A stretch of DNA of 64,000 bases from a virus (taxonomy: Duplodnaviria > Caudoviricetes). A program made the position numbers and the translations under genes. Shown in pieces: positions 1 to 64,000 of the stretch. The stretch lies in IMG/VR virus record IMGVR_UViG_3300029798_000001; one strand, written 5' to 3'. A model generated the notes under the pieces. The model was not told where the DNA came from. It saw only the letters and a list, made by a program, of their open reading frames with translations, and searched no databases. Numbering within the stretch: position 1 is the stretch's first letter; each line of letters opens with the position of its first letter.

Positions 1-3000
1 TTAGATCACCAAGTTGATACTACTCCATTCGCCGGTGGTACTAAAAACAATCAATGGGGTCCAAAAAATATGCCAGGTGGCAGATTTACAGTACAAGATG
101 TTGACCCTTACGACATCGGAGTTCATGAAGCTGTTGAACCCGGTGAAGAAATCTCAACAAATGAATTACTATACCGTGCGGCTGTTGAGTATATGCAACA
201 CATGGGCCGCGAAGGTCAGCCAGTTGACTACGAAACAGCCGTTAAGTTGGCAGCCAAACATTACCATATTCCTTACCGCCCAGGTATGGTTCCAGAATTA
301 CATGCCAAGCGTCAAGAACTAGATGCTAAACTTGATGCGGCTATTAGAGCTCGTCAAGCCGAGCGTGGTGCCCGTAAACAACGACAACTGGCTCGCACAG
401 CGCCAACTACCCCAGAACAGGAAAAGAAAATGCAAGACTATTGGTCCAAGAATGCGCCACAGGCTACAAGAGTAAAAGCACCAACACGAAGTTTAGAAGA
501 AAATCAACAGTTACATGTCGGTGATCCTATTGTTGTTACAGCACCCAACGAGTTTGAAGGTAAGACTGGTGAGATCTACGACTTTGCGCCAAGTGGCAAG
601 TTTGTTATTGTCAACTTGTACAATCACGGCAAACACAGTATGCACCTAAGTGATGTTGAATACAATCAATATGCCAACGACCAAGATGAGAAAGAATTTT
701 GGAATGGTGATAAAGAAGTTAATGAAAGCAATATGAGTGAGTTAGATGCAATGCGTCAAGATCTTGAATTAATGAATGATCGCCAATTTAAAGTTGCCTA
801 TGGTATAAGCAAGGTAGCATTTAGGCAAAAGTATCGTGCATTATTGAATCCAGCACCTCAACAAGATGTTCCGGTAGAAGAAGGATGGCAAGACTTCAAC
901 AAGGTAGAGCCATATGCTGTTTGTTTAGCTGGCAAGCCTGTTAAGAAGTTTGACTACTATGAAGAAGCTCGCCGCTTCCACGATAACTGGAAGAAGAAGT
1001 TGTACCGCGAAGGCAACAAAGAAAAAGCAGATAAGATTACCTTGATGCCCATCATGGACGAAGGTGATGATCAGAATGGTCAACCTAGGGCTGGATTACC
1101 TGCAAATTTTGCAAACAGAATAATGGCATTAGATTTTCCACAAAGAAAAATATTTAGAGATTATATAAATTCATTTAACAAAATTCGCCAGGCATCGGCC
1201 GATCTTAATAAGATGTTGGCTGGATTTCCTAAAGATATTATTGACGCTTATCAACAGTTAACTCCTGAGCAACAACAGTCAGTGTCAATGGTGTTAGAAC
1301 CTGGTTGGGAAGAAGAAAACCAACTGGTACAAAAATATAAAAATGGAGTTGTAAAAAAACAAGGCGTGACAGAAGCTGGTAGCCCAGCACAACAGGCTGC
1401 CATCGCCATTGCTATGAAGCGGGCTGGTAAGAAACCTAAGCAAGCAGATGAGGGACAATTTAGCGTCACTGATGATCCATCTGCACATATTAAAGTATTA
1501 TTTCTTAAAACAATAAACGGAAATGAATATCGTTTGGTAAAACAAGGCGGTGTGTATAAGATTTATGTAAACAGAAGTAAGAAAACCAAACAAGAATTTC
1601 CATCTTTTGACCTTGCTAAAAAAGCATTACAACAATTATTATTAAATGCAGTGAATACAGATGAAGCGTATACACCAAGTCCAGCTAAACCGTTTCGCAA
1701 TCCTAGAGGCTTTAATAAACAAGGCACAGGTGTAGGCAATAAATTAGCACAACAAACTCGTGCTGAGTTAGCAAACATACAACCAAGGAAAGGTACACCG
1801 GTTCCAGCCAAAGAATTTGCTCAAGGTGTTTTGAAAGATTTAAAGAAGGTGAATGTAAAAGAAGCAGAAGGTAGTTGGATTGTGTATGATCCCGAAACCA
1901 AACAGATCAAGAAGCGTTTTAAAACACACACCGCAGGCAAGAGCTATGCTCAAACTCACGGCCTAGGATTTGCCAGTAGTGAATACTACTTTGACCGTGT
2001 TAAAGAACCGGTTAATGAACTTGATGTTAATACCTTAAAGAGTTATGCAGACAAGCGTGGAGCACAAGTGGCCGCAATGAAGGCCGACAATCCTAATCCT
2101 CAAACAGGCAGTAAAGAATGGGTTCAACAAGCTGTTCCGGCACAACAAGTAGGTCTTGCAAATCGTAAGATTGCTCGTAAAGAACGCCAGCAAGGTGTGG
2201 CGGAGGACTGGATTGATGACGATGCCGCAGAGCCATTGGCCAAATACTTTGCTGACTTATACTATGGCGATTTTAGTGCTACTATGAAAGTTAAACTAAC
2301 CTCACACATTTATCAAGCTATTCAAAACGGTGAGTTGAGTATTGAACAACTTAAAGCTGACATTGATATGTTGGAAAAAGAAAAAGGCATTAAAGAGCAA
2401 GGTGTGGCGGAAGGCAAGGGTCTGGCTAAGAAGGTAAAGATTGTTAAAGGTCCAGATGCAGGCAAGACAGGTTGGATTAGAGAAGTTAAACATGGTGCTT
2501 TCAAAGGTGCTCCAAAAACTTATTATATTGATTTAGATGATGGTGGTCAGGCAAATAACTTACCGGCCACAGCATTACGATTAGTTAAAGAACAAGGCAT
2601 GGCGGAAGGCTATACTCCGGATACAAACTATTCTTATACTATTGTAGGCAACGGTGACGAATCTAAAGCGTATGATAGTAAAGAAGAAGCGCGAGATGCC
2701 ATGCGTAAACTTGGCGCTGGTTATAAGATTAAACGCAAGCCACGCACAAGTGCTCGTAGTGTTAAAAAACATTTTAGTAATCGCAATATGGAACTTGGTG
2801 AAACACACGAACCACAGAAGTTTATTGTTACTATCAATGGTAAAGCCACTAGCCCACTATACCCAGATATGGCAGATAAATTATACATAGCGGCCAAGCG
2901 GGCACAACCTAATGCTCGTGTTGAAAAGACTGTGGCACAAACTACGGAGCGTCAAAAAGGTATTGATCGTGTTAAAGCTGGCTACGGTGATGAAGATGCA

Positions 3001-3393
3001 TTAGAATTACATGAACAACTGCCATCAACACCGCCGGCTAATCGCAAAGAGTATTTAGATCAACGCGATAAGTTATTCCGTATGTTGGCAGTTGACACCA
3101 ACCCAGTTAATAAGCAGATTATTAAACAGGCATTAAAAGATTTAGACAATCGATATGGTTCTATAAAAAATCCAGTAAATGAAGAAAATAGCACCAGCAG
3201 TGAAGCTGTTGAAATAGCCCTAATTCGTCGTGTATTAGTAGCACATACTGATTTAATCATGGATTTTGGTCTTGACAAGGTTACACAAGCCATCGAGGAA
3301 GTTGCTTACAATGTTGGTGATGTGGATGAAATCGGCACCAGTGATGTTAGTGGCTGGATCCATCAAGTCAAACAAATACTCGGTGTTGAATGA
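1..3393 (+). CDS. Large modular protein (>=1107 aa, probably 5'-partial); putative head-packaged polyprotein with KOW/SH3-like modules
   Basis: Frame is open from base 1 through the ATG at 70. Recurrent [VILM]-x-E junctions (GVTEA, GVAED, GVAEG, GMAEG, VNEE, LHEQ). Two KOW-like segments (VGDPIVVT..GKTGEI; KVKIVKGPDAGKTGWI). Confidence 0.6.
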   Translation, partial: LDHQVDTTPFAGGTKNNQWGPKNMPGGRFTVQDVDPYDIGVHEAVEPGEEISTNELLYRAAVEYMQHMGREGQPVDYETAVKLAAKHYHIPYRPGMVPELHAKRQELDAKLDAAIRARQAERGARKQRQLARTAPTTPEQEKKMQDYWSKNAPQATRVKAPTRSLEENQQLHVGDPIVVTAPNEFEGKTGEIYDFAPSGKFVIVNLYNHGKHSMHLSDVEYNQYANDQDEKEFWNGDKEVNESNMSELDAMRQDLELMNDRQFKVAYGISKVAFRQKYRALLNPAPQQDVPVEEGWQDFNKVEPYAVCLAGKPVKKFDYYEEARRFHDNWKKKLYREGNKEKADKITLMPIMDEGDDQNGQPRAGLPANFANRIMALDFPQRKIFRDYINSFNKIRQASADLNKMLAGFPKDIIDAYQQLTPEQQQSVSMVLEPGWEEENQLVQKYKNGVVKKQGVTEAGSPAQQAAIAIAMKRAGKKPKQADEGQFSVTDDPSAHIKVLFLKTINGNEYRLVKQGGVYKIYVNRSKKTKQEFPSFDLAKKALQQLLLNAVNTDEAYTPSPAKPFRNPRGFNKQGTGVGNKLAQQTRAELANIQPRKGTPVPAKEFAQGVLKDLKKVNVKEAEGSWIVYDPETKQIKKRFKTHTAGKSYAQTHGLGFASSEYYFDRVKEPVNELDVNTLKSYADKRGAQVAAMKADNPNPQTGSKEWVQQAVPAQQVGLANRKIARKERQQGVAEDWIDDDAAEPLAKYFADLYYGDFSATMKVKLTSHIYQAIQNGELSIEQLKADIDMLEKEKGIKEQGVAEGKGLAKKVKIVKGPDAGKTGWIREVKHGAFKGAPKTYYIDLDDGGQANNLPATALRLVKEQGMAEGYTPDTNYSYTIVGNGDESKAYDSKEEARDAMRKLGAGYKIKRKPRTSARSVKKHFSNRNMELGETHEPQKFIVTINGKATSPLYPDMADKLYIAAKRAQPNARVEKTVAQTTERQKGIDRVKAGYGDEDALELHEQLPSTPPANRKEYLDQRDKLFRMLAVDTNPVNKQIIKQALKDLDNRYGSIKNPVNEENSTSSEAVEIALIRRVLVAHTDLIMDFGLDKVTQAIEEVAYNVGDVDEIGTSDVSGWIHQVKQILGVE

Positions 3394-4031
3394 GATTTGG
3401 TGAATTTAAACGAGCCAGCCAAGAACACCTTGACGAAATTCTAGTTCGTTTATGTGCTATGGTGGTTGACGGTCAGAAGAAAGACCCTGACCATTATGGC
3501 ATGGTTGCTGCTGCGGTATTAGATCCTGATAATAATTGTGTTGCGGCTACTAGTTATAATGAAGATGGCAAGTGGGTGCATGCCGAGAGGGCGGCAATAG
3601 ATGCATATCATAGTCGTGGTGGCCGTATTCCAGCCGGCAGTATTATTATTACAACCTGTAGTCCATGTAGTGAAAAAATGGATGACCGCTACAGTGAAAG
3701 TTGCACAGACTTAATTAATGATACAGGTGTAGACTTAGTCTATGCTGGCTATGAAGATCCCACCCAACATGCAGAGCAGGCCAAGTTCAAGGTTGAAGTG
3801 TCCGACAATCCAAAGATACACGAACTATGCCATGTATTTGCATCAACCTTTATGGACAAAGAAGCGGCACAGTTAGATGAACTCAGCTTCTTAGGATCGC
3901 CATGCACCAAAGACTGTTCGGGTCATCGTGCTGGCTATGCCTGGAGCCAAAGCAAAGGTGGGCGTGTTGCCCAAAGTCCTTTTAGTCCTAGTTTCAATAA
4001 TGGTAGCCAACTTCAAGTGGATGGTAAGTAG
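3390..4031 (+). CDS. Zn-dependent cytidine/deoxycytidylate-type deaminase with an N-terminal capsid-targeting-like peptide
   Basis: HAERAAI and TTCSPC...C motifs; ATGA overlap with the upstream gene; N-terminus MRFGEF...LDE. Confidence 0.7.
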   Translation: MRFGEFKRASQEHLDEILVRLCAMVVDGQKKDPDHYGMVAAAVLDPDNNCVAATSYNEDGKWVHAERAAIDAYHSRGGRIPAGSIIITTCSPCSEKMDDRYSESCTDLINDTGVDLVYAGYEDPTQHAEQAKFKVEVSDNPKIHELCHVFASTFMDKEAAQLDELSFLGSPCTKDCSGHRAGYAWSQSKGGRVAQSPFSPSFNNGSQLQVDGK

Positions 4032-4035
4032 AGTT

Positions 4036-4110
4036 ATGAACGAATACCCAGTATACCCAGAACAACAAGGTGAGGAGGATCGACCAGTCCTTCCTTACTC
4101 ACCTGTTTAA
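4036..4110 (+). CDS. 24-aa micro-ORF MNEYPVYPEQQGEEDRPVLPYSPV
   Basis: ATG at 4036, 4 nt downstream of the deaminase stop; immediately precedes a structured element. Confidence 0.35.
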   Translation: MNEYPVYPEQQGEEDRPVLPYSPV

Positions 4111-4115
4111 AGAAT

Positions 4116-4190
4116 AGCCTTAGGACCGCACTAGTTGCGAGGCTGGGTGGTTACTACCCTGGGTCATCCGATTCGCTACCGGAATCCCAA
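4116..4190 (+). ncRNA. Candidate structured RNA (multi-hairpin intergenic element)
   Basis: AGCCT/AGGCT stem enclosing CGCA-CTAGT-TGCG; GGGTGG-TTA-CTACCC hairpin; TGGG..TCCG-ATTCGCTAC-CGGA..CCCA hairpin. Confidence 0.4.
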
Positions 4191-4213
4191 AAAGTAACTT
4201 TACTAAAATATCA

Positions 4214-4241
4214 TTGACTTTCTAAAATAATACTGTATAAT
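4214..4241 (+). promoter_or_regulatory. Sigma70-like early promoter
   Basis: TTGACT-16 nt-TATAAT with TG extension; AGGAG RBS downstream. Confidence 0.7.
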
Positions 4242-4266
4242 AGTAAGACTTACTTAGGAGATTTAT

Positions 4267-4527
4267 ATGTCAGACCGTATTTTTACAGCAGAAGAGACCA
4301 AAAAACTTAATCAAATCATAAATGAGGGAATTCAAGTCACAATGGAAATCGAAACTCTTCAAGGTGGATTAACTGATACCGTAAAAGCAATTTCGGAAGA
4401 ACTCAACATTAAACCATCTATCCTCAAAAAAGCAATCCGCCTGGCACATAAATCAGAATTTGGCCGTGAGCAGGATGATCACAGTTTGCTCGAGCAAATA
4501 CTTACACAAGTAGGTAAGACACTATAA
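4267..4527 (+). CDS. Small DNA-binding protein (T4 DsbA/GapR-like)
   Basis: 86 aa, helical; pattern E.IETLQ..L.D.VKA..EEL.IKPSILKKAIRLAHK; position next to the polymerase. Confidence 0.5.
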   Translation: MSDRIFTAEETKKLNQIINEGIQVTMEIETLQGGLTDTVKAISEELNIKPSILKKAIRLAHKSEFGREQDDHSLLEQILTQVGKTL

Positions 4528-4605
4528 ATATTGTTTTACAACAGCGAGTCGCTCACGTTACGAACATGAATCAAGGTCAGTGGGCCATAAGCCACAAGGA
4601 GAAGA

Positions 4606-6756
4606 ATGAGTTTTGTAGATGCACTTTTTGATCGTGAACACGATCGTATCCATGTAGTTGAGCGCCGAGACGGTGAGCGGGTATACAAAGAATACCCTGC
4701 AAATTTTGTATTCTATTATGAAGACCCTCGTGGCAAGTTTCAAAGTATATTTGGCACACCGGTAAGTCGTTTTAGCTCACGTAACAATAAAGAATTCCGC
4801 AAAGAACTTAGGATACAATCAGGCAAGAAATTATTTGAATCTGATATCAATCCTGTATTTCGGTGCCTTGAAGAAAACTACAAAGGGCAAGACGGTCCAA
4901 AACTTAATGTAGCGTTCTTTGACATTGAGGTGGACTTTGATCCTGAGCGCGGATTTAGCCGCCCAGAGGATCCATTTAATGCTATCACTGCCATTTCAGT
5001 TTACCTACAGTGGTTAGAGCAAATGGTCACCTTGGTAATTCCACCTAAGCATATGAGCAAAGAAACAGCTCAAGAAATTGCCAACGAGTTTGAAAACACA
5101 ATCATATTCACTGAAGAAGGAGAACTGTTAAAAACATTCCTAGACTTAATCGAAGATGCAGATGCATTGTCGGGTTGGAACTCAGAAGGATTTGATATAC
5201 CGTACACTGTCAACCGTGTAACTCGTATACTAAGTAAAGATGATACCCGCAGGTTTTGCTTATGGAATCAATATCCCAAGAAGCGTACATTTGAACGCTT
5301 TGGTGCAGAAAACGAAACTTACGATTTGATTGGTCGTGTACATATGGATTATATGCAATTGTATCGAAAATATACATATGAAGAACGCCATAGTTACAGT
5401 TTAGATGCCATTGCTGAATATGAACTACAAGAAACTAAAACAGTGTTCGAAGGCACACTGGATCAATTATACAATCAAAACTTTAAAACATTTATTGAGT
5501 ATAATCGACAAGATACAATGATTCTTGCCAAGTTAGATAAGAAACTAAAATTTTTAGATCTAGCCAACACCTTGGCACATGAAAATACTGTGCTATTGCA
5601 AACTACTATGGGTGCCGTGGCTGTGACAGAACAGGCCATTATCAATGAGGCACACGAGCGTAGTATGGTTGTTCCTAATCGTAAGGAACGCTATTCGGAT
5701 GAAGATACACAAGCGGCCGGTGCCTATGTTGCTTATCCACGCAAGGGTATACATGAGTATGTAGGATCAATTGATATTAACTCACTATATCCAAGTGCTA
5801 TTCGTGCGCTTAATATGGGTCCAGAAACTATTGTGGGGCAACTCCGTCCTACAATGACCGATCGTTATATTGCCGATAAGATGCGTAGTGGAAGTAGTTT
5901 TGCCGCAGCGTGGGAAGGCCTGTTTGGATCATTAGAATATGAAGCTGTAATGGCCAGTGAGCGCGGCACAGAGATTACAGTAGATTGGCAAGGTGGTGAA
6001 GATTCTGTACACAGTGCGGCAGAAGTTTGGAAGATGATTTTTGATTCTAACCAACCATGGATGCTTAGTGCCAACGGTACAATCTTTACCTATGAAAAAG
6101 AAGCAATTATTCCGGGATTGTTAAAACGCTGGTACGCCGAGCGGAAAGAAATGCAGTCCAAACTTAAAGAATGTAAAAATGCAGAAGACGAAGAATATTG
6201 GGATAAACGACAACTCGTTAAAAAGATTAACCTTAACAGTCTCTATGGTGCTATCCTTAACCCTGGTTGCCGCTTTTTTGATAAGCGCATTGGACAATCT
6301 ACCACACTAACCGGTCGTGCTATCGCCAAGCACATGGACGCCTATGTAAATGAATGTATCACTGGCAAGTATGACCATGTAGGCGAATCAATTATTTACG
6401 GTGACAGTGTAACCGGCAATACTCTTATTAAGACTGATTCTGGAGAAATAGCTATTGAAGAATTATTTAGACAGACTCCTGAACATTGTATTATTGGTGA
6501 CAAGGAATATGCTACTGGAGCATTGGCCAAAGTTGTGGGATTTAATGCGTATGAAGATTCTCCTATAATGAGCAATATATCGTACGTAATGCGACACAAA
6601 ACAAAAAAGAAACTGTACAAAATTACGCTAGAAAATAATAAGTCAGTCACTGTAACCGAAGATCATAGTATAATGGTAGATCGTGACGGATTCCTAATGG
6701 AAGTAAAACCCAATGACATCTTGGGTAAAGATTTAATTATCAGTCTGAATACATAA
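4606..6756 (+). CDS. polB: Family B DNA polymerase, N-terminal part (3'-5' exonuclease + palm) fused to split intein IntN
   Basis: ExoI FDIEV, ExoII GWNSEGFD, ExoIII YNRQD; region II SIDINSLYPS; region III KKINLNSLYG; ends YGD then SVTG (intein). Confidence 0.95.
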   Translation: MSFVDALFDREHDRIHVVERRDGERVYKEYPANFVFYYEDPRGKFQSIFGTPVSRFSSRNNKEFRKELRIQSGKKLFESDINPVFRCLEENYKGQDGPKLNVAFFDIEVDFDPERGFSRPEDPFNAITAISVYLQWLEQMVTLVIPPKHMSKETAQEIANEFENTIIFTEEGELLKTFLDLIEDADALSGWNSEGFDIPYTVNRVTRILSKDDTRRFCLWNQYPKKRTFERFGAENETYDLIGRVHMDYMQLYRKYTYEERHSYSLDAIAEYELQETKTVFEGTLDQLYNQNFKTFIEYNRQDTMILAKLDKKLKFLDLANTLAHENTVLLQTTMGAVAVTEQAIINEAHERSMVVPNRKERYSDEDTQAAGAYVAYPRKGIHEYVGSIDINSLYPSAIRALNMGPETIVGQLRPTMTDRYIADKMRSGSSFAAAWEGLFGSLEYEAVMASERGTEITVDWQGGEDSVHSAAEVWKMIFDSNQPWMLSANGTIFTYEKEAIIPGLLKRWYAERKEMQSKLKECKNAEDEEYWDKRQLVKKINLNSLYGAILNPGCRFFDKRIGQSTTLTGRAIAKHMDAYVNECITGKYDHVGESIIYGDSVTGNTLIKTDSGEIAIEELFRQTPEHCIIGDKEYATGALAKVVGFNAYEDSPIMSNISYVMRHKTKKKLYKITLENNKSVTVTEDHSIMVDRDGFLMEVKPNDILGKDLIISLNT
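6406..6756 (+). mobile_element. Split intein, N-fragment (116 aa, Ser1)
   Basis: Block A SVTGNTLI directly after YGD; block B VTVTEDHS; ends at a TAA stop. Confidence 0.9.
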
Positions 6757-6760
6757 ATAC
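6751..6760 (+). promoter_or_regulatory. T4-like late promoter for the endonuclease, overlapping the IntN stop codon
   Basis: ACATAAATAC; the TAA at 6754-6756 is part of ATAAATA; AGGAG RBS follows. Confidence 0.55.
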
Positions 6761-6783
6761 TATGAAGATAGGAGTATCATCAT

Positions 6784-7743
6784 ATGCCAACATGTTTAGA
6801 GTGCGGGTATTCAGCCCCAAGATTACAGTGGACACACTTCAAATACAAATGTACCGGAAAATTCAAAAACGGTAATGAGTATATGTCCGCACACCCCGGT
6901 AGTGAGATAATAGATCCAGAATTAAAGAAAAAATACGGGTTTACACTTGACTCGGCTGTCAAAAAGTATGGTGCTGTGGAAGGTCAAAAACGATGGAATG
7001 AGTATTGTGATGCGCAGGCAACCACTAATACTTTTGAATACAAACATGAAAAATACGGTTGGACCCGTGAACAGTTTGACGAGTACAATTCATCAAGAGC
7101 AGTAACCATTGCAAACATGATCAAACGACATGGTGAAGAAATTGGAGTTGCTAAATGGCAAGAATATTGCGAACGACAAGGATATACCAATACCAAAGAA
7201 TATTTTATTGAAAAGTACGGTGCAATCATTGGCGTTAAAAAATATATTGAGGTTAACAAGAAAAAGAAAAACCCACACGACCCGGTGAGTATTTCTGAAA
7301 AATTAGGAATTACCTTGGACGAGGCGGTAGACATTATCTTGTCGAGAGAAAATTCTGGAAGAAGATATATTAGTAATCTTGAAGAAGAATTTACAAACAT
7401 GCTTGAAGATAAAGTAGGACCACTTGACTATACCTCAGCTAAACGACCATTTGGCAAATGGTCTCATTTATTGAATACCTATGTTGTATATGATATAAAA
7501 CACGGCAATTGCATTATTGAATTCAATGGTGATTACTGGCATGCTAATCCCAACATTTATGCTGGCACCGCTACAATAAGAGGTGTCCCGGCGGTTGATA
7601 TATGGCGCCAGAATGTGTTAAAATTACAAACAGCACAGGATTTGGAATTCAAAACCCTAGTGGTTTGGGAAACAGAATTTCGAAATGATAAAGTTGGAAC
7701 AATTAATAAGGTAGCAGAATGGATATTACAAGAACAACCGTAA
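6784..7743 (+). mobile_element. Free-standing Vsr-like (PD-(D/E)xK) homing endonuclease between the split polymerase halves
   Basis: C-terminal YDIK..IIEFNGDYWHANP...VVWE; N-terminal CxxC..H..C; internal repeats K[YH]G...G..[KR]W.EYC..Q..TNT.EY..EKYG. Confidence 0.8.
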
Positions 7744-8702
7744 AAAGTATTGATTGTCTCGGTGAGGTGGATGACTATGTGTATGATCTCAGTATAGAAG
7801 ATCAAGATCCTTATTTTTTTGCCAATGACATATTGGTGCATAATACCGACTCGTGTTATTTCACTGCATACCCTGTGTTGCAAAAAGAAATCGAAGCTGG
7901 TACAATGTCTTGGTCGAAAGAAATTGCGGTACAATTATATAACTCTATTGCCGACCAAGTTAATGATAGCTTTCCAGGATTTATGGAACAAGCATTTCAT
8001 GTACCTAGAGAAATGGGCGAAGTGATCAAAGGTGGGCGAGAGATTGTCGCAAGTAAAGGGCTGTTTATTACCAAGAAGCGGTATGCTGTATTGTATTATG
8101 ATAAAGAAAATAAGCGTGTAGATACCCACGGTAGTCCTGGTAAAGTAAAAGCCATGGGCCTTGATTTAAAAAGATCAGATACTCCCAAGGTTATTCAAGA
8201 ATTTTTAAGCGAGATTCTCGACGAGGTACTCACAGGCTCCACCAGAGATCAGGTTATTGAAAAGATCCGCGAATTTAAGTATATTTTTAAAGAGAGGCCG
8301 GGTTGGGAGAAGGGTAGTCCTAAGCGTGTAAACAACTTAACCAAATATGGTAAGGAAGAAGAAAGATTAGGCAAAGCCAATATGCCAGGACATGTCCGTG
8401 CTGCACTTAATTGGAATAATCTTCGCAGGATGAATGGCGACAAATATAGTTTACAGATTGTTGATGGCATGAAAACAATTGTATGTAAACTAAAATCTAA
8501 TCCACTTGGCTGGACTAGCATTGGTTACCCTACTGACGAAACACATTTGCCACAATGGTTTAAAGAGTTGCCGTTTGATGACACCGAAATGGAAGCCACT
8601 GTAGTTGATCAAAAGCTAGACAATTTATTAAGTGTATTAGAATGGGACTTGGCCAGTGCTACTAACACTAAAAATATTTTTCAAACATTGTTCGAGTGGT
8701 AA
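7719..8702 (+). CDS. polB: Split intein IntC (42 aa) fused to the DNA polymerase B C-terminal part
   Basis: YVYDLSIE (block F); ILVHN then TDSCYF (block G, Thr+1) restores YGDTDS; TKKRYA and KAMGLDLKRSD motifs. Confidence 0.93.
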   Translation: MDITRTTVKSIDCLGEVDDYVYDLSIEDQDPYFFANDILVHNTDSCYFTAYPVLQKEIEAGTMSWSKEIAVQLYNSIADQVNDSFPGFMEQAFHVPREMGEVIKGGREIVASKGLFITKKRYAVLYYDKENKRVDTHGSPGKVKAMGLDLKRSDTPKVIQEFLSEILDEVLTGSTRDQVIEKIREFKYIFKERPGWEKGSPKRVNNLTKYGKEEERLGKANMPGHVRAALNWNNLRRMNGDKYSLQIVDGMKTIVCKLKSNPLGWTSIGYPTDETHLPQWFKELPFDDTEMEATVVDQKLDNLLSVLEWDLASATNTKNIFQTLFEW

Positions 8703-8703
8703 T

Positions 8704-9636
8704 ATGAAACTTAGCAACCTTATTAATTATCGTAATCAGTTAAATGCGTTATCGGCGACATCGGTATTGGAAACAGCCAATGTTGAGCTTGATAAAGTAT
8801 TACATCTTGTTGACACCGAACCTGAGTTGATGAGTTTAGTTACCCATGATCTTGATCAACAATATGCAACTATACAACAGGCATTCATTAATTTTGAAAC
8901 AGACCTTAATAATTTAAAAACCCAACTACAAGTAAAAATTGAAGAGGCAGAACGGCCATGGATCCAAGAAGGGTATAATATGTACGACAAAGGAGAAGTA
9001 GATTATGTTAATACTATCCTTACTACCCGCAAAGATAATTCAGTAGATTCAACTCCGTTCCGTGCAAAACTGAATCAATATGCTAACTGGAAATATCCAG
9101 CAATGATCATTCGACCCGGCCTAGAAACATTTATTGAAGATATGGTAGCCTACGATCCTCTTTACATTGTAGATCTATCCTATGATTTTTTACGACCTGC
9201 CATGGATCGATTTAATAAACAATACCAAAATCGACTGAGACTGTATGTTGTTAAAGAAGATCTTGACGCTGGAATATTAAATAAATTACCCAACGAACAA
9301 TTTGGTATCTGTCTTGCTTACAATTATTTTAATTTTAGACCATTAGAAATAATTAAAAAATATTTAGAAGAAATATATCAAAAACTTAAACCAGGTGGTA
9401 TTTTTGTGTTTACCTTTAATGACTGTGATCGTCGTAGTGCAGTTGAATTAGTTGAAAACCATTATTGTTGTTATACTCCAGGACATATTATTCGAGAATT
9501 AATTTCAACTGTAGGTTACGAAATTACCTATTCCTGGAACGACGACGGTCCGAGCACCTGGATTGAAATACGAAAACCCGGTGAGCTGGATTCGTTAAAA
9601 GGTGGGCAAACCCTAGCAAAAATATTACCAAAGTAG
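8704..9636 (+). CDS. Coiled-coil N-terminus plus class I SAM-dependent methyltransferase-like domain
   Basis: LAYNYFNF...LKPGGIFVFTF motif; start reassigned to ATG 8704. Confidence 0.55.
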   Translation: MKLSNLINYRNQLNALSATSVLETANVELDKVLHLVDTEPELMSLVTHDLDQQYATIQQAFINFETDLNNLKTQLQVKIEEAERPWIQEGYNMYDKGEVDYVNTILTTRKDNSVDSTPFRAKLNQYANWKYPAMIIRPGLETFIEDMVAYDPLYIVDLSYDFLRPAMDRFNKQYQNRLRLYVVKEDLDAGILNKLPNEQFGICLAYNYFNFRPLEIIKKYLEEIYQKLKPGGIFVFTFNDCDRRSAVELVENHYCCYTPGHIIRELISTVGYEITYSWNDDGPSTWIEIRKPGELDSLKGGQTLAKILPK

Positions 9637-9685
9637 TTGCAAAATCTAAATAAACCCTGTACAATAAACAAATAAGGAGAATTAC

Positions 9686-10408
9686 ATGAGAGATCACTTA
9701 CTAGACTTAGTAGAACACACTTACGACTTAGGTTGCATTGACCTAGTTAAAATTACTGGTGATGATAAATCTACCGCAATTGCAGGAATATCTGAAGACC
9801 GTAGTGTTATTGTCGATGGAACATTTGCTGGCCCCGTGGCAGACTTTATCGGCACTTTTGGTATGCCAAATTTAAGTAAATTGAAAATTTTATTAAATTT
9901 AGAGCCCTACAGAGAAAATGCCAAACTTGCTATTACACGCAAGGACACAGGTGCATTAGATCAACTAACATTTGAAAATGCCACTGGCGATTTTAAAAAT
10001 AGTTATCGTTTTATGGCAACTGAAGTTATTAACGAAAAGTTAAAAAATGTTAAAATGAAACCAGTTAACTGGAATTTTGAATTTGAGCCGACTGTTGCGT
10101 CTATACAGAGACTAAAAATGCAAGCTAGTGCTAATGCCGAAGAATTAAACTTTAAGGCCAAGACAGATGGTACTGATTTGAAATTTTATTTTGGTGATCA
10201 CTCAACTCATGCAGGTAACTTTGTATTCCAGGCCAGCGTAGGTGGAACACTCAAGCGTGAATGGGCATGGCCAGTTAAGACAATCATTAGTATTCTTGAT
10301 TTAACCGGTGACAAAGTTATGCGCATTAGTGATGATGGTATTGCTGAAATCACTGTTGATTCGGGCCTGGCTGTTTATAGCTATAAGATTCCAGCGCAAT
10401 CTAAATAA
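9686..10408 (+). CDS. Putative DNA polymerase sliding clamp (gp45-like)
   Basis: 240 aa, alternating beta/alpha pattern, next to the polymerase; nested early/late promoter and AGGAG upstream. Confidence 0.45.
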   Translation: MRDHLLDLVEHTYDLGCIDLVKITGDDKSTAIAGISEDRSVIVDGTFAGPVADFIGTFGMPNLSKLKILLNLEPYRENAKLAITRKDTGALDQLTFENATGDFKNSYRFMATEVINEKLKNVKMKPVNWNFEFEPTVASIQRLKMQASANAEELNFKAKTDGTDLKFYFGDHSTHAGNFVFQASVGGTLKREWAWPVKTIISILDLTGDKVMRISDDGIAEITVDSGLAVYSYKIPAQSK

Positions 10409-10412
10409 GTTA

Positions 10413-12134
10413 ATGACCCAAGATAACTTAACTGCTAAACAACTCGGACCAGATGGGCAAAGCCAATATGCCGTTTTTCTCCCGGCCATCAGTGGCTTCT
10501 ATGCTACTTACATAGGTAAACAGCGTGATCCTGTTAATGGTCCATATGTAGATCCCAAAACCCGCATGCCCGCTGGTATGAAAGATATGGAAATGATGAA
10601 CTGGCTTAATAGTTCCAAAGGCCTATTTCCATACAAATGGTCCTTGTACTCGGGTGGCCACGCCAACTTAGACCTTACTAAGCAAGACTGGTCTGAAGAC
10701 ATGGTTCGTAATTGCGAACCCGGCACAGTCATGTTAGGTGACTCGGGTGGATTCCAGATTGCCAAAGGCTTATGGGAAGGTGAGTGGCGTGATCCAACTA
10801 GCCCTGCGGTGTTAGCAAAGATGGTCGAACTCAAGGCCAACGGGATCGAACATGTGCTAGATCTTAAACCAGACGGCACCGCAAAGCATGATAAAAATGG
10901 CAACAAAAAGTATGCCAAAATTGATCATGTTAAGAACTACCAGAACTTGCTAGATGCCGCACAGAAGAAACGAGAAGCAGTGGTTAAGTGGTTAGATGGT
11001 GTTTCAGATTATGGCATGACCCTAGATATACCAACTTGGGTTATACATGACAAGAATGCCAGCGACAAGTGTGGTATTACTACACTAGAAGAAGCAGTGG
11101 CCGCAACCAAGTATAATAATGATTACTATATGCGTCATCGTAAGGGTGCTCGGAACGGTGGCATGAAGGTGTTGAATGTTCTACAAGGTGCTAACCATGC
11201 CGATGCTGATCGTTGGTATGATACTATGAAACACTATTGTGATCCTACTGTATATCCAGACACACACTTTGATGGTTGGTCCATGGGCGGTCAGAACATG
11301 TGTGATGTGCATTTGGTATTACGCAGACTTGTGGCACTACGGCATGATGGATTACTTAAAGAAGGTGTCCATGATTGGATGCACTTCCTAGGCACAAGTA
11401 AATTAGAATGGGCAGTATTACTCACAGACATTCAACGAGCTGTTCGCAAGTATGTTAACCCAAGTTTTACTATTAGTTTTGACTGTGCTAGTCCATTCCT
11501 TGCTACTGCCAATGGACAAGTGTATCACCACATTGATCTGCCACACAACGACAAATGGTGTTATCGTATGAGTCCTATTGCTGATGATAAAAAGTATAGC
11601 ACAGACACACGCCCATATGGTCAAGCGGTGGTGGCAGATGGATTGGTTGATCACTTTGATGAAAGTCCAATTAGTCTACAGTTACAAATGAAAGATGTTT
11701 GTTATTACCAACCCGGCATGTTAAACAAAATTGGCAAAGAAGGTAAGACATCGTGGGATAGTTTTAGTTACGCATTATTAATGGGCCATAATGTTTGGAT
11801 GCACCTAGAAGCGGTTCAGCGGGCCAATCGTGAATATGATAACGGATCATATCCTGCTATGATGTGGGATCAAAACGGTGATCATACACGATTTAAAGAT
11901 ATAGTTGAAGCTATTTTTGCTACTCCAGATCGTGCGGAAGCCGAAGCCATTATCGAAAGTTATGACCGCTACTGGATGGACATTGTAGGTACTCGTGGGT
12001 TCAAAGGTAAGAAAGCCAAAAATGCACACAGCCAATTTAATGCATTGTTTGACGAAGTCGCTCCGGCACACGGCGAAAGTGAAGACGAAATAGAATTTGA
12101 CGAATCAAAATTAAATAATTTAGAGGCCCTATGA
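10413..12134 (+). CDS. dpdA: tRNA/DNA-guanine transglycosylase family protein (DpdA-like)
   Basis: TGT motifs GDSGGFQI, MTLDIP, VLQG, GWSMGG, HFLG, SFDCASP, HN; folE/queD/queE in the same region; start ATG 10413. Confidence 0.75.
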   Translation: MTQDNLTAKQLGPDGQSQYAVFLPAISGFYATYIGKQRDPVNGPYVDPKTRMPAGMKDMEMMNWLNSSKGLFPYKWSLYSGGHANLDLTKQDWSEDMVRNCEPGTVMLGDSGGFQIAKGLWEGEWRDPTSPAVLAKMVELKANGIEHVLDLKPDGTAKHDKNGNKKYAKIDHVKNYQNLLDAAQKKREAVVKWLDGVSDYGMTLDIPTWVIHDKNASDKCGITTLEEAVAATKYNNDYYMRHRKGARNGGMKVLNVLQGANHADADRWYDTMKHYCDPTVYPDTHFDGWSMGGQNMCDVHLVLRRLVALRHDGLLKEGVHDWMHFLGTSKLEWAVLLTDIQRAVRKYVNPSFTISFDCASPFLATANGQVYHHIDLPHNDKWCYRMSPIADDKKYSTDTRPYGQAVVADGLVDHFDESPISLQLQMKDVCYYQPGMLNKIGKEGKTSWDSFSYALLMGHNVWMHLEAVQRANREYDNGSYPAMMWDQNGDHTRFKDIVEAIFATPDRAEAEAIIESYDRYWMDIVGTRGFKGKKAKNAHSQFNALFDEVAPAHGESEDEIEFDESKLNNLEAL

Positions 12135-12337
12135 ATACCCATTTAGAACATAGATTAACGCATTTAGAAAAAGAACATGTACAGTTAGATAAGCGTATTG
12201 ATGGGTTAGAAGCAACCGGTGTGTTTGACGATACTGTTTTAGAAGTTTTGAAGAAGCAACGGTTGCATATTAAAGACGAAATTGTTAAAATTAAACTTAA
12301 GATGGCCTATGATACCGGTGCTAACGAAAGTGACTAA
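12131..12337 (+). CDS. DUF465/YdcH-like coiled-coil protein
   Basis: L..EH..LD.RI..LE......LKKQRL.IKDEI pattern. Confidence 0.65.
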   Translation: MNTHLEHRLTHLEKEHVQLDKRIDGLEATGVFDDTVLEVLKKQRLHIKDEIVKIKLKMAYDTGANESD

Positions 12338-13402
12338 TTGAACCGCAAAAACTTTTGTGCTGCTCCGTGGGCTGGACTTAGCTTAGATCCAGATGGTCAA
12401 GCTAAACTTTGTTGTATTAGTCAAGATCGAGTTCCATTGCAGGAGTTTGGTCATGCAAAATCTTTGTCTAAGTTTGTAGAAATTCGGCAGGCGTTTATTA
12501 ACGACCAACAACACACAAATTGTAGTGCTTGCTGGCAACGCGAAGAAGTTAATACTAATTGGGAAAGTCGTCGTAGCATTTATCAACATGATGATTTTCA
12601 TCATAATCTCAATTCGGCCACAGATTTTCAACTTGAACATTTAGATTTGCGCTGGAGCAATACTTGTAATCTTAATTGTGTGTATTGCAGTTCAACTTTC
12701 AGTAGTCGATGGGCTGAATTACAAGGAAAAAAACAAAGTTTTAAAATATCCCCCACAGTGACAGATTTGGATTTGGCCAATCTTAAAATATTACAACTGG
12801 CAGGTGGTGAGCCTTTGTTGATTAAAGAAAATCTAGGTATATTGGAACGTTTAAATAAAGTAAATCCTAATGTTAGTATCGAAGTCACAACCAATCTGAC
12901 CATGATCAACAATAATCGTATCTATGATAATTTAAAGCAGTTTGATAATGTGACTTGGATAGTCAGTTTTGAATCAACTGAGAAACGGTTTGAATACATT
13001 AGAAATGGTGCTAGGTGGGATGACTTTTATAATAATTTAAATAAGTTGGCCATGGATTTTATGGACATACAAGTAACTATGGTTTATTTTCCACTAAGTG
13101 GGTTAGGCATTACTAATGCAATACAAGTGGCGTTGGAATTTACTTCTCCGGATAATGTGTTTTTGGTCAGTCAATCTGGAGGACACGGATTTGACAATCT
13201 AAGTCGCTCTGCGTTACAATACATAAAACAACATAATTTAGACCAACTAATACAGTTACCCGATATTTTACAGACACGTTTACAAGATCAAATATTATCT
13301 GCTACAACGCAACAGACCGAAACACTATTACCGTTGTATGATAAATTTGATCAGCTTATTAACCAAAATCACCGTTTACTTTTCTCGGAGTTATATGAAT
13401 AG
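12338..13402 (+). CDS. Radical SAM protein with an N-terminal SPASM/twitch-type Cys cluster
   Basis: CNLNCVYC (CxxxCxxC) and GGEPLL; N-terminal CAAPW..CC..C..CW; TTG start. Confidence 0.85.
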   Translation: MNRKNFCAAPWAGLSLDPDGQAKLCCISQDRVPLQEFGHAKSLSKFVEIRQAFINDQQHTNCSACWQREEVNTNWESRRSIYQHDDFHHNLNSATDFQLEHLDLRWSNTCNLNCVYCSSTFSSRWAELQGKKQSFKISPTVTDLDLANLKILQLAGGEPLLIKENLGILERLNKVNPNVSIEVTTNLTMINNNRIYDNLKQFDNVTWIVSFESTEKRFEYIRNGARWDDFYNNLNKLAMDFMDIQVTMVYFPLSGLGITNAIQVALEFTSPDNVFLVSQSGGHGFDNLSRSALQYIKQHNLDQLIQLPDILQTRLQDQILSATTQQTETLLPLYDKFDQLINQNHRLLFSELYE

Positions 13403-13910
13403 AGCAGGACATGAAGAAATAAGTTTCTTTATAGGAACTGAAGTAGAGCACACCATTGCGTTTGGTCTGAAGACCTTGTTTGTGGTAGGCCTACAAGACG
13501 CACAGATCGTCCAACAAGAAGCTAAAAACAACAAGTGTGAGCATATCTATTTTGGTGCTGACCAAAGTTTTCCAGCCTTAGACAAGAATGATGGTGATGC
13601 TTGGCAGGAATGGGAATACATGGTGCAGTCATGCTTGGAGGCAGGATGGTTATGCACTCTTGACCTAGATCATGCACAGGCAGAAGGCCTATTAGAATCC
13701 GGCCTAGTAGAGTTCCATAATTTTGTTCCAATGATCAGTGTCAAACTTCCCTATATAAAACAGTTTGGATACCATGCCACTCTTAAAATTGATGATAGAG
13801 ATTTCGCGGCAACAAACCCAGGCGTGTGGTGTCACAGCCTACACGACTTACAAAATAAAGAAGTGTTTACTGACTGGTCTAAATATACCAAGGACGAAGT
13901 GATACAATGA
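13395..13910 (+). CDS. Conserved-looking hypothetical protein in the deazaguanine cluster
   Basis: Start M-N-R-A-G-H overlaps the radical SAM stop; HIYFGA and PGVWCHSL motifs. Confidence 0.55.
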   Translation: MNRAGHEEISFFIGTEVEHTIAFGLKTLFVVGLQDAQIVQQEAKNNKCEHIYFGADQSFPALDKNDGDAWQEWEYMVQSCLEAGWLCTLDLDHAQAEGLLESGLVEFHNFVPMISVKLPYIKQFGYHATLKIDDRDFAATNPGVWCHSLHDLQNKEVFTDWSKYTKDEVIQ

Positions 13911-14491
13911 AGAATCCTACAAAAGTTAAAGTTTTTAAACTTGCCGGTCAATTGATCGGGCAAGAATTACCTACTAATCAAGGCGGACATGCCGGTCGTG
14001 CCGCTGAAGATTTGGTCGAACAATTACTAGGCATGTCTCTTAACAGAGGTAAAGGCACTGATGTTAAAATCTGGGGCTGGGAAATTAAAACTAGAAAACG
14101 TACAGCCACCAGTGCGCAAACAGTATGCACCGTAAGTACAAATGATGTTAAGATATTACCATACAAACTAAGTCCAGTGTATGAAAAATTCCAACAACAG
14201 TTAAGGATTTATACTAATGCATTAGACATAATCGACGAAGCAATAGTAGTCGACTTTGATCAACCTCACATACAAGATTTAATTGAAAAAGCATACGAGC
14301 ATGGTAGGAAACAGATTATTAACAATCCTGATATAGGATATACTGAATATTCTGGCCACTGGGGATACTTTGAACAATGTCATTTACCAAATTCCACAGC
14401 ATACTCTTTTAGGATTAGCGGTGCTGATATGGACAAGTTAGAAGATATGGCACAATCTACATACAATGAATTATTTGAGGAGGCAGAATAA
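13907..14491 (+). CDS. PD-(D/E)xK nuclease, MvaI/BcnI/MutH-like
   Basis: E.L.E..LG.....GTDVK..GWEIKTR catalytic pattern. Confidence 0.55.
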   Translation: MKNPTKVKVFKLAGQLIGQELPTNQGGHAGRAAEDLVEQLLGMSLNRGKGTDVKIWGWEIKTRKRTATSAQTVCTVSTNDVKILPYKLSPVYEKFQQQLRIYTNALDIIDEAIVVDFDQPHIQDLIEKAYEHGRKQIINNPDIGYTEYSGHWGYFEQCHLPNSTAYSFRISGADMDKLEDMAQSTYNELFEEAE

Positions 14492-14838
14492 TGAGAAATT
14501 GGTTAAGACAGAAATTAATTAATATATTAATAGACGATGGCTCAGAGCCCGAGAAGAATGCCCGGCAACGACCTGCCACAATAAATCGTGCAAATCGAGG
14601 TAGTGGTAGTATTAGTGTTTGCTTGGATAACGGAGTTGATGATAGCCCAAGTGGAATTGATCTTCCGGATCCTATTGTGTTTAAGGTACAGGCAGTATCT
14701 GGAGGAACAGTGGTAGAAACTAAGTGGTACGACTACAAAAAAGACGAGCAACGGGTTAAACTGCATATCATCACCCAAGAGGAAAACTTATCCGAATCTA
14801 TTGGTAAAATTGTAACTATGGAACTACTACAAAAATGA
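14491..14838 (+). CDS. Hypothetical protein
   Basis: ORF track; TAATG coupling to the upstream gene. Confidence 0.55.
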   Translation: MRNWLRQKLINILIDDGSEPEKNARQRPATINRANRGSGSISVCLDNGVDDSPSGIDLPDPIVFKVQAVSGGTVVETKWYDYKKDEQRVKLHIITQEENLSESIGKIVTMELLQK

Positions 14839-15278
14839 TACAAGAAGAACGCAACACCGTAGAAAGAGTTATAGCAGCTGCAGATAGGAAAATCTGGGTG
14901 ACTTTCAAGAAGGAAGGAATCCATCGTTATCCTGCTGCCGCGACAGATCCGTTATTATGCACCGCTGGTGAATATGATGTTAGCTTTTTGGCTAATCCGC
15001 ACAGACATATTTTCTGGTTTAAAGTTTGGATAGATGTATTTCATTCTAATAGAGATTTGGAATTTATTCAATTTAAGCGTTGGTTAGAGAGTTTATATAG
15101 TAAAGATATTTTACAATTAGATTTTAAAAGCGTAGAGATGATTGCCGATGACCTATATATACAAATAGCCGATCGCTATCCTAATCGTGCTGTAGTAATT
15201 GAAGTATCCGAAGACGGCGAGAACGGATGCTCCATTAGTTATAACCTTACTCGTCCAACACAATCAATTGTAATTTAA
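14835..15278 (+). CDS. dpdL: QueD-like T-fold protein, probable DpdL (CDG decarboxylase) type
   Basis: LANPHRHIF matches the LxxxHRHxF signature I recall for DpdL; C-terminal SEDGENG. Confidence 0.6.
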   Translation: MIQEERNTVERVIAAADRKIWVTFKKEGIHRYPAAATDPLLCTAGEYDVSFLANPHRHIFWFKVWIDVFHSNRDLEFIQFKRWLESLYSKDILQLDFKSVEMIADDLYIQIADRYPNRAVVIEVSEDGENGCSISYNLTRPTQSIVI

Positions 15279-15288
15279 AGGAAACATC

Positions 15289-15516
15289 ATGGGCAAACCC
15301 CAACACCGTGTAAACCCAAGAGCTCTTCAAGCATTTGAAGATTTGTCAACCTACTTGGAATTCTGCGTAAACTACGGATATCGTTATAACGAAGCCGACT
15401 TGTATAACTTTAAGAGTTATGCATGGCAACAGTACAACAAGTTTACACAAGGTAAGAACGCCAAGAACATGTGGGAAGAAGATACCCGCAGATTCTCAGG
15501 ATATCGCCGTGCGTAA
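15289..15516 (+). CDS. Hypothetical protein
   Basis: ORF track; AAGGA RBS. Confidence 0.55.
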   Translation: MGKPQHRVNPRALQAFEDLSTYLEFCVNYGYRYNEADLYNFKSYAWQQYNKFTQGKNAKNMWEEDTRRFSGYRRA

Positions 15517-16711
15517 GTTATTCTACATGGGGATTGAAAAAATAGAATCCCGTTACACTTTACAACTAACTGAATGGAATCGGCGTGTATTTGATCGCCG
15601 AGGATTAGATGTTGTGTATGTTGATGGTGCAAACATTGACAATACACAGAGTATCTCAGTCGGACAAGTGTTAGATGCACACGGTCGTAGTTACTTTAGT
15701 ATGAGTCAAATGATGAATCTTGTTAAGATGATGAAAGCAGGAGAAGTTACAAGCGACGATATTATCTACTTTGAAGACATGTTTACTGTTGGTATTGAAA
15801 GCCTACCATATATCCTTGATCAAATAGATCCAAAGTATAGGCCAAAGATTTTTGTTAGATGTTTGGCCCAATCGGTGGATCCGGATGACTTTGTTCATGT
15901 GTGGGGCATGGCGGAATGGATGTCGACTTATGAAAAAATGGTCAACTGTTTTGTTACGGGCGTCTTAGCCACTAACGAAGAGATGGTGGCTCATATGCGT
16001 ATTGCCGGGTGGTCAGCTCCTATCTACAATATTTCAGGCCTGGCATTTGGCAAGGAAGAAGTTCTAGAGCGTATAGGTGGCTCGCAAAATATTCGACCGT
16101 TTGACCAACGTAAAATGCGTGTGGGCTTTGCCGCTAGGTTTGACCAAGAGAAGCAACCAGGATTCTTTATGGACTTAATTGAGATGTATTATAGTCAAGG
16201 TCGTCATAAGGATATTGAATTTGCTGTGTTCCAAGGTGGCCCATTACGCAGTAATAATCCTGAATATATTGATCGGGCTCGTCGATTAGAAGCAGAAGGT
16301 CGACTTAAAATTTATGAAGGGTTAAAGAAAAATGACTACTATAATTTACTCAATGATACTCGTGTTTTGTTTAATTGCGCTTTACAAGACTGGGTCTCAA
16401 ACACCGTTTCTGAAGCTGATACTCTTGGAAGTAATGTGCTTTATCCTGCTTATCGAAGTTTCCCAGAGACTTTTGCAGATGATCCAAACCGCTTATATGT
16501 CCCTTGGAGCATTAATGATGCTTATCACAAGTTAGAAAACTTGTTACAGGAACCCCATCACAACCAGGGCTTGATTAGTGACTGGACTGATGGCACCGTA
16601 GATCGAGTTGTAGACATCTTAGAAGGCAAGGGCGAATCTTGGAATCGCGCAGGCAATCGTTATCGTGATCATGTAAGTCAAGCCAAGTATCAACTAAGGA
16701 ATAATAAATGA
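15509..16711 (+). CDS. GT-B fold glycosyltransferase
   Basis: GTG start at 15509; FAARFDQEKQP and FNCALQDWVSNTVSEA (GT1/GT4-like E-x7-E region variant). Confidence 0.8.
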   Translation: MRKLFYMGIEKIESRYTLQLTEWNRRVFDRRGLDVVYVDGANIDNTQSISVGQVLDAHGRSYFSMSQMMNLVKMMKAGEVTSDDIIYFEDMFTVGIESLPYILDQIDPKYRPKIFVRCLAQSVDPDDFVHVWGMAEWMSTYEKMVNCFVTGVLATNEEMVAHMRIAGWSAPIYNISGLAFGKEEVLERIGGSQNIRPFDQRKMRVGFAARFDQEKQPGFFMDLIEMYYSQGRHKDIEFAVFQGGPLRSNNPEYIDRARRLEAEGRLKIYEGLKKNDYYNLLNDTRVLFNCALQDWVSNTVSEADTLGSNVLYPAYRSFPETFADDPNRLYVPWSINDAYHKLENLLQEPHHNQGLISDWTDGTVDRVVDILEGKGESWNRAGNRYRDHVSQAKYQLRNNK

Positions 16712-17661
16712 AGGTAATGGTAACTGGGGCCGCTGGATATATCGGCGGCGAAACGCTATTAAAATTAGTGGATGCCGGGCACGAGGTGTTAGGGGTTGAT
16801 ATTCGCATGCCACCGGAGTATTTGTTAAGGGTGCTAGGAATCTGGTGGCACACTGGTGATTTTGCTGGCGAGGTTGGCCTAGAAACTATTAAAATGTTTC
16901 AACCTGAGGTAATTATCCATTGTGCTGGTACTAGCCTAGTAGGGCCTAGCGTACTCAATCCTAGATTGTATTATGATAATAATTTTGTTAAAACTAAAAT
17001 ATTATTAGATTATCTTATTGATAATAAGTTAAATCATATTCGAGTTATTTTTAGTTCTAGTGCCGCTGTGTACGGTGAACCTATAATGACACCATGTGAT
17101 GAAGTAGATCCTACCTTACCGGTAAGTCCATATGGCGAAAGCAAGTTAATGATCGAGTGGATGCTATCTAATTACGCTCGGTCTTATGATTTAAATTATG
17201 TAGCATTTCGTTACTTTAATGCCTGTGGTGCAGATAGTCAAGGGCGACACGGGCAAGAACCTGGAGCGACACATATTATTGCCAGAGTACTGGAAGCTAT
17301 TAAAAACGATCAAGATTTTACTTTGTACGGTACTCGGTATCCTACACCAGATGGTACTTGTATTCGTGATTATATTCATGTGGAGGATTTAGCTGCCGCA
17401 CATATTAGAGCAGTAGAAAAAGATATTACAGCAGGAATTTATAATCTTGGAAATAATACAGGCCACAGCAATCTTGAAATTATCCAGGCCGCTGCAAGAA
17501 TTACAAACAAGGATGTGGGTGTATTGCATGGAGAACCAAGGACGGGCGATCCAGCGATGTTAACCGCCCGTGCTGATAAATTCCAAAAATTATCTGGGTG
17601 GGTTCCTACATTTGGGTTAGATAGTATTATACAGCACGCCTGGAGCTGGTATAATAGATGA
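16708..17661 (+). CDS. galE: UDP-glucose 4-epimerase (extended SDR)
   Basis: TGAAGYIG, FSSSAAVYG, YGESK, RYFNACGA, RDYIHV. Confidence 0.92.
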   Translation: MKVMVTGAAGYIGGETLLKLVDAGHEVLGVDIRMPPEYLLRVLGIWWHTGDFAGEVGLETIKMFQPEVIIHCAGTSLVGPSVLNPRLYYDNNFVKTKILLDYLIDNKLNHIRVIFSSSAAVYGEPIMTPCDEVDPTLPVSPYGESKLMIEWMLSNYARSYDLNYVAFRYFNACGADSQGRHGQEPGATHIIARVLEAIKNDQDFTLYGTRYPTPDGTCIRDYIHVEDLAAAHIRAVEKDITAGIYNLGNNTGHSNLEIIQAAARITNKDVGVLHGEPRTGDPAMLTARADKFQKLSGWVPTFGLDSIIQHAWSWYNR

Positions 17662-18251
17662 GTTTTCAAACACTATTTGATTTTGAATTGGCATTAGCCA
17701 AATATACCGGCGCACCGTATGCGGTTGTTACTGATGGATGTACCCACGCATTGGAATTATGCTTTAGGCATGATCAAATAAAAAAAACAGCATTTACACC
17801 TTTTACCTATCTTAGCATTCCTATGCTAATGCATCATTTAGGTATTGAATACCAGTTTCATAACGAAAGTCATAGACAACATACATGGACCGGTGAGTAT
17901 CATTTTGAAGGCACTAGAATTTGGGATAGTGCTCGCAGACTAGAACACGGAATGTATAAGAAGGGATTTATGCAATGCCTAAGTTTTGGCTGGACTAAAC
18001 CATTGCAAATAGGCAAGGTTGGTGCTATTTTATTAGATGATTATGAAGCATACAAAAAGTTTAGTCGTCAACGAGCAGACGGGCGCGATCTAAATATTCC
18101 ATGGGAAAAAGAAACACAGTTAATCTTGGGTTACCATTACTGCCCTACATTAGAATTATGTGCTAAGGGGTTAGAGTTGTTACCAACTATTATTCCTCAA
18201 TCACAATCTGCAGTTTATCCAGACTGTAGAAAAATTTCATTTGCACCTTGA
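17658..18251 (+). CDS. Short DegT/DnrJ/EryC1-like PLP aminotransferase
   Basis: AVVTDGCTHALEL; CLSFGWTKPL..G.VGAIL (Schiff-base Lys motif). Confidence 0.7.
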   Translation: MSFQTLFDFELALAKYTGAPYAVVTDGCTHALELCFRHDQIKKTAFTPFTYLSIPMLMHHLGIEYQFHNESHRQHTWTGEYHFEGTRIWDSARRLEHGMYKKGFMQCLSFGWTKPLQIGKVGAILLDDYEAYKKFSRQRADGRDLNIPWEKETQLILGYHYCPTLELCAKGLELLPTIIPQSQSAVYPDCRKISFAP

Positions 18252-18276
18252 CACGGTCCTAAATAACTGTTACAAT
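18248..18276 (+). promoter_or_regulatory. Nested early/late promoter for folE
   Basis: TTGACA-17-TACAAT with CTAAATA in the spacer; the -35 box overlaps the upstream TGA stop. Confidence 0.65.
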
Positions 18277-18296
18277 AGCAATATATCGGAGAATAA

Positions 18297-19043
18297 ATGA
18301 AATTAGAACCAGTAACACTAGATAACATCGACGAAGGTGGTTACCAAGATCACGAAATGAACTTAGCCGACTCTATCCGCCGTCAAATGAAGCGTGATAA
18401 GAAACGCTTTTGGGCAGGTGATAACATTAGCGATTATGTAGACGATTATCGCAAGCAAATATTAATCAACGAAGCAACTGTAGCATTTGAAAGTGTATTA
18501 GATGCATTGTTAATTGATCGTGAAAACGATCCTAACTCAAAAGGCACAGCACATCGCTTGGCCAAGATGTATTACAACGAAATTATGGGAGGTCGATATG
18601 ATCCAGCTCCTAGCGCAACAGCTTTTCCAAACGATTCAGCGGATAGATATGAAGGTATGTTGGTTGTGCGTAGCGAGTTGCGTAGTATGTGTAGCCATCA
18701 TCATCAACCTGTGTCTGGTGTTGCTTACATTGGAATTATTGCAGCCAATAAACTTATTGGCCTTAGCAAATATACTCGTATCGCTCAGTGGTGTGCTCGT
18801 CGTGGCACACTTCAAGAAGAACTATGTAATGACATTGCCCGCGAAATAATGCGAGCAACTGATAGTGAGAATGTCGGTGTGTATATACAAGCTCAACATG
18901 GGTGTTGTGAAAATAGGGGCATAATGGCACACTCTAGTCTAACACAGACCACAGTATTAAAAGGTGTATTTCAAAGAGACCCAGGAACTAAGAAAGAGTT
19001 CATGGACAATATCAAACTACAACAGGACTTTGCCCCTAGATGA
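18297..19043 (+). CDS. folE: GTP cyclohydrolase I
   Basis: SMCSHHH, IGLSK..RI, QEEL, HGCC..RG motifs. Confidence 0.95.
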   Translation: MKLEPVTLDNIDEGGYQDHEMNLADSIRRQMKRDKKRFWAGDNISDYVDDYRKQILINEATVAFESVLDALLIDRENDPNSKGTAHRLAKMYYNEIMGGRYDPAPSATAFPNDSADRYEGMLVVRSELRSMCSHHHQPVSGVAYIGIIAANKLIGLSKYTRIAQWCARRGTLQEELCNDIAREIMRATDSENVGVYIQAQHGCCENRGIMAHSSLTQTTVLKGVFQRDPGTKKEFMDNIKLQQDFAPR

Positions 19044-19759
19044 AAATATTAGACAATCTAAATTTAGAATTTAGAGAAGCAGTATATATGAATGGCCCAG
19101 GACAATGGTTGTGGCCAAAAGATGATCAGCAGTGTTGGAATTATTTTAACACCAGTGAAAAGACACTGTTTGACAGCAAAGGGAAAACCCCCTATCACTT
19201 ACCACACGATATTATAGAATTATTACCAGTTAACAGACGAGATCTTATTTTTCAAGCAGGTGGCAATGGTGGATTGTATCCATCAATCTATGCAGAATTC
19301 TTTAAACAGGTTATAACATTTGAACCGCATTATAGATGGTTTGCTTGTTTGAGTATAAATGCCCCCGAGGATAATGTTTTTAAATATCGTGCGGCATTAG
19401 GAAATGATAACGAACCTATACAAATTGTAATACCCGATAACAATATGGGAGGTATGTATATGCAACCCGATGGTATCATTCCTAAGTTAAAAATTGATTC
19501 ATTTGGATTAAATCCAGATCTAATACACCTAGATATCGAAGGTGCAGAATATGATGCCTTGTGTGGTGCTGTAGAAACCATTAAAAGATCTAGTCCGGCA
19601 ATTGTTCTTGAATGGGATAGCGGCATTATGCGTAGGTTTGGATATTCAAGTGGTGTCCTTGAACAATTTTTTAAAGATAACAATTATGTTTTACAAAAAT
19701 CCTGGCCAAGAGATCGTGCCTATGTACATGAAAGTAATTATAAAGAGGAATTAAAATGA
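19040..19759 (+). CDS. FkbM-family methyltransferase
   Basis: QAGGNGGLYP, FEP, LIHLDIEGAE. Confidence 0.85.
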   Translation: MKILDNLNLEFREAVYMNGPGQWLWPKDDQQCWNYFNTSEKTLFDSKGKTPYHLPHDIIELLPVNRRDLIFQAGGNGGLYPSIYAEFFKQVITFEPHYRWFACLSINAPEDNVFKYRAALGNDNEPIQIVIPDNNMGGMYMQPDGIIPKLKIDSFGLNPDLIHLDIEGAEYDALCGAVETIKRSSPAIVLEWDSGIMRRFGYSSGVLEQFFKDNNYVLQKSWPRDRAYVHESNYKEELK

Positions 19760-19886
19760 TGAACGCAAAAGATTTAGCAGATCAATTGATCGATTGTGCT
19801 AAAAATCTACAAGAGTTTTGTGTTCCGGCTATGACTCGGGCCGAGGCCGAAAGTCGTGTCGATGCCCGGTTAAACGGTCAACGAGT

Positions 19887-20213
19887 GTGACCTATGTTGT
19901 AGCAGAAGGATGTATTCTCTGTAAGCATACTGATTGTGTTGATGTTTGTCCGGTAGATTGTTTTGTAGAGGGGCCAAACTTTTTGGCTATTGATCCTGAC
20001 GGGTGTATTGACTGTGCGGTGTGTGTTCCAGAATGTCCAGAAAATGCCATCTACGCCGAAGACGATGTTCCGGAAGATCAAAAGCAATTTATTGCAATCA
20101 ATGCCGAACTGGCTAAGATTTGGAAACCTATTACCAAATCTAAAGACTCTATGCCCGAAGCTGAAAAATGGGCCGGTGTTGCTAATAAACTACAGTATCT
20201 AAAACGCAGTTGA
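19887..20213 (+). CDS. fdxA: 7Fe ferredoxin (FdxA/Azotobacter FdI type)
   Basis: GTG start; TYVV..CI.CKHTDCVDVCPVDC...CIDCAVCVPECP. Confidence 0.92.
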   Translation: MTYVVAEGCILCKHTDCVDVCPVDCFVEGPNFLAIDPDGCIDCAVCVPECPENAIYAEDDVPEDQKQFIAINAELAKIWKPITKSKDSMPEAEKWAGVANKLQYLKRS

Positions 20214-20270
20214 CCCAAAAATAGTTATTTGTTATAATAGTTGTATGATCAATTATTATAGACTATAATC

Positions 20271-22883
20271 GTGAAGAAAAAAACTGTATTCCGTCGTACT
20301 GCCATGGCCATAGCGGTATCTACCGTTTTCTTATTATCAGCTTGTGGTGGAGGAGGTGGTGGAGGAGGAGGTGGAGGTTCCAGCCCTTCATATACTAAAC
20401 CAGATACACCTACTCAGTATTATAGTTCTGGCACCCTGGCCAATTATGGATTTACCGCTGGGTCACGCTCGACGGTTCCTTACAGCACTCCTACTCTAGT
20501 CAGCACATTTAATCCTTACTCTGCGGATTCTAAGACCACTAACGTCAGCCAACAATATGTAGTAAATAATTTAACCGGCGATGGCGCCGATGATATGATT
20601 ATCACTGGTCGTGCCACCCAACCGACTACTGCCGCAAACTGGACCAATTCTTCTATACAACTGTTCAATTGGGAAAACGGTCAGTTTGTTAATAATACAG
20701 CCAAGTGGTTTGCTTCTGGCACCAACTCTATTTTGGGGACTGATCCTACAGTGCAGTTTGCTGATTTTTTCCATACCGGTCATACTGACATGTTGATCAG
20801 TCCCAGCACCGATATGCAATGGTTTGGATCCAGTGGTATTAGCCAAGCATGGTTATTTAAAAATACAGGTAATCAATTTAATTTAAACACTATCGATCTT
20901 GGTGCACAAGTATGGGGGCACGGTGCTACCATTGCCGACTTGACCAAGACCGGCTGGATGGATGCTATTATCACCGACTATGGTCCCAATACCACTTTCT
21001 TAATGAACAATCGCGTAAACGGATTTACAGTATATCAAGCAACCGGTAAAAATGATCTTTACTGGGGCACAAGTAGTATAGCAGCCGCAGACTTTATGAA
21101 CAATGGTTCAACACAAATAGTAGCCACAGACAGCACCTGTGCAAATGGTAGTAATATGCTTGGTTGCGGAGCATCTACTACTAAAATGTATTCTTGGGCT
21201 ATTGATCCTGTTACTAATAAACTTAGTATTAACTGGGCACAGGACTTACCAACTCCTATTCTAGGTAACAGTAGTCATAATTATCTGGTTATTAACTACG
21301 ACTTCCTTAGCAACGGAAATCAAGATTTAATTGTGTTTAGCCAACCTAATTTGAGTTCTGTTAAACAATCAGCCATACAATTTTTACAAAACGACGGGCA
21401 TGGCAATTTTACCGACGTGACCAGCAGTATGTTAGTGGGCTACAATACCAATACCTACGGCACATACCATCCACAATTTGTAGATCTTGGCAATGGTCAA
21501 ATGAGTATGATAGTAAGTCAGCAAGATTATTCGGGCACAGCAAATAGTAGCACACAAATCTTAATTAAACAAAGTGCCACAGGTCCGTATGTGTCAGCGT
21601 TTCAAAATATTATCACAGATTTTGCCAGCCAGGCCAATTTGATTGCCAGCAGTAGTAACAGTGGAAATCAAGTTGCTATAGTTAAAGATGCTAGTAAAAA
21701 TTTATATCTAGTAAGCACTCTACAGTTCCAAGGTAACGCTAATAGTCCAATGCGGATGAGCACCTATCTGAGTTTAATTGGCGGCAGTATAAGCACTACT
21801 ACTGCCCAGGCCGCATTTAATCAAGTCAAGGCCGTGTGGCCTTGGATGAGTCCGGCCCAGGTCAACCAAGTTTTAGCGCAAACATCTAGTAGCTACATGA
21901 CCGACGCCGGCGTCGGATTGGTATTAAATCCTGATAAGATGCTGAACCCAGTGGGCGCAATGAGCGTAGCTACTAGATCTGGTGCCATGCCCTTGTCTGG
22001 AGGTATTGCCGGTGTTAATCTTGGCGGCATGAATCAGCTACAGGCCTTTGACAGTCTTGGTCGCAACTATACAGTAAATTTTGCTAACAGTAATTACACA
22101 GGCCCTAACAGTTTTAACACCAACACCGAACATATCGATCAGTATAATATGACCAGTCACACAGAATACTTGTTAAACGGCCCTACTAATACAGTATATT
22201 CACCCATAGGTGCCATGCGCCTAGGGTATGAAAATCGTAATCCGTTTAACACCATGGGTGCTCCTGTAGCTCCTCGAGAGTTCGGTGACCAGTCCGGTAA
22301 TCAAGGATTGTACTTGGGTATGACGCAACCTAAGCAGTGGAGTTTTGGCCTGCCCGAAATATACCGTAATGGTAACTTCTCAACTGGCCTACAATATACC
22401 AGCCTTAACACCAACCCCTGGGTAAACTTCACTGGAGCATTTGGTTCAGTTAGTAATAGTGGCACTCTTGAACAAGTAGCGACCTACGCACGAGACGGAT
22501 TTAGTGTGCAGGGTGCCATCATGCGGACCACTACTAATTTTAGATCTGGTATGGTCACTGACGTAACTCCAATTACAGCGGCCTGGGCTGAAACCGGTTA
22601 TAGATATCGCGAAGATCCGTTTGGTGATCTGGGTGTTTATGTGGGTGTTAAACCGGTAGTCCTAAATGGTAGTGTAACAGCGATCTTGCCAACCGGTGTT
22701 GACAATGCTGGCAATACCGTATATACTACAAACAAGATGGGTATTGCGAGTAACACTACTCCATACCTTAGAGTTTTATACACTGGTGTTATTGATCGCA
22801 ACAATGGCTATAGATTAAGTGGAATGACCACTCAAGACGGTTTCTACCGCGCAATGGCCGAATATAGATATACATTTAATTAA
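20271..22883 (+). CDS. Large lipoprotein with FG-GAP/VCBS-like repeats and a C-terminal beta-barrel-like region
   Basis: Lipobox LLSAC plus poly-Gly; DLTKTGWMDAI, DFMNNGSTQIV, DFLSNGNQDLI, NDGHGNFTD repeats; aromatic C-terminus YRYTFN. Confidence 0.65.
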   Translation: MKKKTVFRRTAMAIAVSTVFLLSACGGGGGGGGGGGSSPSYTKPDTPTQYYSSGTLANYGFTAGSRSTVPYSTPTLVSTFNPYSADSKTTNVSQQYVVNNLTGDGADDMIITGRATQPTTAANWTNSSIQLFNWENGQFVNNTAKWFASGTNSILGTDPTVQFADFFHTGHTDMLISPSTDMQWFGSSGISQAWLFKNTGNQFNLNTIDLGAQVWGHGATIADLTKTGWMDAIITDYGPNTTFLMNNRVNGFTVYQATGKNDLYWGTSSIAAADFMNNGSTQIVATDSTCANGSNMLGCGASTTKMYSWAIDPVTNKLSINWAQDLPTPILGNSSHNYLVINYDFLSNGNQDLIVFSQPNLSSVKQSAIQFLQNDGHGNFTDVTSSMLVGYNTNTYGTYHPQFVDLGNGQMSMIVSQQDYSGTANSSTQILIKQSATGPYVSAFQNIITDFASQANLIASSSNSGNQVAIVKDASKNLYLVSTLQFQGNANSPMRMSTYLSLIGGSISTTTAQAAFNQVKAVWPWMSPAQVNQVLAQTSSSYMTDAGVGLVLNPDKMLNPVGAMSVATRSGAMPLSGGIAGVNLGGMNQLQAFDSLGRNYTVNFANSNYTGPNSFNTNTEHIDQYNMTSHTEYLLNGPTNTVYSPIGAMRLGYENRNPFNTMGAPVAPREFGDQSGNQGLYLGMTQPKQWSFGLPEIYRNGNFSTGLQYTSLNTNPWVNFTGAFGSVSNSGTLEQVATYARDGFSVQGAIMRTTTNFRSGMVTDVTPITAAWAETGYRYREDPFGDLGVYVGVKPVVLNGSVTAILPTGVDNAGNTVYTTNKMGIASNTTPYLRVLYTGVIDRNNGYRLSGMTTQDGFYRAMAEYRYTFN

Positions 22884-22884
22884 T

Positions 22885-23253
22885 ATGACAACATTACTAG
22901 ACACACAAGAAGCAGGCATTGCACCCTGGATTGATAAGATAAAAGATCATCCATTGGTTGCAGTATACCTAGACCGATATCCTTGCACTCCCGGACATAG
23001 ATTATATGTGCCTAAAGACGATAATCCAAATTGGATTGTGCAGGCCATGGAACAAGCCCTAGCCGACGGTAATCATATGGTAGAACAAGGTGAGTGTGAT
23101 GGGTTTAACATTGGTTTTAATTCTGGCACAGCAGCTGGACAGACTGTTATGTATCCTCACGTTCATCTTATTCCACGCAGAGCGGGCGATGTAGAAGATC
23201 CAGTAGGTGGCGTTAGAAATACAATACCCGGTAAAGGAAACTATAAGAAATGA
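22885..23253 (+). CDS. HIT-family nucleotide hydrolase
   Basis: AGQTVMYPHVHLIPR histidine triad. Confidence 0.9.
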   Translation: MTTLLDTQEAGIAPWIDKIKDHPLVAVYLDRYPCTPGHRLYVPKDDNPNWIVQAMEQALADGNHMVEQGECDGFNIGFNSGTAAGQTVMYPHVHLIPRRAGDVEDPVGGVRNTIPGKGNYKK

Positions 23254-23411
23254 TTATTGAATTAATTGGAACTTGGATAGTTATTGGATTCTTTACAGCA
23301 ATTGGATGGGGCACTGCTCAAAAAACTGTAGTGGAGCCATACATTAATCCAGCAATTGACAAAGTAATGCCTCCAGTAAAACCAGAAGCACCTACTGAAC
23401 AAACTAAATAA
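23250..23411 (+). CDS. Small membrane protein (53 aa)
   Basis: ATGA overlap; hydrophobic N-terminus MIIELIGTWIVIGFFTAIGWG. Confidence 0.5.
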   Translation: MIIELIGTWIVIGFFTAIGWGTAQKTVVEPYINPAIDKVMPPVKPEAPTEQTK

Positions 23412-23432
23412 ATTCACTAAGAAAGAGATTAA

Positions 23433-23666
23433 ATGGCACAAGACAGAACTTTTACACTCGAATTGAAAAATGATCAAACGATCACTTTGAAGTTTTCACC
23501 GATTGAATCTACCGGCGATCGCTTATGGCAGATGTTTGCAACTACAGAAGCACTCGATATTGTGGAACAACTGATTAGTCAAGGTGCTGATACTAGCACT
23601 AAGTCGGCTAGAAAAACAGCGCCAGATCCTGGTGCAGTCACAGTCACACCCAAAAAGAAAAAGTAA
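23433..23666 (+). CDS. Hypothetical protein
   Basis: ORF track; CTAAATA late promoter upstream. Confidence 0.5.
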   Translation: MAQDRTFTLELKNDQTITLKFSPIESTGDRLWQMFATTEALDIVEQLISQGADTSTKSARKTAPDPGAVTVTPKKKK

Positions 23667-23671
23667 ACAAC

Positions 23672-23737
23672 ACCGGCCTTTACGGCGTCACCCCGGTATA
23701 CAAACTCTGCCGCCTATGCTATAATCTAACATAGGAG
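23672..23737 (+). promoter_or_regulatory. Candidate structured 5' leader (pseudoknot plus SD-sequestering hairpin)
   Basis: ACCGG/CCGGT stem; loop CGGCG can pair with TGCCG (23708-23712); CCTATG/CATAGG hairpin covers AGGAG. Confidence 0.45.
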
Positions 23738-23793
23738 AATATATTTAAAACTACCATAGTATGATAAATAAAGTTAGACTATGGAGAGTTGAA

Positions 23794-24642
23794 ATGTATT
23801 ATCTTATGATAAAAGAGATTGAACAAACAGGGTTAAAATACCTCTGTAAACGAAAACAATACAAAGACCCATTAGACCACATCAAATACAAGGGGTCCGG
23901 TAAACTTTGGAGACGCACTTTAAATGCTCATCCAGAGTATACACTAAAAACAACTGTATTAGGATTGTATGATAAAAACGACCTAGCAAAATATGGTCTA
24001 TATTATAGCAATCTATACAACATAGTTGAATCAAAAGAGTGGGCAAACTTGATGCCTGAAGTAGGAGCCGGCGGACAAACTCACAAAGGAACCCATCCAT
24101 ACAAGAATATTGAAACAGGTGCTATTGTGTATAGAACGGAATGCCCAGAGGGACACGAGCCATTCTTTAACACACAAAAAGAAACCAGAGTTATACACAA
24201 CCCATTGACAGGCGAGTCTAAAAAGGTCGAGCCAACTGCTATTACTCCAGAAGGGTGGGTAGATGGCGGTGTTAAAGGCAAATCATATGGACCAAAAAAA
24301 GGACAGACTAAAGTTTATCATAATGGCAAACATAAGATTTATATCAAACACGGAGATCCTGTTCCGGAAGGATTTGAGCCCGGTGTCCATTATACAGGAA
24401 CTACCAAAGGAAGAGTAGGGTGCCATAATCCACTTACTAAAGAAAAACGGTATATTGATAAAAATGATCTTGTCCCGGAAGGATTTGTAGTAGGGCTCAC
24501 TCCGACTACTGGCAAAAAAATAAGCACTCCGTTTGGAGTATTTAATAGCGTAACTGAGTGTATGGCAAATACAAAGTTGACAAGATACGCTATTGAGTGT
24601 AAAATTAAAACAGAAAACAATTGGTTTTATATAAAGGATTAA
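23794..24642 (+). mobile_element. Seg-like GIY-YIG homing endonuclease
   Basis: YYLMIKE..GLKYLC, YKGSGKLW, WAN; C-terminal P[ED]G[WF]..G repeats and HTH; own GATAAATA promoter and GGAG RBS. Confidence 0.7.
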
Positions 24643-24643
24643 A

Positions 24644-25141
24644 ATGACATACCCAGCAATTCAAAAAAAGTATATGAGCACAAAAGAATATAAAGATGCC
24701 TTTCCTGTGGCATATCGCCAATGGCGAGATGATGGCAAATGTTCTATCGTTCACGGCTATGCGTTAACCGTTCGATTCTTTTTTGAATCGGATGAGTTAG
24801 ATGTCCGGAACTGGGTTCAAGATTACGGCGGACTTCGCCCACTTAAAGAGCAATTAGAAGAATGGTTTGATCATCGTTTATTAGTAGCCATTGACGACCC
24901 TCATAAAGATTTATTAGTAGCATTACACGATGCCGGTATTGCTAAGATTACAGAAGTAGAAAAGACCGGATGCGAAGGTATTGCTGACTTCTTATACGAA
25001 TATGTAAACACTATCTTCTTACCAAGTTATGGTAAAGCAGAAGCAGAGCGTATTTGGTGTTGTCGAGTAGAGGTTCGTGAAACACAAAGCAATATGGCAA
25101 TGCGGCAAGGGCATCGAGAGTGGAATGAATTCACAGATTAA
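24644..25141 (+). CDS. queD: 6-carboxy-5,6,7,8-tetrahydropterin synthase
   Basis: C..VHGY, DYGGL, FDHRLLV..DDP, GCEG, VEVRET. Confidence 0.85.
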   Translation: MTYPAIQKKYMSTKEYKDAFPVAYRQWRDDGKCSIVHGYALTVRFFFESDELDVRNWVQDYGGLRPLKEQLEEWFDHRLLVAIDDPHKDLLVALHDAGIAKITEVEKTGCEGIADFLYEYVNTIFLPSYGKAEAERIWCCRVEVRETQSNMAMRQGHREWNEFTD

Positions 25142-25150
25142 GAAAAATAT

Positions 25151-25375
25151 ATGAACGAGAAGATTAATGGACTTTGGGACAAGGCTGTTACCTTGGTTGA
25201 ACAAGAACCAGATGGGGATTGGTCGTTAGATACAATTAAAGACAAGTTCGCCGAGTTGATTGTTAAAGAATGTATTGGTATTTTAGAACCGAAAAGTAGA
25301 TATATGGGCGAAGGTCCCGAAGTATTAAAAGATAAGATTAGACAGATTAACCGACATTTCGGAGTTGAAGAATGA
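25151..25375 (+). CDS. Small protein of the FAELIV..C...HFGVEE paralog family
   Basis: Same motifs as ORFs at 57648, 58910, 60411 and 61591. Confidence 0.75.
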   Translation: MNEKINGLWDKAVTLVEQEPDGDWSLDTIKDKFAELIVKECIGILEPKSRYMGEGPEVLKDKIRQINRHFGVEE

Positions 25376-25470
25376 AGATATGGTGCTACTGTGTTGAAGT
25401 TCGTGAAACACAAAGCAATATGGCATTTCGTGAAAGCCACAGAGAGTGGTGCGAAGATTTATTTGCTTAA
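25372..25470 (+). pseudogene. Duplicated 3' end of queD (32-codon mini-ORF)
   Basis: MKIWCYCVEVRETQSNMAFRESHREW versus QueD IWCCRVEVRETQSNMAMRQGHREW; 27-nt identity 25399-25425 = 25073-25099. Confidence 0.8.
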
Positions 25471-25497
25471 TAAACGGCGCATATAAATATTCGCACT

Positions 25498-26316
25498 ATG
25501 TCAAATGAATACAAAATAGCAGTTATACTACCTACACGGGGCCGCACTGCGGCATTAACACACAGTCTCGTCGGACTATTAGAAAAAGCCGCGGATCTGG
25601 ACCAGATACAGGTATTGTTAGGCTTGGACACGGACGATACAGTAGGCATTAAACATTTCCAAGAATCATTACAACCCCAGTTAGATGATATGGGCGTGGC
25701 CTATACCGCCATGACATTCGAACCCATGGGCTACAGTCGTCTTAACGAATACATCAATACCCTGAGTAAAGAGTCTAGTGCAGATTGGATCTTTTTTTGG
25801 AACGATGATGCCTTGATGGAGAGTGACAATTGGGATTTAGAAATTGTTAAACGCACCGGTGAATTTAAATTACTAGCAGTTCACACCCATAACGACCATC
25901 CTTATAGTATATTTCCAATCGTTCCAAGAGAATGGTTAGATGTCGTCGGCCATTTAAGTTTACACAGTATGACTGATGCTTGGCTAAGTCAAATTGCTTT
26001 CATGATAGATATTTGGGAACGTATCGATGTGCATGTTGTCCATGATCGGGCCGACCTTACTGGTAATAATTTAGATGCTACTTATAAACAAAGAGAACTA
26101 CTAGAAGGCAATCCTAGTAATCCTAGAGATTTTCATAATCCTAGCATGACTGTATTGCGTATGCAAGAATGTGAAAAATTATCAATTTATATGAAATCGA
26201 TAGGATTAGATACTACCTGGTGGAAAAATGTTAAACTTAGCAAACAAGACCCTTGGGAAAAATTAAACCTTAACGATCCAAATGGCCAAATGAGACAGTT
26301 TCAATTTAAACCCTGA
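25498..26316 (+). CDS. GT-A (family 2-like) glycosyltransferase
   Basis: VILPTRGR and FFWNDDA (DxD-like); TATAAATA promoter at 25483. Confidence 0.75.
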   Translation: MSNEYKIAVILPTRGRTAALTHSLVGLLEKAADLDQIQVLLGLDTDDTVGIKHFQESLQPQLDDMGVAYTAMTFEPMGYSRLNEYINTLSKESSADWIFFWNDDALMESDNWDLEIVKRTGEFKLLAVHTHNDHPYSIFPIVPREWLDVVGHLSLHSMTDAWLSQIAFMIDIWERIDVHVVHDRADLTGNNLDATYKQRELLEGNPSNPRDFHNPSMTVLRMQECEKLSIYMKSIGLDTTWWKNVKLSKQDPWEKLNLNDPNGQMRQFQFKP

Positions 26317-27029
26317 TGAAATACCAAGTCACCACCCGGCATGGTCAAATGATACTGCCCTACGCTAATGATTACATTGCACAACAATTAATTAGTAATG
26401 GCGAGTATGAATGGTATGTAGTAGATATTATTAAACAGCTTAGTCAAGGACATGCCACAGGAATCATATTAGATATTGGGGCAAATATTGGAACAATGTG
26501 TTTGCCGTTAGCAAGAGATTTTCCTAATTATCAAATACATGCATTTGAAATACAGCCAAGATTGCTCAAAACTATAAAAGAAAATATCCAGCTCAATGGA
26601 TTAACTAATATTGTATTATACGAACACGGGCTTGGAAATATAGTTGATATTATATCCATCAGACAACCGGTTTATGATTCTGCTACCAATATCGGAGCAC
26701 TCAGTTTAAATCCATTGGTGTGGGAACATAGTGATATTAGTGTTGGGCACGGTGATGCTATTGACATTAATGTCGTTCCTCTTGATTCTATAAAGTTTGA
26801 TATTCCTATTAGATGTATAAAATTAGATGTCGAAGGATATGAACGATTGGTGATTGAGGGTGCTGTTGAAACTCTTAAACAACATAACTACCCGCCAATA
26901 GTTTACGAACTATGGGGATACAATGCTTGGTGGAAAGAGGAAGCTAAAAAATTAAAAGACCTATTGATTCAGTTAGGATATACTGATTTTAAACAAATCG
27001 ATGATACCGGAATTGCTATACACCCATGA
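26316..27029 (+). CDS. FkbM-family methyltransferase
   Basis: ILDIGANIG, AFEIQP, IKLDVEGYE. Confidence 0.9.
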   Translation: MKYQVTTRHGQMILPYANDYIAQQLISNGEYEWYVVDIIKQLSQGHATGIILDIGANIGTMCLPLARDFPNYQIHAFEIQPRLLKTIKENIQLNGLTNIVLYEHGLGNIVDIISIRQPVYDSATNIGALSLNPLVWEHSDISVGHGDAIDINVVPLDSIKFDIPIRCIKLDVEGYERLVIEGAVETLKQHNYPPIVYELWGYNAWWKEEAKKLKDLLIQLGYTDFKQIDDTGIAIHP

Positions 27030-27751
27030 AAAATTATCTTGTAAAAAGTCTTTTTAAAATTAAAGATCCTGATTGGAAAATATTAGATCGAAGTTACGAA
27101 AAAAATATGTATGAAAACTACATAGAGATGCATCGTCTTAGTGTTGCCAGTTATAAAAAATATTTAAAAGGCGACTGGGAATTAAAATTTATAACTGGTA
27201 ATTGTGATCATATTAATCAGGCTTTTGAAAATACTTTCTGGGCTATACATGATTTGTGGCACAAAGAACCATGTAATATTCTGTATACCGACCCAGATAC
27301 AGTAGCCATCAAGGATGTTGATCTGTGGGATCAATACGACCGTTTTATGATGTTTAATCATACAGATCCAAAGTCATTGACTACTAATAACATATACAAT
27401 AAACAGTTTGATAATTTTTTCAATGCTGGTGTACGATATTTTCCATCTACAATGACCGCAGATACTTGGAAATTAGGGACAGCGATTGCAAAAAACTGGG
27501 ATTATACAACCTACAATACTGAACAAATTATCCTAAATGACATGTTATGGAATCAAGGTATCGGCCTAAAAGAAATTATAGACCCAACTATGGCTTATCA
27601 GGTTTTAACTTTAGACGAAGCGCAAAGTGATATATGGAATAACAGTAAGTTGAGCCAGGCAAAAATTCTACATTTTCATAGCAGCAGAGATTCGTTTTCC
27701 CGGCGAGAAATTATGAAACAAATTTCTCAAGCCCACGGAACAATTTGTTGA
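27026..27751 (+). CDS. Nucleotide-diphospho-sugar transferase-like protein
   Basis: ILYTDPDT, FNAGV.YF, EQ.ILN, ILHFH. Confidence 0.6.
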   Translation: MKNYLVKSLFKIKDPDWKILDRSYEKNMYENYIEMHRLSVASYKKYLKGDWELKFITGNCDHINQAFENTFWAIHDLWHKEPCNILYTDPDTVAIKDVDLWDQYDRFMMFNHTDPKSLTTNNIYNKQFDNFFNAGVRYFPSTMTADTWKLGTAIAKNWDYTTYNTEQIILNDMLWNQGIGLKEIIDPTMAYQVLTLDEAQSDIWNNSKLSQAKILHFHSSRDSFSRREIMKQISQAHGTIC

Positions 27752-27782
27752 CTTTATCTTAATATTGCGTTATAATAGTAAC

Positions 27783-28331
27783 ATGAAAAAAGTATATTAC
27801 TCCTGGCAAGATGTTGAGAATCAGACTCAAGAGATCCTACGTCAGCTACAGCGTGATGCTTGGGTTCCTGATTATGTAGTCGGACTCACCCGGGGCGGAT
27901 TGGTTCCGGCTAACCTAATTAGTCAGTACTTAGAATGCCCAATGGAAACTCTTAAAGTAAGCCTACGAGATGATAATAGCTCTCCCGAAAGTAACTTATG
28001 GATGGCCGAAGAAGCATTTGGGTATGTTCCAAAAGATGAACAGATATTATCTGAATTTGATTATGCTATTACAGCCAAAAAAATCCTCATTATTGATGAC
28101 ATCAATGATAGCGGTGCCACATTAAATTGGATCAAGCAAGATTGGATGAGTGGGTGCTTGCCAGGGCATGAGCGTTGGAAAGGTGTTTGGGGTAATAATG
28201 TCCGTGTCGCCACCTTAGTAGATAACGAAGCAAGTGCTAGTGAATTAAATGTTAGTTATTCAGCCGTCGGCCTAAATAAGGCTGAAGAAGATTCGTGGAT
28301 TGTTTTTCCTTGGGAAGATTGGTGGAAGTGA
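27783..28331 (+). CDS. Type I phosphoribosyltransferase (gpt-like)
   Basis: VGLTRGGLVPA, ILIIDDINDSGAT, WIVFPWE. Confidence 0.88.
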   Translation: MKKVYYSWQDVENQTQEILRQLQRDAWVPDYVVGLTRGGLVPANLISQYLECPMETLKVSLRDDNSSPESNLWMAEEAFGYVPKDEQILSEFDYAITAKKILIIDDINDSGATLNWIKQDWMSGCLPGHERWKGVWGNNVRVATLVDNEASASELNVSYSAVGLNKAEEDSWIVFPWEDWWK

Positions 28332-28759
28332 GATTACTAGCTAAAATTATATTGATTTTTTTATTTGGTCTAAATACATCCTGGGCCGACACCTGGATTA
28401 GCATTGGCGGTGGCACTTATCATACTTGTGAAACTTGTGGGTATAACGGTGTTAATCCGGGATTAGGAATACAAACCGACTATTCAAAAGACTTGCGTTT
28501 TGTGGCAGGTGGATATTATAATAGCTACTATAAAGCTAGTTTTTATGGTGGCGGTGCTTGGCAACCAATACAGTACGAAATAATTAAAGTTGGAATAGTT
28601 GGCGGTGTAATATCAAACTATAATAATCTACGGGTGCCACTAATGGCATTACCCGTTATTAGTATAGAAGGTGAGCTACTAGGTATTGACATTATGGGTA
28701 TTCCGACAATAACAAACCATTCTGGTATTATAACTGCAAATTTAAAATTTAAATTATGA
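28328..28759 (+). CDS. Secreted small outer-membrane beta-barrel protein (PagP-like)
   Basis: Signal peptide; NPGLG, G.Y.NSY...S.Y.G, alternating beta strands, terminal FKL. Confidence 0.45.
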   Translation: MRLLAKIILIFLFGLNTSWADTWISIGGGTYHTCETCGYNGVNPGLGIQTDYSKDLRFVAGGYYNSYYKASFYGGGAWQPIQYEIIKVGIVGGVISNYNNLRVPLMALPVISIEGELLGIDIMGIPTITNHSGIITANLKFKL

Positions 28760-29616
28760 AAATTAAAGTAAGCGAATTATTTTATAGTCTACAAGGCGAG
28801 GGTCGCTTTGTTGGAGTGCCTAGTGTATTCTTACGCACTTATGGTTGCAATTTTACCTGCTCCGGATTCGGTTGCAAGCCCGGCGAAAAATCTACAGGCG
28901 CAGACGATGTAGCTGAAGTGGTTCATATGTATAATAACTTCTTAGAGTTGCCACTGGTTGAAACCGGCTGTGATAGCTACGCATCTTGGCATCCAGCATT
29001 CAAGCATCTGAGCCCTACATACGAAACAGCAGATCTAGTAGAAAAGATGCTAGAACTAACTCCTAACAATATGTGGGCCCAGAATAATGGCAATGATGTA
29101 CATTTGGTAATTACAGGTGGTGAACCTTTGCTAGGGTGGCAACGTGCCTATGCAGAATTATTAAGTCATCCACGTATGGCAGATTTAAAGAATATTACAT
29201 TTGAAACAAATGGTACTCAAGAATTACACGCAGACTTTAAACTGTATTTGATTAAATGGGCTCAAGAGGTTCCGGGTCGCGAAGTTACATTTAGTGTTAG
29301 TGCCAAATTAAGTGCGTCGGGAGAAACTTGGGCGGATGCAATTAAGCCAGAGATTGTGAAGAGCTATCAATTATATGGACACACCTATCTTAAGTTTGTT
29401 GTTGAAACCGAAGAACATGTGGATGAAGCTGTTCGTGCTGTGGATGCGTTTCGCAAAGGTGGGTTTACTGGTGTAGTTTATTTGATGCCGCAAGGCGGTG
29501 TCGTTAAACCGTATGAAAGTAATAAACTAAACATTGCCAACATCTGCGTTGAGCGTGGGTGGAACTATAGTCCACGTCTACACGTTGACCTTTGGGGCAA
29601 CGGATGGGGCAAGTAA
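28756..29616 (+). CDS. queE: 7-carboxy-7-deazaguanine synthase (radical SAM)
   Basis: ELFYSLQGEG, FLRTYGCNFTC....CDS, VITGGEP, TFETNGT, SPRLH..LWG. Confidence 0.92.
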   Translation: MKIKVSELFYSLQGEGRFVGVPSVFLRTYGCNFTCSGFGCKPGEKSTGADDVAEVVHMYNNFLELPLVETGCDSYASWHPAFKHLSPTYETADLVEKMLELTPNNMWAQNNGNDVHLVITGGEPLLGWQRAYAELLSHPRMADLKNITFETNGTQELHADFKLYLIKWAQEVPGREVTFSVSAKLSASGETWADAIKPEIVKSYQLYGHTYLKFVVETEEHVDEAVRAVDAFRKGGFTGVVYLMPQGGVVKPYESNKLNIANICVERGWNYSPRLHVDLWGNGWGK

Positions 29617-29906
29617 AAGTAAGGTACGGAATGTTCCCACAAGGATTATACAATATAAATCATATGCCAATGCCCATGGAAATTTACATGCCAACTGACT
29701 ACGATGACAAACGATTTCTAAGTCAAAATGATATAGAACTTGTCTGGTGCTTGTGGCCAAGGCGTTGTCAGGTTAGTCGCAAATGGATGTGGCTAACATT
29801 AGCTTACCGTGCCAGGTATGTTATAACTGGACCAGGGGATCCTGCTATATGGACACGGTGGTACAGCAACACAGAAATGTTAATATTAAAATTAAAAGGG
29901 TATTAA

Positions 29907-30695
29907 ATGACTACATTCACAACAGAAGATAGATTATCAGCAACTAATCTACTACAAGATCGCATTACCGACTGGATCAAAAACTATGCTCAACAGGCTG
30001 GTATGAAGTCATTAGTGATAGGTATCAGTGGTGGCATTGATAGTGCTGTAGTTAGTGCCTTATGTGCTCGCACTGGATTGAATACGGTTGCTGTGTCTAT
30101 GCCCATTCGCCAGCGTCCGGATCTACACGATTTAAGTATGCGTCAAGGTGCTTGGCTAGCCAACAACTTTGATAATGTTCGTCACGAAATTATTGATTTA
30201 ACTACAACCTTCGATGAGTTTGAACGTCGTCTTGCTACCTATCCTAACGAACTAGGACTAGCAAACAGTCGTAGTCGCTTGCGTATGGTTACGCTGTATC
30301 AAATTGCACAGAGCGTACAAGGAATCGTAGTAGGCACAGGCAACAAAGTAGAAGATTTTGGTGTAGGATTCTATACCAAGTATGGCGATGGTGGTGTAGA
30401 CATTAGTCCTATTGCTGACTGTTACAAAACTGAAGTATGGCAAATGGGCCGTGAGCTTGGTGTACTCGAAGACATCATCAATGCGGCTCCTACAGATGGA
30501 CTTTGGGATGATGGTCGCACTGACGAAGATCAACTAGGTGGACTTAGCTACGCTGATTTAGAAATGGCAATGCAAGTAGACGAGGCTGGTATGACCATAT
30601 ATGATCCAGCAATACAGGATATTGTAGAGAAATATCGTGCGATCCGTAGTCGCAGTCTACACAAGATGAATCCAATTCCGATATTTAAGAAGTAG
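29907..30695 (+). CDS. nadE: NH3-dependent NAD+ synthetase
   Basis: GISGGIDS, NSRSRLRMVTLY, GTGNKVE, GFYTKYGDG, PTDGLW, DEDQLG. Confidence 0.93.
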   Translation: MTTFTTEDRLSATNLLQDRITDWIKNYAQQAGMKSLVIGISGGIDSAVVSALCARTGLNTVAVSMPIRQRPDLHDLSMRQGAWLANNFDNVRHEIIDLTTTFDEFERRLATYPNELGLANSRSRLRMVTLYQIAQSVQGIVVGTGNKVEDFGVGFYTKYGDGGVDISPIADCYKTEVWQMGRELGVLEDIINAAPTDGLWDDGRTDEDQLGGLSYADLEMAMQVDEAGMTIYDPAIQDIVEKYRAIRSRSLHKMNPIPIFKK

Positions 30696-30767
30696 AAATT
30701 TTGGTCTGGTATCAAAACTACGATAAATTATAGTCTGTAGTATTCAAATATCATATCAAGGACAAAA

Positions 30768-32012
30768 ATGAAACGATGCAAGGTGGGGTTTGTAGGAATT
30801 GGAAAATTAGGGCTCGATTGTGCCGAAGTATTTGCTGAAAAACACGAAGTTCGCGGTTACGATATATATCCACGCACTAGTGACACTGTAACAGTATGTA
30901 GTATCGAGGAAGTAGTCAACGAAAGCGAATGGATTTTTATCGCTGTTCCTACTCCGCATGCTGAAGGCTACGATGGATCTGTTCCGTCAAGTCACATGAC
31001 TCCAAAAGACTTTGGGCATGATGCTGTTATTGATTCTATTAATAATATAAACAAGTATGCTACAACTCCTAAAAAAGTTGTATTGATTAGTACAGTATTA
31101 CCAGGCACTACTCGCAAGAAGTTTGTACCACTACTAGATCCCAAACATCAGTTTGTTTACAATCCGTATTTGATTGCCATGGGGTCGGTTAAGTGGGATA
31201 TGGTTAATCCTGAAATGATTATGTTGGGCACAGAGGATGGTAGTTTAACTGGGGTTGCTGGTGAACTCAAAGAACTGTATGAAACCATCATGCAAAATAA
31301 CCCACGCTACGAAGTTGGCACATGGGACGAGTGTGAAGCTATTAAGATTTTCTACAACACATTTATTAGTGCCAAGGTTGGCCTAGTTAATATGGTACAA
31401 GACTTTGCTATGAAGATTGGTAATATCAATGTTGATGTGGTTACAGATGCCTTGGCTAAAAGTACAATGCGTATCATGGGGCCCAAGTATATGACAGCGG
31501 GCATGGGTGATGCTGGCGCTTGTCATCCTCGTGATAACATTGCCCTGCGTTGGTTAGCTGAAGAATACGACATCGGCTATGACTTGTTTGACACAGTCAT
31601 GCATGCCAGAGAAATACAGGCAAGAAACTTAGCTGAATTTTTAGTTATACAAGCTACCAAATCCAATTTGCCTATTGTAATTCACGGTAAAGCCTATAAA
31701 CCAGATGTTGAATATTGTATTGGTAGTTACAGTACTCTTGTTGGGTTCTATGTTAAAGAATGTGGATTTGCTGTAAGTTATGTTGATCCGCTTGCTGACA
31801 ATCAAGATGAGGTAGTTGCCACAGTAGATACCCCGGCAGTATTTTTATGGGCACATAATCGTAAGATCACTTACGAGTATACTGGCGACCAATTAGATAC
31901 CCAACCATATTGTCCAATTTTGCCAGGATCGATTATTGTTGATCCATGGCGCAAATTACCCATTGACATGCCGGGTATTAATGTAGTACACTATGGTAAT
32001 ACACGACAATAG
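30768..32012 (+). CDS. ugd: UDP-glucose/GDP-mannose dehydrogenase
   Basis: GIGKLG, IAVPTP, STVLPG, NPY, K...N.F, GACHPRD. Confidence 0.88.
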   Translation: MKRCKVGFVGIGKLGLDCAEVFAEKHEVRGYDIYPRTSDTVTVCSIEEVVNESEWIFIAVPTPHAEGYDGSVPSSHMTPKDFGHDAVIDSINNINKYATTPKKVVLISTVLPGTTRKKFVPLLDPKHQFVYNPYLIAMGSVKWDMVNPEMIMLGTEDGSLTGVAGELKELYETIMQNNPRYEVGTWDECEAIKIFYNTFISAKVGLVNMVQDFAMKIGNINVDVVTDALAKSTMRIMGPKYMTAGMGDAGACHPRDNIALRWLAEEYDIGYDLFDTVMHAREIQARNLAEFLVIQATKSNLPIVIHGKAYKPDVEYCIGSYSTLVGFYVKECGFAVSYVDPLADNQDEVVATVDTPAVFLWAHNRKITYEYTGDQLDTQPYCPILPGSIIVDPWRKLPIDMPGINVVHYGNTRQ

Positions 32013-32020
32013 GAAACCCC

Positions 32021-32410
32021 ATGGGAATATTTGACATATTTAAAAAGAAAAAATCAGAAGTTAAAGCAGAGCCAAAACCAAAAAAAGCTCCTGTAAAAAC
32101 TGAAAAAGAGATAGCCACAGAAAAAGGCGAAGCGTATGTTAATATTCTAAGCATGGATGTTGATCCTGAAAATATCAGCGCAGGAGCATTTGAATTAGAT
32201 TGGAATGAAAAGTTTGTAGCTGATCTAGTTCGCCACGGTTACATGATGGATAAAAACGATACCGATGCTGATATTGTTGACCGTTGGTTCACTGCTGTAT
32301 GCCGTAATGTTGTACTTGAAACTTGGGAACAAGAACAAGCAATGAATCCCGAGCGTGATCGCGTAGTTAAAAGTCGCAACATAGGTGACGGTCTTTCTGA
32401 GGTTAGCTAA
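32021..32410 (+). CDS. Hypothetical protein
   Basis: ORF track. Confidence 0.6.
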   Translation: MGIFDIFKKKKSEVKAEPKPKKAPVKTEKEIATEKGEAYVNILSMDVDPENISAGAFELDWNEKFVADLVRHGYMMDKNDTDADIVDRWFTAVCRNVVLETWEQEQAMNPERDRVVKSRNIGDGLSEVS

Positions 32411-32561
32411 TGCGACCGTTGCCAGTTGAGCCGTATCTAAAAGTTTACATGTTAGTCAAGCAAGATGGAACATATCATAAAAAATAATAAAGAATTTAAA
32501 TACAAACCCCATTTGTCTATGAATGGTGGCAAAACTGAATGCTTATCAAAGGAAATTAAAA

Positions 32562-33041
32562 ATGATTTTTAACAAGATTGCTGAATTAAAAAAGCAAGGT
32601 AAGAAAATTGGCATTACTTTTAGTACGTTTGATTTAGGGCCACACGCAGGGCACGTGGCTATGCTTGCCGAAGCAAAGAATCACTGTGATTACTTAATAT
32701 GCGGCTTGCAAACTGATCCAACTATTGATCGTCCAGATACTAAAAATGCACCTGTGCAAAGTATCGTAGAGCGTCAAATTCAATTGGCTGCTTGCCGTTA
32801 TGTAGACGAGGTAGTAGTGTATCAAACAGAACAAGATTTAATTGACTTACTATTAATCCTCCCATTGGATATTCGTGTACTTGGTGTTGAGTACGAAGCC
32901 AAAGAGTTTACTGGCAAGCGTGAAGGATATAGTCGTGGTATTGAACATATCTTTAACGGTCGTGATCACTCATTCTCTAGTTCAGGTCTACGTAGTCGTG
33001 TGGTAGAGGCTGAAACTATAAAACTACTCAAGAAACAATGA
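32562..33041 (+). CDS. HIGH-motif cytidylyltransferase (TagD/RfaE-like)
   Basis: TFSTFDLGPHAGH, LICGLQTD, ER, FSSS..R; start reassigned to 32562. Confidence 0.8.
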   Translation: MIFNKIAELKKQGKKIGITFSTFDLGPHAGHVAMLAEAKNHCDYLICGLQTDPTIDRPDTKNAPVQSIVERQIQLAACRYVDEVVVYQTEQDLIDLLLILPLDIRVLGVEYEAKEFTGKREGYSRGIEHIFNGRDHSFSSSGLRSRVVEAETIKLLKKQ

Positions 33042-33742
33042 TTCTATTTGTAAATGGCGACAGTCATACCGCAGCGGCCGAAGCAGTTAATCCTCATGCC
33101 TTTGCCATGGACGATGGTGCTTTATTTTATCTAGGTCGTAGTCCACACCCTGATAATTTATCGGTTAGTTGGGGGAAATTATTAAGTCTAGCATTACACA
33201 GTGGGTTTCATTGTGCCGCAGAAAGTGCCAGCTCAAATGCTAGAATCTTAAGAACTACTCGTGCTTGGGTAGCAGAACATAAAAATAATCTACAAGATAT
33301 TTTAATTGTTATACAATGGTCTACTTGGGAACGAGAAGAATGGGAATACAATGGTATTACCTATCAAGTTAACGGTAGTGGCATTGACCATATTCCGCAG
33401 GAATTGCAAGAGAAATATAAACAATATATTATCGGAATAGACTGGCATCAAAAGACCCAAGAAGCGCATAATCAAATTTGGGAATTCCACCAAGAACTAA
33501 TAGTCCAAAATATACCTCATATATTCTTTAATGGTAACAATGATTTTTCATCCATTACAGATCAAAAGGAATGGGGCAATAACTATATCGGCCCATACGA
33601 TCCAGCCAGTACATACGATGCTCAAATTCGTAATGCTGGATTTGAAACTGTAGCCCCCAATTCATGCCATTTTGGTAAAGATGCCCATGCATGGTGGTTT
33701 AAATATATCCTTAATTACATTATCAAACATAAGTTTATTTGA
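33038..33742 (+). CDS. SGNH-like hypothetical protein
   Basis: NGDSH, SSN, terminal HFG..AH motif. Confidence 0.5.
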   Translation: MILFVNGDSHTAAAEAVNPHAFAMDDGALFYLGRSPHPDNLSVSWGKLLSLALHSGFHCAAESASSNARILRTTRAWVAEHKNNLQDILIVIQWSTWEREEWEYNGITYQVNGSGIDHIPQELQEKYKQYIIGIDWHQKTQEAHNQIWEFHQELIVQNIPHIFFNGNNDFSSITDQKEWGNNYIGPYDPASTYDAQIRNAGFETVAPNSCHFGKDAHAWWFKYILNYIIKHKFI

Positions 33743-33773
33743 CAAAGTCAGTAGAATCTGTTATACTAGTATT

Positions 33774-34775
33774 ATGAAATATGTCTTAATTGATACCGCA
33801 AATCTCTTCTTCCGTGCCAGACACGGTGCTTTCCGTGCCAGCGATACTTGGGAAAAGATTGGATTTGCACTTCATATTACCCTAATGGCCGCTAACAAAA
33901 TGGCCCGTAGGTTTGAAGCAGATCACGTGGTTTTTGCCTTAGAAGGGCGTAGTTGGCGTAAGGATATGTATAAACCTTACAAAAATAACCGTGCTGTAGC
34001 CCGAGCTGCCCTAACTGAAGAGCAAGCAGAAGAAGATAAGATGTTCTGGGAAACGTATGATTCTTTGACTAAATACTTGTCTGAAAGGACCAATTGCTCA
34101 GTCATTAGGTGCCCAACAGCAGAAGGTGACGATATCATTGCTCGCTGGATTGCATTACATCCCCGAGACGAACATGTAGTAATTTCAAGCGATACTGACT
34201 TTGTGCAGTTGCTTGCTTCAAATGTTAAACAATATAACGGAATTACAGACGAATTACACACTATAGAAGGAATCTTCGATGCCAAAGGTAAACCAGTTAT
34301 TGACAAAAAAAGCAAGGAGCCTAAGACTATTCCTGATCCGCAGTGGCTTCTCTTCGAGAAGTGTATGCGCGGTGACAGCTCAGATAATGTCTTCTCGGCA
34401 TTCCCTGGCGTTCGGACGAAAGGTACCAAAAACAAAGTCGGCCTACAAGAAGCGTATTCTGACAAGGATAAAAAAGGTTACAGTTGGAACAACCTTATGC
34501 TGCAAAGATGGACTGACCCAGACGGTGTTGAGCATCGTGTCCTAGATGATTACGAACGCAATCGTACGCTAATTGATTTAACAGCACAACCAGAAGAAAT
34601 TAAACAAGTAGTAGACACTTGCATTCGTGAGCAGATTAGTCACAAAGACATTGGGCAAGTCGGTGTGCGTTTTATGCAGTTCTGCGGAAAATATGAATTA
34701 AACAAGTGTAGCGAGTCAGCCGATTCATTTGGTCGGTGGTTGAATGAAACTTATAAAGGCGTGTTAAATGGCTAA
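33774..34775 (+). CDS. rnh: 5'-3' exonuclease / T4 RNase H-like flap endonuclease
   Basis: LIDTAN, SWRK..Y..YK.NR, EGDDII, SSDTDF.Q, GDSSDNV..FPG; early promoter at 33739-33767. Confidence 0.9.
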   Translation: MKYVLIDTANLFFRARHGAFRASDTWEKIGFALHITLMAANKMARRFEADHVVFALEGRSWRKDMYKPYKNNRAVARAALTEEQAEEDKMFWETYDSLTKYLSERTNCSVIRCPTAEGDDIIARWIALHPRDEHVVISSDTDFVQLLASNVKQYNGITDELHTIEGIFDAKGKPVIDKKSKEPKTIPDPQWLLFEKCMRGDSSDNVFSAFPGVRTKGTKNKVGLQEAYSDKDKKGYSWNNLMLQRWTDPDGVEHRVLDDYERNRTLIDLTAQPEEIKQVVDTCIREQISHKDIGQVGVRFMQFCGKYELNKCSESADSFGRWLNETYKGVLNG

Positions 34776-35408
34776 GGACATTTTTTGGGTCACAGTGACA
34801 TTTGGTATTTTAATTGCAATATTAACATTAGTATTACTACCAGGTAGCAACGGTAGTGTAGTTGTTGTACAATATGATTGCCGGATATTGATCGGTGGTT
34901 GGCATCCAGATGTGCCAGTAGCAGTACAAGAAGAATGTAGGAAAAGGAGTAACAAATGACACTAATAGCTCTACCAGTAGTAGACAAACAATATTGGATT
35001 TTAAAAGATAACGACCGCAAGGTTGGTAATGTAGAAGCCTGTGCAGGCGGCTATCAAGTTAAAATCAACAATCAGATAGCACAATATAAAACTATCAAGA
35101 TGGTCGAACAGCGAGTTAACATACATTTTGAACCATTGGCTAAACCTATAAAAATAAAAACACCAACTAACTTAGTACACGGGTATCCTGTGCCGGGTCG
35201 CATGTATAATCCTATGTGGGATCTTTCACAAAAATTACCTGTCTATACCAAGACTGCCAAAAGTAAAAGTTGGTTTTCTGCTGGATGGTATCGGGTAAAG
35301 AAAGGTCGTGCGTGGCAAGTACTACAAGGACCAAAACTAATTATGTTACAACGATATCCATATCACGGTCCGTTCCATTTAAAAGAGGAAGCACAGAGTC
35401 ATGACTAA
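34768..35408 (+). CDS. Two hypothetical proteins (34768-34959 membrane; 34956-35408)
   Basis: ORF track; overlapping start/stop coupling. Confidence 0.55.
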
Positions 35409-35769
35409 TCCATTCCGTGATTCAGAAAAATTTATGATTTCTTGTGGACAAACAGTAGGCGAGGAAAATGTCAATCAGTATAAACTATACCTAGACTTAA
35501 TCAACGAAGAAGTACAAGAGCTTAAAGACTCAACCACACCAGTAGACGACCTTGATGCATTAGTTGATATTTTAGTTGTTACTATAGGTGCTATCCATTC
35601 GATGGGTGCCGACGGTGAAGGTGCCTGGAGAGAAGTCATGTCAACTAACTTTGCTAAGATCGATAGGGTAACCGGTAAAGTTCGCAAGCGTGAAGATGGT
35701 AAGGTATTAAAACCCGAAGGGTGGACTGCTCCTGACTTAATGAAATATGTAAACAGGAATCATCAATGA
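35401..35769 (+). CDS. MazG-like / PRA-PH nucleotide pyrophosphohydrolase
   Basis: LINEEVQEL, LDALVDI, NFAK, DGKVLKPEGW. Confidence 0.8.
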   Translation: MTNPFRDSEKFMISCGQTVGEENVNQYKLYLDLINEEVQELKDSTTPVDDLDALVDILVVTIGAIHSMGADGEGAWREVMSTNFAKIDRVTGKVRKREDGKVLKPEGWTAPDLMKYVNRNHQ

Positions 35770-36678
35770 GCATTTACCTACAAAAGTTTGTGGACCGTGT
35801 TAGAGGGCTAGAGGCTCGCGGAGCCAAAGACTTTACTATGAGCATGGCAGATGCCAAAGACTTGCACGCCGATATTACTAGACTGCTTATTGACCTGCAA
35901 ACCCTGCGTGAACAAGCACTAACAACACCAACAGAAGAAGTAATTACAATTAAAATGGACGGTGGAACTTTCTAAAAGTACCTATATTTTAGCATAAATA
36001 AATGTAGGAGTATTATAATGTCCAGACCAAAGCCTACAGTACTAGTCGAAATAACTAACAAGTCTACCTATAAGACCGAGCAGGTATTGTCCAGCGAGGG
36101 TATATGGGCGGTATTTTTTGATAGTAACCCGATTAACCTCAAGACCAGCAATTTATTGGTGCAATATCCCGGTCCCAAATATAAAAAAGTTTCGTTCTCT
36201 AATCCTGGGCATGCTATTAACCTCGCCCGCAAACTTAACACACAATTTAAAACAGAAAAGTTTTCTGTGGTATTACTCACAGCCGGCGACAAAGTTTATC
36301 CATAATGTGCGTAATAAAAAGAAACTTACAGAAGAACTAGTTAAGCAACTAGATCCTGAACTCGGACGTACAGTCAAGAGATCATTACATACCTGGTGGT
36401 TTAATATACGAAATAACGGCGGCATGAGATTAACCACTGCTGGCTATCGTGTATTTTGTGATGAGTTAGATCTTACTTATTATGAATTTTCTATCAATAA
36501 TCCGCACGATTTTAATCAACATATGATATTAGAATTAGATAGCAAATTACAAATGCCGTACTACATTCACGCGACTAAAGGGATACCCAAAAAGATTGTA
36601 TTTTTTGGTAGCCAGGAAGCTATTATGGTTAATTTGTACGGCGATCTTAAAAAGTATCTTGACAACTACGAGCCCTAG
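35766..36678 (+). CDS. Three hypothetical proteins (35766-35975, 36018-36305, 36307-36678)
   Basis: ORF track; the third start is GTG 36307; CATAAATA promoter before 36018. Confidence 0.55.
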
Positions 36679-36696
36679 TGTTATACTGTTATTGTT

Positions 36697-36774
36697 GGGC
36701 GGTTAGCATAGTAGGTTAATGCCGGCGACTCATAATCGTCAGAGTGATAGGTTCAAATCCTTCACCGCCCACCA
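36697..36774 (+). tRNA. tRNA-Met/Ile2 (CAT)
   Basis: GGGCGGT/ACCGCCC acceptor, CT-CAT-AA loop, TTCAAAT, ACCA; early promoter at 36659-36687. Confidence 0.85.
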
Positions 36775-37081
36775 AATAAGGTAAATACTAGACCGTGGAA
36801 CAGCAAAAGAAACCCGTTAACCAGTATTACTATTCCGAAAAAGAATGGGCAAGATTGGGTTGTGGCCCGTTGCCCGACGAGCGTGATCGTTCTAAATTAC
36901 TAGATGCTCATGCAAAAGGTAATCCAAAGGTTGACAATAATATAGTAAAAGGATATAATTAACGATCATGATATGGTTAGCTATTTTTATTATCGGCGCT
37001 GTTGCAATGTATTTGTTAATTGAGCTAAAAGATTGGCTCGACAATGATCAGTAGTTAAAATTTAAAAGGAAGTATAGTAAA

Positions 37082-37285
37082 ATGGCATTTGGTAAAGTAA
37101 AATGGTTTAACGACGCAAAAGGTTTTGGTTTTATTACCCCCGATGGTGGTGGTGAAGATTTGTTTGCACATTTCTCAGCAATCGGTGGAAGTGGATTTAA
37201 AACTCTTAAAGAGAATCAAGCGGTACAGTTTGATGTAACGCAAGGCCCAAAAGGCAAACAAGCATCGAATATTATACCTGCGTAA
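37082..37285 (+). CDS. cspA: Cold-shock protein
   Basis: [31 protein letters not shown]. Confidence 0.97.
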
Positions 37286-37382
37286 GCTGGTACTAACAGA
37301 ATTGTTGTAACGTGGGCGCAGGGGTTAAATCCTGCGGACCATTTAGGTTGATTTTTAATTCGTTTTCTGCTACAATAGTAGT

Positions 37383-37994
37383 ATGAGAGTAAAGAATTTT
37401 GAGGTCGATTTAGATTCTGTAGAAGATTGCCAAAAGCTAATTAATCGACTTAAAAGTAATATAGGCGAACTTCGAATATTAACACACGGCTCTAAAAAGC
37501 AAAGAGTCCGTTCTGTATTTGAAGCTTGTCAAAAGATATACAATACCGATATCAGCGACTTGTATCGTCATTTAGATTTGGATCCAAACCCGATTTATTA
37601 TGTCTATACACATTCGGAACCTTCTAAAAAGATTGCTATAGGCAAAAACGGTATCAGTACTTTTGCGGCGACATTAGGAATGGAGTTAATTCCGTTCTAT
37701 GTAGGCAAGGGTGTTGGCGATAGAGCTTACGATTTAAACCGCAACGAGACGCATCGTAAAGTAAGACAAAAACTTCAGCAGTTCGGGCAGGAAGTATCTG
37801 TTAAAATATTAAAATCTGGACTTACTGAGATGGGAGCATTAATATTAGAATCTAAATTAATCGATATGTTCGGACTAATAGCTTCGGGCGGTAAATTAGT
37901 AAATTTGGACGAAGGTGTAAATAGTAAAGAACGACGCTTAAAATATAAAGACGAGCTTCGTGAGATAAGTATGTTATATAAGAATTCTGTCTGA
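37383..37994 (+). mobile_element. GIY-YIG endonuclease adjacent to tmRNA
   Basis: YYVY...PFYVGKG..DR...E..LI..FG....LVN; own early promoter at 37348-37377. Confidence 0.7.
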
Positions 37995-38335
37995 AGTTAG
38001 ACTGAAAGCTATGCAAGACGCGGAGTGGTGCCCGCCACCTCCACCACAAGCATACTGTGATGCGTTACCCAGCGTGAAGTTAAGAGGGTGAAAACAGTAT
38101 GCTTTTGATGGGGGTGTATAATCCTTTCGATTGTGTAGGAAGTAAGAATAATTAGGAATCGGTAGGCGATGACCGTATAAATCAAGCAAATCTCGTAAAT
38201 GCAAACGCAAATACAGGCGAAGTAACTGTTTCGGGCAAGGGCGTTAAGTTCTCTGCTCGTACAGCGAAAGCCGAATCTTTCGCAGTTTAATCACCGCGAT
38301 TGCGGAGTTATCCGTAGAAACAGAAAATAACAGAT
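37981..38335 (+). ncRNA. ssrA: Circularly permuted (two-piece) tmRNA
   Basis: Acceptor piece ends CACCTCC-ACCA (38046); hairpin spacer; coding piece starts GGGGGTG (38110) giving G3:U70; CTATGCAA pairs with TTGTGTAG; tag ORF 38201-38290 ANANTGEVTVSGKGVKFSARTAKAESFAV. Confidence 0.85.
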
Positions 38336-38360
38336 AGGGGCTTCGGCCCCTATTCTTTTG
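38334..38360 (+). terminator. Intrinsic terminator
   Basis: TAGGGG-CTTCGG-CCCCTA followed by a T-rich tail. Confidence 0.8.
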
Positions 38361-38446
38361 ACAAAATAATACAAAAATAAGACTTTTCTATTGCTCTGCA
38401 ACGACAAATACTATATACTAGTAGTATTAATCACGAAAGGCATATT

Positions 38447-38785
38447 ATGAAATTAATCACAGCAGTAATCAAGCCCTTTAAACTAGACGAAGTTCGAGAA
38501 GGTCTAGCCGAGGTTGGCATCACTGGGTTAACTGTAACAGAAGTCAAAGGCGTTGGGCGGCAAAAAGGCCATACCGAGTTGTATCGCGGTGCTGAGTATG
38601 TAGTAGATTTTTTACCCAAGGTTAAAGTCGAAGCAATCGTTGAGGAGGGCTTAGTTGATCGTGCTATTGAGGCCATTATCAAATCTTCCAAGACCGGTAA
38701 AATTGGTGACGGTAAGATTTGGGTTACCGCAATTGAAGGCCTGGTTCGTATTCGTACAGGTGAATCTGGAAAGGATGCAGTATAA
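38447..38785 (+). CDS. glnK: Nitrogen regulatory protein PII (GlnK)
   Basis: MKLITAVIKPFKLDEV, GRQKGHTELYRGAEY, GKIGDGKI. Confidence 0.97.
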   Translation: MKLITAVIKPFKLDEVREGLAEVGITGLTVTEVKGVGRQKGHTELYRGAEYVVDFLPKVKVEAIVEEGLVDRAIEAIIKSSKTGKIGDGKIWVTAIEGLVRIRTGESGKDAV

Positions 38786-40161
38786 TGAAAAAATTACTAA
38801 CAGCATTAGCATTGTTCGCAGTATCGGCAGTGGCATTGGCCGCAGATGCTCCGGTGCCTAACCCGGGTAATACCGCTTGGGTATTGACTAGTACAATCTT
38901 AGTAACACTCATGGCTATTCCAGGCCTTGCATTGTTCTATGGTGGACTAGTTCGTAGTAAAAATATGTTGAGTGTGCTCATGCAGACCTTTGTAGTATTT
39001 GCTCTCATGGGTGTTCTTTGGACGGTGTTTGGTTACACACTAGCATTTACAGCAGGTACACCATTTATTGGTAGTATTGACAAGTTGTTCTTGTTGGGTA
39101 TTACTCCGGACTCTGTAGCGGCAACATTTAGTAAAGGTGTTGTTATTCCTGAGTTTAGTTTTGTAGCCTTTCAACTTACCTTTGCCGCAATCACTCCGGC
39201 ACTGATTATTGGTGCGTTTGCCGAGCGTGTTAAGTTTGGCGCCTTGTTGGCATTTATTACCATTTGGTTTATCTTTGCTTACTTGCCCATGGCACACATG
39301 GTTTGGTATTGGGACGGCCCTGATGCTATTACCAGTGCCGCCACATTAGAAGCAGTCACTAATTCAGCAGGCTGGTTGTGGGCCAAGGGTGCTTTAGACT
39401 TTGCCGGAGGTACAGTAGTTCATATCAATGCTGGTATTGCTGGCTTGGTTGGTGCTATCATGTTAGGCCGTCGTGTTGGTCTTGGTAAAGAAAATATGAG
39501 TCCACACTCATTGACACTTACTATGGTTGGTGCCGCATTGTTGTGGGTAGGTTGGTTTGGCTTCAACGCTGGATCTAATCTCGAAGCCACAGGTGTTGCT
39601 GCTCTTGCAGTTGTAAACACAATGGTTGCCACAGCAATGGCTGTATTAAGTTGGTCTGGAGTTGAGAAGTTGTTCAAAGGTAAAGCAAGTATGTTAGGGG
39701 CCGCATCTGGTGCTGTAGCAGGCTTGGTTGCGATTACTCCTGCTGCTGGTTTTGTAGGACCGATTGGTGCGTTAGTAATTGGGTTGGTTGTTAGTCCGAT
39801 TTGTTTTTTCTTTGTTGACAAAGTTAAACGCACATTTGGGTACGATGACGCACTTGATGTATTTGGTATTCACGGTGTAGGTGGTATTGTTGGTGCTATC
39901 CTCACTGGAGTGTTTGTTGCTCCATACCTAGGTGGTACTGGTGTATACGACTATGTGGCCAACAAGGTAGCAGACTTCGATATGGTGGCTCAACTTACAG
40001 CTCAATTATGGGCAGTGGGTACAGCCGTAGTGTTAAGCGGTGTAGTATCCGTAGTAGCATTCAAGTTAATTGACCTAGTCATTGGCCTGCGTGTTCCAGA
40101 AGAAGATGAACGAGAAGGGTTGGACATCACTTCACACGGTGAAACAGCGTATCACAATTAA
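38785..40161 (+). CDS. amtB: Ammonium transporter
   Basis: FYGGLVR, AHMVW, DFAGGTVVH, GWFGFNAGS, DDALDVFGIHG; twin His retained. Confidence 0.97.
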   Translation: MKKLLTALALFAVSAVALAADAPVPNPGNTAWVLTSTILVTLMAIPGLALFYGGLVRSKNMLSVLMQTFVVFALMGVLWTVFGYTLAFTAGTPFIGSIDKLFLLGITPDSVAATFSKGVVIPEFSFVAFQLTFAAITPALIIGAFAERVKFGALLAFITIWFIFAYLPMAHMVWYWDGPDAITSAATLEAVTNSAGWLWAKGALDFAGGTVVHINAGIAGLVGAIMLGRRVGLGKENMSPHSLTLTMVGAALLWVGWFGFNAGSNLEATGVAALAVVNTMVATAMAVLSWSGVEKLFKGKASMLGAASGAVAGLVAITPAAGFVGPIGALVIGLVVSPICFFFVDKVKRTFGYDDALDVFGIHGVGGIVGAILTGVFVAPYLGGTGVYDYVANKVADFDMVAQLTAQLWAVGTAVVLSGVVSVVAFKLIDLVIGLRVPEEDEREGLDITSHGETAYHN

Positions 40162-40176
40162 AGTAGTCGTTAATGA

Positions 40177-40205
40177 TAAAAAGGTGGCATTTCTGCCACC
40201 TTTTT
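40177..40205 (+). terminator. Intrinsic terminator
   Basis: AAAAGGTGGC-ATTTCT-GCCACCTTTTT. Confidence 0.8.
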
Positions 40206-40283
40206 ATCGTGGGTCAGTAAAAACCACTAAATATTATTCACGGGACATATATCTATGCCCTATCTTAAAAGGAAATAAATCAA

Positions 40284-41027
40284 ATGAAAAAAGTACTATT
40301 AGCAATTCTTGCTCTGGCTGGCATTACCGCGGCTCACGCTCAGGTAACTGGCAATTTAGGGTTAGCTTCTGACTACCGCTTCCGTGGTATCAGTCAAAGC
40401 CAAAATGCTCCTGCTGTTCAGGGCGGCGTTGACTATGCTCACTCTAGTGGTTTGTATATTGGTAACTGGAACTCATCAGTTTCTAGCCAAGTATATACAA
40501 ATGGCGCTGGTGTTGAGTCTGACTTGTACGCAGGTTGGAAAAAAGATATTTACAAAGGTCTGACATTGGATGTTGGTTCTTATAACTATTTCTATCCTCG
40601 TGCTACAGCAGCAAAAACTGGTTCAAACTTTGATACTTATGAAGCATTCTTAGGTTTAGGGTATGGTCCTTTAGCTGTTAAGTATAGCCAAACACTGGGC
40701 AACGGTTACTTCGGTACTGTTAATGCCAAAAACTCAAACTACACAGGTGCTGATGTAAATCAATCCTTTGAGCCACTAAGTGATACGTTGAAAGACTTGA
40801 GCTTCCTAGCTCACTATGGTCATACTTCGGTTGCTAATAGTTCTAACTTAAACTACAACGACATGAATGTTGGTCTAGGTTATGTATTGCCAAAAGATTG
40901 GAATATTGCTGCCAGGTACTATACTAATAGTTCAATGACCAGCACTTTCCAAAATGCTAACAATGTAAATGGACAGAAACTTTACAAAAATGCAGTTGTC
41001 GCAACATTGACAAAAACATTTGAATAA
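40284..41027 (+). CDS. TorF-family (TIGR02001-like) putative porin
   Basis: Signal peptide; SDYRFRGISQS..PAVQGG.DY.H.SG.Y.G.W.S, E.DLY.G; terminal KTFE. Confidence 0.85.
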   Translation: MKKVLLAILALAGITAAHAQVTGNLGLASDYRFRGISQSQNAPAVQGGVDYAHSSGLYIGNWNSSVSSQVYTNGAGVESDLYAGWKKDIYKGLTLDVGSYNYFYPRATAAKTGSNFDTYEAFLGLGYGPLAVKYSQTLGNGYFGTVNAKNSNYTGADVNQSFEPLSDTLKDLSFLAHYGHTSVANSSNLNYNDMNVGLGYVLPKDWNIAARYYTNSSMTSTFQNANNVNGQKLYKNAVVATLTKTFE

Positions 41028-41043
41028 TTATTCAATGTAACCA

Positions 41044-41069
41044 AAAAGGGCTCTTCGGAGCCTTTTTTT
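41044..41069 (+). terminator. Intrinsic terminator
   Basis: AAAAGGGCTC-TTCG-GAGCCTTTTTTT. Confidence 0.85.
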
Positions 41070-41149
41070 ACGGCTGGTTGACCTTATACACTAACTAGTA
41101 TATACTGAGCACTTAGTTAAAAATATTTTAGGAAATTAGCAAATATAGG

Positions 41150-41804
41150 GGTTGACAAAGTATAAATAACCCTACATATGAAACGAGCAATAATTCTAGG
41201 ATGTAGTCACGCAGCCGGTACCGAAATAGATAATGGCCGTACCTGTAGTTACCCAGTTAAAATTGCAGAACAGCTAGGATACACTCCGGAAAATTATGCC
41301 ATTGCCGGTGGCAGTAATGATGCGATGTTTCGCATATATGAAGAACAACACCCAAGTCTTGATAGTGCTGATATAATTATAGCCTGTTGGTCTGGCTACA
41401 ATCGTACAGAGATTTGGAATGATAAAATCAAAAACTGGCAAGCTCTTGCTCCCGGTAAAACAGATGTGGCGCCAAAGGAATACTTAGACTATCAACAGCA
41501 ATGGGTCACATACCATACCAATGATCATATTGGTCGTTTAAACAAAATTAAAAATATTATTGCGTTAAACACATTGGCTCAACAACAACATGTTCCGGTT
41601 GTTAATGTTGACAGTTTCTGGCCTGTACATAATTTTATATGGCCCAACTCGATTCAGTGGCCAATGACGGTTGACTTTTGGGAGTGGTGCAGTTATAATA
41701 ACTATCCAAAGACAGCGTGGGGACACTTTTTTGAACCTGCCCATAAAGAATTCGCAGAAATTGTTGTAAAAAGTGTAAAACCCAGGTTGACAAAGTATAA
41801 ATAA
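41150..41804 (+). repeat. 20-bp direct repeat of a dual early/late promoter flanking one gene
   Basis: GGTTGACAAAGTATAAATAA at 41150-41169 and 41785-41804. Confidence 0.9.
41178..41804 (+). CDS. SGNH-like hypothetical protein
   Basis: LGCSH, AIAGGSN, terminal GHF...AH. Confidence 0.55.
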   Translation: MKRAIILGCSHAAGTEIDNGRTCSYPVKIAEQLGYTPENYAIAGGSNDAMFRIYEEQHPSLDSADIIIACWSGYNRTEIWNDKIKNWQALAPGKTDVAPKEYLDYQQQWVTYHTNDHIGRLNKIKNIIALNTLAQQQHVPVVNVDSFWPVHNFIWPNSIQWPMTVDFWEWCSYNNYPKTAWGHFFEPAHKEFAEIVVKSVKPRLTKYK

Positions 41805-41824
41805 ACCTATATAATAACACTATT

Positions 41825-42037
41825 ATGAAACATTTAAACACTCATTCTTATTGTGTAGCGATAACAGGGAAACAGCCCGCGCCAGCCAATTGGCTCAGCA
41901 TCGAGGCATTATCCTTTACAAGTATTCGCGGCACAGATATTAATAGAATGGATTCAGAGGGTTGGGATGATTAGATAATAACATTATAATTTAATCACAC
42001 AACCCTGGAACTAAACACTCCGGGGTTTTTTATTTTA
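41825..42037 (+). promoter_or_regulatory. Candidate transcription attenuator: 49-aa leader, antiterminator and terminator
   Basis: Leader ORF 41825-41974; AGGGTT..TGATTA pairs with TAATCA..AACCCT, which overlaps terminator CCCTGGA/TCCGGGG + T-run. Confidence 0.65.
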
Positions 42038-42047
42038 AGGAAAGGAT

Positions 42048-42227
42048 TTATGCAGACAGATTATACAAAATTGAACGATCGTATTGTGAAGCAGGCGTAT
42101 GAAGTAGCTAACTTGACACTGAGTGAAGAACTCAAGACGAGACTGTTTCAGAATAAGATTGATCGTGCAGTTGCTATACTAAGGGCAAGAGAATTAAGCC
42201 CAGCGTTTAGTAGAAGCGAGTACTAAG
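42048..42227 (+). CDS. Small hypothetical protein MQTDYTKLNDRIVKQ...
   Basis: AAGGA RBS; 59 codons open; first ORF after the attenuator. Confidence 0.45.
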
Positions 42228-42420
42228 ATCAAGTAGTAAGTGTTATAGGAAACGAGATCCTTAACTCACTATAAAAAGTTTAAATGGGCGGCCAGTATGA
42301 TGAATCTCCTTGTGTGGAGTGAAAAACTACTGCGTATTAAAGCACATAGTATAGCGACTAAGCTATCACAGAAATGTGTAACTATGTGCTTTAATACACG
42401 CATTCCAAAGAGTGCGTTAT

Positions 42421-42509
42421 GGGCGCTGTTCTCACCGGGGGACTGTAAATCCCTTGCCTTAATATGGTGAGTGGTCGGCGATTAGGTTCAATTCCTTCAG
42501 TGCCCACCA
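42421..42509 (+). tRNA. Atypical tRNA-Tyr(GTA)-like RNA lacking a normally placed D-arm
   Basis: GGGCGCT/AGTGCCC acceptor, 9-nt linker, GGGGA-CTGTAAA-TCCCT arm, AGTGGT segment after the variable arm, TTCAATT loop, ACCA. Confidence 0.6.
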
Positions 42510-42517
42510 TTATATTC

Positions 42518-42562
42518 ATTGACGAGTTGAATGAGTAGGTTCGAATCCTACTGTCAGCACCA
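42518..42562 (+). pseudogene. tRNA minihelix/remnant (acceptor + T arm only)
   Basis: TTGACG/TGTCAG, GTAGG-TTCGAAT-CCTAC, ACCA. Confidence 0.5.
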
Positions 42563-42568
42563 AATATT

Positions 42569-42643
42569 GCCCTATTATCCTTAATGGTAGAGGTCCTGTT
42601 TTGTAATCAGGGTGTGGAAGTTCGATTCTTTCATGGGGCACCA
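42569..42643 (+). tRNA. tRNA-Thr(TGT)
   Basis: Cloverleaf, TT-TGT-AA loop, ACCA. Confidence 0.9.
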
Positions 42644-42773
42644 GATTATTGTTGTTTTTAGCAACAGAATGAATCGGTTGACCCAAAATGGGTAATAGCA
42701 TATAATAGTTGTATATTAAGTAATAAAGTTCATTAACAATTTGAGTAGAATATAAGCACCCTGGGAAGGGTCA

Positions 42774-43008
42774 CCATATTGAAGCATATTACTAACTATG
42801 GCTGGAGACCGACGGGCCTGTACGGTAGTTGATAGTATGTTTCAATATGGTGAGTCGGACAAACGTGTATGGACAACCGGGTAACTGGGGCTAATCCTAC
42901 ACACCGACACCATATTGAAGCATACTGCACTGAGTCGCTATCAGGCAGGAACATAGGGTTTGATCACCCGGGTAGGTTCGAATCCTACTGTAGTGTGTTT
43001 CAATATGG
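42774..43008 (+). repeat. Two copies of a long spacer stem CCATATTGAAGCATA.../...TGTTTCAATATGG
   Basis: 42774-42850 and 42910-43008; the second encloses a tRNA-like fold with a GTAGG-TTCGAAT-CCTAC T arm. Confidence 0.8.
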
Positions 43009-43084
43009 TAAGGTGGCCGAGGGGACCAAGGCAAGTGACTGCAAATCTCTACAACCGGGGGTTCGAATCCCTCTCTTACCTCCA
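43007..43084 (+). tRNA. tRNA-Cys(GCA)
   Basis: CT-GCA-AA loop, TTCGAAT, TCCA. Confidence 0.9.
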
Positions 43085-43199
43085 GAGCATTCCCGATCTA
43101 CTGAACTGGAAAACGGACAGTAAGTGGGAATCAAGTCCGGAATGCAAGCGCGGACCTAGGCACTAAAAAGGCCCTAGGCAACATGCTTCCCATAAATTT

Positions 43200-43276
43200 G
43201 GTTTGTTAGTCGAGTTGGTTAAGACGCCTGCCTGTCACGCAGGAGACCAGGGGTTCGAGTCCCCTACAGACCGCCA
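43200..43276 (+). tRNA. tRNA-Asp(GTC)
   Basis: CT-GTC-AC loop, GCCA. Confidence 0.92.
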
Positions 43277-43280
43277 AATT

Positions 43281-43775
43281 GCTCTCATCGTCTAGAGGCC
43301 TAGGACATCACCCTCAAGTGGTTGACAGCAGGGATAAATACTGTTTATGAGAGCTAAAGATTTTGTAGATATGCAACCGCAAACAAATCTACATGATTTG
43401 ACCCTTGCAGCATGGGTTTTTTATTCTACTACACCCGACAATGTTGACATTGACTTAAAATCTGAACCAATTGATAAATTTATTCCGCAGGCAAAAGGAA
43501 TATGGAATCATTTTAAGAAACAAATCGGCGAGAAGAGAAAAGTAGAGAGTATGATATCAACAATAAAAGCCAATATACCTTTCTCTCTTCCTGTATATGT
43601 TAAATTTAATGATCCTACTTTATACGTAGTAGAAGGAAGGCATCGATTATGCGCTTACTGGTTATCTGGAGCAAAAACTATTCCTGTTGCTTACGTGAAA
43701 CCTATAAGTCAAGATGGATCAAACTTAGTTAAAGCACCGCCTCTGGCACGCTAGGTTCGATCCCTGAGACCGCCA
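43281..43775 (+). pseudogene. tRNA-Glu-type gene split by an inserted ORF
   Basis: 5' half GCTCTCA-TCGTCTAGAGGCCTAGGACA-TCACC (43281-43315); 3' half AGGTTCGATCCC-TGAGACC-GCCA (to 43775). Confidence 0.65.
43347..43754 (+). CDS. ParB/Sulfiredoxin-like domain protein with an MRAKDF N-terminus
   Basis: YVVEGRHRL.AY...G...IPV motif; GATAAATA late promoter. Confidence 0.65.
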   Translation: MRAKDFVDMQPQTNLHDLTLAAWVFYSTTPDNVDIDLKSEPIDKFIPQAKGIWNHFKKQIGEKRKVESMISTIKANIPFSLPVYVKFNDPTLYVVEGRHRLCAYWLSGAKTIPVAYVKPISQDGSNLVKAPPLAR

Positions 43776-43784
43776 AAGTTTTAT

Positions 43785-43859
43785 ACAGCCATCGTCTAAC
43801 GGTTAGGACACCTGGTTTTCATCCAGGCAATCGGAGTTCGATTCTCCGTGGCTGTACCA
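43785..43859 (+). tRNA. tRNA-Glu(TTC)
   Basis: TT-TTC-AT loop, ACCA. Confidence 0.92.
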
Positions 43860-43869
43860 GTTTTACAAT

Positions 43870-43945
43870 CGCAGGGAGGGTCCGGTCACCAGCGGGGTCT
43901 CATAAGCCTTTGCCGTCCTTGGTTCAAATCCAAGCCCTGCAACCA
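43870..43945 (+). tRNA. Initiator tRNA-fMet(CAT)
   Basis: C1:A72 mismatch, G-rich anticodon stem, CT-CAT-AA. Confidence 0.8.
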
Positions 43946-43951
43946 AACAAT

Positions 43952-44027
43952 TCCGCAGTAGCTCAGTTGGTAGAGCGCAAAACTGTTAATTTTGATGTCC
44001 GAGGTTCGAGACCTCGCTGTGGAGCCA
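43952..44027 (+). tRNA. tRNA-Asn(GTT)
   Basis: CT-GTT-AA loop, GCCA. Confidence 0.92.
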
Positions 44028-44034
44028 AAACAAA

Positions 44035-44122
44035 GGAAGGTTGGCAGAGTGGTCGATTGCGTCAGTCTTGAAAACTGAAGGCTGTAACAGGTCCGTGAGT
44101 TCGAATCTCACACTTTCCTCCA
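44035..44122 (+). tRNA. tRNA-Ser(TGA)
   Basis: CT-TGA-AA loop, long variable arm. Confidence 0.92.
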
Positions 44123-44254
44123 GTATAGACCTCTAGGAGCCGGGTCCGGCGGTTAAGCTCTTAACCTAGTAAAATAAACAAGAGTGAGTTCTGCCAGTAA
44201 CTTTCAGTAGGATAAAAGTGTAGCTTGCTACTACTTCACTGGCAACTAATTTAA

Positions 44255-44341
44255 GGAGAGTTGGCCGAGCGGTAAGGCAACAGATTGCTAATCTGTCATT
44301 GGGTAACCGGTGGATAGGTTCGATTCCTATACTCTCCACCA
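44255..44341 (+). tRNA. tRNA-Ser(GCT)
   Basis: TT-GCT-AA loop, long variable arm. Confidence 0.92.
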
Positions 44342-44346
44342 GTAGT

Positions 44347-44420
44347 GCGGGTATGATGAAAAGGTATCCTGAATCCTTGCCAAGGATTATTTGAGAGTTC
44401 GATTCTCTCTACCCGCTCCA
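44347..44420 (+). tRNA. tRNA-Gly(GCC)
   Basis: TT-GCC-AA loop, TCCA. Confidence 0.9.
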
Positions 44421-44426
44421 AACAAC

Positions 44427-44504
44427 GGGTCTGTATGCCGCTTGGCTTCGAACCAAGAGAAAGCTAATGGATACATGCAGGTTCGACCCCTGTCAGACCC
44501 TCCA
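44427..44504 (+). tRNA. Atypical tRNA-Arg(TCG)-like RNA lacking a normally placed D-arm
   Basis: GGGTCTG/CAGACCC acceptor, 7-nt linker, CTTGG-CTTCGAA-CCAAG arm, AGCTAATGGAT segment, T arm, TCCA. Confidence 0.6.
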
Positions 44505-44507
44505 AGT

Positions 44508-44683
44508 TTTGTAAGTGTAGATGTTGAGAAAGTACAGTCCGCAAGACTGTATGAGAGGACGGTACAAGCCCGACCAAATGATAGCTACTCAAGTATCAAC
44601 TATCACTACGTACCTCTGTACCGGGCGCCCTAGTATTAACGGTTAAAATGATAGCGAATGAGTGAGGCGCTATTACTTACAAA
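44508..44683 (+). ncRNA. Candidate ncRNA enclosed by a TTTGTAAGT/ACTTACAAA stem
   Basis: Terminal 9-bp stem; internal hairpin TACAGTC-CGCAA-GACTGTA. Confidence 0.4.
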
Positions 44684-44692
44684 TTAATCAAT

Positions 44693-44894
44693 ATCCCTCC
44701 GTAAAGGATGTAGTAAGGAGCTCTCAGTTCCCTGTATGGTGAAGTAGTAGTTGATCCGAATCGCTCCTTGGTCGGAGTAGATGGTGATACTAAACGCTTC
44801 GTAAACTAAGAAAGTAAAGTCTAACCAACTGCACAATCTTAATACATATAAAGCTCTCCCGAATAACAGTGGTGAAAATCCACAAGGGATGCCA
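44693..44894 (+). ncRNA. Candidate ~200-nt RNA with tRNA-like termini
   Basis: ATCCCT/AGGGAT acceptor-like stem, GTGG-TGAAAAT-CCAC T-like arm, GCCA end. Confidence 0.5.
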
Positions 44895-44895
44895 C

Positions 44896-44974
44896 ACCCG
44901 GTTAGCTCAGTTGGTTTAGTAGCATTCGCTTGATAAGCGAAAGGTCCCTAGTTCGAGTCTAGGACCGGGTACCA
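44896..44974 (+). tRNA. tRNA-Ile(GAT)
   Basis: TT-GAT-AA loop, ACCA. Confidence 0.92.
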
Positions 44975-44981
44975 GTATTAT

Positions 44982-45055
44982 GAGTCTCAAGTGTTACGGT
45001 AGCACATCAGCCTCCAAAGCTGAGGGCCGGGGTTCGACTCCCTGGAGATTCGCCA
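44982..45055 (+). tRNA. tRNA-Trp(CCA)
   Basis: CT-CCA-AA loop, GCCA. Confidence 0.92.
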
Positions 45056-45061
45056 GTCAAT

Positions 45062-45110
45062 GGCGTGGGTAGCAAGGAAAGATAGGTTAAGCCCTAGACC
45101 TGCGTCGCCA
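45062..45110 (+). pseudogene. tRNA minihelix/remnant
   Basis: GGCGTGGGT/ACCTGCGTC stem, TAGG-TTAAGC-CCTA arm, GCCA. Confidence 0.45.
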
Positions 45111-45132
45111 AATTAACTTAAGAAAGAACCAA

Positions 45133-45606
45133 ATGAAGTTCAATATTCCACACATAACACAATTTATAGAAGCGCAAGGTCCAAACACTCGTATCTATAT
45201 TGGTGTGGATTCAGAACGTGTTCGCGGTCATGATAAGCAATGGCAAGCGATATACACTGCGGCTATTGTTGTACATATTAATGGTAACAACGGCTGTAAG
45301 TTATTTGGTGAGGTTACTCGTGAACGAGACTACGACCGAGTCGATAAGCCTAATACTCGCTTGATGACCGAAGTGTTCAAGGTAAGCGAACTGTATTTAA
45401 AACTTGCAGAAGTCTTAGAAGGTCGTGCTGTTGAGGTTCATCTTGATCTGAATCCAGACGAGCATCACGCTAGCTCTAATGTGGTGGCACAGGCTATTGG
45501 ATACATCCGCGGCACTTGTAATGTAGAGCCATTGGTTAAACCAAATGGATTTGCCGCAAGTTATGCTGCTGATAGAATGAGAGGTTTGCAGGTTGCTAAC
45601 GGGTAG
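45133..45606 (+). CDS. RNase H-like YkuK/DUF458-family protein
   Basis: IYIGVDS, RLMTEV, EVHLDLN, VKP..FAASYAAD. Confidence 0.75.
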   Translation: MKFNIPHITQFIEAQGPNTRIYIGVDSERVRGHDKQWQAIYTAAIVVHINGNNGCKLFGEVTRERDYDRVDKPNTRLMTEVFKVSELYLKLAEVLEGRAVEVHLDLNPDEHHASSNVVAQAIGYIRGTCNVEPLVKPNGFAASYAADRMRGLQVANG

Positions 45607-45665
45607 ACGCATTTTAATATTTTAATGCGTCTACCAATCATAAATAAACATAACAGGAGAGTATT

Positions 45666-46286
45666 ATGTTATGCGACTATGGTTGTAGTAAAGAAGCTAA
45701 GTTTACCCTTAAAAACGGAAAAAACTGTTGTAGTAAACGCCCGGCTGGATGCGAAGTGTTAAAGAAAATCAATGCCGATAAAGTAGCATTATCGCACAAA
45801 GAAGGCAGGCACGGGTATACTTACAATCCCAAAAGCAATTGGGCAAAAGGAAAAACCAAACTCGATGATAATAGAATTGGTAGTAGCTATAATCCAGATA
45901 CTCTATTTTCTTATGGTGAAAAGAACTTAGGCTCTATTGTTAGAAAACAAACTCTTATTAAAGAGCGTGGTCATAAGTGCGAATGTTGTAAATTAGAATT
46001 ATGGTTGGATACTCCTATTACCTTAGAACTCGATCATATTGACGGTGATAACAAAAATAATGTCAGAGACAATCTGAGACTATTGTGCCCTAATTGTCAT
46101 TCTAAAACTCCAACTTGGAGGAAGAGAAAGGCACCCGGCGGCAATTCCAAACATAGTGAAGATGCAATGTTAGTTGCAATTAAACAATCGGCTAATATGA
46201 ACGAAGTATTAAAAAGGTTAAATTTAAAGTGGGGTAGCTCTAGCACAATTGCAAGATTGATGTTAAAATATAATTTGAACTTTTAG
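45666..46286 (+). mobile_element. HNH homing endonuclease within the tRNA array
   Basis: CECC..ELDHIDGD..NN...NLRLLCPNCH; CATAAATA promoter; 11-bp hairpin upstream. Confidence 0.85.
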
Positions 46287-46291
46287 TAATT

Positions 46292-46377
46292 GGGGGAGTG
46301 ATGAAATTGGTAGACTTCCGGTCCTTAGAAGTCCGGGTCCTATGGGCGTGTCGGTTCGAGTCCGACCTTCCCCACCA
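46292..46377 (+). tRNA. tRNA-Leu(TAG)
   Basis: CT-TAG-AA loop, variable arm, ACCA. Confidence 0.88.
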
Positions 46378-46384
46378 TAAACAA

Positions 46385-46459
46385 GGGCCGTTAGCTTAAT
46401 GGTAAAGCGGAGAACTCATAATTCTAGGAGTGCTAGTTCAATTCTAGCACGGCCCACCA
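46385..46459 (+). tRNA. tRNA-Ile2/Met(CAT)
   Basis: CT-CAT-AA loop, ACCA. Confidence 0.85.
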
Positions 46460-46468
46460 AGTAGTAAT

Positions 46469-46553
46469 GCGACTGTGATGAAATTGGTATACATAGAAGA
46501 TTTAAAATCTTCCGGCGCAAGCCATGGCGGTTCAAGTCCGCCCAGTCGTACCA
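46469..46553 (+). tRNA. tRNA-Leu(TAA)
   Basis: TT-TAA-AA loop, variable arm. Confidence 0.92.
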
Positions 46554-46554
46554 T

Positions 46555-46628
46555 GCGGGGTTCGTATAGTGGTAATACCCTAGCCTTCCAAGCTAGAGCT
46601 GAGGGTTCGATTCCCTTACCCCGCTCCA
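46555..46628 (+). tRNA. tRNA-Gly(TCC)
   Basis: CT-TCC-AA loop. Confidence 0.92.
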
Positions 46629-46638
46629 TTTTAAATTT

Positions 46639-46713
46639 GGGGGATTAGTGCTAATGGGAACACATCTGGTTTGCAACCAGAAATTGAGAGTTCGATTCTC
46701 TCATCCTCCACCA
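46639..46713 (+). tRNA. tRNA-Ala(TGC)
   Basis: TT-TGC-AA loop, G3:U70. Confidence 0.92.
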
Positions 46714-46719
46714 AACAAT

Positions 46720-46794
46720 CTCAGTGTCGGCAAGTGGCATGTCACTCGCTTTGGGAGCGAGATTTCGAGTGTTCGATTCACTCCACTGAGACCA
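46720..46794 (+). tRNA. tRNA-Pro(TGG)
   Basis: TT-TGG-GA loop. Confidence 0.9.
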
Positions 46795-46800
46795 AACAAT

Positions 46801-46874
46801 TGAGATATAGTGTAACGGCAGCACCACTCCCTTTGACGGAGTTAGTCTAGGTTCGAGTCCTAGTACCTCTACCA
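46801..46874 (+). tRNA. tRNA-Gln(TTG)
   Basis: CT-TTG-AC loop. Confidence 0.88.
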
Positions 46875-46877
46875 AAT

Positions 46878-46952
46878 GCCTCGTTAAGTAAACGGTTATA
46901 CTGCCCTCCTTACAAGTGGGTCTTGGTGGTTCGATTCCATCACGAGGTACCA
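46878..46952 (+). tRNA. tRNA-Val(TAC)
   Basis: CT-TAC-AA loop. Confidence 0.88.
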
Positions 46953-46987
46953 AGCAACTTTAGCAAGGATGATTACGAAAAGATTTT

Positions 46988-47066
46988 GCGAGGTGAGCTA
47001 GTCTGGTGATTTCAGCGTATGCCTGAAGAGCATAAGAACTAGGTTCGATTCCTAGACCTCGCACCA
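46988..47066 (+). tRNA. tRNA-Phe(GAA)
   Basis: CT-GAA-GA loop. Confidence 0.9.
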
Positions 47067-47150
47067 AGTTTTAGAGTTTTGTCGCAAGACCTGTCCAGAC
47101 CCTTGACGCACTGTAACCATTCAGACCCGTAGGGAAAGACTCTAAATTAT

Positions 47151-47240
47151 GCCCGAGTGGACGAATTGGTAGAGTCACTTCTCTCAAAAGGAAGAAGGCA
47201 AAACGCTTAGTTGAGGGTTCGAATCCCTCCTTGGGTACCA
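47151..47240 (+). tRNA. tRNA-Leu(CAA)
   Basis: CT-CAA-AA loop, variable arm. Confidence 0.92.
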
Positions 47241-47241
47241 C

Positions 47242-47315
47242 GCTCTTATAGGTAAGTGGCATACCATATCCTTGGTAAGGATAAATCACAAGTTCGATTC
47301 TTGTTAAGAGCACCA
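47242..47315 (+). tRNA. tRNA-Thr(GGT)
   Basis: TT-GGT-AA loop. Confidence 0.9.
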
Positions 47316-47342
47316 CTCAATGGGGTCATTAGTGACAATAGG

Positions 47343-47418
47343 GGTAACCATAGTGTAAAATTGGCACCCAACTCTGTGAAAGTTGTAGTCTGAGTGAGAC
47401 TTCTCAGTGGTTACCCCT
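47343..47418 (+). tRNA. tRNA-His(GTG), no encoded CCA, nested in an extended stem
   Basis: G-1:C73 pair, CT-GTG-AA loop, atypical T loop TGAGACT; outer TGACAATAGG/CCTATTGTCA stem. Confidence 0.7.
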
Positions 47419-47455
47419 ATTGTCATACTCACTAAAGATTTTTAAAGGAGTTGTT

Positions 47456-47692
47456 ATGGATTATACACCACGGATTGCTAAAGCAGATTTAGTGCATGGT
47501 GCATATTATCAAGGTCGTTGCCGTAATGCAACTATCGCTCGCTGGAATGCCGACGATGAACAATTTTATCATTGGCGTTATAAGTTTGGTTGGTTTGTAG
47601 ATACAATCTGTCACCCAGAGGACGAGCAAGACTTTGATGTGTTTGTAGTAGAGGCTCCTTGTGAGCCAGAAAAAGAAATACCATTCGATTAA
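47456..47692 (+). CDS. Hypothetical protein
   Basis: AAGGAG RBS, ATG 47456. Confidence 0.6.
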   Translation: MDYTPRIAKADLVHGAYYQGRCRNATIARWNADDEQFYHWRYKFGWFVDTICHPEDEQDFDVFVVEAPCEPEKEIPFD

Positions 47693-47703
47693 GGAGAAGT
47701 GAA

Positions 47704-47886
47704 ATGAAACCAAGAAATCCCTTTGCCATAGTGGTAAAGAAAAGGAAGGCGGGCTCGCACCGCAAGAGCACCAAAGCTCTAAGAAAGCAGGCTAAACAAT
47801 CGGGGTATGGTGAAATGGTATCACATGGCACTTTTAATGCTTCGTTCAGAGTTCAACTCTCTGTGCCCCGACCAAGTTTATATTAA
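47704..47886 (+). CDS. Short basic ORF (ArfA-like composition) running in frame through tRNA-Lys
   Basis: AAGGAG RBS; MKPRNPFAIVVKKRKAGSHRKSTKALRKQAKQ; no stop before the tRNA 5' end at 47801. Confidence 0.5.
   Translation: MKPRNPFAIVVKKRKAGSHRKSTKALRKQAKQSGYGEMVSHGTFNASFRVQLSVPRPSLY
47801..47874 (+). tRNA. tRNA-Lys(TTT)
   Basis: CT-TTT-AA loop, ACCA. Confidence 0.85.
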
Positions 47887-47916
47887 AGCATACTGTTCAG
47901 TGTATTTTAATATAAA

Positions 47917-47991
47917 CTGCCGATAGTTCAACGGATAGAACATAGAGCTTCTACCTCTAGAATGTGGGTTCGATTCCTGCTCGGCAGACCA
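47917..47991 (+). tRNA. tRNA-Arg(TCT)
   Basis: CT-TCT-AC loop. Confidence 0.92.
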
Positions 47992-47992
47992 C

Positions 47993-48069
47993 GGAAATGT
48001 AGCATAGTGGCTTAATGCAGTTGCTTCATACGCAACCTATCGTAGGTTCGAATCCTACCATTTCCACCA
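47993..48069 (+). tRNA. tRNA-Met(CAT), elongator type
   Basis: TT-CAT-AC loop. Confidence 0.85.
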
Positions 48070-48131
48070 GATTGACAAGTTTTACCAATTGTAGTATAAT
48101 GTATTATTAACCATAAAGAAAGGAGGCTAAT

Positions 48132-48701
48132 ATGCCATCAGTATGGTTATATTCAGATCCGCACTTTTCCCATCAAGGGGTGTGTAGGTTCCTGCGAGCA
48201 GATGGAGTGACCAAACTCCGTCCTTGGGACACCGCAGAAGAGATGGACGAAGAACTTGTTCGTAAATTTAACGAAACAGTTGGTCCTAACGACAAAGTGT
48301 ATATGCTGGGAGATATTGCGTTTAAGCGTAGTCATATCCGCATCTTAGAGCGTCTAAACTGTAAGGACCTGGTCCTTATCAAAGGTAATCACGATGTAGA
48401 AGACCTTAAACTCTACTCGCAATACTTCCGCGATATCCGTGCTTATCATATTATGGATAACTACTTGTTATCACATATTCCCATCCACCCAGAAAGTTTG
48501 AGTAGATGGAAAGGTAACTGGCACGGTCACACACACGCCAACAGCGTTATGCGGGATCTCGCCACTGCCGGTCGTCCCAATGTTGTCGATCCAAGGTATA
48601 TGTGCTTGTGCGTTGAGCAAACTGACTTCCGCCCAATCTTGTTTGAACGGGCACGAGATCGGTTTAATGAACAGATGGAACTAAGCCGGCAGCCTTTGTA
48701 G
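48132..48701 (+). CDS. Calcineurin-like metallophosphoesterase
   Basis: SDPHF.H, LGDI, GNHD, SH.P, HGH.H. Confidence 0.9.
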   Translation: MPSVWLYSDPHFSHQGVCRFLRADGVTKLRPWDTAEEMDEELVRKFNETVGPNDKVYMLGDIAFKRSHIRILERLNCKDLVLIKGNHDVEDLKLYSQYFRDIRAYHIMDNYLLSHIPIHPESLSRWKGNWHGHTHANSVMRDLATAGRPNVVDPRYMCLCVEQTDFRPILFERARDRFNEQMELSRQPL

Positions 48702-48835
48702 TGCGTCCGCGGCTCCACTCAGGACCCGGACTGTCTTTAGACATTTTAATTGTAGTTCCGTAATGGTAATGGCCCTGCAATGTAGTTGACAAGCATAGTA
48801 GGATTATGTTATAATGTAATTTTACAGGAGAAGTT

Positions 48836-49063
48836 ATGAAACCAAGAATCGCAAGTCGTGGTCCAGAAATTGACATGGAAAAATGTGTACAGCAAGCCGG
48901 TGGCGGACGCTATGATATGGTTCTAATTGGCGCACAACGCCTACGTGAACTCAAACGTATCCATCGTGAAGATACTAGCCGTTATGTAACCTGCGTAGAT
49001 GCACTACATGAGATTCAAGCAGGACAGGTTAATTTAGTTGACTATTTGGCTAAAGTAAAATGA
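48836..49063 (+). CDS. rpoZ: RNA polymerase omega subunit-like protein
   Basis: GGRYDMVLIGAQR.REL ... AL.EI.AG. Confidence 0.75.
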   Translation: MKPRIASRGPEIDMEKCVQQAGGGRYDMVLIGAQRLRELKRIHREDTSRYVTCVDALHEIQAGQVNLVDYLAKVK

Positions 49064-49403
49064 CACGCAAAGATACACTTGATCGAGCGTATGGACAGGT
49101 TCCTAAAGAGATTCCAGATCCGTTTAGTTGGACTGATGAATTTTTGCCTCGCTCTTTAAAGTATTTTTGGTTAAAATGGATTGTAAGAAAATTTTTTAGA
49201 TAGGAATTAAAATGTCAAAACCAAAACAAACAGCAAGCGATAGAGATCGTACATTATCCGGACAATGGTCAAAGACCGAAAAACGGGCCCACATTAGTCG
49301 TCAGATGATGGCGAGTAAGCTGCGCACCCATGCCGCTATCAAGGCATTCAAGCAAGGGTTATTTCTAAATAAGTAACTTAGTTAAAAGATATGAAGTTAA
49401 TAT

Positions 49404-49495
49404 AGTGAGTTGGATGAGTGGCTTAAATCGGCACCCTGCTAAGGTGTTGTATATAGAAATATGTACCGTGGGTTCAAATCCCACACTCACTGCCA
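49404..49495 (+). tRNA. tRNA-Ser(GCT), second copy
   Basis: CT-GCT-AA loop, long variable arm, GCCA. Confidence 0.9.
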
Positions 49496-49564
49496 GTATT
49501 TAGGAGAGCTACACCCTCCGCCAAGTAATATTGAGTAATAAATAAATTTTTAGATGGTGGTCCG

Positions 49565-50323
49565 ATGAATATAGGATTTTTTGGCGACAGTTATGTCGAC
49601 ATGATATGGCACAGATTTACCAATGTTAGGCCACTAGTACCACCGGATCAAATATCATGGTGTGAGCGGTTACTTAAAGATTTTAATGCTCCATTTATAT
49701 GTTCAGGTCTGGGCGGCAGCAGTCAATATCATGCCATTGCAGAATGGCAACATTTTTCTCAAAAATACAAGTTCGATGTGGCTATTTTTACTTTTACCTG
49801 GGATCATCGACTTTACGCCGCCACTAAACAAACTGAACGAATTTTAACCGCTAACATAGAACAAAGAGATATAGAATTAGCCACCCAATTGGACGAAGAA
49901 ATTCAAGTGGCATTGAATCACTATTATTCCAAGTTAGCCAGCAGAGAATCTAATAAATTTTGTTATGCGCTAATGGTCAAATGGATATTGGAGTTGCCAG
50001 AGCAGTACCCTGATACCAAATTTATTTTTTTACCCAATACTGTAGATTCTCAAAATATGTCAAAAAAATATTTTGACCAAGGAGTATTGGTTGATTTTGC
50101 ATTTGAAGTACTAACCGAAGCCGAAGGTGAACGAGTTGGTGTGCGGCCATTTATTCCGAATCGTGTTGGACATTTGAGCGGGAACACTCACGAAAAAGTC
50201 AACACTATGATCAAAGATATCATAGTAAATTATGATTCTTATAAAAATAAAATTTTTCTCGTAAACTATGATCGTTTTGAACTAAAAACAATCTATACAA
50301 ATTTTTACCCCGACCAACAATAA
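49565..50323 (+). CDS. SGNH-like hypothetical protein
   Basis: FFGDSY, GLGGSS, GHL. Confidence 0.5.
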   Translation: MNIGFFGDSYVDMIWHRFTNVRPLVPPDQISWCERLLKDFNAPFICSGLGGSSQYHAIAEWQHFSQKYKFDVAIFTFTWDHRLYAATKQTERILTANIEQRDIELATQLDEEIQVALNHYYSKLASRESNKFCYALMVKWILELPEQYPDTKFIFLPNTVDSQNMSKKYFDQGVLVDFAFEVLTEAEGERVGVRPFIPNRVGHLSGNTHEKVNTMIKDIIVNYDSYKNKIFLVNYDRFELKTIYTNFYPDQQ

Positions 50324-50353
50324 AAATAAGTACTAGTCAACATAAGGAATATC

Positions 50354-50563
50354 ATGGCAAGCAATAAAACAGGTCAAAAGAGTCGTAAAGCAGATCCAAT
50401 GCGTACCAAGAATGGCAAAGAACGTTTGGGTCCATTGAATCTAGCACAGTTGGAAAAGTTGTTGACTAACGCTCGTAAAAAGACTGCACCAAAAATTGCC
50501 CGCAGGATTGCAGTAATCAAAGGCCGCCCAGGTTTCGTCGAAAAAGAAGTTGTAGCAGAGTAA
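50354..50563 (+). CDS. Small basic hypothetical protein
   Basis: AAGGA RBS; ORF track. Confidence 0.55.
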   Translation: MASNKTGQKSRKADPMRTKNGKERLGPLNLAQLEKLLTNARKKTAPKIARRIAVIKGRPGFVEKEVVAE

Positions 50564-50585
50564 TATGGTGGAGTCGGTAGTAACT

Positions 50586-50671
50586 ATGCCCTGGTCACAT
50601 AGTGGGATTGTAGCTGATTTGTAATCAGCCCGGAAACGAGAGGGTGTTCGATTCACCCCCAGGGCATGCCA
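50586..50671 (+). tRNA. Atypical tRNA-Thr(TGT) with a long variable arm and extended acceptor stem
   Basis: ATGCCCTGG/CCAGGGCAT 9 bp; TT-TGT-AA loop; 12-nt variable region; GCCA. Confidence 0.7.
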
Positions 50672-50679
50672 AACAATTT

Positions 50680-50961
50680 ATGACAAAGAAAAAAGTAGAA
50701 AAGCAAGAGGTACCAACCTGGGGCAAGACCCTAACTCGAGAAGAGTTATTAGCATTACTAGCAAGATTAGATGCAAAGAAAAAGGAACGCGAAATGAGTA
50801 AACTCTCTGATACAATAGCTCGAGCATTAGCAAAGAAACAAGGCAAGACCCATGTAGATCCGGATGCTCTGCCTACAGTAGAAGTAAAGCAGGTCAAAGC
50901 TAAACCTTCGGCCGGCCCGGCTAAAAAACCGCCAACAAGAAGTGCTGGGCGTGGTCGATAA
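50680..50961 (+). CDS. Basic hypothetical protein
   Basis: Start moved to ATG 50680, outside the tRNA. Confidence 0.45.
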   Translation: MTKKKVEKQEVPTWGKTLTREELLALLARLDAKKKEREMSKLSDTIARALAKKQGKTHVDPDALPTVEVKQVKAKPSAGPAKKPPTRSAGRGR

Positions 50962-50963
50962 TT

Positions 50964-51950
50964 ATGTTAAAAAATGATGTATTTCTCCTGTATCCTCCAG
51001 GATATTCAGGAAATTATCTACAATGGATCATAAATGTCAGCGAGAGAGATTCAGCTGCCCGCACTGTACAAGATCCACTATTACCTGACGGAACTACTCA
51101 CGGATTTGTAAGGCGTCCAACACATCTTGGGCTGATGCGACTGCTACAGTGGATGTTAAAAAATAATCCAGAAAAACCACAAACCTATATAGTTAATGCT
51201 TTTCAACACCCAACTTCGTGGCACATGCATTCGGCCTACGGTGCTTTTTTTATGTTACATGCTAGGCCTAATTGTGCGGTGGTGAACATCTATGCCGACA
51301 CCGATGACGAAATCAAACACGGTGCATTAAATACCTATACCAAGTGGCCTACTTTTTTTGATTCCACTGTATATTTTGGAGACTACGGTTTTGACCTTTG
51401 GGGATCTGATAAGCCAGCTACTATAAAAGATCGAAACCATCTCTACGATTCATGGAAAAAAGATTTTCCTATAAATCCCAATAGTAACTTTTGGGAGGAG
51501 TTTGACTACAATACTGAAGCAAATAGGTTGTGGTACGAAAGTCGCAACAAATTACAACCGTGGGAAATTAATGAAACAGAATATACCACATGTGACTCAA
51601 TCGCTAAAGAAAGAATTTTAAATATCAGACTGACAGATATACTAAAAGATAGATTTTTAGAGGATATTTTTGTGCCTTGGGTAGACTCTCAACATATTGG
51701 TGAGTTTGATTGGACCCATGCCTTGTCCTATCACTTGACATATGTTGCAGCTCAAAAAAATATCATTTGGTTTGAGGCCATAAAACAGTTTAGACAATTA
51801 CAGATCGTTGATAAGTTTTTACTGAGTAATTCGTTGGTACAGGCATTTGTCCTAGAAGAGTTGGGCGATCGATTACAAGCACTACCAGATTGGCGAGATC
51901 AATCTATAGAGGAGATACTACAGCAGTTTAACTATCAAATTAAAATTTAA
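50964..51950 (+). CDS. Hypothetical protein
   Basis: 328-aa ORF; YPPGYSGNYL N-terminal motif. Confidence 0.6.
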   Translation: MLKNDVFLLYPPGYSGNYLQWIINVSERDSAARTVQDPLLPDGTTHGFVRRPTHLGLMRLLQWMLKNNPEKPQTYIVNAFQHPTSWHMHSAYGAFFMLHARPNCAVVNIYADTDDEIKHGALNTYTKWPTFFDSTVYFGDYGFDLWGSDKPATIKDRNHLYDSWKKDFPINPNSNFWEEFDYNTEANRLWYESRNKLQPWEINETEYTTCDSIAKERILNIRLTDILKDRFLEDIFVPWVDSQHIGEFDWTHALSYHLTYVAAQKNIIWFEAIKQFRQLQIVDKFLLSNSLVQAFVLEELGDRLQALPDWRDQSIEEILQQFNYQIKI

Positions 51951-52105
51951 ATGAAAGTTTCACTAAATAAAAAAGCAACGCCGGGTTCTTCCGACGTCGG
52001 ATCAAATAGACGCTAGACATTGAGATGTTTTTACTGTAGAATATACTACAGAACGCCAACCGTAAGTAGAGTTCTTCTGCTAGCAAAATCCAAACGAAAA
52101 TAAAA

Positions 52106-53029
52106 ATGAAAAATCTAATTCTGTCTATTATTTTTGGCATATTTGCCAGCGTAGCATTTGCTAACTCAAAACAAGAAATTACTATTATAGTTCCATATCC
52201 ACCAGGTAGTACTAACGATCGTTGGGCCAGGCCGTTAGCATTGGACCTTGAAAAACGCCTGGACTTTGTTGTTACAGTAAAAAATATGCCGGGTGCAGCC
52301 AACATGGTAGCAATCAACCAAGTACTCAACAACACTGATAAAGGATACTCGTTTATATTAACAATTAACGACTTTATCACAGGACCATTATTTCAAGATA
52401 ATAACTCCTATGCACAATTTCAAGCAGTGAATATCATGGGCACCTTACCATTTGTAGTGTTTGGAGATAAGAATTCGTTTCAGGATAAGTTCAAATTACA
52501 AATTCAAAATCACGACACCGTAAATATTGGCAATAACGGAATGAACGGCAGTGCAGAATTATGGATTTCAAGTTTAAAATCTTTGTTAAATATCAATCCT
52601 ATTCCGTACAAGGGCGGAAATCCATTGATTTCTGATGTCAGAGGAAATCAGATCGAATACGGAGTTATGTCTATTGCTGGAATATATAGTTTTGTCAAGG
52701 ATGGCAGTTTAAATCCCATTATGATATCAAGTGATCGTCGATCTCCAGCCATGCCTGCGGTACCTACCTATCGAGAGCTTGGATTCAAAGGTTCCGGTGC
52801 AACCTCGTGGACTGGAATATTTGCCCGTCGTGATATGCCCAAAGATATGGTTAAAGCTGTAAGTATGGCTGTACAAGAGTCGGTTATGACAGATCCCTTG
52901 CTACAAGATTTTAAAAATCAAGGTGTACATTTAATTAATTTGGATTATATCGAGGCCGAGAAATTTTTTCAAAACGAAATAAGTTATTACAAAAAGATCA
53001 GAGAAAATAATAAAAATGACAAACTATGA
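52106..53029 (+). CDS. Bug/TctC tripartite tricarboxylate transporter substrate-binding protein
   Basis: Signal peptide; IIVPYPPGSTND..AR, V.NMPGA, IPYKGG, PAVPT..E.G, WTGIFA...MP. Confidence 0.85.
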   Translation: MKNLILSIIFGIFASVAFANSKQEITIIVPYPPGSTNDRWARPLALDLEKRLDFVVTVKNMPGAANMVAINQVLNNTDKGYSFILTINDFITGPLFQDNNSYAQFQAVNIMGTLPFVVFGDKNSFQDKFKLQIQNHDTVNIGNNGMNGSAELWISSLKSLLNINPIPYKGGNPLISDVRGNQIEYGVMSIAGIYSFVKDGSLNPIMISSDRRSPAMPAVPTYRELGFKGSGATSWTGIFARRDMPKDMVKAVSMAVQESVMTDPLLQDFKNQGVHLINLDYIEAEKFFQNEISYYKKIRENNKNDKL

Positions 53030-54149
53030 TGATTCCCCGTACGGACACTGGGTCGTGGCTGGCAAAAAATATTATAATAAATTACAAGCAGTGACAGATG
53101 CAGTACCGCATGGGTGGTGGCCACATTTTTGGTTTCACGAAGATAAATTTTCTTTGTGCAATTGGACTGTAGAACCAGTTGAGTCGCTAGACAATCTTTA
53201 CCTGCGGCGAGCTAGAGCTCTGCGTAAAAAATATAATCACATCAGTATATACTTTAGTGGTGGCGGGGACAGTAGTACAGCACTATACAGTTTTCTAAAG
53301 CAAGGTCTTCACGTAGATTTGGTGTTACACAATTTTGTAGATTTAGTAGATTTTGGTGTAGAAGATAAAGATGCTAGTAATATCCACATCGAGGCAAAAC
53401 ACCAAGCCTGGCCCTGGTTTAAGAAATTTCAGGAACTAGATCCAACAATGAAATGGCAACTAAACTACACCGCAGATATAATCCGAGATGGGTGGTCATC
53501 GGGGCCAGTAGATCCATATTTTTATAATGTGTTCAATGTTAATCTCATGAACAAAATCCCGGGACAAGGTTGGGACATACTGAAAAATGTTCCATCCGAC
53601 AATGCAGCAGTTGTATTCGGTCTTGACAAACCCAATTTATTTTTTGAGAACAATAAGTTTTATCTATATTTTCCAGAATCTCGTATCACACATTTTGCAC
53701 TCATGGAACGAAAATTACTAGGATTACCGTATACCGATGTGCCTTTCTATTGGGATACAGAATGCAGTGATTTGATAATCAAACAGGCACATACTATAAT
53801 GAATTGGTTTAAACAAAATCCAAGGATGTTGCCATTAATCAGTAATCGTCATTATCGTAGCGATATATATAATCAAATTGTAAAGCGTCTTATATATCCA
53901 GATTACCAGGAAGACTGGCAAACAGAAAACCCACAAGGATTGTACTACATGAATACCGAAAAATGGTTTCACGAAGGAACTGATCATACACAATATAAAA
54001 AAAATTGGAACAAATCCATGCAGGTGTTAAGTGACTCTATCAACGACTTACTAATAGGTACCGAATTTGAATCATTCGTACAGAAAGAAGACGGTTATTC
54101 TATTATAGCTAGTGGATGGAGCAAGCTGTACTATATAGGATCTTTGTAG
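53016..54149 (+). CDS. PP-loop (adenine nucleotide alpha-hydrolase) superfamily protein
   Basis: YFSGGGDS motif; GLDKP. Confidence 0.6.
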   Translation: MTNYDDSPYGHWVVAGKKYYNKLQAVTDAVPHGWWPHFWFHEDKFSLCNWTVEPVESLDNLYLRRARALRKKYNHISIYFSGGGDSSTALYSFLKQGLHVDLVLHNFVDLVDFGVEDKDASNIHIEAKHQAWPWFKKFQELDPTMKWQLNYTADIIRDGWSSGPVDPYFYNVFNVNLMNKIPGQGWDILKNVPSDNAAVVFGLDKPNLFFENNKFYLYFPESRITHFALMERKLLGLPYTDVPFYWDTECSDLIIKQAHTIMNWFKQNPRMLPLISNRHYRSDIYNQIVKRLIYPDYQEDWQTENPQGLYYMNTEKWFHEGTDHTQYKKNWNKSMQVLSDSINDLLIGTEFESFVQKEDGYSIIASGWSKLYYIGSL

Positions 54150-54158
54150 ATTTTTAGG

Positions 54159-54451
54159 TTGACCATTAATGCCCTTTTTGCTATAATAGTTGTATAGTAA
54201 TTAAAAGGAGTTCAAGATGGCTTATACCGTTTTCCAACACAATCCTAACTTTGGCCCACGCAAGGGCTTAGAAGGGCCTTTTCATTACCCAAGCGGTGCT
54301 GTATTATACTATGATCCTAAAGCAGGTGAGTATTATGACCCACGCACAGATTGGTATGTGAGCAACGAAGATGTTGCCGTTTTACAACAACAGATCTTTG
54401 ATCGTTTGACACAGAATTCGTAATTTGCTATAATAGTCGTATAGTAATTAA
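54159..54451 (+). repeat. Duplicated early promoter flanking small ORF 54217-54423
   Basis: TTTGCTATAATAGT[T/C]GTATAGTAATTAA at 54177-54204 and 54424-54451; third partial copy at 57880-57898. Confidence 0.8.
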
Positions 54452-54490
54452 TTTCAACTTGTAGTAAGTAATTTATAGGACACAGCCCTT

Positions 54491-55576
54491 ATGTCAGAAA
54501 CAAGAACAGTCACTTCGGTGCAAGCTCGTAAGAGTTTGCTCAAAGCATTTAAAAAACAACGCCCACTATTCCTCTGGGGCCCTCCCGGTATTGGTAAGTC
54601 TGAGTTAGTAGCAGACATCACTGCTGAACTTGGTGGTGCTATGATTGACCTTCGTTTGGGTCAAATGGAGCCCACAGACATTCGTGGTATTCCTTTTTAT
54701 AACAAAGACAACGGCAAAATGGATTGGGCTCCCCCAATTGATTTGCCCACTGAAGAATTTGCTAGTCAGTATCCGATTGTAGTATTGTTCCTTGATGAAA
54801 TGAACTCTGCGGCCCCTTCAGTTCAGGCCGCTGGATACCAGTTAATTCTAAATCGACGTAGTGGCAAATACTTTTTGCCTAAGAATGTAGTAATGGTTGC
54901 CGCAGGTAATCGTGAGTCAGATAAAGGTGTTACATATCGCATGCCAACACCACTTGCGAATCGTTTCATTCATCAAGAGATGAAATGTGATTTTAGCTCA
55001 TGGCAGGAGTGGGCTGTAAACAAGAACATCCACAAGGACGTGGTAGGTTACTTGTCATTTGCCAAACAAGATTTGTACGACTTCGACGCTAAATCTGCTA
55101 GTCGTGCCTTTGCAACACCACGTTCGTGGACCTTTGTAAGCGAATTGCTCGAAGACGAAGATGGTGATGACGATACTATCATGAACTTGATTGCTGGTAC
55201 TGTAGGTGAAGGCCTTGCTGTTAAGTTTATGGCACACCGTAAGATTGCTGGTCGTATGCCCAAGCCCGAAGACATTTTGTCAGGCAAGGAAAAAGAGCTG
55301 AATGTTAAAGAAGTGTCGGCTATGTATAGCTTGGTGATTAGTATGTGCTATGAGCTCAAAGGTGCAATTGAGAAAAAGGTTGCGGATAAACAGTTTCATG
55401 AAATGGCCGATAATTTCTTTGCTTACATGATGAAGAACTTTGAAACTGAGTTAGTTGTGATGGGGGCAAGGATAGCCTTGACAACATATAATCTTCCATT
55501 CCAACCTACCAAGTTGAAAAACTTTGATGAGTTCCACCAACGCTATGGAAAATATATTCTCCAAGCATCTGCCTAA
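54491..55576 (+). CDS. MoxR-like AAA+ ATPase
   Basis: GPPGIGKS, LFLDEMN, AAGNR, PLANRF, TPRSW. Confidence 0.9.
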   Translation: MSETRTVTSVQARKSLLKAFKKQRPLFLWGPPGIGKSELVADITAELGGAMIDLRLGQMEPTDIRGIPFYNKDNGKMDWAPPIDLPTEEFASQYPIVVLFLDEMNSAAPSVQAAGYQLILNRRSGKYFLPKNVVMVAAGNRESDKGVTYRMPTPLANRFIHQEMKCDFSSWQEWAVNKNIHKDVVGYLSFAKQDLYDFDAKSASRAFATPRSWTFVSELLEDEDGDDDTIMNLIAGTVGEGLAVKFMAHRKIAGRMPKPEDILSGKEKELNVKEVSAMYSLVISMCYELKGAIEKKVADKQFHEMADNFFAYMMKNFETELVVMGARIALTTYNLPFQPTKLKNFDEFHQRYGKYILQASA

Positions 55577-55646
55577 ACAACTCGGGCATTTACGGGCTGT
55601 GGGTGCCCAACAGTTGGCAAAAGGATCGTAGGATCCTTTTGTTTTG

Positions 55647-55722
55647 GCCACCTGGCCTCTCACAGAAGCACACTTGGGTGGGTTTTTTACGACTTGACTC
55701 TTAATACTGAATATAGTATAAT
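55647..55722 (+). repeat. Terminator + early promoter cassette, copy 1
   Basis: GCCACC..GCCTCTCAC.GAAGCACACTTGGGTGG.TTTTTTAC, 40/44 identical to 60296-60339; TTGACT-17-TATAAT follows. Confidence 0.85.
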
Positions 55723-56670
55723 AGTAGCATGAGTCAACTATTATATCCACATCTTGTTGTTGCTGTAGATACCGAACCGTTTTATGCGGATTTGGTTGCT
55801 GAATATCCCACTGCCCTTTTCTCAAATCGCAACCGGATTCGTAACGAGATCCGTCAGCGGCGTGAAGGTATGAGTGCCTGGTTGGTTCGTCACGGTTATC
55901 AGTGTGGCCCGGATTATCAGCAGACCGAATCAGGCTATAGATTTGCCTCTGATGCATTGGCAACTTTTTTTAGATTGGCTTGGAGTTAAAATGATTGGGT
56001 ATTCTACAAATTGGATGGGCGTGATCAATTTACAATGGTATAGAGACCGTGGCCTTACCCAACGAGTATCAAGAACACTCACAGAAGATTCCAAATTGAC
56101 AGGTCGTCGGGCCGGTGATGTCTTTGAATATGATGAGATCACGCAGGAGTATTCGTGTGGTCGAATTGATTGTCGTGGCACGGGGTTAGGACCATATGGA
56201 GCAGAGCTTGGTGTGGATCCTATGAAGGCCCAAGATTGGGCGAGACTTAGCGATTGGTTAGATACATTTGAAACTGACGACTTATGGACCATAGATCAAA
56301 TAGTAGAGCTGTATGAAAAAACAAATCCTAAAATAGAATGGTGGATAGAAAAATGAACGAAACCTGGCCAACAACCACAATCGAATCACAGGGCTTACAA
56401 TACGCTTCCATAATTGATATGGGTGATCGGGTAAGAATCCAATTGTATCCTAACCAAGTGAATAAAACAATGTTTATCAATATTGATAAACGAGTCATAT
56501 CTGAACTGATCAGAGCTTTAGAAAAGGTAGAACAATGGTAATGAACGCAAATGAACTAGCTGATATTTTAGAAAAAGGTGAACAAGGTGAAAAATACACA
56601 GGTAAAGATATGAAAAATGCCGCCACCATGCTACGCCAGCAACAAGCTGAAATCCGAGACCTACAACAAC

Positions 56671-58525
56671 AAGTAGCATTCTTGGAAGACTATCGGGCAG
56701 TTTGGGCTCCGGTGATCCGCCAACATCAAGGATTGGACCGATGACTACAGCAACCACACGAATTAGAGCCGGTAATTCAGCCGCCTGGTATTATACATAC
56801 GCATTTTGTGAGAAGAATTTTGGCCCAGGCGGAGTTCAAAAAGGTCGTCGTTGGTTTGCTAGATTGATAACACCGGTTACTATAGAAGTATATCACGACA
56901 ACTCCTGGGGCAGGACACGGCACCGTCGTAGTCCCGTTGCTGATCGCACTGAAGATTATACCATGGTCTATTTTAGAAACCCTGCAGATGCTGTATGGTT
57001 TAGACTAAAGTTTGGAGCAGAACAATGAACTGGAGCATAATCGGATTCATAATATTAATTTGGCTTATCATCATAGCGTTTGGAGTGATGATTTACTTTG
57101 AATACATTGACCCTTTACGGCGTCAGGCACAGTGGCGGCGAGAACAGGAAAACAAATCCTATACCCTTGCCTCAGACGGTTATCCAGCCGTCACTTGGTT
57201 ATTAGAAGCCAAGTTTCGAGAATTGTCAGATACAGAAATAGCAGATGCCCTGTATGTGGCAGACATAACCTTAAACAATCTTAGCGATGGCGATATTCCA
57301 ATTGAAAGAATTAACGCATTTGCTAGAGCAATACTAAGAAAGGCACAAGAGAAATGAATACTGTTTACGACATTGTTATGGAGCATTACATTGACCAACA
57401 AAACAAGCATGAACTTGGTGAAGGCTGGGCGGAAAGGCAAATAGAAGAAATGGACAAAATAGAATTTCTTTTGTCAATCAGCGATGCGGTAAACACGCTT
57501 TTATTAAGAAAGGCACAAGAGAAATGAACAAACTATTTGATTGGTGGTTTAGTGGTCGTTGTTTACGGCATCCAATGGTAGTAGCCGTTGTGTTTTATAC
57601 GATTGGTTATTTTGTTGGTAAAAGTTAAGAAAGGCACAGGAAAAATAATGAACGATAGAATTCAACAACTTGCCAAACAGGCTCACTTTTATCAAGCGGA
57701 CGATAACTATTTTACTGCGGCACAGGAAGAGTTTGCCCGGTTGATTGTGAAGGAATGCGGTGCTGTGGCGTTGAATATCGGATGCGGCGACATTGAAGAT
57801 GAATTGCTAAAACACTTTGGAGTTGCATAGTGTTGTTTTTTCACAACATCTAAATCGGTTGACTATAAATTCGTTATCAGCTATAATAGTTGTATAGTTA
57901 AAGAAAAGGAGTATATAGATGACACAAGATAAACTAAAACAACTGTTGGCACAGAGTGGTATCACTCTAAAGATTGACGGCACCTACTCAGGTGACTTGG
58001 CCAACTTTCATCGCCTGCTGGCGTTACACACTGATTGGTTGGATCAACTTGCGGCTGACGATCAAGCAAACTGGGCTCTTGGATACGGGATGAACTAATG
58101 ATTGAACGACGCAAGTTTCGAGTAAGCATTGAAGAAGGCCATTGCCCGCAATGCGGCGATGATGGCGAAGAATTAAGCTATCACGATGGTACTGGAATGT
58201 ATTACTGTGAATCCTGTTGGGAAGATCACGAGGATAAATGGACGGATGCGGAATGAAACCACATATGACAAATACTGATAATCCCATCGACTTCCCTCAA
58301 GAAGAAATAGAGCCTACTCTATTAGACCCAGGTTGTGCTGAACGAGGCTGTATGGGTTACAGCCCACAGTTTGGTGATACTGAATGTGAGGAATATTTCC
58401 CTGCCGCCTATGTGTATGAACTACAGCGTGAGATAGCTAGACTCCGACAAGAAGTAGCATTCTTAGAAGACTATCGGGCAGTCTGGGCTCCAGTGATCCG
58501 CCAACATCAAGGATTGGACCGATGA
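56671..58525 (+). repeat. 74-nt duplicated gene 3' end (VAFLEDYRAVWAPVIRQHQGLDR)
   Basis: 56671-56744 versus 58452-58525; 3 mismatches, all synonymous. Confidence 0.92.
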
Positions 58526-58913
58526 ACGCACAGATAAGACTAAACTTAGATACGGGTGCTACTGAAATATTTACGGGCGACAAATGGGTAGCTACTTATA
58601 CTCAAGAAGACCTTGATGAAACTCGGGCACTTTGGTATTCAAAAGGTCACACGGACGGGCAGAAAATAAACACACTGAAAGAACTGACCAATGATCAAAT
58701 ACTTGGCTTGTGGGATTGGAACAGTGGTGAAGTGTTGGCTACTGATATTTTAGACTTTGCGGACTTTTATCGTAGAGCATTGTTGGGTGAAGAAGGGTTG
58801 ATAAAATAATGGACTACGCATTGGGTTTTTTAGCCGGAATGTATTTCACTATTTTGTGTATTTGGACACAGTTGATTGTTAGAGAAAACAAAAGAAAGGC
58901 ACAAGAGAAATGA
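57335..58913 (+). repeat. Junction repeat AAGAAAGGCACAAGAGAAATGA (x3, plus one variant)
   Basis: 57335-57357, 57505-57527, 58892-58913; variant 57626-57651. Confidence 0.92.
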
Positions 58914-59339
58914 CTGAAAGACCTAAAATGAACCAGCGGCTCAGTGCTATCAAACAGCAGGCTCACCTGTATGCCCTTGACCAAGAATGGTATATTGATT
59001 CTTTTGAACAACGGTTCGCTGAATTGATTGTGGCGGAATGTGCCAGTGTAGCATTAAACACAGGTTGCGGCGACATTGAAGATGAATTACTAAAACATTT
59101 CGGGGTAGAAGAATGATCCATACGAGACCGGAAGGAACACCAACTCGCCAGGGCTTGAACCTGTATCCCTGGTCAGATAGGAACAGCAGAGGCGGCTTGT
59201 TGCGAGTGGGCAACTGGATCGTCCGACTACGCTGGAGCAGAACAGCAAGGCGTTTTTTTGGTGGTGTAGAGCGGATTGACCCGGTGCAGGAACAGGCAAT
59301 ATTACAGAAATTTCAGCAGGATTTGGACTAAATATTTGT

Positions 59340-59621
59340 ATGAAAACCATCCGCGAATTGATCAATTTGATAGAAACGGCTCAACCTATGACCCACAACA
59401 ACCTTATCCTACAACTGGCTCAACAGGCTGGTATATTATTCGACACTGAGACTGTGCCCGAAACTGGGCTCAAATATGAAGGTGCAATGATTTCTCGTGA
59501 AGATTTGGAACAGTTTGCCCGGTTATTGATTAACGCCTGTGCTGAACAGGTCGATGACTATTGGAGCGAGCTAGACCATCGGTTTGCTGACAAGCGTATT
59601 AAACAACTGTTCGGACTATGA
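59340..59621 (+). CDS. Capsid-targeting-like peptide fused to a FARLL..C family domain
   Basis: MKTIRELINLIE; CTAAATA late promoter at 59328. Confidence 0.6.
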   Translation: MKTIRELINLIETAQPMTHNNLILQLAQQAGILFDTETVPETGLKYEGAMISREDLEQFARLLINACAEQVDDYWSELDHRFADKRIKQLFGL

Positions 59622-60283
59622 AAACCATCCGCGAATACATTGACCTGATAGAATCTGCTCAGACTCCGGTGACCGAAGGTGAAATCTCACAACAATACAC
59701 AGTAGCAGTTGATTGCGGCGAAGATGGCACTTTTACAGTAAAAGTTCACGCCGGCGACAAAGGAGAAGCACTACGCAAAGCTCAAAAAATTGTTCGTAAT
59801 GAATATGATACATATCCAGAGGGAGCAAGAATTGTCGGGCAAGGTGTAGCCGAAGATCTCATTGACCACGATGCCGCAGAGCCACTGGCTCGACACTTTG
59901 CTGAGTTGTATTACAACGGCCTTAGCTCAGCTGATGAAGCAAAAATGGCCGCTCGTGTCTATCAGCAAGTAGTTGATGGTGAAATGTCTATAGATCAACT
60001 TAAACAACATATTGCCAAGTTAGAAAAAGAAAAAGGTATTAAAGAGGCTACTAATGTCAATAACTTATTAAGTAAGGCCACTAAAGATGCAAACAAAGAT
60101 TTTAAAAAAGCCAAGGCTGATAAATTAAAAGCTGCTGGTGACTACTTCACAAAAGGAGAGCACTGGCAAGGTGCTAAGCCAGGTGATTATGGCTACACGG
60201 GCTATCAAGGCCACGGTATGCCAACCGACCGGGCGGAACGAGCTCGCATCCGTGCTGACAAGAAAAAACAACAAGACAAGTAA
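59618..60283 (+). CDS. Putative internal head polyprotein sharing a module with ORF 1-3393
   Basis: MKTIREYIDLIE..VTE; QGVAED...EKEKGIKE module. Confidence 0.7.
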   Translation: MKTIREYIDLIESAQTPVTEGEISQQYTVAVDCGEDGTFTVKVHAGDKGEALRKAQKIVRNEYDTYPEGARIVGQGVAEDLIDHDAAEPLARHFAELYYNGLSSADEAKMAARVYQQVVDGEMSIDQLKQHIAKLEKEKGIKEATNVNNLLSKATKDANKDFKKAKADKLKAAGDYFTKGEHWQGAKPGDYGYTGYQGHGMPTDRAERARIRADKKKQQDK

Positions 60284-60295
60284 TCCAACCACATA

Positions 60296-60379
60296 GCCAC
60301 CCTGCCTCTCACTGAAGCACACTTGGGTGGCTTTTTTACCTCCAAATGATTTGACACAAAATAGTCGATATAGTATAAT
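60296..60379 (+). repeat. Terminator + early promoter cassette, copy 2
   Basis: GCCACCC/GGGTGGC stem + T6; TTGACA-17-TATAAT. Confidence 0.85.
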
Positions 60380-61420
60380 AGTAGTATTGTAAAAGATCAG
60401 GAGTTGAATTATGAACCAACACATTGAACGCTTGTTAGAGTCAGCACCATACACCACCATCAGCACCGAAGGTAGATTGTTCTCACAGCGAGATATGGCT
60501 CGATTTGCCGAAGCCTTGGTTAAGGAGTGTGCTGATGTGATTGATCAGGTACAGTCCGAAGGCGGCGATTTTGTCCGCAGACATTTTGGAGTTGAAGAAT
60601 GATGGATTTTTTACAATACTACTTGCCCTATGTGGCGGGCTATATCATTGGCTCCGTAATAACTTACCTTATTATGAGGCAGAAATGATTTTATATGACA
60701 TTGAACTACGATTTGTTGAAAGACCAGTAGTAGAAATGATTGATGCGACTACTGGCACAACTCGTATCGTTAAGATTTTACAGTCCAGAAAACTTACAGA
60801 AGATGGTTACGAAAATCGTTATTGGACAGACTGGCAAGATATTCCATTAGAGGCCGAAGAGAAATGAACGCTGACACATTCTTTTTAGGATTCGTAGCAG
60901 GCACTTGGGCCACTTGTTTAACTATTATGTCGGTGTTGGAAATTCGTGCCCGCTGGGCAGAAAGAGAGAAAGAATGAAAAGATTTAGTGATGCCGTAGAT
61001 CATAAAATGGTTCCCCCAGACTGGATCGGCTGTTCAGGTGAGCATTTGGAACCTGTGAAATTACAATTGGCCGCTCATTGGTGTGGAGAAACTTGCGGAC
61101 TTGGCTGGATAAAAATGGGCTATGACTTTTGGTTCAAGCGAGCAGAAGATGCTACTATGTTTAAGTTAAAGTGGAGTTAAAGAATGATCTTCCTACTCTT
61201 ACTCGTCGTATTCCTAATCTGGATAGCCTACCGTCGAGCGGAGATTGACAATGAAAATTGAACTACGCTACCTTGATCGCAAGACCGGTAACAACTATAA
61301 CATAGGTGGGCGAACTGCTTTTGCCATCCGTGAAACTGTGCTACAGTATCGCATCAGCAAGGGCGAAGTTTGGGAGTTGTGTGACTGGACTGATATACCC
61401 ACTGTGAAAGAAGAAGACCA

Positions 61421-61594
61421 ATGAGTGCCAACACCACATACTACGCACGAGTTCCTCGAATAACTTGGGAGTGGATTGAAGTATCAGCCCTGGTTGCCGC
61501 GGATGAAAGTGTTTACTCTTACGAGCAAGGTGCTATCGCTGGTATGAATGAATCAGTTTTAGTAATTAAACAACATTTCGGAGTTGAAGAATGA
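61421..61594 (+). CDS. 57-aa chimeric ORF ending in HFGVEE (absent from the ORF track)
   Basis: MSANTTYYARVPRITWEWIEVSA...IKQHFGVEE; coupled to neighbours at both ends (start overlaps the upstream stop; ATGA overlap downstream). Confidence 0.55.
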   Translation: MSANTTYYARVPRITWEWIEVSALVAADESVYSYEQGAIAGMNESVLVIKQHFGVEE

Positions 61595-63761
61595 ACGAGA
61601 AGATTAAACAACTTGCTGATGACGCTGGCATAAACTATCAATTTGCTATGGGAGCAAGTGCCGACTCAGTTACTGACCTACAGTTGGAAGAGTTCGCCGA
61701 GTTGATTGTTAGGGAATGTTCCACAGCGTTTGAAGCAGAAGTTGATACTTGGAAAGAAATGGATCCATATCAAGGTAGCATAAAGCGACAAGGCACTAAG
61801 GCGATTAAACAACATTTCGGGGTTGCGGAATGAGAACTGAACTTAAAATAAAACGATTACTCACTAAGCATACTACCTATCGCCGGTATGATCCTTGCCT
61901 TGAACAAGCAGAAGGTGAACCTATTGTTATGGAAACGGTGTATTGTTTTAAAGAAAGCGATTTAAAGAAGTTTGTCAGCGGACTTATTGATATACAGATT
62001 AAAGCACGAGAGCAAGGATTAAACCCGCAACCTCAATTTTATGAGCAATATATCGGAGTTGAAAAATGAAAACTCGTGAAGCAATTATTATCAGTATGTG
62101 TCGGACCTACAGACACGATTATGGCTTAGAAAAGTCTACAGGAGAGTCGGGCCCGTATCCATTACCTTCGGGTATGACTCGTCAAGAGCGTGAAGCATTA
62201 CATAGACAGATGGCACAGATATTTGATAATGACATAGCACCCTATATGGAGTTTAAGAAGTGATTAAATTCAGAGGACCACAAGGACCGTGGAAGCCTGT
62301 TTTTACTTGGCGACCACGCCGAATCAACGGACGCTGGCATTGGCTCACTACCATATACCGTAGAGAACTCAATGAATATGTATGGCCGCCGCAAGGTTAT
62401 GAGTTCGGTGATGACGGTGATTTTATTTTTGACGCACTGAGGAACTCGTGATACATAGGATAGGCTGGCTTGTGATAGAAATCGCTGTTGTTGCGGTCCT
62501 GGTTCCTATTCTTGCGGTGTTGTTGCCACTTGCTGTCGTGTTCTGGGCGTTTGGGGGATTTAGATGAAAAAAACTTATATCAAAGAAAACGGTGAGTACC
62601 AACAGGTATACAAGGCCAAGATGCCAGAAGCATACGCCCGTGTAGAATGGTGTAAGCAAGCATTCGGCGGTGAGGGAGAGCCTTTGTGGGAGAAGTATCG
62701 CGGTGTCAATATCACTCGTGGCCTACGCTGGTGGCGTAGACAAGGGCACTTGTTCTTCCGTAGTGAGCAGGATTATGTATTTTATTGTTTGAGGTGGGGT
62801 TCGTCAAGATGACTCAGCTCAAACATTTGCCCACGCTGGCCACAATACAACATAACATAAAATATTCTGGCTGGACTGGTGTGTCAGGTGAGCATATCCT
62901 TCGTCCAGAACCTGTGATTTCTTGGTGTTGCAGAAACATAGGCGGATGGGATGATTGGGATCAGGTGGGCTATGATTATTGGTTTCGGAATCCGCAGGAT
63001 GCGGTGTTGTTTAGATTGCGATGGGGTTGATATGGCAACATTGTATGTGGGCGAGCCCTTTTTGACAGATCGAAATCTTGCTTGGGAAGTCACGGCTACA
63101 GGACGGGCTGAAGAATACATTAGTCAAACTGATTTTGAAATGACAGTGGCCGATTGGTTGGCCCAGCACCGGATATCGTTCCACAAGACTGGCAACACCA
63201 CTAAATCTAACTCTGCAGGCCGAATCTATCAGTATCACATTTGTATTGCCGACGAGCAAGCTAGAACTTTGTTTACGCTGAGGTGGTCATAATGGTCCGG
63301 TTATTTGTGCGTGATAGCGAAGACCCGCATATGATTGTGTGGTTGGATGAAACAATTGGGCGACCCAACTGGAAATATAATATTGCGTGGAGTTGGGACT
63401 TTGACGAACCCACGCAGTCCGCAGGCTATTGGCAGGTTGAAACAGACGGTCGAAAGTTGCGTGGCAAAAAGCGCACGGAATTTGTATTGAAATGGGGGAA
63501 ATAGTGAAAGGCAAGCAAATTACCGGAGTATGGATAGACGACATCAACCCCAATACACCATTTAATCAACGCTACGACTGGTGTTTGGCCAACCTTGGGC
63601 CCGGACTTGAATCGCCACCGCGTTGGGAACCCATAGGCATCGGCAATCCCAAGTTTAAGTTCCGTGATCCACAAGATGAAGTGTGGTTTCGATTACGGTG
63701 GGGCGAGTAAGTTGTATTACACAGGGCTGTGTTCGCACCGCCCTCCAACCTTTTATACACA

Positions 63762-64000
63762 TGAACTATCAAATACTAGAAGTTAGACAAAACGAGTATT
63801 TTAAACACGGTATCAGAGTGCGCGGAATGTTGGACTTTCATGCTGTTCGTAATTGGTTTAGTCAAACATATGGCCCGTGTGAAAGTTTGGCTCATGGCAA
63901 TAAGATAGATAACACGCACTGGAGTTATGAAGTTATCTATCAGAACTATACAGTTTATGTTCGGGGCAATGAAGAATTAAATTGGTTTCAACTTAAACAC
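63762..64000 (+). CDS. 3'-truncated small ORF, probably F.L[KR]-family
   Basis: ATG 63762 open to the window end (..ELNWFQLKH). Confidence 0.45.

Follow-up and report, generated by a model that had tools for sequence, protein, structure and literature searches.

Leader-peptide attenuators are known from amino-acid biosynthetic operons, among them trpL, hisL, leuL, thrL, pheL and the multivalent ilv leaders. In the trp and his attenuators, a ribosome that reaches the leader stop codon favours termination. T-box riboswitches (RF00230) need no ORF; they bind uncharged tRNA directly and carry a specifier loop and the T-box sequence. Bacterial tRNA genes are thought to be controlled at their promoters (growth rate, ppGpp) and not by attenuation, and to our knowledge the regulation of large phage tRNA repertoires is essentially unknown. 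In mycobacteria, polycysteine leaderless short ORFs control translation in response to cysteine (Canestrari et al., 10.1101/834739).

The locus described here lies in a stretch of 64,000 nucleotides (the window, meaning the whole stretch of DNA that was analysed), which is part of an uncultured lake-water jumbo phage and has nearly all of its long ORFs on the + strand. The explanation that we prefer, with a probability of about 0.68, is that a ribosome-dependent leader-peptide transcription attenuator heads the phage tRNA array. It rests on sequence analysis, with no transcript-end, ribosome-occupancy or reporter data. Within that limit, sequence and comparison established a conserved ORF, two mutually exclusive structures, the placement of the stop codon, the link with tRNA genes and a match between leader and tRNA repertoire. 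The first-pass annotation of the window had proposed the same kind of element, and each structural part of that proposal is now backed by comparative evidence, namely the frame and position of the leader, a covarying antiterminator and the presence of tRNA genes at 67/67 loci.

The phage element shares with trpL-type attenuators a short leader ORF, an intrinsic terminator ahead of the regulated genes, a mutually exclusive antiterminator and leader codons that relate to the product, and a ribosome at its stop codon would likewise cover the 5' strand of the antiterminator and favour termination. It is different from trpL-type attenuators in its phage setting and in its regulated genes, which are tRNAs and not biosynthetic enzymes. 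Its leader samples many or all amino acids once, without single-residue repeats, and has no Shine-Dalgarno sequence (leaderless or 3-nt leader). Furthermore, no region-1 or anti-antiterminator pairing was found in it, so that an untranslated phage leader should read through and not super-attenuate. With T-box riboswitches it has in common a terminator/antiterminator switch that would read the tRNA pool and control genes of the decoding apparatus, but the phage element, unlike a T-box, has a conserved reading frame. No T-box was detected: a search of 41800-42050 against Rfam gave no hit at E <= 1. As in the mycobacterial polycysteine ORFs, a leaderless sensory ORF stands first in the operon and the progress of the ribosome would remodel the RNA and control the downstream genes, whereas the phage element switches an intrinsic terminator and antiterminator, uses mixed codons and has tRNAs as its output (10.1101/834739). 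The mechanism class is that of the classical leader-peptide attenuator. What sets this element apart is its tRNA output, a multi-amino-acid leader that mirrors the tRNA repertoire and begins leaderless, an apparently two-state switch and its occurrence in a phage. Our limited full-text search of the literature found no attenuator ahead of tRNA genes, in agreement with the first-pass annotation, which knew of none described for a phage tRNA cluster; absence is not proven by such a search.

The unit and its occurrence in freshwater jumbo phages

The features of the unit are collected in Table 1.

Table 1. Positions of the promoters, leader, hairpins and downstream genes in the window
Feature	Position	Strand	Description
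Sigma-70 consensus promoter	41787-41815	+	-35 TTGACA (41787-41792), 17-nt spacer, -10 TATAAT (41810-41815); 12/12 match
TATAAATA box	41796-41803	+	In the promoter spacer; possible second, T4-late-like promoter, function inferred only
Leader ORF	41825-41974	+	49 codons plus TAG (41972-41974); no Shine-Dalgarno; all 20 amino acids
Antiterminator hairpin (predicted)	41958-42006	+	5' arm 41958-41976 (AGGGUUG..UGAUUAGAU, holds the stop codon); 3' arm 41989-42006
Intrinsic terminator (predicted)	42001-42036	+	9-bp GC-rich stem, AACCCUGGA (42001-42009) with UCCGGGGUU (42019-42027); 9-nt loop; U-tract to 42036
Shine-Dalgarno and 58-aa ORF	42037-42226	+	Strong Shine-Dalgarno (AAGGAAAGGA) directly behind the terminator; ORF 42050-42226
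tRNA array	42569-50667	+	27 tRNA genes (ARAGORN; Rfam tRNA hits agree), few protein genes interspersed
Internal near-consensus promoter	42678-42706	+	TTGACC-17-TATAAT; 11/12 match; after the first tRNA genes

Relatives of the unit were collected in two ways. Besides the close relatives, 13 more diverged loci were fetched with the 58-aa ORF as anchor, giving 16 loci in total that were not selected for the leader ORF. A degenerate terminator pattern, scanned against metagenomes, matched at least 120 loci; these gave about 97 distinct units with a promoter, on freshwater jumbo-phage contigs. The related contigs, of up to 230-344 kb, came from lake, pond and other freshwater metagenomes. Because this second set was fished with a terminator pattern that fixed part of the stem, the conservation of the terminator is partly ascertainment; the search did not select on the ORF, the promoter, the antiterminator 5' arm or the downstream genes. 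With the same architecture, including covariation, recurring in about 97 distinct related units, the features exceed what is expected by chance on this comparative evidence.

At the promoter, GGTTGACA, the 17-nt spacer and the -10 box were preserved in 94/94 family members. The first-pass annotation had described a dual promoter here. Its sigma-70 part stands with a 12/12 match, and the TATAAATA box is conserved in the spacer, where TAAATA was preserved in 84/94 units. However, TATAAATA was not enriched in the window (4 copies, all on the + strand and just upstream of ORF starts, vs 6.3 expected), so the second half of the 'dual promoter' remains a conserved motif of unproven function.

Wherever 600 nt or more of downstream sequence was available, same-strand tRNA genes were found within 2 kb of the terminator (67/67 loci). 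Their median distance was 317 nt, and two loci had the first tRNA gene 33-34 nt past the terminator. The large array that had been reported behind the terminator of the window was recovered by ARAGORN, which placed 27 of the 29 tRNA genes of the window downstream on the same strand. About half of the loci also had tRNA genes within 2 kb upstream, and the immediate upstream neighbours of the unit differed among loci (a porin gene, a 208-aa gene or a radical-SAM gene). The 58-aa ORF matched no Pfam or PHROG family. About half of the peptide clusters had a homologue of it (51-59 aa, strong Shine-Dalgarno) behind the terminator, with a start 14-22 nt further on. Large subfamilies were without this ORF, and their tRNA genes started 33-230 nt past the terminator.

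An internal promoter had been named near 42683, and it exists (Table 1), 647 nt past the terminator. Further consensus promoters were located in the window at 48072 and 48786. Comparable internal promoters occurred in many relatives, with a strong one directly behind the small ORF, 176-182 nt past the terminator in, for example, L020, L021, L042, L084 and L129. Since internal promoters are present in the window and in many relatives, any gate of the attenuator on the tRNA array would be partial.

The leader frame and its amino acids

The leader ORF was called in close relatives at 98, 82 and 80% identity by a protein word search. These relatives had identical nucleotides over the promoter, the initial 60 nt and the final 70 nt, and the middle of the ORF was variable, with 9-10 non-synonymous vs 1-2 synonymous codon changes, mostly non-synonymous and radical. 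The neighbouring 58-aa ORF, by contrast, diverged mainly at third positions. This substitution pattern, as far as the close relatives go, shows strong constraint on the RNA and weak constraint on the peptide, and because of it and the invariant flanks a small-RNA reading was first favoured. A pure non-coding small RNA as the sole explanation was dropped on the distant homologues, in which frame, start and stop were conserved and pN/pS was below 1.

At 16/16 anchor-found loci the ORF had 27-53 codons, a start 6-11 nt past the -10 box and a stop 25-31 nt before the terminator arm. It was preserved in 94/97 distinct units as well, with 25-53 codons, the start again 6-11 nt past the -10 box and the stop 28-38 nt before the GGAA core of the terminator, and all three stop codons were used among these 94 ORFs. 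Leader conservation in related phages had been named by the first-pass annotation as a check on the proposal, and these counts satisfied it. The +1 frame was never open in the units, and a shuffled interior was open 14% of the time. In four subfamilies, pN/pS of the leader was 0.28-0.49 and the third codon position was the most variable. The peptides formed 18 clusters at 50% identity and were nearly unalignable between clusters, with C-terminal motifs common within subfamilies and no match to a Pfam or PHROG family. Their C-terminal Gly codons coincided with the G-run that pairs with the CCC of the terminator. Because start, stop and frame are conserved and pN/pS is 0.28-0.49, the leader frame is inferred, on strong though indirect signs, to be read while the peptide is weakly constrained, as is expected of a leader peptide.

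The start codon lies close to the presumed RNA end. In the window the ATG is 9 nt past the -10 box, with a predicted 5' UTR of about 3 nt, and in 66/94 units it is 6-7 nt past, at the expected transcription start site, so that those mRNAs would be truly leaderless. The leader must therefore be translated from a leaderless or 3-nt-leader mRNA; efficient translation is assumed, and there are no ribosome or peptide data either for it or for the reading of the frame.

The first-pass annotation had pointed to a 49-aa ORF with all 20 amino acids behind the promoter, and it is found as described. A random 49-mer of phage composition contains all 20 amino acids in 4% of cases, so the leader of the window alone is weak evidence. 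The family gave a clearer picture. All 20 amino acids occurred in 13/86 distinct leader peptides (0.4-0.8 expected), including peptides of 33 and 35 residues, and the mean number of distinct residues per leader was 17.2 vs 15.8-16.2 in three nulls, with 14/18 peptide clusters above the expected diversity (Wilcoxon p = 0.0016). Rare residues were enriched (Cys 2.6x, Trp 1.55x, Met 1.5x) and common ones depleted; Trp was found in 99% of leaders vs 52% expected, and Cys in 91% vs 32% expected.

The amino acids of the leaders also followed the tRNA genes behind them. In a large subfamily with 36-residue leaders, both leaders and arrays were without Asp, His and Tyr. Among 12 cluster representatives, only 5 tRNA-specified amino acids were missing from the leader of their own locus vs 15.3 after permutation (0/5000), and the match between leader and repertoire had a Fisher-combined hypergeometric p of 0.0024. 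A mean fraction of 0.735 of the leader codons was readable by the detected tRNAs of the locus vs 0.563 in its other genes, the leader value being the higher one in 14/14 loci (about 7 independent clusters). In the window, a leader with all 20 amino acids stands before an array whose ARAGORN-detected tRNAs cover 19 amino acids, and every amino acid with a phage tRNA is present in the leader in codons that those tRNAs read. These tests used partial arrays (<=8 kb) and related sequences and were devised after the data had been seen; we regard the repertoire-matching statistics as supportive, not conclusive. The earlier suggestion of a general sensor, as opposed to one for a single amino acid, is supported by the diverse leaders and sharpened by their mirroring of the downstream tRNA repertoire, with the function itself inferred.

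Antiterminator and terminator

The segments that had been read as pairing in the window are present at AGGGTT 41958-41963, TGATTA 41968-41973 and TAATCA 41992-41997. The fourth, AACCCT, is present and pairs as claimed, but the coordinates first given for it were one base off and it lies at 42001-42006. The 3' arm of the antiterminator ends in CAACCCU (42000-42006), which belongs to the 5' arm of the terminator, and 7-8 nt of that arm are shared between the two hairpins. The overlap of the helix with the terminator, seen by the first-pass annotation in this one sequence, recurred with covariation in about 97 units. The minimum free energy fold of the window RNA (-54.8 kcal/mol, z = -4.2 vs shuffles) contained the extended hairpin that sequesters the terminator 5' arm, and the fold of a relative also had this hairpin and not the terminator, while the consensus fold of three variants had the terminator instead. 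The two structures are, by these folding predictions, real competing alternatives.

When the nascent RNA was folded up to the terminator loop, 4 or more of the 8 nucleotides in the core of the terminator 5' arm were paired around the stop codon in 94/94 units. Six to eight core nucleotides were sequestered in 65/94 units vs about 20% of shuffled controls, and the mean dG was -20.2 vs -10.7 kcal/mol in those controls. The antiterminator was predicted to be more stable than the terminator in 76/86 units (mean -18.8 vs -14.5 kcal/mol), and in pairing, cognate antiterminator arms were favoured by 5.5 kcal/mol over those of diverged relatives.

Covariation was assessed on alignments A5 and A6, the covariance-model alignment having 93 sequences. 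On a MAFFT alignment, the column-wise covariation of the antiterminator exceeded all shuffles. On the covariance-model alignment, compensatory changes were found at 10/14 antiterminator pairs, with 177 doubly changed cells vs 58 in shuffles, and the covariation score was 0.336 vs 0.170 in shuffles (0/500 reached 0.336) and at most 0.132 in slid controls. Covariation of the stem in related phages had likewise been proposed as a check, and it was observed. Furthermore, the variable C/U of the shared arm remained able to pair with its counterpart in either structure, antiterminator or terminator, which argues that both folds are selected. The terminator itself was paired in 99.7% of cells across 86 sequences.

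The position of the stop codon fits the proposed switch. In 91/94 units, the outermost nucleotide of the antiterminator 5' arm preceded the stop by 7-18 nt. A ribosome covers about 15 nt on either side of its A site. With the stop inside the 5' arm and the terminator arm about 25-31 nt further on, a ribosome at the stop would cover the antiterminator 5' arm and not the terminator. Pairing of the antiterminator 5' arm with a trp-type region 1 gave no cognate-specific signal, either at the RNA 5' end or in the ORF middle: the cognate vs non-cognate duplex energy was +0.2 kcal/mol, the positive control gave -5.5, and prefix folds were inconsistent between subfamilies. A trp-type attenuator with three structures (1:2, 2:3, 3:4) was rejected on this result. 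As no region-1 pairing was found, the modelled switch looks two-state, with read-through as the default.

Proposed mechanism and rival explanations

On the preferred explanation, the very strong promoter would produce an RNA with its first codon at the 5' end or within about 3 nt of it, and the 49-codon leader would be translated while RNA polymerase advances. The last five codons and the stop form the predicted antiterminator 5' arm, and the antiterminator 3' arm is also the 5' arm of the terminator. If the end of the ORF is free of ribosomes when the polymerase is at the terminator, the antiterminator, which is also the more stable hairpin, would form first and the polymerase would continue into the 58-aa ORF and the tRNA genes. 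A ribosome close behind the polymerase, standing on the final codons or the stop, would prevent the antiterminator, the terminator would fold and transcription would end near 42036. Slow decoding of the leader would in this way give read-through and more tRNA, a negative feedback on tRNA supply. Translation of the leader, the direction of the switch and the physiological signal are all inferred. As the leader is written in the codons of the phage's own tRNAs, the device probably gauges the decoding speed of that codon set and feeds back on tRNA synthesis. A closed-loop 'tRNA-stat', in which a leaderless test ORF carries one or more codons per phage tRNA and ribosome speed sets array transcription through the two-state switch, has in our judgement slightly better than even odds. 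Depletion of host tRNAs or anticodon nucleases as the trigger, as had been suggested, would be compatible with the attenuator and is speculation without supporting data. Contigs of four RNA or possibly-RNA datasets over 41000-44000 were mostly tRNA genes of other organisms; two short low-depth contigs from one RNA dataset covered 41786-41887 and 41824-41887 and were uninformative on ends, strand and level.

A leader that samples the phage's own tRNA set would provide a direct feedback from decoding speed to tRNA supply and, if true, would carry the attenuation paradigm, now fifty years old, beyond amino-acid synthesis to the decoding machinery. It bears on the question of why phages carry tRNAs, for which codon-usage compensation, host tRNA shut-off and defence by tRNA cleavage come into consideration. 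The element is compact (about 250 nt) and self-contained, could easily be tested in reporters or cell-free, and may serve as a synthetic sensor of translation capacity.

Four other explanations were weighed, and all of them rank lower than the attenuator. The foremost of them, which we still consider unlikely, accepts a real attenuator and makes the small protein (58 aa here) its chief target, the tRNAs being transcribed mainly from their own internal promoters. The homologous ORF with its strong Shine-Dalgarno, 14-22 nt past the terminator in about half of the clusters, would suit this, as would the strong promoter after the small ORF in many loci (176-182 nt; 647 nt in the window). It cannot account for the large subfamilies that have no such ORF and have tRNAs 33-230 nt past the terminator, nor for a leader composition that tracks the tRNA repertoire, and no terminator was found between the small ORF and the tRNAs in the window. 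Second, and improbable, is that the ORF simply encodes a small phage protein and has a promoter and terminator of its own, the long hairpin being a 3' stabiliser that overlaps the terminator without regulatory effect. The antiterminator is predicted to be more stable in 76/86 units and the first to form, so that a plain terminator would be disabled, and the overlap between the two hairpins itself covaries. Some constraint at the amino-acid level (pN/pS 0.28-0.49), Trp and Cys in nearly all leaders (99% and 91% vs 52% and 32% expected) and the C-terminal motifs within subfamilies do speak for a protein. Against it, the peptides of 25-53 codons are nearly unalignable between the 18 clusters, match no Pfam or PHROG family and have C-terminal Gly codons where the G-run pairs with the CCC of the terminator, and tRNA arrays accompany the unit in 67/67 loci, whatever its upstream neighbours.

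Little credence, somewhat below that of the protein gene, is given to a small-RNA gene whose transcript of about 210 nt, from promoter to terminator, acts in trans, the ORF being incidental or secondary. Trans-acting RNAs derived from attenuators are known, for example rnTrpL (PMC6614838). The frame, start and stop of the phage leader, preserved through lengths of 25-53 codons, and the variability that tracks codon position are difficult to reconcile with such a gene, however well the layout (consensus promoter, about 210 nt, intrinsic terminator), the strong fold (z = -4.2) and the invariant 5' and 3' thirds around a variable middle in close relatives agree with a classic small RNA. No Rfam family matched, and the mirroring of the downstream tRNAs by the leader amino acids would be left unexplained. 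A small-RNA role and a small-ORF role are both compatible with attenuation and could coexist with it. Last and very unlikely is a specific sensor akin to TnaC or SecM, for a nascent peptide or ligand, in which a small molecule would make the near-invariant Trp and its neighbours arrest the ribosome and thereby set the RNA fold. Trp is found in 99% of leaders; in most, its distance to the C-terminus is 12 or 17-19 residues, which would put it in the exit tunnel of a ribosome positioned on the stop codon, and there is some peptide-level constraint; yet the Trp-to-stop spacing ranges over 3-34 residues, and no TnaC or SecM motif is preserved across the 18 clusters. The terminator here is intrinsic and not Rho-dependent, and the enrichment of Cys, Trp and Met together with the depletion of common residues is what a sampling of 'one of each amino acid' predicts. 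The attenuator ahead of the tRNA array remains the explanation that we prefer.

No cultured phage was found to share the region. Against cultured phages, the region gave matches to tRNAs only (megablast, blastn), the 281-nt element had no match at E <= 10 and the 58-aa ORF no tblastn match; the upstream 208-aa gene, used as a search anchor in viral contigs, had no matches. No second cassette was found in the window, where the covariance model matched 41948-42032 only and a scan for a promoter, a near-leaderless ORF and a U-run returned a single instance, the 41787-42036 unit. Judged by DNA polymerase, the cultured phages most closely related are the PA5oct-like Pseudomonas jumbo phages (about 50% identity), and the tRNA array of PA5oct has two tandem promoters ahead of it, without a leader ORF and without a terminator. 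In the window, a glnK-amtB-porin module lies immediately upstream of the element, and the window also holds a permuted tmRNA (Rfam RF04321, 60.7 bits).

Terminator loop and possible pairing of both arms

Conservation of terminator loops is not normal. In the alignment of the cassette family (A4), the loop of the terminator was unusually conserved, and this conservation extended to loci which were retrieved via the neighbouring gene instead of the terminator pattern. Because the loop is conserved, it might be contacted by a protein or an RNA. Furthermore, in the 36-codon subfamily (e.g. L023, L030 and L031, related phage loci from freshwater metagenome contigs), UUCCAGGAG lies just 5' of the antiterminator and is able to pair with the terminator 3' arm, CUCCGGGG; both terminator arms would then be sequestered in the read-through fold.

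Genes flanking the cassette

The small ORF behind the terminator has homologues in the related loci L008-L021 and in many metagenome loci, and in about half of the clusters its start was located 14-22 nt past the terminator. One branch carried the N-terminal motif DYTKLNDRIVKQAY. The protein was assigned to neither a Pfam nor a PHROG family, and no homologue was detected in cultured phages. In the proposed mechanism, it would be the first product of terminator read-through. On the other side of the cassette, TTGACAAAGTATAAATAAC..., including the -35 and the TATAAATA box of the leader promoter, was repeated at 41152 and continued directly into the ATG of the 208-aa gene. This gene was found in the window and in L006 and was missing from L002-L005 and L007, where the leader promoter came directly after the porin gene. 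Hundreds of homologues were present in metagenomes and no Pfam family was assigned to it; the gene appears to be mobile or to have been inserted recently.

Features around the cassette (window positions)
Feature	Position	Remarks
TATAAATA boxes	4523, 25482, 41161, 41796	+ strand in all four cases; an ORF starts 8-80 nt downstream
Second perfect consensus promoter	36931-36959	ATG 8 nt past the -10 box
ORF for 28-aa hydrophobic peptide	within 36931-37054	behind the 36931-36959 promoter
Permuted tmRNA gene	37983-38290	Rfam RF04321, 60.7 bits (gathering score 47)
Partial copy of leader promoter	41152-41180	holds -35 and TATAAATA box
208-aa gene	41178-41804	enclosed by partial duplication of leader promoter
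Terminator loop	42010-42018	ACUAAACAC
Conserved small protein ORF	42050-42226	51-59 aa among homologues, strong Shine-Dalgarno

Exceptional and possible additional cassettes

Three of the 97 units (L022, L033 and L093) did not follow the leader-ORF rule: the start was absent in one, a 57-aa ORF ran through the terminator in another, and a stop immediately followed the ATG in the third. These exceptions may reflect decay of the copies or errors in the assembly. Some relatives may have more than one cassette. In L051, a second, weaker match to the antiterminator/terminator model (7019-7095, - strand, 32.7 bits) was located at the contig end, 4.7 kb upstream of the main cassette and on the same strand.

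Other elements in the window

No overall enrichment of the TATAAATA motif was observed in the window; the placement and strand of the boxes would fit a class of T4-late-type promoters in the phage. The 28-aa ORF, which was not followed by a terminator, may be another leaderless small ORF, and its product is perhaps a membrane peptide. The attenuator is preceded, at a distance of 3.5 kb, by the permuted tmRNA gene; the presence of this gene thus indicates a broad translation toolkit in the phage.

What the first reader, a model, noticed from the sequence alone, without database searches (positions are those of the whole stretch)
42421..44504. Two tRNA-like genes with the D-arm missing from its place and a D-loop-like segment after the anticodon arm
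Seen: Tyr(GTA) at 42421-42509 and Arg(TCG) at 44427-44504 both have a good 7-bp acceptor, a canonical 7-nt anticodon loop, a T arm and CCA. Both have only 7-9 nt between the acceptor and anticodon stems, and AGTGGT or AATGGAT lies 3' of the anticodon (or variable) arm. In this window the array covers all 20 amino acids only if the Tyr-like gene is counted. Inference: a functional arm-rearranged tRNA architecture, possibly evading host tRNA nucleases, or decoys. It differs from the 8/4 and 9/3 allo-tRNAs I know.
Basis: partly seen in the sequence, partly recalled or inferred. Interest (0 to 1): 0.76.

Follow-up and report, generated by a model that had tools for sequence, protein, structure and literature searches.

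The report
Phage tRNAs with a transposed D-arm half
Both elements are real, conserved phage tRNA genes (Tyr and Arg) in which half of the D arm has moved to the far side of the anticodon arm. This tRNA design is missed by gene finders, is common in phages including cultured ones, and I could not find it described anywhere.

Summary
42421-42509 (anticodon GTA) and 44427-44504 (anticodon TCG) have acceptor stems, canonical anticodon arms, T arms and encoded CCA, but no D hairpin in its usual place. A D-loop motif lies 3' of the anticodon arm.

They are not decayed genes. I collected 75 distinct relatives of the Arg element and 79 of the Tyr element from phage and lake metagenome contigs. All stems covary.

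In both families the short 5' linker pairs with a segment 3' of the anticodon arm, so a D-stem-like helix encloses that arm, and the D loop (G18 G19, and A20 in Arg) follows it. The order is D-stem 3' strand, anticodon arm, variable region, D-stem 5' strand, D loop, T arm.

The variants sit where relatives carry the canonical gene. They almost never share an array with a canonical tRNA of the same anticodon. In six arrays the variant is the only Tyr candidate, because the canonical tRNAs cover the other 19 amino acids.

ARAGORN finds none of the 154. Rfam scores them at or below threshold. GenBank records of Streptomyces and Microbacterium phages leave them unannotated.

Most likely they are working tRNAs with a rewired core. 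Escape from host tRNA nucleases is plausible but untested. Eight literature searches found no description.

The parts
42421..42509 (+). tRNA-Tyr(GUA) gene of the transposed-D-arm class, 8/4-like branch, A73, encoded CCA
   Evidence: Sequence. 79 homologues aligned (A3). Pair counts. ARAGORN default misses it. No Rfam match.
42421..42428 (+). Tyr: acceptor 5' strand (8 nt), pairs with 42498-42505
   Evidence: 8 pairs, 99.7% of cells paired, 7 of 8 pairs with double changes.
42431..42436 (+). Tyr: 5' strand of long-range helix S (CTCACC). It occupies the place of the D-stem 3' strand, directly before the anticodon stem.
   Evidence: Pairs with 42466-42471. 99.2% of cells paired and 4 of 6 pairs with double changes. 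RNAalifold predicts the helix independently.
42437..42455 (+). Tyr: anticodon arm, 6-bp stem (two G.U pairs at its base), loop CTGTAAA, anticodon GTA at 42445-42447
   Evidence: 100% of cells paired, 4 of 6 pairs with double changes.
42456..42458 (+). Tyr: GCC, putative 5' strand of a variable-arm stem that pairs with GGC at 42477-42479. This pairing crosses helix S and so forms a pseudoknot.
   Evidence: GCC/GGC in 77 sequences and GGC/GCC in 2 (L062, L311), one compensatory change. Weakly supported.
42466..42471 (+). Tyr: 3' strand of helix S (GGTGAG), equivalent to the D-stem 5' strand
42472..42482 (+). Tyr: D-loop-like segment TGGTC, then GGC, then GAT. It carries the conserved GG.
   Evidence: GG is invariant in 79 sequences. 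The segment resembles the D loop of the canonical Tyr of relatives, for example CTGGCGA in L005.
42483..42497 (+). Tyr: T arm, stem of U.U plus 3 bp, loop TTCAATT
   Evidence: the three inner pairs are kept and the outer position is U.U in 77 of 79.
44427..44504 (+). tRNA-Arg(UCG) gene of the transposed-D-arm class, 7/5 branch, U73, encoded CCA
   Evidence: Sequence. 75 homologues aligned (A1). Pair counts. The only Rfam match is a weak tRNA-Sec hit, 26.1 bits against a gathering score of 47.
44434..44440 (+). Arg: U8 A9, then TGCC (D-stem 3' strand, positions 22-25), then G26
   Evidence: U8 and A9 are invariant in 75 of 75. Position 23 covaries with position 12 downstream. In this window only G44437-C44464 and C44438-G44463 can pair.
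44441..44457 (+). Arg: anticodon arm CTTGG / CTTCGAA / CCAAG, anticodon TCG at 44448-44450
   Evidence: The four inner pairs covary strongly. C35 is present in 74 of 75.
44458..44462 (+). Arg: 5-nt variable-loop equivalent AGAAA (family consensus NGAAA)
   Evidence: GAAA is nearly invariant.
44463..44476 (+). Arg: GCT (D-stem 5' strand, one G shorter than the family's GGNT), then D loop AATGGATA (A14, G18 G19, A20, A21), then linker CAT
   Evidence: A14 in 75/75, G18 in 73/75, G19 in 74/75, A20 in 72/75, A21 in 73/75.
44477..44493 (+). Arg: T arm GCAGG / TTCGACC / CCTGT
   Evidence: 98.9% of cells paired, all 5 pairs with double changes.

Best explanation
Both elements are genuine tRNA genes, tRNA-Tyr(GUA) and tRNA-Arg(UCG). 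They belong to a phage-borne architectural class in which the 5' strand of the D stem and the D loop have been transposed from their usual place to the 3' side of the anticodon arm, into or after the variable region.

The D-stem 3' strand stays directly upstream of the anticodon stem. The D stem therefore forms by long-range pairing that encloses the anticodon arm. The D loop, with G18 G19, leads into the T arm.

Inferred, not shown:
- This rewiring keeps the stacked D/anticodon arm, the 12-bp acceptor/T arm and the D-loop/T-loop elbow contact. The molecule would then still be L-shaped.
- It would be processed, charged by the host ArgRS or TyrRS, and used on the ribosome.
- A plausible origin is internal duplication followed by loss of both ends, which is how circular permutations usually arise.
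- The likely advantage is escape from host defence nucleases that recognise or cut the D or variable region of tRNA. This is the weakest step.
For: 1. Conservation with covariation.
- Arg type: 75 distinct sequences, 95.5% of cells paired, covariation score 0.79 against 0.21 for shuffles, 0 of 500 shuffles as high.
- Tyr type: 79 sequences, 96% paired, 0.40 against 0.12.

2. The long-range D stem.
- Tyr: 6 bp, 99.2% paired, 4 of 6 pairs with double changes, and predicted de novo by RNAalifold.
- Arg: the 23:12 pair shows AU 29, CG 26, GC 9, UA 4. It ranks 7th of all column pairs by mutual information (1.32 bits), and each column is the other's best partner. It is flanked by two invariant C-G pairs.

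3. Tertiary and identity nucleotides are kept.
- U8 75/75, A14 75/75, G18 73/75, G19 74/75, A21 73/75, and the T54-A58 positions.
- The ArgRS determinants A20 (72/75) and C35 (74/75); these determinants are as listed in PMC9976931.
- All 79 Tyr variants have A73.

4. Positional replacement of canonical genes.
- L004 (variant) and L005 (canonical Tyr) share the same upstream flank up to the gene's first bases.
- The window's Arg variant follows Ser(gct)-Gly(gcc), exactly where L052 and L002 carry a canonical Arg(tcg).
- Streptomyces phage Mildred21 has the Arg(ACG) variant where its relative Jay2Jay has a canonical Arg(acg).

5. Complementarity within arrays.
- 0 of 33 variant/locus pairs share the anticodon with a canonical Arg in the same locus, against 8.1 expected.
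- A canonical Tyr is present in 4 of 29 variant-bearing arrays against 43 of 62 related arrays without the variant (Fisher p = 9e-7).
- In six arrays, including the window, Tyr is the only amino acid missing from the canonical set.

6. Distribution.
- The class is phage-specific: only 4 true hits in 185,579 prokaryote genomes, all in tRNA arrays, three of them on short contigs and one on a 198-kb contig carrying an array.

7. Defence context.
- Septu and Retron-Eco7 PtuAB cut tRNA-Tyr in its variable loop, and phage tRNA-Tyr with a different variable loop resists (PMC13096335, PMC12673091).
Against: - There is no experimental evidence here for transcription, end processing, charging or decoding.
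- The three-dimensional fold is inferred from secondary structure and conserved nucleotides only.
- The window's Arg copy belongs to a subgroup whose long-range D stem can form only 2 Watson-Crick pairs. It also has U73 rather than the A/G73 preferred by E. coli ArgRS.
- The Tyr T stem is weak (U.U plus 3 bp).
- Some genomes carry the variant together with a canonical tRNA of the same anticodon: Zooman Arg ACG, Jay2Jay Ile GAU, and L062, L353, L372 and L344 for Tyr. The variant is therefore not always the sole supplier.
- The window's whole genome is not held, so a canonical tRNA-Tyr elsewhere cannot be excluded.
- The nuclease-evasion motive has no direct support. The anticodon loops are canonical, so nucleases that read only the anticodon loop would not be evaded.
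Confidence: 0.72

Rival explanations
1. They are tRNA-shaped decoys or sponges. They are transcribed and folded but not used in translation. Their role would be to bind or saturate host tRNA-directed nucleases or other tRNA-binding defence proteins.
For: - The altered core could keep the anticodon-arm bait while changing other properties.
- Arg and Tyr tRNAs are known nuclease targets. For Tyr. Colicin D cutting tRNA-Arg is from my own knowledge.
- Variants sometimes co-occur with a canonical copy of the same anticodon.
- Phage tRNA arrays do hold non-decoding tRNA mimics of the YrlA type (earlier notes of this scan).
Against: - A decoy has no need for a covarying 7- or 8-bp acceptor stem with N73 and CCA, for the aminoacylation determinants A20, C35 and A73, or for a 12-bp EF-Tu-type branch.
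- A decoy should accompany the canonical gene. Instead the variant replaces it: 0 of 33 co-occurrences against 8.1 expected, 4 of 29 against 43 of 62, and six arrays that lack only Tyr.
Confidence: 0.12
2. They are decaying tRNA pseudogenes, left over from rearrangements in a recombination-prone tRNA array.
For: - The same array holds obvious fragments: a 3' minihelix at 42520-42565 and a 3' fragment at 43735-43781.
- The array carries an HNH homing endonuclease gene.
- Contigs of other lakes show the tRNA modules in different orders.
Against: - 154 distinct sequences from many unrelated phages keep every helix through compensatory changes and keep the tertiary nucleotides.
- Identical copies occur in independent metagenomes.
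- A 98.7% identical Arg copy sits in an otherwise unrelated phage contig, L082.
Confidence: 0.02
3. The Tyr element is an ordinary cloverleaf tRNA that starts 9 nt upstream, at 42412, with the D arm in its normal place. ARAGORN proposes this fold at a lowered threshold.
For: ARAGORN -ps80 reports tRNA-Tyr at 42412-42509 with acceptor GTGCGTT and D arm GGCG/CACC.
Against: - That fold has a mismatch and two G.U pairs in the acceptor stem, a 3-of-4 D stem and no GG in the D loop.
- The upstream flank is unrelated in the other family members, whereas the 8-bp acceptor that starts at 42421 covaries.
- CACC belongs to helix S, which covaries with 42466-42471.
Confidence: 0.02
4. They are tRNA-like RNAs with another role, such as a regulator, a primer or a substrate of a phage enzyme. 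They would be charged or not, but would not serve general decoding.
For: - The unusual core may create a binding surface for a phage protein.
- In Jay2Jay the variant lies directly after a nucleotidyltransferase gene.
Against: - Anticodon complementarity with the rest of the array and positional replacement of canonical genes both point to ordinary isoacceptor duty.
- I noticed no gene neighbour shared between the few loci whose surroundings I looked at. Conservation of neighbours was not tested systematically.
Confidence: 0.06

Closest known systems
Canonical elongator tRNA (Rfam RF00005); bacterial tRNA-Arg (class I) and tRNA-Tyr (class II)
   Same: Acceptor stem with N73 and CCA. Anticodon arm with U33 and R37. 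T arm with T54 T55 C56 and A58. D-loop nucleotides A14, G18 G19 and A21. U8. The Arg determinants A20 and C35, and the Tyr determinant A73. A 12-bp acceptor/T branch.
   Different: The D-stem 5' strand and the D loop lie 3' of the anticodon arm instead of 5' of it, so the D stem is a long-range helix around the anticodon arm. RF00005 gives no match at E <= 1 in the window. On relatives it scores 28.7-32.5 bits, against 45-71 bits for neighbouring canonical tRNAs.
(8/4) and (9/3) tRNAs / allo-tRNAs (Mukai et al. 2017, PMC5389517)
   Same: The Tyr type has an 8-bp acceptor stem with a 4-position T stem, a 6-bp D-type helix and a 6-bp anticodon stem. The paper reports 8/4 tRNAs in bacteria and their phages.
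   Different: Allo-tRNAs keep a local D stem-loop in the normal position and mostly carry Ser identity (long variable arm, G73 or U73). Here the D helix is long-range, the discriminator is A73 and the anticodon is GUA. The Arg type is 7/5.
D-armless mitochondrial tRNAs (for example metazoan mt-tRNA-Ser(AGY); review PMC7609411)
   Same: Only a short connector separates the acceptor and anticodon stems.
   Different: Those tRNAs have lost the D arm. Here a full D-loop motif and a covarying D-type helix are kept, relocated. The context is phage, not organelle.
Circularly permuted tRNA genes (Cyanidioschyzon merolae; PMC3728597) and engineered circularly permuted tRNAs (Pan, Gutell and Uhlenbeck 1991, from my own knowledge)
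   Same: The order of tRNA segments along the chain is changed while the same helices can form. The engineered permutants show that the tRNA fold tolerates altered backbone connectivity.
   Different: Permuted genes are restored to a normal tRNA by processing through a circular intermediate. Here the 5' and 3' acceptor strands are at the gene ends as usual, and the permutation is internal, so it would persist in the mature RNA.
YrlA-type tRNA-like Y RNAs of bacteria and phages (Rfam RF02553)
   Same: They are non-standard tRNA-shaped RNAs found inside phage tRNA arrays.
   Different: YrlA modules have a sealed acceptor end, no anticodon arm and a Ro60-binding handle. The two elements here have free ends with CCA and canonical anticodon loops. 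RF02553 does not match them.

Membership tests
Canonical cloverleaf tRNA (RF00005) | Acceptor stem closed by the 5' and 3' ends, discriminator base, CCA | tested here: met
   Arg has 7 bp and Tyr has 8 bp. Both covary. CCA is encoded in the window copies.
Canonical cloverleaf tRNA (RF00005) | Local D stem-loop between position 9 and position 26 | tested here: not met
   Only 7 nt (Arg) or 8 nt (Tyr) lie between the acceptor and anticodon stems. The partner strand lies 3' of the anticodon arm.
Canonical cloverleaf tRNA (RF00005) | Anticodon arm with a 7-nt loop, U33 and purine 37 | tested here: met
   Loops are CTTCGAA and CTGTAAA. U33 and A37 are invariant in the Arg alignment.
Canonical cloverleaf tRNA (RF00005) | T arm with T54 T55 C56 and A58 | tested here: met
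   Arg has a 5-bp stem. Tyr has U.U plus 3 bp. The loops match the consensus.
Canonical cloverleaf tRNA (RF00005) | Score at or above the Rfam gathering threshold of 29 bits | tested here: not met
   There is no RF00005 match at E <= 1 on either window element. Relatives score 28.7-32.5 bits or are not matched.
Canonical cloverleaf tRNA (RF00005) | Aminoacylation and decoding | not testable with these tools
   Needs biochemistry or tRNA-seq. Comparative evidence is indirect.
(8/4) tRNAs / allo-tRNAs (PMC5389517) | 12-bp branch split 8/4 or 9/3 | tested here: inconclusive
   Tyr has 8 plus 4 positions, the outer one U.U, so the feature is met loosely. Arg is 7/5, so it is not met.
(8/4) tRNAs / allo-tRNAs (PMC5389517) | Local D stem-loop with a long stem and a tetraloop | tested here: not met
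   The 6-bp helix of the Tyr type encloses the whole anticodon arm.
(8/4) tRNAs / allo-tRNAs (PMC5389517) | Serine-type identity (long variable arm with G73 or U73) | tested here: not met
   A73 is present in 79 of 79 and the anticodon is GUA.
D-armless mitochondrial tRNAs | D arm lost and replaced by a connector, with no D-loop motif elsewhere | tested here: not met
   The D-loop motif (A14, G18 G19, A21) and a covarying D-type helix are present downstream.
Circularly permuted or split tRNA genes | The 3' half is encoded upstream of the 5' half and the termini are joined by processing | tested here: not met
   The acceptor 5' and 3' strands sit at the gene ends in normal order.
YrlA-type Y RNA tRNA mimic (RF02553) | Sealed acceptor or handle, no anticodon arm, Rfam match | tested here: not met
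   The ends are free and carry CCA, and the anticodon loops are canonical. RF02553 does not match at these coordinates.
tRNA-Sec (RF01852) | Score at or above 47 bits, UCA anticodon, 8/5 branch | tested here: not met
   The score is 26.1 bits on the Arg element. The anticodons are UCG and GUA.

The most novel reading that the evidence does not exclude
A natural class of translationally active tRNAs has a topologically permuted core: the D-stem 5' strand and the D loop are moved into the variable region. The class occurs in class I (Arg, rarely Ile) and class II (Tyr) tRNAs of many phage lineages. It is maintained because it lets phage tRNAs escape host tRNA-cleaving defence systems while they remain substrates of host synthetases, EF-Tu and the ribosome.
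Probability: 0.35. Interest if true: 0.93.

Novelty: new variant of a known kind. Interest (0 to 1): 0.86.

Why it matters
- The cloverleaf order of arms is one of the most invariant features in biology. A widespread natural tRNA with a rewired core would show that the translation machinery reads shape rather than chain topology.
- It would add a new scaffold for orthogonal tRNA engineering.
- Phage tRNA counts and statements such as 'lacks tRNA-Tyr' or 'lacks tRNA-Arg' are biased, because standard finders miss this class. ARAGORN found 0 of 154.
- The class is present and unannotated in cultured Streptomyces and Microbacterium phages, so charging, structure and resistance to tRNA-targeting defences can be tested directly.
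- If nuclease escape is the driver, this is a new move in the arms race over tRNAs between phages and their hosts.

Tried and rejected
- **Whole genome.** None is held for the window, so a canonical tRNA-Tyr elsewhere could not be sought.
- **Near-identical phage genomes.** A megablast search of GenBank phages found only single-tRNA matches.
- **Tyr type in GenBank phages.** A blastn search in distant mode gave no match.
- **Single-sequence MFE folds.** They do not recover the proposed structures (z-scores -1.1 and -1.9). For the Arg copy the MFE fold pairs TTGGCTT with AAGCTAA. That pairing is not conserved in the family, so I rejected it.
- **ARAGORN with intron or mitochondrial options.** It gave only spurious calls.
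- **RNAalifold on the Arg alignment.** It does not predict the 3-bp long-range helix. The helix rests on covariation only.
- **Metatranscriptome contigs (runs X19, X20).** Laid on 42300-45100, they come mostly from related tRNAs of other organisms and give no usable cover of either element. They say nothing about expression.
- **Reverse-strand reading.** The reverse complement of the TCG anticodon arm looks like a T arm. This fails for the ACG, TCT and CCT members, and that strand has no CCA end.
- **Intron, splicing or processing back to a normal order.** Any excision removes either the anticodon arm or the D elements, and the gene ends are already the acceptor strands.
- **Earlier notes of this scan.** The sequence look-up found nothing. 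The word look-up returned only other kinds of tRNA-like RNAs.
- **Literature.** Eight completed full-text searches and the 2020 review of non-canonical tRNAs gave no description of this architecture. One further search was rejected as malformed. The library is incomplete, so this is absence of evidence only.
Full report
**Context**

The window is phage-like. It has one-strand coding, about 40% G+C, an HNH endonuclease and phage protein families. Its closest relatives are IMG/VR contigs of up to about 345 kb.

The same DNA is found in freshwater and lake metagenomes of several studies. ARAGORN tRNAs between 36.7 and 50.7 kb. They cover 19 amino acids, with no Tyr and no Arg(TCG).

**The observation**

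Both elements are as described.

- The Arg element (44427-44504) has a perfect 7-bp acceptor stem, 7 nt, a 5-bp anticodon stem with loop CTTCGAA, a 19-nt segment containing AATGGATA, a 5-bp T arm, U73 and CCA.
- The Tyr element (42421-42509) has loop CTGTAAA, AGTGGT downstream of the anticodon arm, A73 and CCA.

Rfam gives only a 26-bit tRNA-Sec match to the Arg element and nothing for the Tyr element. ARAGORN reports the Tyr element only at a lowered threshold, as a poor cloverleaf that starts 9 nt upstream.

**Relatives**

- Pattern scans of IMG/VR found the Arg design in about 90 contigs.
- After removing duplicates I aligned 75 Arg-type sequences (A1) and 79 Tyr-type sequences (A3).
- Arg-type anticodons are ACG 35, TCT 25, TCG 9, CCT 5 and GAT 1. 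A GCG member also exists.
- Only 4 true members occur in 185,579 prokaryote genomes. All are in tRNA arrays, three on short contigs and one on a 198-kb contig carrying an array.
- In GenBank, 47 phage records hold the Arg/Ile-type design: 44 Streptomyces phages and 3 Microbacterium phages. Nearly all of them have no annotated feature at that place.

**Structure**

Every conventional helix covaries. The new point is a helix between the 5' linker and the segment 3' of the anticodon arm.

In the Tyr type it is 6 bp. The window has CTCACC/GGTGAG, and other members have CTCTGC/GCAGAG, CCCTAC/GTAGGG, CCCAAC/GTTGGG, CCTGAC/GTCGGG and more. It is 99.2% paired, and 4 of 6 pairs show changes on both sides. 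RNAalifold predicts it unaided.

In the Arg type it is NCC/GGN'. The variable pair is AU 29, CG 26, GC 9 and UA 4. It ranks 7th among all column pairs by mutual information, inside the range of the classical stem pairs, and each column is the other's best partner.

Read in standard numbering, the Arg type runs as follows:
1. acceptor 1-7;
2. U8 A9;
3. U22 N23 C24 C25;
4. C26;
5. the anticodon arm;
6. a 5-nt NGAAA variable loop;
7. G10 G11 N12 U13;
8. the D loop A14 A15 Y16 U17 G18 G19 A20 N A21;
9. the linker CAU;
10. the T arm.

So the D-stem 5' strand and the D loop have been transposed behind the variable loop. The window's copy belongs to a subgroup of at least 5 distinct sequences in which the 5' strand is one G shorter. 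That leaves only two possible Watson-Crick pairs.

The Tyr type shows the same transposition. In addition it has an 8-bp acceptor stem, whose 8th pair is GC 62, AU 16 and UA 1. Its T stem is U.U plus 3 bp. A GCC...GGC pair of triplets may be the retained variable-arm stem, crossing helix S as a pseudoknot. Two members have GGC...GCC, which is a single compensatory change.

**Is it a working tRNA?**

What is shown:
- Tertiary nucleotides and synthetase determinants are conserved. The determinants are those listed in PMC9976931.
- CCA is encoded in most copies.
- Variants occupy the exact sites of canonical genes in close relatives: L004 against L005 with an identical flank, the window against L052 and L002, and Mildred21 against Jay2Jay.
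- Variants are complementary to the rest of the array. For Arg, 0 of 33 share an anticodon with a canonical Arg in the same locus, against 8.1 expected.
- For Tyr, 4 of 29 variant-bearing arrays hold a canonical Tyr, against 43 of 62 related arrays without the variant (p = 9e-7). Six arrays lack only Tyr among their canonical tRNAs.
- A structure-based scan of 80 related arrays plus the window found only five such elements, all Tyr(GTA) or Arg(TCG). The window is the only one of these loci with both. A distant 198-kb contig, L311, also holds both types.

What is inferred:
- The L shape.
- Processing, charging and decoding.

Exceptions exist. In some genomes the variant and a canonical copy of the same anticodon coexist: Zooman, Jay2Jay, and four Tyr loci.

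**Why it might exist**

Defence nucleases that cut tRNAs are common. Septu and Retron-Eco7 cut tRNA-Tyr in the variable loop, and phage tRNA-Tyr with a different variable loop resists. Phage tRNAs also escape by anticodon-loop changes (PMC10264068).

A tRNA whose variable and D regions are rebuilt could escape enzymes that read those parts. This is a hypothesis only. The anticodon loops here are canonical.

**Comparison and novelty**

The class is not an allo- or 8/4 tRNA, because those keep a local D stem-loop. It is not a D-armless mitochondrial tRNA, because the D elements are kept. It is not a permuted gene, because the ends are normal. It is not a YrlA mimic, because the ends are free and an anticodon is present.

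Eight completed full-text searches (a ninth was rejected as malformed) and a dedicated review gave no description of it. ARAGORN detects 0 of the 154 sequences. Rfam scores the members at or below threshold.

I rate it a new variant of a known kind, with high interest. Two caveats apply: function is not yet shown, and the literature check is incomplete.

Noticed in passing
window 37983-38290 (+): Match to the permuted (two-piece) tmRNA family RF04321, 60.7 bits against a gathering score of 47, just upstream of the tRNA array. This suggests a phage-encoded tmRNA.
   Followed up: no
window 38785-40161 and 40284-41027 (+): A full-length ammonium transporter gene (PF00909, E = 9e-112) followed by a Gcw_chp-family gene (PF09694) lies inside the phage genome, between the tmRNA and the tRNA array. 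These are possible auxiliary metabolic genes.
   Followed up: no
window 42769-42855 and 42905-43003 (+): Two RNAs are each enclosed by the same stem of about 20 bp (ACCATATTGAAGCATA... pairing with ...TGTTTCAATATGGT). The second has a perfect T arm (GTAGG TTCGAAT CCTAC) and two further hairpins. That makes it a tRNA-shaped body with a sealed, extended 'acceptor' and no CCA. It recalls the handle-enclosed, YrlA-like cassettes noted earlier in this scan. The first one is 90% conserved in L004.
   Followed up: partly
window 42520-42565 (+): A tRNA minihelix directly after the Tyr variant: a 6-bp acceptor-like stem, a 10-nt linker, a perfect T arm and ACCA, with no D or anticodon arm. It may be a remnant of a displaced tRNA or a minihelix RNA.
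   Followed up: partly
window 43281-43357, 43347-43754 and 43735-43781 (+): A tRNA-Glu-like 5' body with a perfect 7-bp acceptor (GCTCTCA/TGAGAGC) has a degenerate T arm and overlaps the start of a 135-aa ORF of no known family. A separate tRNA 3' fragment follows that ORF. Contigs from other lakes join 44341 directly to 43281, so tRNA modules are shuffled between strains.
   Followed up: partly
window 45133-45606 and 45666-46286 (+): An RNaseH-like gene (PF04308, phrog_11311) and an HNH homing endonuclease gene lie inside the tRNA array. The RNaseH-like gene is conserved within tRNA arrays of at least 126 IMG/VR contigs.
   Followed up: partly
L082:3294-3371 compared with window 44427-44504: The Arg(TCG) variant is 98.7% identical in a contig that otherwise shares only scattered tRNA-sized matches with the window. 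This suggests that single tRNA genes are exchanged horizontally between phages.
   Followed up: partly
L312 (Streptomyces phage Jay2Jay, KM652554 75237-75313): An unannotated Ile(GAU) member of the same architecture lies in the gap right after an annotated nucleotidyltransferase gene. The genome also has a canonical Ile(gat).
   Followed up: partly
L311 (contig CAZLBC010000001.1, 198 kb, binned as Planctomycetaceae) and L309: Contigs that carry dense tRNA arrays with these variants are filed in bacterial MAGs. They are probably phage contigs that were mis-binned.
   Followed up: no
L152:267-488: A group I intron-like match (RF00028, 45 bits, just under the gathering score of 50) lies next to an Arg(TCT) variant.
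   Followed up: no
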